A stretch of 35,619 nucleotides of DNA from Candidatus Thorarchaeota archaeon (GTDB lineage Archaea; Asgardarchaeota; Thorarchaeia; Thorarchaeales; Thorarchaeaceae), in assembly GCA_029858305.1 (NCBI GenBank), contig JAOUFI010000020.1, positions 1 through 35,619 on the forward strand, written 5' to 3'. The notes beneath the pieces are model-generated. The model saw only the letters and a program-made list of their open reading frames with translations, had not been told where the DNA came from and did not search any database. Each line of letters opens with the position of its first letter. The first letter of the stretch is position 1. The position numbers and the translations under genes were made by a program. Positions 1 through 35,619 of the stretch are shown here, piece after piece.

Positions 1-1
1 T

Positions 2-127
2 GACGTGGTGTGTATTGCAGGAACAGGACGAGGTGCCGATACAGCATGGGTGCTACAACCAACAAATACACAATCATTTCCTCAGCTTAAGATGAGAGCA
101 TGTCTCTGCAAACCACTCTCATTCTAA
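2..127 (+). CDS. 3' end (partial) of an archaeal pyruvate-kinase C-terminal alpha/beta-domain-like protein (COG1751/MTH1675-like)
   Basis: Not in the ORF track. Manual translation of frame 2 gives [41 protein letters not shown] (TAA 125-127). The GTGRGADTA and CKP motifs match this family. The frame is open at the window start. Confidence 0.75.
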
Positions 128-1161
128 CTGAAAACCTCTGAGAATTTGGATAGGAACTCCTTCTGTTCCTTTGTTGGTTTTTTCGGAACTTGAATCTTGA
201 CGCGCACCAACTGGTCACCTCTACGACCATCTTCAGCATGAACGCCCTTGTGTTTCATTCGAAACAGGGTTCCGCCTTCAGTGCCAGAATTAACCTTCAT
301 CTTGCTTAATCCTCTCATAGTTGGTACTTCAACCTCACCGCCCAGTACTGCAACAGAGAAGGGTATCTCATGTTCCATATAGACATGTAGACCACGTCTA
401 ACAAATATGTCATGAGTTGCTACATTGAACATGACAATTAGATCGCCAAAAGGTCCACGTCGTGCTCCAGCATTTCCACCACCAGAAATTCGAATTCCTT
501 GGCCATCTTCTACACCAGGAGGAATTGGTAATTTAATCTCTCGTCGCTCTGTCTGAAGTCCTTGACCTCTGCAACTTGGACAAGGAGTATCGATAGATTC
601 GCCTAATCCACCGCATGTGGGACAAGTTTGTGCAACACTCAAAAATCCCATTGAACGCGCGATTTGACCTTGACCACGACAAGTTGGACATGTCTTTGGT
701 GAGCTTCCAGGGGCAGCCCCGGAACCCTTGCAGGTCTCACAATGTATCTTTCTGTTGAAAGCCAATTCCTTCTCAACACCGAAGAATGCCTCTTCAAAGG
801 TCAGGTTAATCGAAATCCTGAGAGTTTGACCTGCTGCAGGCCCGGTTGGCCCACCTCTTCCACCAAATCCACCGAATCCACCAAAACCTCTAAAGATGGA
901 GCTAAAGATGTCCCCGAAACCTTCCATGTCGATGCCCTGCTCATCGGCAGTTCCCCAGCGATCATATCTTGTACGTTTGTCAGGGTCTCCAAGGACACCA
1001 TATGCTTCGTTGATGGTCTTCAATTTCTCTTCAGCAGACTTGTCATTTGGATTTCTATCCGGGTGGTATTTCTTGGCTAAAGTGCGATATGCTTTCTTAA
1101 TCTCATCTTGGGTTGCATTTCTCCCAACTCCAAGAATGTCATAATAATCATCCTCAGCCAA
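124..1161 (-). CDS. dnaJ: Chaperone DnaJ
   Basis: J domain (DYYDILGV...YHPDRN), G/F-rich linker, four CxxCxGxG repeats and C-terminal domain. TTG at 1161 follows GAGGTGG; the track starts at GTG 1170. Confidence 0.97.
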
Positions 1162-1185
1162 GAATTCCACCTCTTCTTTTAGATA

Positions 1186-3075
1186 CTACTCGAGATCTTC
1201 AAAATCGACATCAACAACATCCTCATCAGATGTGTCGTTCTCTTTCGATCCTTTCTTGGTTTTCTTGCCTGCCATTTGGGAAGGATCAAATCCTCCCATT
1301 TGGGATGGATCAAAACCCGCTCCGCCGGGCTGAGCTCCAGGACCAGCAGAGCCATAGACCTTTTCTGAAATCTTGAAGATAATCTGCTGAAGTTCTTCTG
1401 TACCAGATTTCATCTTCTCATAATCATTTGCTTCGATAGCCTTTCTGACTTCTTCAGATTTGGTTTCAAGCTCCTTCCTTAAATCTGCAGGAACCTTGTC
1501 TCCCATATCCTTGACAAGTTTCTCTCCTTGATAGACCATTTGATCAGCATTATTCTTCGCTTCAATCTGAGCTGTCCGTTTCGCATCTTCCTCAGCATAT
1601 TTCTCGGCATCCTTCACCATTCGTTCTACATCAGAATCAGACAGGTTCGTAGTAGCGGTAATGGTTATTGATTGTTCATTGCCTGTAGCCATGTCCTTTG
1701 CCTTCACATTGACAATGCCATTGGCATCAATATCAAAAGTCACCTCAATCTTTGGAACACCTCGGGGCGCTGGTGGAATACCAATGAGTTGGAACTGACC
1801 AAGAGTCATATTATCGGCAGCCATCTTACGCTCTCCCTGAGTCACGTGAATGTCAACAGCGGTCTGATTATCGGCTGCTGTAGAGAAAATCTTGCTCTTC
1901 GAGATTGGGATGGTTGTGTTACGTTCAATCAATGGTGTTGAGATTCCTCCCAATGTTTCAATTCCTAACGTCAGGGAAGTCACATCAAGGAGGACAATTT
2001 CCTTTGTGTCACCAGTAAGAACACCTGCTTGAGCTGCTGCTCCAAGAGCCACAACCTCATCAGGATTGATAGTCTTATCACCTTCCTTCCCAAACATTGC
2101 TCGAACGGTGTTCTGAATCATAGGCATCCGTGTAGCCCCACCAACAAGCAAGATCTTATTCACCTGTTCAGGTTCCATCTTTGCATCACTAAGAGCCCGT
2201 CGAATTGGACCAATAGTCGCCTGAACTAGATCGTCTGTCATCTTCTCAAACTGCGAACGAGTGATTTCTAGATTGATGTGCTTTGGACCACTTTGGTCGG
2301 CTGTAATGTATGGTAGGTTAATCGTTGTTTGCATCACTGTAGAAAGCTCGATTTTAGCTTGCTCAGATGCATCACGTAAACGTTGCATTGCTGATAGGTC
2401 CTTTGTGATATCAACGCCTGATGTTTTCTTGAACTCGCTCACAACCCAATCGATGATTCGCTTGTCCCAATCATCTCCACCGAGCTGGGTGTTTCCGCTA
2501 GTTGATAGTACCTCATAGACATCTTGGCCAATATCCAGAATAGATACATCAAATGTACCACCACCCAGGTCATATACAAGAATCTTAGATTCCTCTTGCT
2601 TATCCATTCCATACGCAAGAGCTGAAGCCGTGGGTTCGTTCACAATACGTAGAACTTCAAGTCCAGCGATTTTGCCTGCATCTTTAGTTGCTTGGCGTTG
2701 ACTATCATTGAAATAGGCAGGGACAGTAATCACTGCTTGTTTAATAGGCTCGCCCAAGAATGCCTCAGCATCGCGTTTCATCTTGGTTAGAATCATAGCG
2801 GAGATTTCCTGAGGTGAATATTCTTTACCACCAATCTTTACCTTGTAGTCTTGTCCCATCTTTCGCTTGATCGATCGTACAGTCCTATCCGGCATTGACA
2901 CAGCTTGCCGCTTAGCAAGCTCACCTACAACAATCTCACCCTTAGGAGTAATCCCTACAACTGAGGCGGTGAGGCGTTGTCCTTCTGCGTTTGGAATCAT
3001 TGTTGGTTTTCCTGCCAACATGTATGCTATGCCACTATTAGTGGTTCCAAGATCGATACCTACAACTTTTGCCAT
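1186..3075 (-). CDS. dnaK: Chaperone DnaK (Hsp70), archaeal/Gram-positive type without the N-terminal insertion
   Basis: [35 protein letters not shown] and [19 protein letters not shown] motifs. Confidence 0.98.
1272..1319. repeat. Two-copy 24-bp tandem repeat in the dnaK tail encoding GFDPSQM twice
   Basis: ccatttgggaaggatcaaatcctc followed by ccatttgggatggatcaaaacccg. Confidence 0.8.
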
Positions 3076-3089
3076 TATGATTCACTTTC

Positions 3090-3689
3090 CTATTCTGCTG
3101 TTTTATTTTCCTCATCGACTGTATCATTATTAGAAGATTCATGTCTATTTACGCAAACAATAGCAGGTCTCAAGACTTTCTCTTTAAGCATGTATCCAAC
3201 TTGATATTCCTCGGAAATAATCCCGTCAGGCCTCTTAGGATCGTTCTGTGTGCCCACAGCATGTTGATAGTAAGGATCGAATTGTTTTCCAACGGATTCG
3301 ATAGGTCTGACTCCTTCGATTGTCAATAGTTTATCCATCTGTTGGCGAATAGCCTGAATACCTTCCTTTGCTCCCTTTGGATCCTTGCTGAAATCAATGC
3401 CAAGAGCGCGTATCAGATTGTCATAGACATCCAATATTTTGAGAAGAATGCCCTCACTGGCAAATTTGGCTGCATCTGAGAAGCGTGCATCCATTCGTTT
3501 CCGGTAGTTATCAAACTCAGCTTGGAGCCTTTGTAACCTGTCAAAGAGTTCCTTAGACTTCTGGCATTCTTCTTCAAGATGTTCCTCAATTGGACTCTCA
3601 GGTATAAGTTCAATGACTTCTTCAGAATCGAGACCTTCATCAGACAGATCAATATCTGTCTCATGTTTCTCATTCTCTTTGTCAGACAT
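3090..3689 (-). CDS. grpE: Nucleotide exchange factor GrpE
   Basis: RLQAEFDNYRKR, FDPYYQHAV and GYMLKEKVLRPAIV motifs; first gene of grpE-dnaK-dnaJ. Confidence 0.96.
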   Translation of the reverse strand: MSDKENEKHETDIDLSDEGLDSEEVIELIPESPIEEHLEEECQKSKELFDRLQRLQAEFDNYRKRMDARFSDAAKFASEGILLKILDVYDNLIRALGIDFSKDPKGAKEGIQAIRQQMDKLLTIEGVRPIESVGKQFDPYYQHAVGTQNDPKRPDGIISEEYQVGYMLKEKVLRPAIVCVNRHESSNNDTVDEENKTAE

Positions 3690-3742
3690 GCCAAGTTCAC
3701 TCTGCCTATTTTTGCGTAATGTTGACTAGCAGGAATGTACAG

Positions 3743-3869
3743 AAAGGGAACCGACACATTGGTCGGTCGGGGACTGACTCCTTGACCACAGTTCCCCTTG
3801 ATGACTCAGGCCAAACCTTATTCATTTGTAGAAAAACCTTTCGACAGAGGAATGATATTTAGTCATCAA
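3743..3869. promoter_or_regulatory. Divergent grpE/sirtuin promoter region with a structured grpE leader and a 9-bp inverted repeat
   Basis: Nested complementary stems at 3743-3799. TTGATGACT (3798-3806) and AGTCATCAA (3861-3869) flank a minus-strand BRE/TATA-like GAAAGGTTTTTCTA (~3829-3842). Confidence 0.45.
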
Positions 3870-3911
3870 TAGAAAACATCATCTAGTGGGAATAAACGAG
3901 TGTAGAACAAC

Positions 3912-4658
3912 ATGACAATCGATTGCAACATAGAGAGAGCCCGAGATTTGATATCAAAAGCGAAGAGAATTTCAGCTTTGACGGGTGCAGGTATTAGTGT
4001 TGACTCAGGTATCCCAGATTTTAGATCAGAAGGAGGTCTGTGGAAACGATTTGATCCTCATGAATACGCCACCCTAGATAGTTTCATGGGTAATCCCACC
4101 AAGTTTTGGACAATGGGGCGTGAGCTCGCTGAAACCATAATCAAAGCTGAACCAAATGCAGCACACCTTGCTCTAGCAAAGCTTGAGGATTTGGGCAAAC
4201 TCAGTGGGATTATCACTCTGAATATTGATAACCTCCACCAATTAGCAGGCAATAAGAGAGTAATTGAATTGCACGGCAATTACCTCAGAGCATACTGCAT
4301 TGAGTGTAAGATGGAGTATTTTGGCAAGGAGGTACATCAGAGAGTCGCTCAAGGAGAAATACCACCAAAATGCGATAAATGCGGTGGAGTACTGAAATCA
4401 GAGGCAACTCTATTCGGGGAACCTCTTCCAGAAGAACCTATGGAAGACGCGATTTCATTATGCCGTGACATAGACCTTTTACTTGTCATAGGAACGAGTC
4501 TAACCGTCTATCCTGCAGCATTTCTTCCTCAGTTAGCTAAAAACTCTGGTGCAGAAGTGATTCTTATCAATCTCGATGGTACGAATAAAGATAATGTCGC
4601 TGATATTGTGGTAAAGGGCAGAGCTACGGAGATTGTCCCTCTAATCACGGAATGTTAG
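3912..4658 (+). CDS. cobB: NAD-dependent protein deacylase (Sir2/CobB family)
   Basis: GAGISVDSGIPDFRS, NIDNLH, ELHGN, Zn site CIEC...CDKC, FGEPL and GTSLTVYPAA. Confidence 0.93.
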   Translation: MTIDCNIERARDLISKAKRISALTGAGISVDSGIPDFRSEGGLWKRFDPHEYATLDSFMGNPTKFWTMGRELAETIIKAEPNAAHLALAKLEDLGKLSGIITLNIDNLHQLAGNKRVIELHGNYLRAYCIECKMEYFGKEVHQRVAQGEIPPKCDKCGGVLKSEATLFGEPLPEEPMEDAISLCRDIDLLLVIGTSLTVYPAAFLPQLAKNSGAEVILINLDGTNKDNVADIVVKGRATEIVPLITEC

Positions 4659-4983
4659 TAATCGTAAATCCAAACCAACTATACACTCCAAGGCCACCCG
4701 GGATAATAATCACGGAGAGGAAGACTGTTACTACACCGAGTAAGTAGTAATTATTATCCATCATCCAGAGTCCAAGATATGTGAAAGCATAAGACACAAC
4801 ACATGCCGTAAATCCTAATACAATCACAGCGGGCAGAGGAATTACAATCAAGAAAAAGCCGCCTATTTGGGTCCATAGCAAACCCACATTCAACATTGCA
4901 AAGAATCCTCGAACAGATATATAGACGATAATCGATACAAGAATTCCAATCTGTGCAAATGAAATACGAGCAGGTAGACTCAT
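4645..4983 (-). CDS. Hypothetical membrane protein (112 aa, 3-4 TM helices)
   Basis: Strongly hydrophobic ORF that fills the gap and overlaps the sirtuin stop convergently. Confidence 0.7.
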   Translation of the reverse strand: MSLPARISFAQIGILVSIIVYISVRGFFAMLNVGLLWTQIGGFFLIVIPLPAVIVLGFTACVVSYAFTYLGLWMMDNNYYLLGVVTVFLSVIIIPGGLGVYSWFGFTITNIP

Positions 4984-5077
4984 GATGGAATCACATTCCT
5001 GAGATGTAAATACTATTTACACTTATCTGATGCTTGCATCACCGGACATCTTAAACGTGATATTATATAATGCAACC

Positions 5078-6052
5078 ATGATGAGCGACATCATTTGGAA
5101 ATTGACAGCACTTGGGCAATTAGCGCTACTTTTGGAAGCCAGTGCCCCCAAACCAGGGAATGTGAACCGCAGCGCTCGTTTCTCCGACACGGATTACAGA
5201 CACTTCTTAACAAGTGCTTCAATGATGTCTAGAGGTCTTAACAGATGTGCGTTTCAAGGTATTAAGTTGGGGACTAATCAATTGGCTCCGGAAGAGGTGT
5301 CTCTGGGTGAGTTGATTGAAACTTGTGTGTTAGATTCATTGAACGGTTTAAATCAGAGAAATACAATCCTCGGATCTATTCTTTTGTATGTTCCATTAAC
5401 TGTATCAATGGCTGCAAGCCTAGTCAACAATCTACAGTTCTCGGTAGAGGATATTAGTAGCTGGCTTAAAATCGTCATCCAAAATGCGACTGTAGAAGAC
5501 ACTGTAGGACTTTATAGAGCCTTCATCCGTTCTACACCAGGGGGTCATAAAATCAAGGAGGCACCAGAATGGTCCGATGCCCATAGACGGTATGATTTTG
5601 ATAATCCTAATGTGTTTGACAACATCAGGGAAGACAATCTCAAACTTGTCGAACTCTTCAGGATGTCTTCTAATGTTGATGAGATAAGTCAAGAGTATGC
5701 CAACAATTTCAAATCAATTCTAGGAGAGGTCTACCCTTTCATTGCCGCGATATCTCACTCATTGGAAGATTTAGAAGAAGCAATTGTAAGAGCCTTTGTC
5801 TGGCTCTTATCAAAACGTCCTGACGGATTGATTATCAAGAAAGCTGGAAGAGCGCGAGCTGAAGAAGTTAGAGCATTAGCTGAGTCAGCTATGAGGGACT
5901 GGTCAGAAACCTGCGGGCCTGAAGAGTTAATTGTTAAACTAGACGAGGCTCTCAGACAGGAAGGAAATCTTCTAAATCCTGGAACAACTGCTGATATTAT
6001 TTCAACTGCTATCTTCTGTAGATTGGTGAGTCTCACATATCCAGAGAGCTAG
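5078..6052 (+). CDS. citG: Triphosphoribosyl-dephospho-CoA synthase family protein (archaeal CitG-like)
   Basis: LEASAPKPGNV, NTILG, PDGLI and NPGTTAD motifs. The start is likely ATG 5078; the track starts at 5030. Confidence 0.88.
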   Translation: MMSDIIWKLTALGQLALLLEASAPKPGNVNRSARFSDTDYRHFLTSASMMSRGLNRCAFQGIKLGTNQLAPEEVSLGELIETCVLDSLNGLNQRNTILGSILLYVPLTVSMAASLVNNLQFSVEDISSWLKIVIQNATVEDTVGLYRAFIRSTPGGHKIKEAPEWSDAHRRYDFDNPNVFDNIREDNLKLVELFRMSSNVDEISQEYANNFKSILGEVYPFIAAISHSLEDLEEAIVRAFVWLLSKRPDGLIIKKAGRARAEEVRALAESAMRDWSETCGPEELIVKLDEALRQEGNLLNPGTTADIISTAIFCRLVSLTYPES

Positions 6053-6234
6053 CCAAGAATACCACCGTAGATAATAATAGCTAAAATGAACAAGATTATT
6101 GATGATGGGATTAGCATGATCTTCCCCTCATTTCGTTTAACTAGCCTACTCTCCTTGTTCGGTCCAAGCAAAAATCCCAGCAGAAGGATGATGCCCAAAG
6201 CAATCATAAATACTACAAGTCCCTCATGAGCCAT
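6049..6234 (-). CDS. Small hypothetical membrane protein (61 aa, two TM helices with a basic loop)
   Basis: Two hydrophobic segments around NKESRLVKRNEGK; ATG start; convergent 4-nt overlap with citG. Confidence 0.75.
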   Translation of the reverse strand: MAHEGLVVFMIALGIILLLGFLLGPNKESRLVKRNEGKIMLIPSSIILFILAIIIYGGILG

Positions 6235-6362
6235 GTTGATTCACTTGAAACTCGACATCTGTTTGTGGATATTAACATAGTCATCATATTTGTATATAAA
6301 AAAGGAAATTCAGAAACAGAAACCACTATGAGAGAAACGGGTGCGCGATCGGAAGTAAAGGT

Positions 6363-6629
6363 CTAGACAAGAACCTGTCTAAAGACATGTTCAAATCTTG
6401 TCCGAAGTTCTCTTGCACGGTCCATATCAGCTGCGTATAGAGGCTGACGCATGTCATTGAGATTAGGAATCTTTGTGCACAGTTTTTGGCCCATAAGTTT
6501 CCTTAGTGCAAAGCTCACGGTTCGAGGTGCAAGGTCGACTCTGTTGCTAATCGCTTTTGGCGTCATTGGCCCTTCTGAGGTTAGTCGGTCCAAAACAATA
6601 ATTGCACTACGAGGAAGTTCAATAGACAT
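6363..6629 (-). CDS. Small winged-helix transcriptional regulator (MarR/ArsR-like)
   Basis: GPMTPKAISNRVDLAPRTVSFALRKL helix-turn-helix and an NLNDMRQPLY wing (DxR motif). Confidence 0.85.
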   Translation of the reverse strand: MSIELPRSAIIVLDRLTSEGPMTPKAISNRVDLAPRTVSFALRKLMGQKLCTKIPNLNDMRQPLYAADMDRARELRTRFEHVFRQVLV

Positions 6630-6953
6630 TTGCTTTGTACCATCCCTGAACTAATCGGGTCTTTCTGTTCCCCACTTTTATGTATATTCATCGCAATATA
6701 AGAGATAAGGTCACAGCATAATGACTCAAATATGGGTAGTAACTCAAATCTGAATATTAATCTTTTCAAGTCAAGAAATATTCAATCAATTCCTCCAATC
6801 CACTTGCACAGATGGCTATCGCAATTGATGAAAATATATGAGGCGGCGCCTAAGCATTTACTATTGAACATCCTGAACAAATCACGTCATATGTAGTAGC
6901 ATTCAAAATGTGGAGATGTATATTCAGAAATCCATTGAGCGCCGGTGGTGAGT

Positions 6954-7940
6954 ATGTTGAAGAAACGTGTTTTCGTTACTAGAAAAATACCAAGTGAAGG
7001 ATTGGACATAATAAATCAAGAATTCCATACATCTGTATGGCCCGATGAATTTCCACCATCAAAGGAAGAGATTGTCGATATGGCAACCGATTGTGAAGGT
7101 ATGGTGACACTGTTATCTGATCCAATTGGAGCTGATGTCATTGACCAACTGCCAAACCTGAAAGTGATAGCACAATATGCTGTTGGCTATGATAATATCG
7201 ACGTGAAATATGCGACGCAGAAAGGAATTATCGTAACAAATACGCCTGGAGTTCTAACTGAAACTACTGCAGATTTGACTTGGGCTTTAATCATGTCAGC
7301 ATCAAGAAGAATTGTAGAGGCGGACAGGTATGTGAGAGAGGGACATTGGAAAGTTGCGTGGGGGCCAGAACTCCTTCTCGGTTCTGATGTTTTTGGTGCA
7401 ACGATAGGAATAGTGGGAATGGGGAGGATTGGAAGAGCTGTTGCTAGACGTGCAGCTGGTTTCAACATGAAGATACTCTACACCGCCCGGTCTGTTCAAG
7501 ATAGGGATTCAGAGGTCGCTGAGCAATTGGGCGCACAACGAGTTGATTTGAATACTCTTCTTAAAGCCTCAGAAATTGTGACACTTCATGTTCCACTTAC
7601 ATCAGACACAACACACCTCATAGGTAAGTCTGAACTAGCAATGATGAAGCCAGGATCGATCCTTATTAATACGTCAAGAGGACCCGTTGTAGATGAAGAT
7701 GCTCTATATCAAGCTCTTCTGACAAAGCAGCTCGGAGCCGCAGGACTTGATGTCTTCACCGAAGAACCTATCAGATTGGACAGTCCGCTTCTCCAACTTG
7801 CAAATGTCGTGCTTGCTCCACATATAGGAAGTGCAAGCACTCGTACTCGATCAACAATGGCTAAGATGTGTGCTGAGAATCTCCATGTGGCCTTATCAGG
7901 CGCAAAGCCTCCAAATATTGTGAATCCAGAGGTGTTGTGA
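6954..7940 (+). CDS. gyaR: D-2-hydroxyacid dehydrogenase, glyoxylate reductase-like
   Basis: AVGYDNID, NTPGVLTETTAD, GMGRIG, INTSRG, LDVFTEEP and PHIGSA. ATG at 6954; the track starts at 6945. Confidence 0.9.
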   Translation: MLKKRVFVTRKIPSEGLDIINQEFHTSVWPDEFPPSKEEIVDMATDCEGMVTLLSDPIGADVIDQLPNLKVIAQYAVGYDNIDVKYATQKGIIVTNTPGVLTETTADLTWALIMSASRRIVEADRYVREGHWKVAWGPELLLGSDVFGATIGIVGMGRIGRAVARRAAGFNMKILYTARSVQDRDSEVAEQLGAQRVDLNTLLKASEIVTLHVPLTSDTTHLIGKSELAMMKPGSILINTSRGPVVDEDALYQALLTKQLGAAGLDVFTEEPIRLDSPLLQLANVVLAPHIGSASTRTRSTMAKMCAENLHVALSGAKPPNIVNPEVL

Positions 7941-8471
7941 ATGACTCATAATTGTGTCAAAGAAATTCAAGAGCGACAGTCTATTAGACGATTCTCAAAA
8001 GAACCTATTCCTGAGAAAATCATCGAAGAGATTCTCACGACAGGTTTCAGTGCTCCAAGTGCTGGAAATCGACAACCCTGGAGGGTGGTCAAAGTTACCA
8101 CTCAAGAGTTGAAAGATAAATTGGCGTTGGCAGCTGGAGGCCAGACCTTTCTTGCACGCGCTCCGGTTGTCTTCGTAGTATGTGCTGTTCCTCAGGAATC
8201 CGCAGACAGATATGGTGAAAGAGGTTTCACACTCTACGCACTCCAAGACACTGCCGCACTAGTAGAGAATATTCTCCTGGCAGTTCATTTTCTGGGGTAT
8301 GCCTCTTGTTGGATTGGTGCATTTAACGAATCAGAGGTTGTACATGTTCTTAATGTACCAACAGGGATTCGTCCTGTAGCCATCCTTCCGGTTGGAATGA
8401 TGGAAGGAAAACGTCCACCAAAACCAGCTCGAAGAGCGATAAAGGATGTCATCATCAAAGAATCGTTTTAG
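7941..8471 (+). CDS. Nitroreductase family flavoprotein
   Basis: RQSIRRF, APSAGNRQPW and LGYASCWIGAF motifs; abuts the gyaR stop. Confidence 0.92.
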   Translation: MTHNCVKEIQERQSIRRFSKEPIPEKIIEEILTTGFSAPSAGNRQPWRVVKVTTQELKDKLALAAGGQTFLARAPVVFVVCAVPQESADRYGERGFTLYALQDTAALVENILLAVHFLGYASCWIGAFNESEVVHVLNVPTGIRPVAILPVGMMEGKRPPKPARRAIKDVIIKESF

Positions 8472-8570
8472 AAGATCAAAGTTTCAGAGATTACCTTTCT
8501 CAAATGAGGAATTTATCATCAGAATCTTTTTCGTCATTCAATAAAGTATAGTTATTCATCATGATAGTGA

Positions 8571-8603
8571 CAAAAAAAGAAGGGGGAGGGGGCAAAAGCC
8601 CCC
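8571..8603 (-). terminator. Hairpin plus pyrimidine/U tract terminator downstream of the 1610-aa protease
   Basis: Minus strand reads GGGGGC-UUUU-GCCCCC then UCCCCCUUCUUUUUUU, starting ~30 nt after the stop. Confidence 0.8.
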
Positions 8604-8631
8604 AAATTATACTAAAGCTACATCACTAGAC

Positions 8632-11600
8632 TTACTTCTTCCTGATAAGGAACAGGATGAGGATGATGACTACACCTACGCCAATACCGCCAACCAAGCC
8701 GATCAGTAATGGATCGATTCCACCAGTTGTTATGGTCGTTGTGGTTGTGGTTGTAGTTGTCGTAGTGACCGGTGGAGTTACCTGGACGTCTCCTGCAGCA
8801 AAGGATGCTGAGAATCCATCAGCAAAGTCACCAGGCCAGTAGCTGGCTGGTGGATTGCCTACTCCACACAGGTATATTTCGTACAGAGTGCCGTTATCAT
8901 AGGTATCCTCGAGCACAAAAGTGTCGAAGTCCAAGCTGTAGGCACGAATTCTGACGATATAGTCGGTGTCAAGCCAACCAACCGCATTCCATTGATAGGA
9001 AGTGGCAGTCGTGTTCTGCTGAAGCAGCATGTACGAATCGCCACCATCATTGCTCAGCCAGACTGAGTAATAGGTAGTATCATCGACATTCCTGTCAGTG
9101 CTAGACCAGGTGATGTTGAAGTGGTTTGTGCTAGTCTCTACAGGCGCATTCACTGTGACATGAGGTGTGAAGTAGTTTCCAATGAAGACATTGGAGATAC
9201 CACCTGTGTAATCAAAGTTGCTTCCCGTATCACTGGATACAAGGATACCAAACGTCTGATTCTGTAGTAGGTAGTAGGTATCGATCATGAAGGTCCTTGT
9301 GTGGTAGGCCCTTGCCGGCTCGAGACCAACTCTAGTATCTACAGTGAGCCAGTACGTAGAAGAGTCGCCTGCATAGTCCATAATTCCAACGACGATGGAA
9401 CCATCCCTGTCAGCTACGAATGAACCAGCTTCTGGATGAGCTCCACTTGTCATGGATGGAGCAACTGCAATCTTATTACCATAGGTACGTTCTGCCATTG
9501 GTACTGTGGACCACCACATCATGACATCACAATCGCTACCGTCAAAGTCGACAGTAACTCGAACGACATCATCTGTCACGATTCCCGCCACGGTCTCCCA
9601 TGCGAAATCATCGGGGTTGATTGGCGAGCCACTAAATGCTGCATCTGGATCACTAGCAGCGACTGTTGGACCAGTACGCTCGACAAGATTTCCGTAGAGG
9701 ATCTTCATCTCCATTGAAGTGATACCAAACTCTGGAATCAGTGGATTGACACCATTGTCCCAAGTGGCGTTCATATAGACGTGGTCACCTACAGCGCTTC
9801 CGCCATCAGTAATCACAGTCTGAGCTGGAACGTCCCTTGCATTCCATCGGAATGTTAGAGTTGGCTCATCAATGGTCTTCAGACCTATGACTTTGATTGT
9901 GAAGGGTTCAGGAATGGTTGATCCATTCAATGCGTTCATAGTGGTGTAGATCATCCATAGACCTGTCCAACCATCAATCTGAGCCATCGCTAGAGCAGTC
10001 GTGTCAGTGTCCTTAACACTGTCAGCTGATGTCGCCCAAGCCCAACCTGTCATGTCGACAATATCGACATCCATGTCAGTGCCTGGATTAGTCCATTCGA
10101 GTCGTGCACATAGATAGTTCACGTCAGAGTCAGTCACGTTAACGATTATGGCAGTATGATCGCTTGAACCGGGAGCATAGGAGGCATCCCATCCAGCGGT
10201 CAGTGTGCCTGGCTCATAGGGTGTGACTTCATCTCCAACATTAGAAACAGGAGTGAAGACAGTGCCGTTTGCAGAATAGGTTGACAAGACGTTGTAGGTG
10301 TATGGCATCTTCCATTCATAGGTACCATTGTCTGCAATGATGAATCCTTGATGGATACCATAGTCAGTACCAGCGCCCACTGTCAGTGTGACGTTTGTAC
10401 CACCTATAGTGCTGTCAATCGCAGCTGCGATGTTAGCATCGTCAGTCAATGACCAGGTCCGTACTGTGACTTGTAGAACGTTGCCAGTGCCGCCATTCAC
10501 GAGGATGATTGGTGCATTCGGGAAGAGAGAGCCTATACCATCTGGTGTAGATAGGTCTATCTTTATCACGTTCGCTGAGTAGGCACCATATGCAATGCGT
10601 GTAAGCTCATTGCCGTATGTACCATTATAGTAGTCAGGAACTCCATTTGGTGGATCAGTATCGGTCCAGTCAAAGACGAAGGCTGACAGAGGTATTCCTC
10701 CACCAGTAACATCATCAAATGCATCGATGTCTCCAGCGATGGAGATGGTTGCATAGGTCGCTGATTGGAAGTTACCATAATTGCCTCCTAGTCCCGTTGC
10801 AAGATCTATCCAGGTGCCACGGTTGGCTTTAGTCGAGGGGTCATAGTACGTGCCCGTAGTGAATCCGAATGTTGTCGATGTGTCTTCAACATAGTGCCTA
10901 TCACTCCACGTAAGGTCTCCAAATGCCCAATTTCCATCGCTGTTAATGGACATTGTGACTGAGTCACCCTCATTGACTAGGCCAAAGAACAAGTTGTAGT
11001 CTGCAAAGTATGGAGCATGTCCAAGAGCAATTGCGCTGTTGTTGATCAGGGCGTCACGCGTGTACGCATACATGTCGTATGCCCAACCTTCATCAACTGC
11101 AGTTGCCCAGTTGTAGCTTGAGTCCATTGTCGAGAACACATATCCAACGTTGTTCTCAATGTAGTTTACTGCTGCAAAGGCATCAACACGACCAGCACCT
11201 TGGGTCAGTCCGTCTAGACCTAAGTCCACTGCGGTGCTCATCATGATAGTCTTGACTTCATCAGGAGCCAGAGTTGGATCTGCGTCCAACATCAGTGCGG
11301 CAACACCAGCCACAAGTGGACAAGCCATTGATGTGCCGGCATAGACAGCATAGTTGTTGCGAGTTCCGAACAGCTTACCATAGTCAGGTACAAGTCCGTA
11401 GTTGTTCCGACCTGGAGCTAGGATATCTGGCTTGGAGTATCCAAGTGTCATTGGGCCTCTAGATGAGAAGTCAGCAATCTGATCAAATCCTTGGTTGTCA
11501 CCATAGGCTGACTCAAAGGTGTGATAGCTTGTTGTTGCGCCAACACTAATGATCTGAGGAACAGTTGGTGGACCACCAGTTGCATAACCAGGGCCGGAGT

Positions 11601-13464
11601 TACCAGCTGAGAAGACCTGGATTGTGCCTGGATATTGAGGACCAAAGAATCCAGGAGTTGCCAGTGCGGCATAGACCAGCGAATAGCGACCCCAGAGCTC
11701 ATAGTACTGTGGAGCAACCCAGCCCCAAGAGTTACTTGATATGTCCATCTGATGGACGCTCTCGTTGTTCCAGCTCCACCAGCCGCCAGAATAATCGAAT
11801 CCAGCAGCATAGAGGAATGAGTTGAACTCAGACACCATGCCAACTGTCATTACACCAGCGATAGTACTGTCAGGTGCAACACCCGGAAGCGCAACACTCG
11901 AACCACCAGGACCTACTGGATATGTAAGGACACCACGACCAGCAATCTGACCAGATACGAAGGTACCGTGTGAGTCACCGTCATACATGATGCCCATACC
12001 TCTACCGTCGCCAGTACGAATACCATTGATCATTCCAAATCCGAAGATATTCATCTCCCAGCAATGAGCAAGGGTACCAAGGCTAAAGCGGAGTCCGTCA
12101 GGATAGTCCTCATACATAATAAGATGCTCAGGATTACCGTCCTTGGTGTAGTACTTACCAGCTGCAAGGTCATCGACAAAGCTCCAATCACCAAGACCCT
12201 CATAGTAGTCACGGTTGGCTGTAACGTTGAAGTCAATACCTGTGTATCTGGAAAGGCGAATAGCGTCCATCCAGAATTCAGTGTGAGCACGAGTTGTGTT
12301 CCAGTCAACGATGGCTATAGTTTTGTTGATAGTGATAATAGGAGCAAATACCTTGGTGTACGGATCATTGCGCTGCTGGAATGCATAACCAGCAGTCAGA
12401 TAGGTCACACCTTGAGAGGTAGCACCACCCATACACTTTGAAGGTTCAGGAATCTCAAGATCCTGCCTAATGACATTGTAGTAGAACTCAGTCAAGTTAG
12501 CTACATTGGGATATGGATGAGCAGTTCCCCACCAAGCATCTAGGTAACCGTCGAACCACCAGTCCAAGTTCGCAAGACCACCCTGGTTGTTGACACGAGG
12601 ACCATCACCATTTACGACATTAGAATAAAATGGATTATCCACCATGCTTGACCAGTTGATGTAGTACTTGCCAGCCTTTTCGTAGCTGAGTAGGTTCCAC
12701 GAGGAGCCTTCATACCAGGCTGTGATGTTCGCTACATTTGTCACATTGACTCTATAGAGTGTGTTTACATAGCCCCAGCCAGTTGCGTCATAGCTTGTCG
12801 GTAGACCATCGGAACCAATGTCGATGGCACCAAAGAGATCTGGATGGCTGAAGTCAGTACCAGTATCAATGGTAGCGACTTTAACACCCGTTCCGTCATA
12901 ACTTAAGGTTTCCCAGACGTCATCAGCACCAATCCAGGGGACAGTTGCCCATGCTTCTGGTTCTTCTATAATTGGTAGGTTGTCAGTAACTGTATTAAAA
13001 TCGTCGTTCGCGCCCTTATAGAGGCGATCGGCGGAAGCAGTCACTACACCCTCATAGTTCTCAAGTGCGACAAGATTCTCGGTTCCTTTTACAAATGCAC
13101 TAGCAATAATTGCAACTCCAAAATCAGCCTTCCAGTTGAATTGGATAATATTCTCTAGACCATCAAGATTTGCGTTCTTTTCTAGAGTGATGAGGATTCC
13201 GACTGCACCGTCATTATTTTTGACGGCATCGGATGCAATTACGCCTGTGTCCCGATAGCTTGCGAGCACAGAGTCGAGAGGTCCATCTACGTCCCTTTCA
13301 ACCAAGTAACGTTGTAAATCCATCATTACTTGTTCAGGAGTAGCGACCTGTGGTGTAGCAACCTGCGGATTTAGGAGTGTTGTCGGTGTAAATGGCACCA
13401 TTACCATACTCATGGTCATGATGACGATACACAACAACACCATATTCTTCTTCAGGTTGTTCAT
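8632..13464 (-). CDS. Large membrane-anchored S8 subtilase (pyrolysin/STABLE-like) with C-terminal beta-rich domains
   Basis: Signal peptide; triad ATIDTG / DSHGTF / AGTSMACP; oxyanion SAGNSG; Thr-rich linker; C-terminal TM helix ending in RKK. GAGGAG lies upstream. Confidence 0.93.
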   Translation of the reverse strand: MNNLKKNMVLLCIVIMTMSMVMVPFTPTTLLNPQVATPQVATPEQVMMDLQRYLVERDVDGPLDSVLASYRDTGVIASDAVKNNDGAVGILITLEKNANLDGLENIIQFNWKADFGVAIIASAFVKGTENLVALENYEGVVTASADRLYKGANDDFNTVTDNLPIIEEPEAWATVPWIGADDVWETLSYDGTGVKVATIDTGTDFSHPDLFGAIDIGSDGLPTSYDATGWGYVNTLYRVNVTNVANITAWYEGSSWNLLSYEKAGKYYINWSSMVDNPFYSNVVNGDGPRVNNQGGLANLDWWFDGYLDAWWGTAHPYPNVANLTEFYYNVIRQDLEIPEPSKCMGGATSQGVTYLTAGYAFQQRNDPYTKVFAPIITINKTIAIVDWNTTRAHTEFWMDAIRLSRYTGIDFNVTANRDYYEGLGDWSFVDDLAAGKYYTKDGNPEHLIMYEDYPDGLRFSLGTLAHCWEMNIFGFGMINGIRTGDGRGMGIMYDGDSHGTFVSGQIAGRGVLTYPVGPGGSSVALPGVAPDSTIAGVMTVGMVSEFNSFLYAAGFDYSGGWWSWNNESVHQMDISSNSWGWVAPQYYELWGRYSLVYAALATPGFFGPQYPGTIQVFSAGNSGPGYATGGPPTVPQIISVGATTSYHTFESAYGDNQGFDQIADFSSRGPMTLGYSKPDILAPGRNNYGLVPDYGKLFGTRNNYAVYAGTSMACPLVAGVAALMLDADPTLAPDEVKTIMMSTAVDLGLDGLTQGAGRVDAFAAVNYIENNVGYVFSTMDSSYNWATAVDEGWAYDMYAYTRDALINNSAIALGHAPYFADYNLFFGLVNEGDSVTMSINSDGNWAFGDLTWSDRHYVEDTSTTFGFTTGTYYDPSTKANRGTWIDLATGLGGNYGNFQSATYATISIAGDIDAFDDVTGGGIPLSAFVFDWTDTDPPNGVPDYYNGTYGNELTRIAYGAYSANVIKIDLSTPDGIGSLFPNAPIILVNGGTGNVLQVTVRTWSLTDDANIAAAIDSTIGGTNVTLTVGAGTDYGIHQGFIIADNGTYEWKMPYTYNVLSTYSANGTVFTPVSNVGDEVTPYEPGTLTAGWDASYAPGSSDHTAIIVNVTDSDVNYLCARLEWTNPGTDMDVDIVDMTGWAWATSADSVKDTDTTALAMAQIDGWTGLWMIYTTMNALNGSTIPEPFTIKVIGLKTIDEPTLTFRWNARDVPAQTVITDGGSAVGDHVYMNATWDNGVNPLIPEFGITSMEMKILYGNLVERTGPTVAASDPDAAFSGSPINPDDFAWETVAGIVTDDVVRVTVDFDGSDCDVMMWWSTVPMAERTYGNKIAVAPSMTSGAHPEAGSFVADRDGSIVVGIMDYAGDSSTYWLTVDTRVGLEPARAYHTRTFMIDTYYLLQNQTFGILVSSDTGSNFDYTGGISNVFIGNYFTPHVTVNAPVETSTNHFNITWSSTDRNVDDTTYYSVWLSNDGGDSYMLLQQNTTATSYQWNAVGWLDTDYIVRIRAYSLDFDTFVLEDTYDNGTLYEIYLCGVGNPPASYWPGDFADGFSASFAAGDVQVTPPVTTTTTTTTTTTITTGGIDPLLIGLVGGIGVGVVIILILFLIRKK
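8725..8766 (-). repeat. Low-complexity ACN run encoding a poly-Thr linker
   Basis: TTTTTTTTTTTITT immediately before the membrane anchor. Confidence 0.8.
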
Positions 13465-13652
13465 GTTTCATTTTCTCCTCACGCAATTGTAGAGAACAAA
13501 CGCGAACAGAAACATACCGTCTCAGCATGGATGGTATCCTCTGGACGCAACAAAACTTCCAAGTCAATCATAAGAGGATTGACTTTCTCCTCTTCAGCGT
13601 TCTCCACGGGTAGTGTGATTGTCTTCGCGTAGCAGTATCCCTTCTATTAAGC
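13465..13652 (-). promoter_or_regulatory. Putative promoter and long structured 5' leader of the 1610-aa protease
   Basis: TATA-like CTTAATAG (minus, ~13644-13651); perfect 9-bp stem AAGTCAATC/GATTGACTT (13561-13585); imperfect stem at 13514-13537. Confidence 0.45.
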
Positions 13653-13905
13653 ATTGTGCAAGAATTGTACTAGTGAGTGACGATTCTGTCTCCCAAAATC
13701 TATTTTATAGCGCCCATAGTGTTTAAAATCGCCATTAATTGTCTATAATATGCAATTTATAATAATAAAGCACTATAGAGCCTCAAAATAGTCAATGTGT
13801 ACCATAATACACCTGCTCTTCAGAAGAAAATCTAAAATCTCAAACATGTATTGACTCCTTTGAAATATAAGTTGATGAGTTGAACAAAGCAAGAGTACGC
13901 ATTTG

Positions 13906-14994
13906 CTAACGAATCATTTTCTTGATTGCATCAACAATCTCATTAGTCATAATGATTGCACCAATCATCTCAATCCTTGGTTCATCAGCTCGCACATCTC
14001 CCACCTCGCGTGCGACTCTTGTCATGGATCTACCAAGACCTTCGATTAGAGAGATAAGTGCCTGCTTTGCAGAATCTTCTTTCTTACAAGACTGAACCTG
14101 CGAAATCAATTCAACAAGATCAGAGATGACACTGTCTGAGACCTCAGAAGCAGTTTCTGCGCGACGAATCAAATCAGCCCACCGATTTTGACTCTCATGT
14201 AGACTCTTTTCGAGTTCCAATAACTTTCCAGTATCCTTCGGTACCACAGGAGCAGATTTGGTGTTTTCAAGGATGAGTCTGAGATCAGCTATTTCTGATT
14301 GTAGAGCTTCAATTGAAAGATCCTTCTCCTGGAGTTGAGCACGAACCTTATTCTCGATGTCTGAAGGCCCACCTTTTGCTTTTAGTTGCTCCTCCATCAA
14401 GGATATTGAATCTTCTCGCTCACCAATCTCGGCCTTGATAGTTTCAAGCTCACCCTCAAGATTAGCCAAGGAGCTTTCCTTCTCCGTGACGAATTCGTTA
14501 AGTCGCTTGTTATCAACTTCCAAGCGCTGGATTGTGTCCTTGGCAAGTTTGGCCTCGTCTTTGGCATTCTTGAGTTCTGTTCTTAGAGCAACAAGATCAG
14601 GTTCTGGGGCTGCAACAATAAAGTGAGCTACAACAGCAAAGAATAGGATACAACCAAATATGTATGCCAAAGAGGTAATAACTGAGCCAAACACCAGATC
14701 TACTAGTAATTGTAAGCCGAGAGAGTAGGTGTTCCATGAACCAAAGCCCCATGGAAATGCACTTGAAGCAGCAAAGAGAATACCAATCAGTACAGCACAC
14801 AGACTGATAATACCAAAGAATACCATGAGGTTGCGTTTGAAGTCTTCTCGTGGAAGATGTCTTTGATAGACCAGAAGGATAATTCCCAGTGCAGCAAGGG
14901 GCAATGCAAAGATGGAGATTGCCAGAATGTCATCCATTGGTGTACCAAGAGTGATTAGTGCTTGAAAACCTACTTGAGTGCCTAAATCAGTCAA
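13906..14994 (-). CDS. Hypothetical membrane protein with N-terminal TM bundle and long coiled coil
   Basis: Three to four hydrophobic helices, then a heptad-rich E/K/L region and a helical C-terminus. The likely start is TTG 14994 after GGAGG; the track starts at 15126. Confidence 0.82.
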   Translation of the reverse strand: MTDLGTQVGFQALITLGTPMDDILAISIFALPLAALGIILLVYQRHLPREDFKRNLMVFFGIISLCAVLIGILFAASSAFPWGFGSWNTYSLGLQLLVDLVFGSVITSLAYIFGCILFFAVVAHFIVAAPEPDLVALRTELKNAKDEAKLAKDTIQRLEVDNKRLNEFVTEKESSLANLEGELETIKAEIGEREDSISLMEEQLKAKGGPSDIENKVRAQLQEKDLSIEALQSEIADLRLILENTKSAPVVPKDTGKLLELEKSLHESQNRWADLIRRAETASEVSDSVISDLVELISQVQSCKKEDSAKQALISLIEGLGRSMTRVAREVGDVRADEPRIEMIGAIIMTNEIVDAIKKMIR

Positions 14995-15132
14995 CTGAAA
15001 GCCTCCCAACTCATATCGATGGTTAGACATTTTGAAGGATAAAACTATTCTGGCAAAACTATGAAAACGCTCAAAAAGTAATGTAGGATGGTCTGTCCCC
15101 AAAAAACAGGGGACAAGATTTTCCAAAATGCT

Positions 15133-15438
15133 TTATTCTCTCCAGAGCCGGACCTTCTCAGCCTCGTGATCTTCAATCGCCATATCAAGACTCTTGACCA
15201 GTCTCACTGCCTCATCGACTGATAGGAGGAAGGAACCCTTGATATCCCTATCTTCACCGATGGAGAGTCTTACCTTCCCATCATTAATCCATCCTTCTGT
15301 GGTCTTTTCAGGCAGAGCGAGCTGAATCTCAAGCCACGTTCTTCTTGTCTGACCAGTCCCGCGATCATCAAAGAAATGCTTTAGCTGAAGTCGGCGCTCG
15401 TATGTGTATGTTTTACTTGCCAATATCATGCACTCCAA
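15133..15438 (-). CDS. Hypothetical protein (~96-101 aa), possible PC4/Whirly-like beta-sheet plus helix fold
   Basis: Protein-like composition with alternating beta strands followed by an amphipathic helix (LSVDEAVRLVKSL). The fold call is inference. Confidence 0.72.
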   Translation of the reverse strand: MECMILASKTYTYERRLQLKHFFDDRGTGQTRRTWLEIQLALPEKTTEGWINDGKVRLSIGEDRDIKGSFLLSVDEAVRLVKSLDMAIEDHEAEKVRLWRE

Positions 15439-15605
15439 TTATTAACCGGATACTACTGTACCTCACACTAATAGAGACCCGAAGCGATTTGTTCCCCTTT
15501 CTCGGAGTTTCCGAGCTAAGCAAAGAGCGGTTGCGGCAACGTGGTGGCATGCAAGAAAAGCCTTATCTTTACACTGAAGGCTGTCGACATGGAAGGACTT
15601 GCAAA

Positions 15606-18488
15606 ATGCCATCGATTCGCAGAACTACTATCATCCTTGTAGTGCTCTTGACACTCGTCTTCTCACCAATGCCGGTATGGGGCTCTACTACCTCAAACTC
15701 GGCTGGGAGAGTCCTTATGAGTACGAGTCTAGTGACAGCAATTGCCGCTTCTCAGCCAGATGATATTATTGCAGTAGTAGCACAATATCCAGAGGGAAGT
15801 GCTCCGGAAGCTATGACCTCATCACTCCTCTCGCTGGGCATTAATAGTATTCAGGTCAGGCATGCGTTCCATATCATGCCAATGATTTCATTCTATGTGA
15901 AGAGCAGCGACATCAGTCGGCTAGCTCAGGATTCGATGATGCTTCATTTAATGTTAGATGTAAATAGAGAGATCGCCTCGGACACTATTTCCAATCAAGC
16001 AATAATTGCGTCAAATGGTAATGGGTATACGCATTTCACCACACTCATGGATGCCGATGGTCTGTGGGATGAAGGATACAATGGGAGCGGCATTGTCGTC
16101 TCAGTAATAGACAGCGGAGTTGATAGTACTCATCCAGACATAGAGAACCAACTGATCGGATTTAGGGATTTCATTAATGGTAGAGATGATATGACACCTG
16201 CAAATGGTATCGATGCCTACGATGATAATGGCCATGGCACTGCATGTGTTTGGAATATCGCTGGAGATGGTACTGCAAGTGGAGGAAGTCTAACAGGAAT
16301 TGCTCCAGGAGCTAGTATTCTTGCAATCAAGGTACTTGATAATGAAGGATCCGGAGATGACTCAGTAATCGCTCAGGGAATCGAATTTGCCGTTGATAAT
16401 AATGTGGATGTTATCTCTCTGAGCTTGGGTGGAGAGTGGACAGATGATACTTTTGTTATTGAACCATCGGTGGTCGCATGTCGAGCCGCAGTGAATGCAG
16501 GTGTTTCTGTTGTCATAGCTGCGGGCAACTCAGGACCTCAAGCATTCTCAATCAATTCCCCAGGAATCACTGAGGAAGCCATCACGGTGGGGGCATCATC
16601 CGGCGCAGAGGGAGTAATTGCGTTTAGTAGTGTAGGTCCAGTACTAAGAACAACATCACAACCAAAGGGCTACTCTGCTAAGCCAGATGTAGTTGCGCCA
16701 GGATATAATATCGTATCAGGAAGGGGCGAAGACTCGATTACACAAGAATATCCAATTTATAACCAAACACAATTTGGGGATGCGTATACTTTTTGGTCAG
16801 GAACATCTGCGTCGGCACCAATGGTTGCAGGAGCAGTCGCTCTTCTTGCGCAAAAGCACTCTTCTCTAGCACCTGAAGAAGCAAAGACTGCTTTGATGTT
16901 CTCCTCCACTGACCTTGATCTCGATCCAATGGTCCAAGGTTGGGGTCTTGTAAATATTACACGTGCATCTCAAACACTTATTCAGACAGGCAGTGATATT
17001 ACAATCATGACTCCAAAACGGTTCCCCACATTTCCTTGGAGTTCGAAAGTTTTGATAGTTGGAGATGAAAGACCACCTCAGAATATCACTGTAATCTCCT
17101 CCGTCCAATTAGGAACAGCAATCATCACAATAAATGGGAATGCAAGTCAGTACGTACAAACTAATGTTGACCAAATCACGGTAGTCGATGGCTATTCTCA
17201 TTTCAGTATCTATCTAGATATCCCAGATGACTTACCCTTGACTTATGCTGGAAGATATACAGGTACATTGAACTTGACCGTAGGATCTACAACTATCGCG
17301 TCAATCAAAATCGAGTACACAATCACGCTATTTGGAGGTCGATTGATGGTCGACATGGAGCACCACTCAGCAGATGACCCTGATGATCCTTCATATTACG
17401 GATATTTCACAGAATATCTGCGAGAACGAGGCGTCCTGCTATCAGAATTTGGAAGTCCTGATGATCTTGTCAGGAGCTATATCGATCTTGGTTCATTATC
17501 AGCATCAGATATCTTCATGATCATGGATACTGAAACAACATATTCGGAAGGAGAAATCTCTGCACTTCACGAATTCGTTCAAAATGGAGGTACGCTAATC
17601 GTACTTTCAGAAAACTGGGATAATGCAGCACAAGTAGCTTCCTTTGGTATTGATGCATATAATCTCATACTCGAGCCCTTTGGAATTCAGTGCGAACGGA
17701 ATGGCATAGGTGATGGCCCTGGAAATTATGGACTTATATATGATGCAAGTGTTGGAAGCGTTGTTGAGAATACTTCTCTCATGGAAGGAGTGACAAGCCT
17801 ATACATTGTTCAAGGAAGTACTCTTCATGTTGATTCATCAATATCAAACGCACAGGGATTATTCTGGGTAGACTCGGCGAAAACACATGCAATAGTAGCT
17901 ACGGCAGAGTATGGAAATGGCAAGGTGTTTGTCATCTCAGATGGATCTACTCTCTATGATGATATTCTATTTGATGCAATTAGCCGTGAAGCAGATAATC
18001 TTCGGCTTCTCAAGAATCTAGCAGATGCAATTCTTCCCGAAGCACCAAGAATCTATGATGTAGAGATGAATTTGGATGAAATTGGTGACCCTGCGAACAT
18101 AACTGCATATGTCTTTGATGCTGATTTGGAAAGCGTGTCTATAAACATCATTGGACCTGGGAACATAAATCTCACTGGACCAATAACTGAAAGCCTAGGT
18201 TACAAATTCTCATCGAACTTCATTTTCAGTAGCGGAGGATTTTATTCAATCCGTGTTGAAGCATCAGATGCAATGGGGAATATCAGAATTTTCCAGAAGA
18301 CAATCCTTATTCCTGTTGATGCCGCTGACGACCTTTTCATTCAGGCAGTCATCTATACATTACTAGGTGTTGTGGGAATCGGGTTGACTTATGTTGGATG
18401 GCTCAAATATGGTGCAGGACGCAAGTTGAAACCCAAGATAGAACCGAAGGAAGAAGAGTGGGAACTACCCCCTCCATCTATTGAATAG
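15606..18488 (+). CDS. Membrane-anchored S8 subtilase with site-1-protease-like (SKI-1/MBTPS1-like) C-terminal domains
   Basis: Signal peptide from MPSIRR (ATG 15606; track starts at 15345); triad VIDSG / NGHGT / [14 protein letters not shown]; GATase-like (GIFT/DUF4350-type) domain; C-terminal TM helix and charged tail. Confidence 0.92.
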   Translation: [960 protein letters not shown]

Positions 18489-19758
18489 GACCAAATGAGT
18501 TTTCCAGATACTCAAGGAGTCTTTCATGACGTGGCTTCAGGAGTGGCTGATCCTTGAGTATTACTCCTGATTCTACACGTTCTAATATCTCATAACCTAA
18601 TCGAGCTCCCTGTCTTGAGGCTATCACTTGTCCACCAATCAGACGACCATTGGAGTCTAAAACAAGTGCGGTCTTACTGAACTCAATTGGATCTTCAACG
18701 TACTGAACGACTGTCTTTACACCCAAATCATTGGCTGTAGTAGAGGAGTGACCAATGCATACAACATCAATCCCAAAGAGTCTATCATATTGAAGACGTT
18801 TTGACGTATCAGCATAGATTTTCTTACCGCCCACTGCAGCCACGCCAGCTTGTCTTCCACACCTAGCCGCCATACTTCCGATTGGAAGGAGAATATTCTT
18901 TCCAGTGTATGTATCTTTCATCTCAATACAGTCTCCCACTGCGAAGATATCGTGTTCGGAGGTCTGCATCTGTTCGTTTACAATGATGCCGCCAAGATCG
19001 CCAATACGCACACCCAGAGATTGAGCAAGAGTTGTGTTGGGCTTAACACCGGTCATGAACAAGACTGCATCTGCATCTATTATTTCATCCCCTATGGAAA
19101 CACCGACTACATGTTGGTCGCCAACGATTTCAGTTGGAGATGACCCTAGATGAAGCTTGAAACTCCTTGGCAATCTGGAGCGAAGCTCTGCACTCATAGG
19201 TGGTTCTAGTTGTCTGCGCATGAGGCGTGAACGCACAACCATATGCGTTTCTTTTCCAAGATTTATCATGCGTTCTGCTGTTTCAAGTCCACTAAATCCA
19301 GCCCCAATAATCACAATCGTACTCATACCAGAGAGCTGCTTGCCAATCGCCCTTGTATCAGCCAAAGTCTGAATCGTGAAAACGCCCTGAAGGGCAATTC
19401 CTGGAATGTTGGGAACATTCGGAATACCACCAGTCGCAAGGATAAGCCGGTCGAATTTTAATACCGATGCGCCGTTTCCATTTACTATCTGAAGAGTCTT
19501 AGTAACGGGATCTCCAGCTTCAACTCGAGTTCCAGAGAGGACTTCAATTCGCTTCTCAGCCAGCGCTGCGACCGACCAGTCATTAATTGATAATTTCTCT
19601 GTGTCAGGAAATTCTAAAGCTAATGATGCACCTGGTTTCTTATGAGCCTCAAGAGTTTCGTCTGTAAGTATCTTTATGTCAGATTCTGAGCTGAACATCC
19701 TCGCTGCAACCGCTGCAGCGGCGCCTCCTGGACCATAACCCACTATTACTATCTTCAT
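18478..19758 (-). CDS. FAD-dependent pyridine nucleotide-disulfide oxidoreductase family protein (NADH oxidase/rubredoxin reductase-like)
   Basis: IVIVGYGPGG, LILATGG, IIGAGFSGLE, TGVKPN and IFAVGDC motifs. Confidence 0.9.
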   Translation of the reverse strand: MKIVIVGYGPGGAAAAVAARMFSSESDIKILTDETLEAHKKPGASLALEFPDTEKLSINDWSVAALAEKRIEVLSGTRVEAGDPVTKTLQIVNGNGASVLKFDRLILATGGIPNVPNIPGIALQGVFTIQTLADTRAIGKQLSGMSTIVIIGAGFSGLETAERMINLGKETHMVVRSRLMRRQLEPPMSAELRSRLPRSFKLHLGSSPTEIVGDQHVVGVSIGDEIIDADAVLFMTGVKPNTTLAQSLGVRIGDLGGIIVNEQMQTSEHDIFAVGDCIEMKDTYTGKNILLPIGSMAARCGRQAGVAAVGGKKIYADTSKRLQYDRLFGIDVVCIGHSSTTANDLGVKTVVQYVEDPIEFSKTALVLDSNGRLIGGQVIASRQGARLGYEILERVESGVILKDQPLLKPRHERLLEYLENSFGPIQ

Positions 19759-22700
19759 TACTCGATACCTCTTCTCTCACTTTGTTTTCTGATGATCAGA
19801 ACAGCTACAAAGGCAACAATGACTATTCCAACACCGATAATGAGGATGGTATTATCCTCTATTATTGTAAGAGACGCAAAATGCAATTCAGTTGTTTTTG
19901 AAGTGGAATCTTTCGCTATGGCGTAAACATCATAATCACCCAGAGGAAATCCATCTGGAGATATGAGGAATTCATAAAATCCGCCTGCACCAAACACTGT
20001 AAAATTAAACCATAAACCAGTTGAATGCTTGAATCCAACCAAAACCTCAGACGCAAGCATAAATCCTTCCAATGTGAAGTCACCCGATATCTTCTCATCA
20101 TATAACAAGCCAACATGAATTATCGTGCTATCTAAAGAGGCACTTGAAAATCTCATAAAACCACCTGCTTGGCCCGAGAGTAAAACGAGCGGTGAGAAAA
20201 GTAATTCTGAGTCAGAGGTGAGGTTAAACAGTAGGCTATTGATGTAGAGTGTGAGGAGCTTGTCAGAGGTCACAGTTAATTCAATTGTATCCTGTCCGGT
20301 GACAATCCATGATTGAAGAATATTAATTGAACCATCTACAACGCTTGCCCCAATCGTTCGTTCATCTATTGATGAATCATGATCCTCAGTTCTTAACTCG
20401 ACATGTAGAGAAGTGTCAATTGGCATCATTGCTAGTTCAATAATTAAAGGCCGCCACCGATCTACGATGTCTTCTGGATTCGTCTGGTCCAGATATTCAT
20501 TTGTTGAATTGTGAGTTGCACATATGATACTTCCACGCCCTACGTCTTCCAGACCTTCAATCTTTAAGACGGTCATTGGACCATCTTGCCACCATGATCC
20601 AATTAGTGTGGATGGATCATATGAAGATCCAGTCCACTTATAGATGGATAGAATATTACCTGTCAGGTTAAGCAATACATCAGCACCATTGATGCCTGTT
20701 GAGAGATTTGTGTCGGAGTTCCATTCGATACTCAGCATGTCAGTTCCTGTGAAATCGCTCACAGAAACGGTAGTTACAGCAAATGCCATCGTACCAACCT
20801 GCTGCATTATTCTTAGTTTGAGTATGTCCAAATCGCCTGAGAGACCTGGATTCACGGGATCGGTCATGAAATCATCAACAAATGCCCAATCTGATTGAGT
20901 GGAGTTCCTTCTGAGGGTTTCATTTAGAACGTGCATGACAGAGAGAACTGCATCAGCATAACCATGGCCATAATCATTCGAGGATATTGGATAATGAGAA
21001 GACCATCCTCCAGCTCCATCCATAAGAGCGGTGTAGTCTTTCCAGGCGTTAGATGTACCATCAGCTTGGCGAATTAGTGCAAGTGTTCCAGCTACATGAG
21101 GAGAAGCCATACTGGTACCATCCTTGGATATCCAGAGCTCGGAAGACGAAGTGTAGTATGGTGGAGATAAATCGTTCCTCGCCGCATATATCGATACACC
21201 TGGAGCTGAAATATCTGGTTTGGGCGAACCATCAATTCTGGGACCTTTGCTGGAGCTAGTGGCGATCGCCAATACATCGTTGTGTGATGCTACTGCAATG
21301 GCAAAGTCTGCAGTTGCAGGACCGCTAACTGTTCGCAAATCTTCAATATGATCACTAAAGGTCATATACGCCGTACTCCAATCACCATCCCATGCATAAC
21401 CATCCACATAGACAGTATTTCCCTCAGGATTCTCCATTCGAATTGTCCAGTGACCATCAAGCCAATCGTGATCTTCTGTTGATACTTGAATGATGATGTT
21501 ATTCATCCCACGGAGGCTAATCTCGCAGAATACATAGGCAGACAGGTTCTCCGTATTAAGAAAGAACGATTGTCCAGCTATATCTGAAAACTTACCAAGA
21601 TCAATAGGGTCAGTTGAAGGACGACTCAGTATCACATGCTCATCACGGTCTTCAGATTGCCATAAAAGGCTCAAGTAGGAGTAATCTGGTTCATTGCTAA
21701 TATCAAGACCGACCAAGTTATACGAGCCGGATGACACGCTGAATCGTGCATGTTTATCGCGCCCACCCAAATTTCCAGCAGCTGCCGTCGATAATACTCC
21801 ATGAGAGAGGAACGCCTCGGTTACAGCGAGGTCTTCAAGATCAGTGCCGTCAAGAAATCCTAGATATGATGAGAACGACATATTGATGATGTCTGCTCCG
21901 TTTTCAATAGCAAAACTGATTCCATCAACAATCTCCGCGGACTGAAGTGGACTGCGAATAATAATCAAATCAGCTCCAGGAGCAACACCCACATATGAAG
22001 TGAAACCTGGTTGACCACCAGCGATTGTTGATGAAACATGCGTGCCATGCCCCCCGTTATTAGTATCCCCAACTGTAGGCGCCATGGTCAAATTTACTCC
22101 TCTAACATAAACGAGTGAGTCAAACTGATCATAAAAGATAGCTATCTTGGAAATATTTAGAATGACAGCCTTCTCGGAATCCAAGTCTATTGAATTATCA
22201 TCGTTCGCATCAATTCCACCAATCCATCTATCTCCAGCTGCATAGTCAAAACCAAGTGATCCGTCTAAGTTGATGTACATATAATCAGTCGCATAAGCTA
22301 TCGTAGGTCCACTTTGCCCACCGACAGTCCTTATTGGACCTTCATCAGTATCAGGTGCTGAGTTGTTATTAAGGTCGACAAAATAATCAGGTCCAGATTT
22401 TAGAAAATTGAAATCACCAGGATATTGTCGCCAGAAGGAAGGATGAGTCCACATCGCGCCTGTATCAATGACAGCTACAGTCACTCCAGAACCATTGATG
22501 GTTTGTCCATCAACATGTAGATTGTTCCATACTTCATTCGCACGTATCGTTGGTACTGAGGACATGAGTGAGGGAACATATTGTTTTGTGCCGGAAGTCG
22601 CTCTCACAAGCCCAAGAGATGATAATCGCTCAAACACATCAGGTGAACTCACTATCGCAGAATAGATACGCCCCACATTGATTATCGCAGCTCCACGTCT

Positions 22701-22943
22701 GGCAAACTTGAGTCCAATAGCTTCAGCTTGGATGATATCTGCCATCGATAGGGGATTTTTGAATTCGAGGATTGCACTAGTACCTCTGTCTTGTGCATTC
22801 GCAATCTCCATCTGAAGTCTTGCTTCAATCAGTGGTTGATGAGTAAAAGCGTTTGACTGACTGTTAGATAACGTAATGGTATGTGCGGGTAGGGGTATAA
22901 TTAAGGCGATTAATAGGACAAGGATTAGGTATCTTTGAAGCAT
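19758..22943 (-). CDS. Membrane-anchored S8 subtilase with two internal insertions
   Basis: Signal peptide; triad AVIDTG / GHGTHV / DGTSMASP; AAGN; C-terminal TM helix. ATG 22943 or TTG 22988 (track). Confidence 0.92.
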   Translation of the reverse strand: MLQRYLILVLLIALIIPLPAHTITLSNSQSNAFTHQPLIEARLQMEIANAQDRGTSAILEFKNPLSMADIIQAEAIGLKFARRGAAIINVGRIYSAIVSSPDVFERLSSLGLVRATSGTKQYVPSLMSSVPTIRANEVWNNLHVDGQTINGSGVTVAVIDTGAMWTHPSFWRQYPGDFNFLKSGPDYFVDLNNNSAPDTDEGPIRTVGGQSGPTIAYATDYMYINLDGSLGFDYAAGDRWIGGIDANDDNSIDLDSEKAVILNISKIAIFYDQFDSLVYVRGVNLTMAPTVGDTNNGGHGTHVSSTIAGGQPGFTSYVGVAPGADLIIIRSPLQSAEIVDGISFAIENGADIINMSFSSYLGFLDGTDLEDLAVTEAFLSHGVLSTAAAGNLGGRDKHARFSVSSGSYNLVGLDISNEPDYSYLSLLWQSEDRDEHVILSRPSTDPIDLGKFSDIAGQSFFLNTENLSAYVFCEISLRGMNNIIIQVSTEDHDWLDGHWTIRMENPEGNTVYVDGYAWDGDWSTAYMTFSDHIEDLRTVSGPATADFAIAVASHNDVLAIATSSSKGPRIDGSPKPDISAPGVSIYAARNDLSPPYYTSSSELWISKDGTSMASPHVAGTLALIRQADGTSNAWKDYTALMDGAGGWSSHYPISSNDYGHGYADAVLSVMHVLNETLRRNSTQSDWAFVDDFMTDPVNPGLSGDLDILKLRIMQQVGTMAFAVTTVSVSDFTGTDMLSIEWNSDTNLSTGINGADVLLNLTGNILSIYKWTGSSYDPSTLIGSWWQDGPMTVLKIEGLEDVGRGSIICATHNSTNEYLDQTNPEDIVDRWRPLIIELAMMPIDTSLHVELRTEDHDSSIDERTIGASVVDGSINILQSWIVTGQDTIELTVTSDKLLTLYINSLLFNLTSDSELLFSPLVLLSGQAGGFMRFSSASLDSTIIHVGLLYDEKISGDFTLEGFMLASEVLVGFKHSTGLWFNFTVFGAGGFYEFLISPDGFPLGDYDVYAIAKDSTSKTTELHFASLTIIEDNTILIIGVGIVIVAFVAVLIIRKQSERRGIE

Positions 22944-23053
22944 CGACGTCCCTCTAGGTTGGTTTCTTATCCTGCTCCTTTTCTTCAACTGATATGCTTT
23001 TGCCCTTGGTACCTATATGAGCTGATTGTGGGAATGTGACCCTCGAATTCTGA

Positions 23054-24415
23054 TTATTCTTTGGCAGTGATGTCAATATTCTTTGCCACAAATTCAGGAC
23101 CAATCCAGGAGAATAGTTTGATAGGTTTTTTGGCTATCTCAACGATGTTGTTGAGTACCTCATATATATTTCCGGATACCATGAGACCATCAACAGCTCC
23201 AATAATTTTGCCATTCTCTATAAGAAAAGCAGGATTTCCAACGATACTAAAGTCACCAGATTCAGGATTTGAACTATGAGCACCCTGAACGTTGAGAATA
23301 TAGTAGCCATGATCAATCTCGGTAATTGCTTCTTCGATTTCACGAGCTCCTGAATCAATGACTAGTGTTGTTGGACTTATATCTACGAGACCTTGACGCA
23401 TATTTCGCCTTGCATTTCCGGTGCTTTTCACGCCCATCTTATTTGCCCAGTAAGTGTCCCAAAGAAAAGAACGGAGAATCCCTTTCTCAATTATAGATGT
23501 CTTTTGCCGAGGAACACCCTCATCATCAGCTTTTGATGTGGCTGCACCACCAGGAATAATACCATTATCAACTAGTGTGAGTAGTTCTGATGAAATTGTA
23601 TCACCAATCTTGTCAGCTATTTTTGATTTACCACGGGCCACATTATCACCACGAATACTTGGTATCAGTGTGTACCCAAAGAGTGGAGCATAGGCTTGAG
23701 GGTGGAAAATAACTGTGTGTTTTCCAGACCTACCATTTACTTTCGTCTTACAAATTCGAACCCAGTCAGCAACTCTTTTGACCATACCCTCCATATCTAG
23801 GGAGAGATCTCTTCTCACGTCGTATTCAACAACGAGTGGTGTCGCACCTGACTCGGTTTGAGCCATTGCGGCTTCCACCAAGTATGACGTAGTTCCTCTC
23901 TCTGAGCATGAAACACCATTACTGTTCGTATACGCACTTGTGTGTGAAGAGGTACCGGAACCCCCACGTATGAGCACGAGACCGGGTTCACTCGTGGCAG
24001 CTTTAGAAATGAGCTTACCCGTTAGATCTACCACCTCGCTTGGATTTGTTTTGGCAATACCATCATCCCAGAGACCTTCGATTGTAGTATACGCTTGAGG
24101 TTGAGGTAATGAAATCCAATCCGCATCCTCGGTCGTAACCTTTGCGGCAGATATTGCTAAACCCACTGCATCACGGACACTATCCTTTGTAGGAATGTTT
24201 GTGAAAGCAGAACCCATTCGTTTACCAATATACAGACGAATAGCAATTTCAGTGCCAATCTTTTGATTTACACTACTAATCTCTGAAAGCTCGATATCTG
24301 TCTCTAGTTCATTTTGTGATTGTGCGAGAGCTTCAACAGCAGTAGCTCCTGCCTTTAGTCCAGTTGATATGATGTAGCTGCAAAGTCCTAGAAGTTCTTT
24401 TTCTTTAACCATCAT
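23054..24415 (-). CDS. pmbA: TldE/PmbA family protein (non-catalytic subunit)
   Basis: DDEGVP, STGNARR and NPESGDFS motifs; no HExxxH; downstream of tldD. Confidence 0.9.
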   Translation of the reverse strand: MMVKEKELLGLCSYIISTGLKAGATAVEALAQSQNELETDIELSEISSVNQKIGTEIAIRLYIGKRMGSAFTNIPTKDSVRDAVGLAISAAKVTTEDADWISLPQPQAYTTIEGLWDDGIAKTNPSEVVDLTGKLISKAATSEPGLVLIRGGSGTSSHTSAYTNSNGVSCSERGTTSYLVEAAMAQTESGATPLVVEYDVRRDLSLDMEGMVKRVADWVRICKTKVNGRSGKHTVIFHPQAYAPLFGYTLIPSIRGDNVARGKSKIADKIGDTISSELLTLVDNGIIPGGAATSKADDEGVPRQKTSIIEKGILRSFLWDTYWANKMGVKSTGNARRNMRQGLVDISPTTLVIDSGAREIEEAITEIDHGYYILNVQGAHSSNPESGDFSIVGNPAFLIENGKIIGAVDGLMVSGNIYEVLNNIVEIAKKPIKLFSWIGPEFVAKNIDITAKE

Positions 24416-24424
24416 TATTTCCTC

Positions 24425-25813
24425 CTAGCTCTTACCTCCAAAAGTAATTCCCCCTGCGCCAAATCGGATATCAGGGCCGCCTGATGAAACAAACGCCTCT
24501 TGTCCTTTGCCACATCTCCCAACATCATAGGGGAATGGCTCTTTTGACACAGCTTCTATCTTGTATAGAGAGTCTGTGGCAATTCCAGATATTGAAAGAT
24601 CTGTCACAGGTCTTCCAAGCTCTCCATTAACTATCTCATATGCTTCCTGAATTCCCACCTGAAAACTTGCATTGGTTTGAGCCTGACCGCCTCTGAAGTC
24701 AGTGCAGTAATATCCAAACTTGATACCCTCAAAGACTTCTTCTCTTGAGTGTTCGCCAAGTTCGAAGATCGTGCTACGCATCCTAATAATCGGCGGAAAC
24801 AGGTAACTCTCAGCTCGAGCATTGCCTGTAGTTCGATGATTGATTTTTGCGGCATATTCTCGATTTGTTAACAGTTCAGTAAGAACAGAGTCTTTGATTA
24901 TTTCTACACGGCTAGCAGGAACTCCCTCATCATCATATTTGGATACTCCTACCCTACCCATGTCGATTCCATTATCTGTCATACTAACACCTTCAGAAGC
25001 CACAACCTGACCTAGCTTGCCCGCAAACGAGCTATTCATCGTGATATCAGCCTCTGCGAGATGTCCTAGAGCCTCGTGGGCAAGAGTGCCTATTACACGC
25101 GGGCCACATACACATGGAAATACTCCGCTCTTTGCTGCAACGCCATCCAACTGTTGTTTCAATCGTTTTGCGACAGCAGTACCAATTACCTCAGGAGATG
25201 CTATCCTCTCAAAGAATTCCCAACCTTCATCTGTGGTAGCATCTTCATAGCGTGCAGCACTCAGACGAATTCCATCCTTGCCACTCGCCCACGGAAGCGT
25301 CCAGACTAAGAGAGTTGGAGACTGAATCTTTGCACCCTCAGAGGTAACGAGATACTTTGTCCCTGACGAAGTTCTTACCTTGATTGTGACGGCAGTGACT
25401 CGTGGATCGTAATCTCGAATTGTCTTTGTCATCTGATTCATGTACTCAATTTTCTCTTCGATGGGAACATGGCGAGGGTCTCGCTTTGGTTTGTTTTTAA
25501 TCACATCTTCATACGCTCGGACTTCAGCCAACTTAATGGGTTCTTTTCGTGATCGAGCAGCTGCCTTTGCCATTGCGACTGCATCAGAAACGCCTTTGTC
25601 AAGTAATTCTAAATTTCCAGTAGTCACAAAACCCCAGGCTCCATCTGCCAGTGCCCTTATGGCAACTCCTCGCTCAAGACGTTGAGTTAGTGCGGCAACG
25701 CGAGAGTCTTCCATTTGAATATACTCAACAAAACCGGATTCTCCACGAATCTCAATATAAGTGGCACCCAAGTTGCGTCCTTTATCTATAGCGTGCTCCA
25801 GGATATCAAGCAT
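24425..25813 (-). CDS. tldD: TldD family metalloprotease (catalytic subunit)
   Basis: HEALGHLAEAD zinc motif, YDDEGV, TGNARA, PIIRM and CGKGQ. Confidence 0.93.
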   Translation of the reverse strand: MLDILEHAIDKGRNLGATYIEIRGESGFVEYIQMEDSRVAALTQRLERGVAIRALADGAWGFVTTGNLELLDKGVSDAVAMAKAAARSRKEPIKLAEVRAYEDVIKNKPKRDPRHVPIEEKIEYMNQMTKTIRDYDPRVTAVTIKVRTSSGTKYLVTSEGAKIQSPTLLVWTLPWASGKDGIRLSAARYEDATTDEGWEFFERIASPEVIGTAVAKRLKQQLDGVAAKSGVFPCVCGPRVIGTLAHEALGHLAEADITMNSSFAGKLGQVVASEGVSMTDNGIDMGRVGVSKYDDEGVPASRVEIIKDSVLTELLTNREYAAKINHRTTGNARAESYLFPPIIRMRSTIFELGEHSREEVFEGIKFGYYCTDFRGGQAQTNASFQVGIQEAYEIVNGELGRPVTDLSISGIATDSLYKIEAVSKEPFPYDVGRCGKGQEAFVSSGGPDIRFGAGGITFGGKS

Positions 25814-25972
25814 TAATACAACAACTCCATTCGCACAATTGTAAAGACATGTGCAAGTAGATACTCTAATAAAATTGTGTTTCGGGCTTAAAAGATAAAA
25901 AATAAATCAAATCCCCAACTTGGCAGGGCTTATAACTCGAAAATAGAAGTAGGTTTCATAGTTGGAGACTAT

Positions 25973-27640
25973 TTGATGACATCTCATCGTGACATTCTGA
26001 AAATACTGGAAAATGGAGAGAACCGCCGTACAGAATTCAAGAGAAGATTAACTAAGGCAGATCTGAAGAAAGACAGACGTGAGAAACTTGTTACAAGAAT
26101 TAAATACATGACTTGTGAGAATCCATTTGAAGGTCGCTTTCTAATAGGAATCGACGATATTGCAGGAGAGGAATGGGAGGTCCTCGGAATATCTGCGCCA
26201 GCACTTAAAATCGCAGAAGGTGTACTGGCAGAGCTCTGTGAGGAAGCCTCAGTAGAGATTGTCGAGGAAGAACAGGTAGAAACTCCGAAGGGTCTTGTAG
26301 GAATATATCTTCTAAAGAAACTAGCAACTCCGGAAATAAAGGAAACATGTTCCGTGAATGTTGCAGGAAGAGTGAACTCGGGCAAATCTAGTTTAATCGG
26401 CGCGCTCGTAACAGGGAAGCCAGATGATGGGAAAGGAAGCGCTCGTTCATTTCTCCTCACACATCCCCAAGAGATCACAAGAGGCCAGACAGCTGACATT
26501 CATCTTTCGTTCTTGGGTTTTGATGAAGAAGGGAACGCAATTCATCCATCAAATCCTCTCAATAAAGAAGAGTCTGCAAGGATTCTCGATCAATCCAAGA
26601 GGATTGTGACCTTCTTTGATGCACCAGGTCATCGCGAATATAGCAAGACAATGATACGGAGCATATTAGGAGCAGATGCACAGTATGGTCTTGTGTTAGT
26701 TCCAGGACCTGAAGAAGCGTCTCTGATTAAACAAGAAGAGAGTAATACTGGAATTCCTCGATTGGATGAGATTACCCGTGAGCATCTAATTCTCATGTCC
26801 AGTCAACAAGCTCCATTTTTTGTGGTAGTATCCAAGATTGATAAGACTAGACCAGAAGACCTTGAATTGGTATACAATGTTTTGCGAATAAGTCTCAAAG
26901 ATATTGGTAAGATTCCAGTTACTATCCGGTCTGCTGATGAGATACCTCCGATTGTAAAAGAGATTGAACATGGAGTCATTGTACCTGTTATGCCTGTTTC
27001 AGCGCTTGAACCATTTTCAATCGAATTATTGACCAACCTCCTCAAGAGCGTTCCATCAAATGCGAAACACGCAATTCTAACAGACCCTGCATATGCATAC
27101 ATTGACAAGGTCTATCGAGGGATCAAAGGGACAAATGTTGTTGTAACAGGTACTGTCAAATCTGGCATCTTTAAGAGAGGACAAATCGTCAAGGTTGGTC
27201 CTGAAAAGAATAATCAGTTTCAAGAAGGTAGATTATTCAGCATAGAGATGTTCAAGACCAGAATCAGTTCTGCAAGAGCGGGAGACCTTTTTGGATTCGA
27301 TATTAAGGATGTCGATAAGCATGTTATTCGTCGCGGTCAGATGATTGTAGATCCCGAGGAACAGGTTAAGAGTTGTTGGGAGTTTGAAGCGAATATTGTT
27401 GTAACAAGGCATCCTACGAGAATATCAGTGGGATATACACCAGTTTTTCAATGCCATACAATTCAACAAGCAGTTGTGCTCGACAAGATATATGACGCAG
27501 AGTATCTCTGCGTCGGAGATTTTGCACGAGTACGATTGAGATTCATGATAGCCCCTGAGGCAATTAGAGTGGATGATAAGATTGTCTTGAGGGAAGAGAA
27601 TACACGAGCGATTGGAACTATTATTGAAATCGTCAACTAG
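25973..27640 (+). CDS. Archaeal GTPBP1/GTPBP2-like translational GTPase with N-terminal AlbA_2/Schlafen-like domain
   Basis: GENRRTEFK...FLIGIDD N-terminus; G1 GRVNSGKS, G2 RGQT, G3 DAPGH, G4 SKID, G5 VSAL; EF-Tu-like domains II and III. Confidence 0.9.
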   Translation: MMTSHRDILKILENGENRRTEFKRRLTKADLKKDRREKLVTRIKYMTCENPFEGRFLIGIDDIAGEEWEVLGISAPALKIAEGVLAELCEEASVEIVEEEQVETPKGLVGIYLLKKLATPEIKETCSVNVAGRVNSGKSSLIGALVTGKPDDGKGSARSFLLTHPQEITRGQTADIHLSFLGFDEEGNAIHPSNPLNKEESARILDQSKRIVTFFDAPGHREYSKTMIRSILGADAQYGLVLVPGPEEASLIKQEESNTGIPRLDEITREHLILMSSQQAPFFVVVSKIDKTRPEDLELVYNVLRISLKDIGKIPVTIRSADEIPPIVKEIEHGVIVPVMPVSALEPFSIELLTNLLKSVPSNAKHAILTDPAYAYIDKVYRGIKGTNVVVTGTVKSGIFKRGQIVKVGPEKNNQFQEGRLFSIEMFKTRISSARAGDLFGFDIKDVDKHVIRRGQMIVDPEEQVKSCWEFEANIVVTRHPTRISVGYTPVFQCHTIQQAVVLDKIYDAEYLCVGDFARVRLRFMIAPEAIRVDDKIVLREENTRAIGTIIEIVN

Positions 27641-29330
27641 TTAATTGAGTCCAGTTTTGGGAACCTTCACCCAAAGGGAACACATCTTCAAAACGTAAGA
27701 GTCGGCGAACCGATTTTGTTGAAATGATTGGCCAGAGGTAAAAATCCTCACGAATTGCCGCTTCAATAAGGGCGCTTTTCCAGTTTGTAGGCGCCGATAG
27801 AATTGCATACGCGCAATCATGTGTGTTTAGGATGGTTGTTTCAGGTGTCAAGTGGGCAAGCACTCTCATTTTCTTATAAGGACCTTTAATCAGAAAATCA
27901 TGATTAACACCAATATGGCTAAAATTTGGTAATAATACCAGAGCACCTTTCTCGACTAGATTTCGTACAATAAGTGGAGATCCTACTAGAGTATTGGAAA
28001 GAATAGACAAGTCACCTAGCACTAGACGCTCTAGAACTGCTATTTCTTTCTGCTCTAACATAGGTCTGTCTTTTAATTCCAGAGAGGCTTCAAACATAGT
28101 CTTTGCAGATTTTCTAATACCCATTTTCTCCAGTGCAAGTTGAATGACTGCCCTGCCGTGTGAGAGGGGCCCTCCCGTGAGTGGAAAAATATCTTCGATA
28201 TTCAGCCAATATTCGATTGAGTTGATAGCATTCTCATTGCTCTCTACAATCTCGAGAGATCCAGCTGTTGATCCCTCGAAATAATTTATTGAAGCCCATG
28301 AATCATCATGTGATTTATTGCTCATTGCTACCGAAAGCTCTATTCCGAGGGAGGTAGGATCGCAAAGAGCACGGGGAGATAGATGAATGCTCTCTAATAT
28401 ATGGCGCCGTTTAATTAATTGCTGCGGATTTTTCAATGATTTGCAGAATCCATCAATAGTATGATAATCTTCTGTACCAAGCGAAACAAACAGAGAATCG
28501 TGAATGACTTGTATCGATTTTTGCCAGTCATTGAAGTCAAGATCGAGAGGGATTTCACCCATTAGGGAAGTAAACCAAGGATACCCCTTTGGTGAATAGG
28601 TTGATGAATGGTTAACGAAATGGTTCAAGATGGGTTCCCAAATGCTCCCTTTGCTCTGTTTTTTCCATTCTTTATGCCAAGCAGTTCTTACTTCACCCTT
28701 GAGTAAAGAGAATGCTAGACCGTTTCCAATAGAGCTAGCGAATTCACTGCTCCATAGTTTCTTTTCAAAGAGTAATATAAATGCAGCTCGAAGTAAAAGA
28801 CCATCATTCCAACTCTTTGTAACCGTAGATTCCTCAAACATCAATTCATGATCGTCACTTATTTGGATTCCAAAGCTTTGTTCCTCTATGCCTTTCTCTG
28901 AGCGAGTAACAAAGATATCTGGAAATTCAGGTTCTTTCATGGCGAGAATTCTAGACACTCGCCGAATAGCTTTTCCAAGAGCATCACGCATTTCTTGTGT
29001 GGCTTCAATTCTAATTTCCTCAGGCGTCAACTGCTTGGGTTTCTCGAATTTAGCCAAAAGTTTGGAGCTTCTCCTCAAATTGTCATAGATTGTTAATTCC
29101 ATATTTTCTCCGATGGTCAACACGCCAGAAGCATTGAAGAAGTAGACACGCACGCGATCTCGAGAAAGCACCGCAACAAGGTAGAGAATACCTTTGAGCT
29201 CTCTGAAGTGTTTCCTCAAAACGCTTTCTTTAACACGAAGGACTTCGACCGCTGAAGCTCCTGTTTCCCTGAACTGTTTTTCCCCAAAACCTGCGATGGC
29301 TTTAGGTACTTCTCTCGAAATCTTCGACAA
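27633..29330 (-). CDS. Hypothetical protein (565 aa)
   Basis: Long ORF with a TTG start after GAGGAG; no clear family motif. Confidence 0.8.
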   Translation of the reverse strand: MSKISREVPKAIAGFGEKQFRETGASAVEVLRVKESVLRKHFRELKGILYLVAVLSRDRVRVYFFNASGVLTIGENMELTIYDNLRRSSKLLAKFEKPKQLTPEEIRIEATQEMRDALGKAIRRVSRILAMKEPEFPDIFVTRSEKGIEEQSFGIQISDDHELMFEESTVTKSWNDGLLLRAAFILLFEKKLWSSEFASSIGNGLAFSLLKGEVRTAWHKEWKKQSKGSIWEPILNHFVNHSSTYSPKGYPWFTSLMGEIPLDLDFNDWQKSIQVIHDSLFVSLGTEDYHTIDGFCKSLKNPQQLIKRRHILESIHLSPRALCDPTSLGIELSVAMSNKSHDDSWASINYFEGSTAGSLEIVESNENAINSIEYWLNIEDIFPLTGGPLSHGRAVIQLALEKMGIRKSAKTMFEASLELKDRPMLEQKEIAVLERLVLGDLSILSNTLVGSPLIVRNLVEKGALVLLPNFSHIGVNHDFLIKGPYKKMRVLAHLTPETTILNTHDCAYAILSAPTNWKSALIEAAIREDFYLWPIISTKSVRRLLRFEDVFPLGEGSQNWTQLTS

Positions 29331-29440
29331 TTGAAATTCTCCTCGAAATGGTATATTGAACCTCTAGATAAAAGCTAAGTCAAGACATGCCATATGCAAC
29401 AGCTTTAATTTCTTTCACCCATCAATAGGTGAGACTTATA

Positions 29441-29599
29441 ATGCTTCAATATGACTTCACTTTACTCTTCATCTGGTATGCAGTACCAATTGGACTTCTT
29501 GGATTAAGAGCTGCTCTTGCAGGCTATAAAGCATGGAAAAAAAGGGCTGAGCTGCGCCAACTTGAGAAGAAAATCACACCCTTTACCAGAGAGCTATAA
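29441..29599 (+). CDS. Small single-pass membrane protein (52 aa), absent from the ORF track
   Basis: MLQYDFTLLFIWYAVPIGLLGLRAALAGYKAWKKRAELRQLEKKITPFTREL*; AGGTGAG ribosome-binding site upstream of the ATG; TATA-like CTTTAATT at ~29403; the stop is 3 nt from the convergent gene. Confidence 0.72.
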   Translation: MLQYDFTLLFIWYAVPIGLLGLRAALAGYKAWKKRAELRQLEKKITPFTREL

Positions 29600-29602
29600 A
29601 TT

Positions 29603-30088
29603 TCAGCTCTCCAGTGGGGTAGATTCAGTATCTGGATACATTGGCATTAAAATATCCCTGGTTGGAGTGGTATTCATCACAACATCTAGAGTTTCCTCAT
29701 TCCTGAGAAGAATACAACCTAGAAATTCGTATTCAAATTTATCAAGTCGGATGTTGACCCCACGTCTTGGTATTTGAGTTAGAAGAAGGATAATTGAAAA
29801 ATTACCTCGTGGGAGCTGATTCAAAATTCCTCGTTTCATATCGGGCTCGAGCTCCCCCTCAAGTTGACGAGTCATCACACCGCGTTCGATGAAATTATAA
29901 CGAATCCTCTCAAAATCACCACTGGAACTTTTCTTCGGGCGAATGAACGAGATAGAATAGCCTAGGCGCTTTAATGAGTTATAGCCAATAAGGGTTCTGA
30001 AGAGAGGAGGACTGAGTGTGTCAAGTTCTACCTTGCGTAATTCTACTATTTCACCATCTCTTCGCACTTTCAAGTTCATTAGACTCAC
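29603..30088 (-). CDS. Hypothetical protein (161 aa)
   Basis: ORF fills the gap downstream of ogt with protein-like composition; no recognised motif. Confidence 0.7.
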   Translation of the reverse strand: MSLMNLKVRRDGEIVELRKVELDTLSPPLFRTLIGYNSLKRLGYSISFIRPKKSSSGDFERIRYNFIERGVMTRQLEGELEPDMKRGILNQLPRGNFSIILLLTQIPRRGVNIRLDKFEYEFLGCILLRNEETLDVVMNTTPTRDILMPMYPDTESTPLES

Positions 30089-30152
30089 TCATCCAATTCT
30101 ATCTAGTCCTATTGAGAATGAAACGCACCCCTATGTAAAGGATTCTGAGTAA

Positions 30153-30671
30153 TCAATCCGCGATAGCACCTTCTTTTGATAAAAGGGACTCCTTAAGATC
30201 AAGCCCACCTGTGTAACCACCAAGACCAGTTGTTGAAACGACTCTGTGGCATGGCACAATTGGTGCGAATCTATTGATAGCCATTACATTACCAACAAAT
30301 CTAGCCGCCCCAGGAAGGCCACTTTTCTGTGCCACGAGTCCATAGGTCCATGCCGAACCATATGGAATATTCAAAGTTGTTTTAAGGACTGCAATCTGTT
30401 TTGGTGTCAGATCTGAAAAATCTAGAGATGGACGCTTTTTCTCAGCATCTCTTACGCCATTGCATATTTCAATGACAGTATACAAGATGCGAAGGTATTC
30501 ATCATTCCTTACCTCAGGCAAATCAAAACCGCCCACAGCCTCGATGGCGTCATCTAGTGAACTACGGGGTAACGATGTAGCGTAGAGGCCCTTAGAAGTG
30601 AAGACTCCAGCCACATACTCATCCCCATGGTGTAGGATGGAAATAACCTTCCCACTCATTGATTCCGACAT
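30153..30671 (-). CDS. ogt: Methylated-DNA--protein-cysteine methyltransferase
   Basis: IPYG..TYG, AARFVGN, VPCHRVV and GLGGYTGG. Start is ATG 30671 or 30659; the track starts at 30710. Confidence 0.92.
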   Translation of the reverse strand: MSESMSGKVISILHHGDEYVAGVFTSKGLYATSLPRSSLDDAIEAVGGFDLPEVRNDEYLRILYTVIEICNGVRDAEKKRPSLDFSDLTPKQIAVLKTTLNIPYGSAWTYGLVAQKSGLPGAARFVGNVMAINRFAPIVPCHRVVSTTGLGGYTGGLDLKESLLSKEGAIAD

Positions 30672-30678
30672 CACCTTC

Positions 30679-31566
30679 TCAAAGTAATGCTTTGGCCCTC
30701 TTAAATTCAAACACTAATTTTGAACTCAATTCCGGATCACTCTTATTTGCTCCAAGAGGGATCCAGCCGCCATCTTTATTCTGAGTTTCAATGATTAGAG
30801 CAAGTCCGTTAACTAGAAGATTTCTTTCGATTTCAGACTTTGGTTTCCCAATAGCTGTTAAATCTACGACATCAAAAATCGACTTGCCCTCGAGGCTATC
30901 CTTCATGTGTTGGAGTAGAGCCACTCGACCATCTTCGAATACTTTGTTGTTCGAATTGATACCCATCGCGCTTAAACCAAGGAGTATGTTTCCTGTACCA
31001 AGAGGGTCTGAATATTTCTGATCTTTAAAATCTGGCCAGTGACCATCTTCATTTTGAGAATAAATCAAGAAGTCTCGAGCCCGGCGCAGACGCTCCTGGT
31101 CGTCATATTCAATCGAACAGAGTGCTTCTAGAGCCTTCCCCGTCAACCATGTTATACTTACACCAACTGGATACCATTCTCGTCCTACTTCACCCCATTT
31201 ATCTTCAATATAGGGGTCGAGTTTGAGCGATTCTGCGAATCCCCCATCATTTTTTTGTCGTGAAATGATGAATACTGTCATCGAACGCACAAGATCCTTG
31301 TATTGTGCCTTTAACTTCGAGATTAGTGTCAAAATCTCTGAGGTCTGTTTGACAGAACTGGGAGCGCCTCTAATGAATCCGAAAGGTATTCCTCCATCAG
31401 CATTCTGAAGACCACTCAAGTCTTTCATTATACTTTCCTGAATATCTGATGGAACCTTGTAGCCAGCTGTAATCAATCTCACCTTATCAGCGATATTTCC
31501 ATTCGATAATAAGTAGCTCTGAAAATCATAGTGGAGTTCATTTTCCATCTTTGTTAGGTCCTCCAT
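30679..31566 (-). CDS. Prenyltransferase/squalene-oxidase (QW) repeat protein
   Basis: Four repeats: LQNADGGI, RQKNDGGF, SQNEDGHW and TQNKDGGW. Confidence 0.82.
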   Translation of the reverse strand: MEDLTKMENELHYDFQSYLLSNGNIADKVRLITAGYKVPSDIQESIMKDLSGLQNADGGIPFGFIRGAPSSVKQTSEILTLISKLKAQYKDLVRSMTVFIISRQKNDGGFAESLKLDPYIEDKWGEVGREWYPVGVSITWLTGKALEALCSIEYDDQERLRRARDFLIYSQNEDGHWPDFKDQKYSDPLGTGNILLGLSAMGINSNNKVFEDGRVALLQHMKDSLEGKSIFDVVDLTAIGKPKSEIERNLLVNGLALIIETQNKDGGWIPLGANKSDPELSSKLVFEFKRAKALL

Positions 31567-31694
31567 TAAATGACTATGTAGCCCTAAAAAACGGGGTATG
31601 TAAAATGAGCGAAGACGAGTACCTGGATAATAGATAGTTCTTATTCATGCGATACATACTATTAGGAATACTCAATATTAAAGATATCAGTAGG

Positions 31695-31970
31695 TCACTC
31701 GCCCTCGTCTTCAAGCTCGAAGTACTCTAAAATCTCCTTTCTACGTTCACGCCGTTCGTCTTCTGTTAACTCCTCAGAGTAGCGTGACTCATTTTCAACA
31801 ACAACAATTTTTTCACGAGGAGAATGTTTTATTCGATATTCTACTTTGTAGGCAGGATCAGATTTTATTGGCTTCTCATGCCCACACTCTCGGCATTTTA
31901 GGACTGGTGTCTTCTGGCCTTCATCTTTCTTAGGAAGCATCAGTGCACCACATTTTTCGCAAAATTCCAC
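31695..31970 (-). CDS. TFS/RpoM (RPA12/RPB9/RPC11) family protein with only the N-terminal zinc ribbon
   Basis: MEFCEKCGALMLP...CRECGH zinc ribbon; GGGGTGAG upstream; acidic helical tail in place of the second ribbon. Confidence 0.88.
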   Translation of the reverse strand: MEFCEKCGALMLPKKDEGQKTPVLKCRECGHEKPIKSDPAYKVEYRIKHSPREKIVVVENESRYSEELTEDERRERRKEILEYFELEDEGE

Positions 31971-32171
31971 CTGTGACTCACCCCTGTTGATTGAGGTTCT
32001 CGCTCACGGTCTCAATATTCATTTAAGTTTGACGCTTTGGCTCTCACAGTGTATGTTTGGAACAAGATAAACTTGTAGACCAAAAGAAAGACTTATGATA
32101 GAGATGGTAAGTGCCCGCCAACAGCAGAGCCTTCAAATAATGTATTCAGGCTGAGCAAGGATGTATCTAAT

Positions 32172-33503
32172 ATGGTCAATGTAAAGCCATTCAAGGCCTT
32201 TAGATTTGATGAAACAATAGCAGGAAATCTATCGAATCTGGTGACACCACCCTATGATATTATCAAGGGGGATATGATCGATAGATTTCAATCAATGTCA
32301 GAATATAACATGGCATGGATCATTAAAAACAAACCAGAAAAAGGTGATTCATCATCTAACAATCAATACACAAGAGCCAAAGAGCATTTCACTAAATGGA
32401 TTAGTAAGGGCGCTTTAAAGCAAGATGATACTGAGTCGTTCTATGTTTATGGACAAGACTTTGAGATTGATGGCAAGAGGCTGTTTAGGTTTGGATTCAT
32501 CGGATTGATGGAACTTGAAGAGTTTGCAAAGGAAGCGCCCAGTAGTGGTAAGTTTGTAGGAGTTTTACAACACGAGGAGACACTACCCAAAGATATCGAG
32601 GATAGGCTCAATCTTTGTAGAAGTTGTATGGCAAATTTTGGCCAAATCTTTGTTATATATCCAGATCATGAAAAGAAAGTGGATACAATTCTCGAGAGGA
32701 ACATGAAGAATCATCCGGTTGGCGATGTTACTGATAATGATGGGATTCGACATAGACTCTGGAGAATTGTAGAGAGTGATGATTTGCAAGCAATCATAAA
32801 ATTGATGAAAGAGAAATACATCATCATTGCAGATGGGCATCACAGGTATAAAACTGCACTAGCACTCTCCAAGGAAAATCCAGAACTAGAGAGCGCAAAG
32901 TATAGAATGTTAACATTTGTAAGCATTTCAAATCCAGGTCTAGTTGTTTTGCCCACACATCGTGTTATACAGAATCTGAAAGATTTCTCTGGAGAAGGAT
33001 TACTCAAGGATATCAAAGAATATTTTGATCTAAATGTTTTCACTAGTAAAGAAAAAATGTTTGAACTACTCAATAAGAAATTCAAAGAGGGAAAACATTC
33101 ATTCGGCCTCTTCATCAATGATGGTAACTACTACGCTCTCACTTTGAGAGATATGAAGATAATGAATTCATTACTTCCTGACAAATCGCTGGAACTAAGA
33201 AAGCTTGATGTGGCAATTCTCCACACGCTAATTCTAGACAAAATGCTTGGTATTGATAGAGAAAAACTCGCCCAAGGCACTATGCAGGGTGGAGGTTATG
33301 TGTCATATATCAAGGGTATTGGCGATGCTGTGGATGAGTCTATCCAAAGCGTGAAGAATGGTGCACAAGCCGTCTTCTTTATGAACCCGACACGAGTTCA
33401 GGAAGTCGAGGCAGTTTCGAAGAATTTCGAGGTCATGCCTCAAAAGAGTACATTCTTCCAGCCTAAGGTGTGGACTGGATTCACGATAAACAAACTTCTG
33501 TGA
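32172..33503 (+). CDS. DUF1015 family protein
   Basis: VKPFKA, PPYDII, HEETL, IADGHHRY, PTHRV and MPQKSTFFQPK motifs. Confidence 0.92.
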   Translation: MVNVKPFKAFRFDETIAGNLSNLVTPPYDIIKGDMIDRFQSMSEYNMAWIIKNKPEKGDSSSNNQYTRAKEHFTKWISKGALKQDDTESFYVYGQDFEIDGKRLFRFGFIGLMELEEFAKEAPSSGKFVGVLQHEETLPKDIEDRLNLCRSCMANFGQIFVIYPDHEKKVDTILERNMKNHPVGDVTDNDGIRHRLWRIVESDDLQAIIKLMKEKYIIIADGHHRYKTALALSKENPELESAKYRMLTFVSISNPGLVVLPTHRVIQNLKDFSGEGLLKDIKEYFDLNVFTSKEKMFELLNKKFKEGKHSFGLFINDGNYYALTLRDMKIMNSLLPDKSLELRKLDVAILHTLILDKMLGIDREKLAQGTMQGGGYVSYIKGIGDAVDESIQSVKNGAQAVFFMNPTRVQEVEAVSKNFEVMPQKSTFFQPKVWTGFTINKLL

Positions 33504-33533
33504 GCGAAAGGAAAAATCAAGTAGGTGAATAGA

Positions 33534-34616
33534 TTGGCAAAGAGAGTATTCAACTTCTATGCAGGTCCTGCAACTCTTCCTCTGCCGGTTCTTGAGAAGG
33601 CAAAGGCTGAGTTCTTGGATTTTGCAGGTACGGGAATGTCTGTGATTGAGATATCACATCGTTCCAAGCAATGGGAAAAAGTCATGAATGAGGCGGACGG
33701 TCTTGTGAGAGAAATCATGGGAGTTCCCTCTGACTACAAAGTGATATGGCTTGGTGGTGGGGCATCGACTCAGTTCTTTATGACCCCATTGAACCTTCAA
33801 GTTCCAGGCAAACCAATGGAGTATGTCAGTACTGGTGGATGGTCACAGAAGGCAATTACAGAAGCTGGATTTTATGGACAAGTGAAAATAATTGCTTCCT
33901 CAGAGGAAAAGAATTTTTCATACATTCCCAAGAATGTCAGCTTCAGTGACAAGGCAGCTTTTGGGCATTTCACTAGTAACAATACGCTATATGGAACAGA
34001 ATGGCATTATTGGCCAAAGGTACCAAAAGATGTTCCACTTGTCTGTGATATGTCATCCGACCTGATGGCTAGGACAGTTAATGTCAAAGATTTTGGAGTC
34101 ATATACGGTGGAGCTCAAAAGAATCTTGGACCTGCAGGTGTTACTCTGATAATTGTAAGAGAGGACTTGCTGGGAAGAGTTCCGGAGAAAACACCGACCA
34201 TGTTAAAGTGGAGCACTCATGCAAAGGACTCAATGTACAATACACCGCCTGTTTTTGCAATATACATCTCCAAGCTTGCTCTTGAATACACCAAGGAAAT
34301 TGGTGGGGTTAAAGAGATTGAAAAACGAAACCGAGCCAAAGCAAAGCTTCTCTATGATGTGATTGATGGATCAAAAGGATTCTATAAGGGCCATGCTGAA
34401 CCTGATTCACGTTCACTCATGAATGTTACATTCACATTGAAAACCCCTGAACTAGAGCAGAAATGCGTTGATGAAGCAACAAAGCTCGACCTAATTGGAC
34501 TCAAAGGGCACCGTTCCGTTGGAGGAATGAGAGCCTCGATATACAACGCTATGCCACTTGAAGGCGTAAAGAAACTCGCTGAATTTCTGAAAGACTTCCA
34601 AGTAAGAAATCAATAG
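33534..34616 (+). CDS. serC: Phosphoserine aminotransferase (bacterial type)
   Basis: NFYAGPATLP, EISHRS, CDMSSD, GAQKNLGPAG, NTPP and GHRSVGGMRASIYNAM. TTG 33534 follows AGGTGA; the track starts at 33525. Confidence 0.96.
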   Translation: MAKRVFNFYAGPATLPLPVLEKAKAEFLDFAGTGMSVIEISHRSKQWEKVMNEADGLVREIMGVPSDYKVIWLGGGASTQFFMTPLNLQVPGKPMEYVSTGGWSQKAITEAGFYGQVKIIASSEEKNFSYIPKNVSFSDKAAFGHFTSNNTLYGTEWHYWPKVPKDVPLVCDMSSDLMARTVNVKDFGVIYGGAQKNLGPAGVTLIIVREDLLGRVPEKTPTMLKWSTHAKDSMYNTPPVFAIYISKLALEYTKEIGGVKEIEKRNRAKAKLLYDVIDGSKGFYKGHAEPDSRSLMNVTFTLKTPELEQKCVDEATKLDLIGLKGHRSVGGMRASIYNAMPLEGVKKLAEFLKDFQVRNQ

Positions 34617-34662
34617 ATTATATTGGAGGGCATCAACCCTCCAACTAACTATTTTGATGTGT

Positions 34663-34998
34663 TTAGATCTTCTTTTTTCGGGTGAATTTATCAACAGCTC
34701 CCTCTAGCAAGAGGGTCATTTCTTCTAGTTGAGAACTATCGATAAGACCTTTGTAAGTTCGTCTCATAATTGAACCGTTTACATTAACGTCCAAATTCCT
34801 CATTTTTCGCGCACCAAAGAAGGTCTTGAGAGCAGATGAAATCGGGATAAGGACTCCGCCAGGCAATCTACTTGAGAGAAAGTCCTCGCAGCAATGACAA
34901 TCAATCAGGATGATAGTATTCTCATGGTCAATAAGAACTTCAACAGGCATTTCTTTTTTCGAGTCCAATCGTAGAGTGAAATTGCCGAGCAGCTTCAT
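34663..34998 (-). CDS. Hypothetical protein (~111 aa) with a CHCC motif
   Basis: Likely start MKLLGNF (ATG 34998; track starts at 35085); contains IDCHCCED. Confidence 0.72.
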   Translation of the reverse strand: MKLLGNFTLRLDSKKEMPVEVLIDHENTIILIDCHCCEDFLSSRLPGGVLIPISSALKTFFGARKMRNLDVNVNGSIMRRTYKGLIDSSQLEEMTLLLEGAVDKFTRKKKI

Positions 34999-35285
34999 TT
35001 TACAGACCCTCAGACTTGATATACAACTACCTTCGATAAGTCTGATTTCCATATAAGACCTGCTCCGCGCATCCTGCCTTACCAAGGATTATCTGCCTTC
35101 CAAAATTAGATGGAAATTCTTAACTCACTTTATCCTTCGTCTCCTCACGATTGCATGCAGCAAAATCAACGCAGGCACATCAGAAAGTACCAATACAAAG
35201 ATAGTGTAATCCAGCTCCCCTCAATCTACACTTGTCAATCAAAAACCTATTAATTTATGCGAAAGACTAGATTGCGGGGATTTTT

Positions 35286-35618
35286 TCAGTCAAGTGGATT
35301 CTCATGCTCCCCATTAGATTCAAAGCCTCCATCTATTTTCGTATAACTAGGCTTCTTATCGGGCATGACGTTAGTTGATGCATAGAATTCTGGCCCTTCA
35401 TCATCACGAGAGATTTTTTGGCCTTCATAGAGGGATGTTCCAATACTTACTAGATATGAAACGGAGATACATATGACCAGAGGTATCACAAGATCGAAAG
35501 AGTGACTCATCTCAAGCATCATGATAGTAGTTGCAACTGGTGTATTCGTGTTTGCAGCAAGTACTGCACCCATCCCTAGAACTATGAAAGCCGGGACATT
35601 CTCAGGAAAGAAAAGCTC
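35286..35618 (-). CDS. 3' end (partial) of a ClC voltage-gated chloride channel family protein
   Basis: GMGAVLAANTNTPVATTIMMLEM...SLYEGQ; the frame stays open to the window end; no CBS domains follow. Confidence 0.85.
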   Translation of the reverse strand, partial: ELFFPENVPAFIVLGMGAVLAANTNTPVATTIMMLEMSHSFDLVIPLVICISVSYLVSIGTSLYEGQKISRDDEGPEFYASTNVMPDKKPSYTKIDGGFESNGEHENPLD

Positions 35619-35619
35619 T

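Follow-up and report, generated by a model that had tools for sequence, protein, structure and literature searches.

A predicted Thorarchaeota membrane subtilase sharing the S8/beta-sandwich/GIFT core of eukaryotic site-1 protease

The gene P0001 of a Candidatus Thorarchaeota archaeon encodes a predicted membrane-anchored subtilase, in which an S8 catalytic domain, a beta-sandwich and a GIFT (GATase-like fold) domain follow one another as in the core of eukaryotic site-1 protease (S1P). P0001 is related to S1P as a cousin and not as a direct ancestor, and the reading that we prefer on balance is that of a predicted protease anchored at the outer face of the cell, whose core came from a fused ancestor of S1P and which trims surface proteins rather than signals. 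S1P controls sterol, ER-stress and lysosome-biogenesis signaling. According to a published phylogeny, S1P is proposed to have arisen in eukaryotes (PMC6713707). The archaeal family with the three-domain core of S1P is a concrete candidate source for the enzyme, and the published literature that was searched contained no description of a link between the two.

Gene and domain organization of P0001

P0001 lies in the window, that is, the whole stretch of 35,619 nucleotides analyzed (contig JAOUFI010000020.1), and its parts are arranged as follows.

15606..18488, plus strand: whole gene P0001, predicted 960-aa type I membrane subtilase (ORF, Pfam, AlphaFold2 model)
15606..15683, plus strand: predicted signal peptide, aa 1–26 (hydrophobic at 8–26; helix 6–19 in the model)
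15711..15977, plus strand: prodomain, aa ~36–124 (model fold; structural match to ProN-Tk-SP, 3afg, from residue 36)
16023..16988, plus strand: S8 catalytic domain, aa ~140–461 (Pfam, alignment of relatives, model)
16110, 16233, 16527 and 16806, plus strand: codons of the S8 catalytic residues D169, H210, oxyanion N308 and S401, respectively
16989..17330, plus strand: beta-sandwich at the position of the S1P P-like domain, aa ~462–575 (model, structure matches)
17331..18029, plus strand: GIFT domain, aa ~576–808 (D583, H586, D641-x-E643, E650)
18042..18314, plus strand: extra Ig-like beta-sandwich, aa ~813–903, outside the S1P-aligned part (model)
18330..18410, plus strand: transmembrane (TM) helix, aa ~909–935 (model; hydrophobicity)
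18411..18485, plus strand: short predicted cytoplasmic tail that turns from basic to acidic and has a conserved end rich in Pro (alignment of relatives)

The reading frame is intact from the ATG at 15606 to the stop codon at 18488, giving 960 aa. The ORF finder started it at a TTG at 15345, but the ATG is preferred because it fits the signal peptide and the length of ~955–985 aa of most full-length homologs. Hydrophobic segments are found at residues 8–26 and 910–928, plus one at 289–307 within the S8 core. The Pfam S8 domain (PF00082) covers residues 160–447 (189 bits, E = 1.4e-55), and the Asp-His-Ser triad of S8A peptidases is present in order (169/210/401) together with the oxyanion Asn (308), all four residues being invariant in 40/40 aligned relatives. 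The AlphaFold2 model (pLDDT 81.9, pTM 0.71) consists of a prodomain (40–117), S8 (144–461), a beta-sandwich (466–574), GIFT (578–808), a second beta-sandwich (815–902) and a TM helix (909–935), which bears out the order of signal peptide, prodomain, S8, Ig-like, GATase-like, TM and charged tail given in the initial annotation. The second beta-sandwich at 815–902 had not been separated out there. The non-catalytic domains are highly conserved across the P0001 family, and P957 and I959 in the tail are invariant in 40/40 relatives.

Match of the three-domain core to S1P

Human S1P aligns to a profile built from 45 archaeal relatives as a single stretch over the S8, P-like and GIFT domains: positions 143–763 of the profile match the S1P chain 198–862 (313 bits), while Vpr ends after the beta-sandwich. 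In profile-profile comparison, S1P is matched at 99% and E = 4.5e-18. Five post-catalytic segments, proposed by eye to correspond to human S1P, keep their register both when this profile is aligned to 8uwc/8uw8 and when P0001 itself is aligned to eukaryotic S1Ps. S1P is the top-ranked Foldseek match of the whole model, and for the non-catalytic half it is again at the top (E = 2.2e-12), nearly tied with OST48/Wbp1. By VIA-align, the whole model matches S1P with Z 37.1 over 585 residues (rmsd 8.5), S1P being the only entry spanning residues 141–813 among the matches listed, and the C-terminal half matches it with Z 18.1 over 289 residues (rmsd 7.2) of the beta-sandwich and GIFT. The rigid-body rmsd of 7–10 A between P0001 and S1P counts against claiming that the domain packing is matched. 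Smaller inputs gave less: the C-terminal half as a single sequence found nothing significant in the PDB (best E = 0.21, IFT52), a 7-sequence profile reached S1P at E = 0.009 only, and the top ESM Atlas match, an MBTPS1 cluster at 0.87, lies under its own bar of 0.9 and is taken as a lead only.

S1P (SKI-1/MBTPS1; SBT6.1/SBT7 in plants; PDB 8UW8, 8UWC, 9CSD; PMC11231238, PMC12067269) is the closest system for comparison. From the signal peptide through prodomain, S8, beta-sandwich and GIFT to the TM helix and tail, the two proteins follow one order, the equivalents of D626/H629/D697/E699 of the S1P GIFT domain are kept in P0001, and an R-x-aliphatic sequence is found at the predicted prodomain end of both. 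Thus, S8, P-like beta-sandwich, GIFT and TM in one chain are found in P0001 as in S1P, plus one extra Ig domain, and proteins of this layout are found across Asgard and also in Bathyarchaeia. Unlike S1P, P0001 lacks an insertion of ~20 residues in GIFT, has the extra Ig domain before the TM helix (the structural match stops at 813, before it), scores below the MBTPS1 Pfam cut-offs and shares ~23% identity in the structural alignment. Both also lack the Met after the catalytic Ser, which had been noted as a likeness. The lack is real (A in 36/40), but it is not diagnostic and is rejected as an S1P marker, since this position is M, F, V, L, T or A in paralogs of the same architecture.

The other known systems match parts of P0001. 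Tk-SP from Thermococcus kodakarensis (PDB 3AFG, 9UES) is the best sequence match for the prodomain and S8 (E = 3.9e-53, Z 40–42), but has no GIFT or TM in the match and a hydrophobic P4 at its propeptide junction. In Vpr from Bacillus (PDB 8JMW), as in further large subtilases of bacteria, S8 is followed by a comparable beta-sandwich; the S8 of Vpr is, however, interrupted by an insertion, and the match includes neither GIFT nor TM. IFT52 (5FMS, 5FMR) has the GIFT fold without a protease domain or D-x-E, and OST48/Wbp1 (6S7O, 6C26), also without a protease domain, match the GIFT, Ig and TM half of P0001, the OST48 match spanning model residues 127–490.

Single domains and generic relatives

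Taken one by one, the domains of P0001 resemble generic relatives at least as closely as they do S1P. The S1P profile scores 117 bits on the S8 domain, below subtilisin BPN' (123–129), other Asgard paralogs (up to 165) and GIFT-less Halobacteriota S8s (up to 186). The archaeal Ig+GIFT profile gives 88 bits for IFT52 vs 49 for S1P, the family profile matches IFT52 at E = 4.8e-24, and IFT52 is also the best fold match of the GIFT domain (Z 22.4, rmsd 2.5, 206 residues), placing it in the GIFT fold. A comparison of the C-terminal region with MBTPS1, recommended as a check, does find S1P, with IFT52 closer for GIFT. The beta-sandwich by itself has no significant profile-profile match (E = 0.24), and Vpr has a comparable domain. 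The D-x-E of the S1P GIFT domain (D697/E699, at least 90% conserved in 15 eukaryotic S1Ps) is found in 39/63 S8-linked vs 6/127 other GIFT domains, an enrichment that favors one ancestral fusion, though both sets were retrieved by a profile from the family of P0001 and contain related, non-independent sequences.

Searches for a closer S1P gave the following. PF23090 scores 17 bits on P0001 against a cut-off of 27; it is above the cut-off in 12/301 Asgard genomes, P0001 not among them, mostly as short matches of about 55–170 of 275 positions. PF23094 is above its cut-off in 0/301 Asgard genomes, and PF23001 is absent from the Pfam matches listed for P0001. In 20 further Asgard loci there was no paralog clearly closer to S1P, and with the eukaryotic GIFT profile none of them exceeded 25 bits; two S1P signature patterns run over 185,579 prokaryote genomes returned no full-length S1P-like gene (52 stretches, of which 4 are related, in S8 only).

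Propeptide junction and specificity residues

Two features on the plus strand bear on cleavage specificity.

15957..15977, plus strand: D118...R121-E-I123-A124 at P7...P4-P1 of the predicted propeptide junction, presumably cut after A124 (Tk-SP register)
16359..16361, plus strand: D252, in the column of the S1P S4-pocket residue T286 (alignment; D in 39/40, E in 1/40)

The R-x-I-x site (REIA, residues 121–124), called weak in the initial annotation, gains weight by its place at the predicted self-cleavage register, directly followed by a low-confidence linker (125–139) in the model; its conservation is partial, with D/N118 in 40/40 relatives, R121 in 24/40 and the full R-x-[LIV] in only 16/40. 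T286 is an S4 residue of S1P (PMC12067269). A basic P4 is found in 3/19 archaeal rows with an acidic S4 residue vs 0/72 other archaeal rows (Fisher p = 0.008), with P4 mostly hydrophobic in other paralogs; the remaining 16/19 acidic-S4 rows have a non-basic P4, and the alignment of the linker is loose. REIA at the predicted junction, opposite a conserved acidic S4 residue, makes a P4-Arg bias plausible, so that P0001 may prefer Arg at P4, a suggestion from sequence that we hold tentatively. Reportedly, P4-Arg specificity was engineered at position 104 of subtilisin, a precedent not used as evidence here.

The specificity set of S1P comprises Q282, T286, S307, I308, D312, D315, N338, D339 and N348 (PMC12067269, PMC11231238). 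S307 and N338 are kept in P0001 and 6/9 are replaced (Q282 by G, T286 by D, I308 by L, D312 by W, D339 by S, N348 by S), the acidic-pocket residues D312, D339 and N348 among them, while the D315 column is ambiguous because of a loop with an insertion. All nine residues are present in 5/5 eukaryotic rows and the full set in 0/39 archaeal rows. Furthermore, the S1P GIFT insertion, which ends in W-x-G-D-H, is a gap in P0001.

Phylogeny

A FastTree S8 tree places S1P within the GIFT-bearing archaeal group (support 85), whereas this group is not one clade in two mixture-model S8 trees (55/143 rows dropped for the first and 10 more for the incomplete second). An AU test rejects the grouping of S1P with only P0001 and P0125 (p-AU 3.5e-5; 12/44 rows dropped), but not that with the wider 5-row clade holding P0001 (p-AU 0.31; S8 alone, 0.11). 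Among six constraints on S8 (20 more rows dropped), 0/6 are rejected, and in the tree of best likelihood S1P pairs with a Halobacteriota enzyme that has no GIFT domain. The AU values were obtained by quick searches under LG+G4 and are noisy; for example, "S1P + all Asgard/TACK" outscored the unconstrained search by 19.7 log units once and ranked last among the constraints another time. The partner of S1P varies with the tree: P0297/L053 in FastTree, P0297/L215 or a polytomy in the mixture-model trees, and L053 in three further trees. Among 7,999 candidates of 1404–4468 aa, L053 had no relative beyond its own cluster at E<=1e-40, so its join with S1P may be long-branch attraction; when L053 was removed (3/44 rows dropped), S1P attached beside a Bathyarchaeia row. 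A grouping of S1P with a Heimdall/Hod branch was not recovered among the Asgard loci used, which are labeled by family code. Judged from these sequence trees, the narrow P0001 lineage is rejected as the direct sister of S1P, which otherwise takes several positions. The earlier idea of a prokaryotic relative of S1P is supported for the S8/beta-sandwich/GIFT core. P0001 belongs, however, to one of many paralogous lineages, its own is rejected as the direct sister, and it lacks most specificity residues and the GIFT insertion of S1P.

Gene neighborhood

The neighbors of P0001, all on the minus strand, were followed in up to 17 loci.

8632..13464, minus strand: second S8 subtilase, 1610 aa (Pfam; 14/17 loci)
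13906..15030, minus strand: upstream protein with 3 TM segments and a coiled coil, no known family (17/17 loci)
15133..15429, minus strand: divergent neighbor of 98 aa, no known family (13/17 loci; no Pfam match; no significant PDB match)
18478..19758, minus strand: pyridine nucleotide-disulphide oxidoreductase, convergent, overlapping the end of P0001 by 11 bases (17/17 loci)
19758..22988, minus strand: third S8 subtilase, 1076 aa (Pfam; 17/17 loci)
23054..25813, minus strand: PmbA/TldD metallopeptidase pair (Pfam; 10/17 loci within 19.5-kb stretches)

No transcription factor was identified among the conserved neighbors, two of which are of no known family; for the 3-TM protein, the Atlas returns only its own Thorarchaeota cluster. 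The genome has two M50 protease genes, neither on the contig of P0001, and M50 genes are present in 14/14 control genomes as well, for which reason their presence was discarded as evidence of signaling. The proposed two-step membrane-proteolysis signaling system found no support: the suggested search turned up M50 but no linked regulator, and the conserved neighbors are other proteases and enzymes. The genome also encodes a surface protein of 3,371 aa whose cytoplasmic tail is short; no R-x-[LIV] occurs in the 60 residues of this protein outside the TM helix, and R-x-[LIV] is not enriched in juxtamembrane windows (8/43 vs 20/43 control windows). Many paralogs of P0001 have cytoplasmic zinc-ribbon tails.

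Origin and function

The cores of P0001 and S1P probably derive from one fused ancestor. The competing account, which concerns ancestry and not function, is that archaea and S1P each joined an S8+beta-sandwich unit to GIFT and share parts rather than descent. It fits the closeness of each single domain to generic relatives, the many stand-alone GIFT domains of the Thorarchaeota genome, the best-scoring S8 constraint and the GIFT domains found at other distances in some archaeal S8s. We regard it as unlikely in view of the identical order and spacing in one continuous alignment and the enriched D-x-E, in place of which IFT52 has other residues; moreover, no full S8-Ig-GIFT protein is among the matches listed for 151 Halobacteriota, 151 Nanoarchaeota-phylum and 121 Verrucomicrobiota genomes, which speaks against a common fusion. 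That the P0001 lineage is itself the source (ortholog) of S1P is highly improbable: P0001 is the top S1P-profile match in its genome, of 2 candidates scored, and the wider clade is compatible with the trees, but the narrow sisterhood is rejected and other Asgard paralogs score higher on both the S1P profile and PF23090.

As to function, P0001 likely processes surface proteins rather than signals. It might instead be a feeding protease of broad specificity that digests outside protein for uptake, the junction Arg being incidental, as its best sequence and Z-score matches (Tk-SP, Vpr, subtilisins), its subtilisin-like G248, L274 and S309 and its location among other peptidases would suggest; a precedent is STABLE, described as a surface-bound archaeal subtilase serving nutrition (PMC9549277). 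The acidic S4 column (40/40) and P4 Arg (24/40), against the mostly hydrophobic P4 of other paralogs, together with the conserved non-catalytic domains, make this a minority reading. Still less probable is a role in the first cut of regulated intramembrane proteolysis, where P0001 would clip a membrane-tethered regulator before M50 frees its cytoplasmic part. The S1P-like build, the possible P4-Arg bias, the M50 genes, the tailed surface protein and the zinc-ribbon paralogs agree with it; the ubiquity of M50 and its location on other contigs, the conserved neighbors, the lack of motif enrichment near TM helices and the replaced acidic-pocket residues of S1P do not.

For a surface-protein protease, the signal peptide would export the P0001 zymogen and the C-terminal helix would anchor it. 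The prodomain would aid folding and remove itself by a cut after A124, for which R121 would occupy an S4 pocket that D252 lines. In S1P, the GIFT domain is packed against the loops of the oxyanion hole (PMC11231238); by analogy, the GIFT domain of P0001 may steady and gate the active site. Substrates of the mature enzyme would be extracellular or surface proteins, preferred where P4 is Arg and P2 aliphatic, a bias set by residues other than those of S1P.

Implications

The value of P0001 alone is moderate, as it is a cousin of S1P and support for signaling is absent. The family offers simple, expressible proteins for asking what GIFT does in a protease without SPRING, and bears on how P4-Arg specificity arose. 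More speculatively, and with doubt prevailing, S1P may descend from Asgard membrane proteases of the S8/beta-sandwich/GIFT type, by which surface proteins were already being matured at Arg-x-aliphatic sites. If so, a proprotein convertase of the secretory pathway would be older than eukaryotes, the zinc-ribbon-tailed members might already signal, and P0001 would serve as a present-day model for the pre-SPRING state.

Gene and Domain Organization

The predicted membrane-anchored subtilase P0001 is encoded by the following gene, whose 3′ end overlaps that of a convergent oxidoreductase gene by 11 bases (window 18478-18488).

15606-18488, +, P0001 gene, single intact ORF, 960 aa

Pfam places an S8 domain at residues 160-447, and DUF4350, IFT52_GIFT, and MBTPS1_4th give weak matches, all below the cut-off. 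The GIFT domain reportedly goes back to an original paper by Beatson and Ponting in 2004, which PMC3495828 cites. In the AlphaFold2 model (pLDDT 81.9), the prodomain is followed by S8, a beta-sandwich, GIFT, and another beta-sandwich, after which a TM helix (909-935) leads into a short tail. D169, H210, N308, and S401 are unchanged in all 40 aligned relatives, a subset of 102 full-length hits chosen at <75% identity. Residues 450-960 share 49-97% identity with named homologs, mostly from Thorarchaeota.

Resemblance to Eukaryotic Site-1 Protease

In PMC11231238, human S1P is divided into S8 (187-478), a P-like sandwich (479-616), and GIFT (617-998). The S1P likeness of P0001 is real for this core taken as a whole. 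Human S1P aligns to a profile built from 45 diverse archaeal relatives in a single stretch (profile 143-763, chain 198-862, 313 bits), in which the five segments matched between P0001 and S1P in the initial annotation are in register, while the alignment of Bacillus Vpr to this profile stops at the end of the sandwich. S1P is the top-ranked Foldseek match to the whole model (E 1.2e-38) and, almost tied with OST48/Wbp1, to its non-catalytic half (E 2.2e-12). By VIA-align, P0001 superposes on S1P with Z 37.1 over 585 residues (rmsd 8.5); among the matches listed, S1P alone spans residues 141-813, and Tk-SP of Thermococcus kodakarensis and Vpr have higher Z. When the profile of post-catalytic regions from 33 archaeal proteins is compared with that of 15 eukaryotic S1Ps, the result is 99% and E 4.5e-18; these S1Ps were taken from metagenome contigs, the first being a plant SBT6.1 judging by its matches. 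The GIFT+Ig+TM half of P0001 (window 17331-18410) also aligns end to end with OST48/Wbp1 (Z 18.8, rmsd 15.7).

Each P0001 domain alone is generic. On the S1P profile, its S8 domain scores 117 bits, subtilisin BPN′ 123-129 bits, other Asgard paralogs up to 165 bits, and Halobacteriota up to 186 bits; no GIFT match is present in the fetched high-scoring Halobacteriota S8 proteins. The top scores among all prokaryote S8 domains tested belong to two Halobacteriota surface proteases with S8, beta-helix, CARDB, and PGF-CTERM (L258 in G401, 186 bits; L259 in G440, 183 bits). The archaeal Ig+GIFT profile scores IFT52 (88 bits) above S1P (49 bits), the fold search likewise prefers IFT52 (Z 22.4) over S1P (Z 18.1), and the sandwich by itself has no match to S1P in profile comparison (E 0.24). 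The P0001 genome also encodes several GIFT proteins that have no protease domain (contigs C34, C148, and C127 of G000).

The feature tying linked S8 and GIFT domains together is the D-x-E of S1P (D697/E699). In a GIFT pool drawn with the P0001-family profile, whose kin are not independent, it is found in 39 of 63 S8-linked GIFT domains vs 6 of 127 others, and the median score on the S1P GIFT profile is slightly higher for the former (14.8 vs 10.6, p 0.006). Probably, a single ancestral fusion of S8, sandwich, and GIFT lies behind both the archaeal family and S1P.

Phylogenetic Placement

FastTree analysis of 143 S8 domains nests S1P in a GIFT-bearing archaeal group (support 85); in quick mixture-model S8 trees (88 and 78 rows), the backbone is unresolved and the S1P stem is long. 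Trees of S8+Ig+GIFT (49 and 44 rows) separate a P0001 clade (support 100) and join S1P to a lone long branch, L053 (support 84 and 94). L053 (3098-10756; G029:C2) is an Asgard S8-Ig-GIFT protein of 2,553 aa whose catalytic Ser is followed by Val. Its grouping with S1P recurs in several trees (SH-aLRT 84, 94, 96) and may be long-branch attraction, since no relative was found beyond its own cluster; after removal of L053, S1P adjoins the Bathyarchaeia row with weak support. In AU tests (LG+G4), grouping of S1P with P0001 and P0125 is rejected (p 3.5e-5), while grouping with the wider P0001-containing clade is not (p 0.31). With S8 alone, none of six S1P placements is rejected, the best pairing S1P with a GIFT-less Halobacteriota enzyme. 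P0001 is therefore not the direct source of S1P; descent of S1P from the archaeal S8-Ig-GIFT family is compatible with the trees without being demonstrated by them. The earlier proposal of P0001 as a possible prokaryotic relative of S1P is supported for the core alignment as a whole, but not for single domains, which are generic, or for direct sisterhood. P0001 partly works like S1P in build; it is not classified as S1P because three features tested for membership did not hold.

A eukaryotic origin has been proposed for SBT7/S1P in PMC6713707, and S1P is placed with pyrolysins in PMC9549277. No description of an archaeal S8-Ig-GIFT, S1P-like family was found in the literature listings searched, although a supplementary table could mention it.

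Distribution and Paralogs

At E<=1e-5, the C-terminal profile has matches in 197 of the 301 phylum genomes, stand-alone GIFT proteins being among the weaker ones, and in 68 of the 76 genomes from the window's own family (64 of these at E<1e-50). Of the 40 distant loci retrieved, 32 entered the analysis as continuous S8-Ig-GIFT proteins. By cluster name, relatives occur in Odin-, Njord-, Hod-, Ran-, Asgard-, and Promethearchaeia and in Bathyarchaeia; the layout therefore extends beyond Asgard. Among the matches listed for 151 Halobacteriota, 151 Nanoarchaeota-phylum, and 121 Verrucomicrobiota genomes, scored at 5-6 candidates per genome at most, none runs through the GIFT domain, and two in the Nanoarchaeota phylum extend to its first strand. 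Two S1P signature patterns searched against 185,579 prokaryote genomes returned 52 stretches, four of them related (S8 only), and no S1P-like gene.

An 807-aa family (L033:1534-3954, L034-L036, P0141; f16) has GIFT near the C-terminus, no evident extra Ig domain, and an oxyanion Asn that, as in S1P, mostly precedes an Asp; it is nearest to S1P in layout, yet trees do not group the two. Many paralogs carry a C-terminal zinc ribbon (P0142, P0143, P0147, P0150, P0156, P0159, P0163, P0175, P0180, P0245), likely cytoplasmic and possibly an inside-facing signalling or binding module, which P0001 lacks. In others (L048, L052, L059, L063, P0152, P0172, P0187, P0214), the Ig+GIFT unit is shifted by ~400 residues and the standard catalytic-Ser motif was not found; these are possibly altered or inactive proteases. 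More S8 or Ig+GIFT paralogs lie in the same genome (G000 C158:31486-33462(-), C123:1-996(-), C164:5759-6940(-), C14:1728-4484(+)), some interrupted by contig ends or stops.

Gene Neighborhood and Predicted Propeptide Junction

Gene order around P0001 is kept across 16 further same-family loci picked for long contigs. All 17 loci, the window included, have the oxidoreductase, the 3-TM coiled-coil gene, and a 1076-aa S8; a 1610-aa S8 is found in 14/17, the 98-aa gene in 13/17, and PmbA/TldD in 10/17. Two conserved neighbors are divergent from the protease gene.

13906-15030, -, 3-TM coiled-coil protein, no known family
15133-15429, -, 98-aa protein, no known family

The beta-strand-then-helix pattern of the latter may resemble that of PC4-like DNA binders. 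The neighboring subtilases (window 19758-22988 and 8632-13464, both -) have large insertions within S8 and match in separate pieces.

A two-step signalling system, in which an M50 protease would follow the first cut, finds no support here. Both M50 genes of the genome lie on contigs other than that of P0001, M50 is found in 14 of 14 control genomes, and none of the P0001 neighbors, two being of no known family, was identified as a transcription factor. R-x-[LIV] is not enriched beside membrane helices genome-wide (8/43 vs 20/43 control windows) and was not found beside that of a 3,371-aa surface protein.

Another proposal, the S1P-like site REIA (residues 121-124), deserves more credit than the "weak" given to it in the initial annotation, since it occupies P4-P1 of the predicted junction, opposite the acidic 252 column. 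The mature chain of Tk-SP begins seven residues past a conserved propeptide Asp; in this register, inferred from alignment, D118 is P7, R121 P4, I123 P2, and A124 P1, and the model has a disordered linker directly after A124. Position 118 is D or N in 40/40 relatives, 121 is R in 24/40, and 123 is I/L/V in 30/40, with both of the latter in 16/40. D252, in the column of the S1P S4 residue T286, is acidic in 40/40. P4 is basic in 3/19 archaeal rows with an acidic S4 vs 0/72 without (91 rows in total; p 0.008). The S1P pocket residues, as named in PMC12067269 and PMC11231238, form a full set in 5/5 eukaryotic rows, whereas P0001 has G, D, L, W, S, and S at Q282, T286, I308, D312, D339, and N348 and is missing the GIFT insertion of S1P. 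Because most paralogs carry a hydrophobic P4, these sequences suggest a P4-Arg bias of P0001 that would have arisen in parallel with that of S1P.

Proposed Role

Most likely, P0001 is an exported, self-activating protease that trims or matures surface proteins. After export, it would activate itself, stay tethered at the outer membrane face, and, possibly biased to P4-Arg, act on surface proteins as part of the protease cluster.
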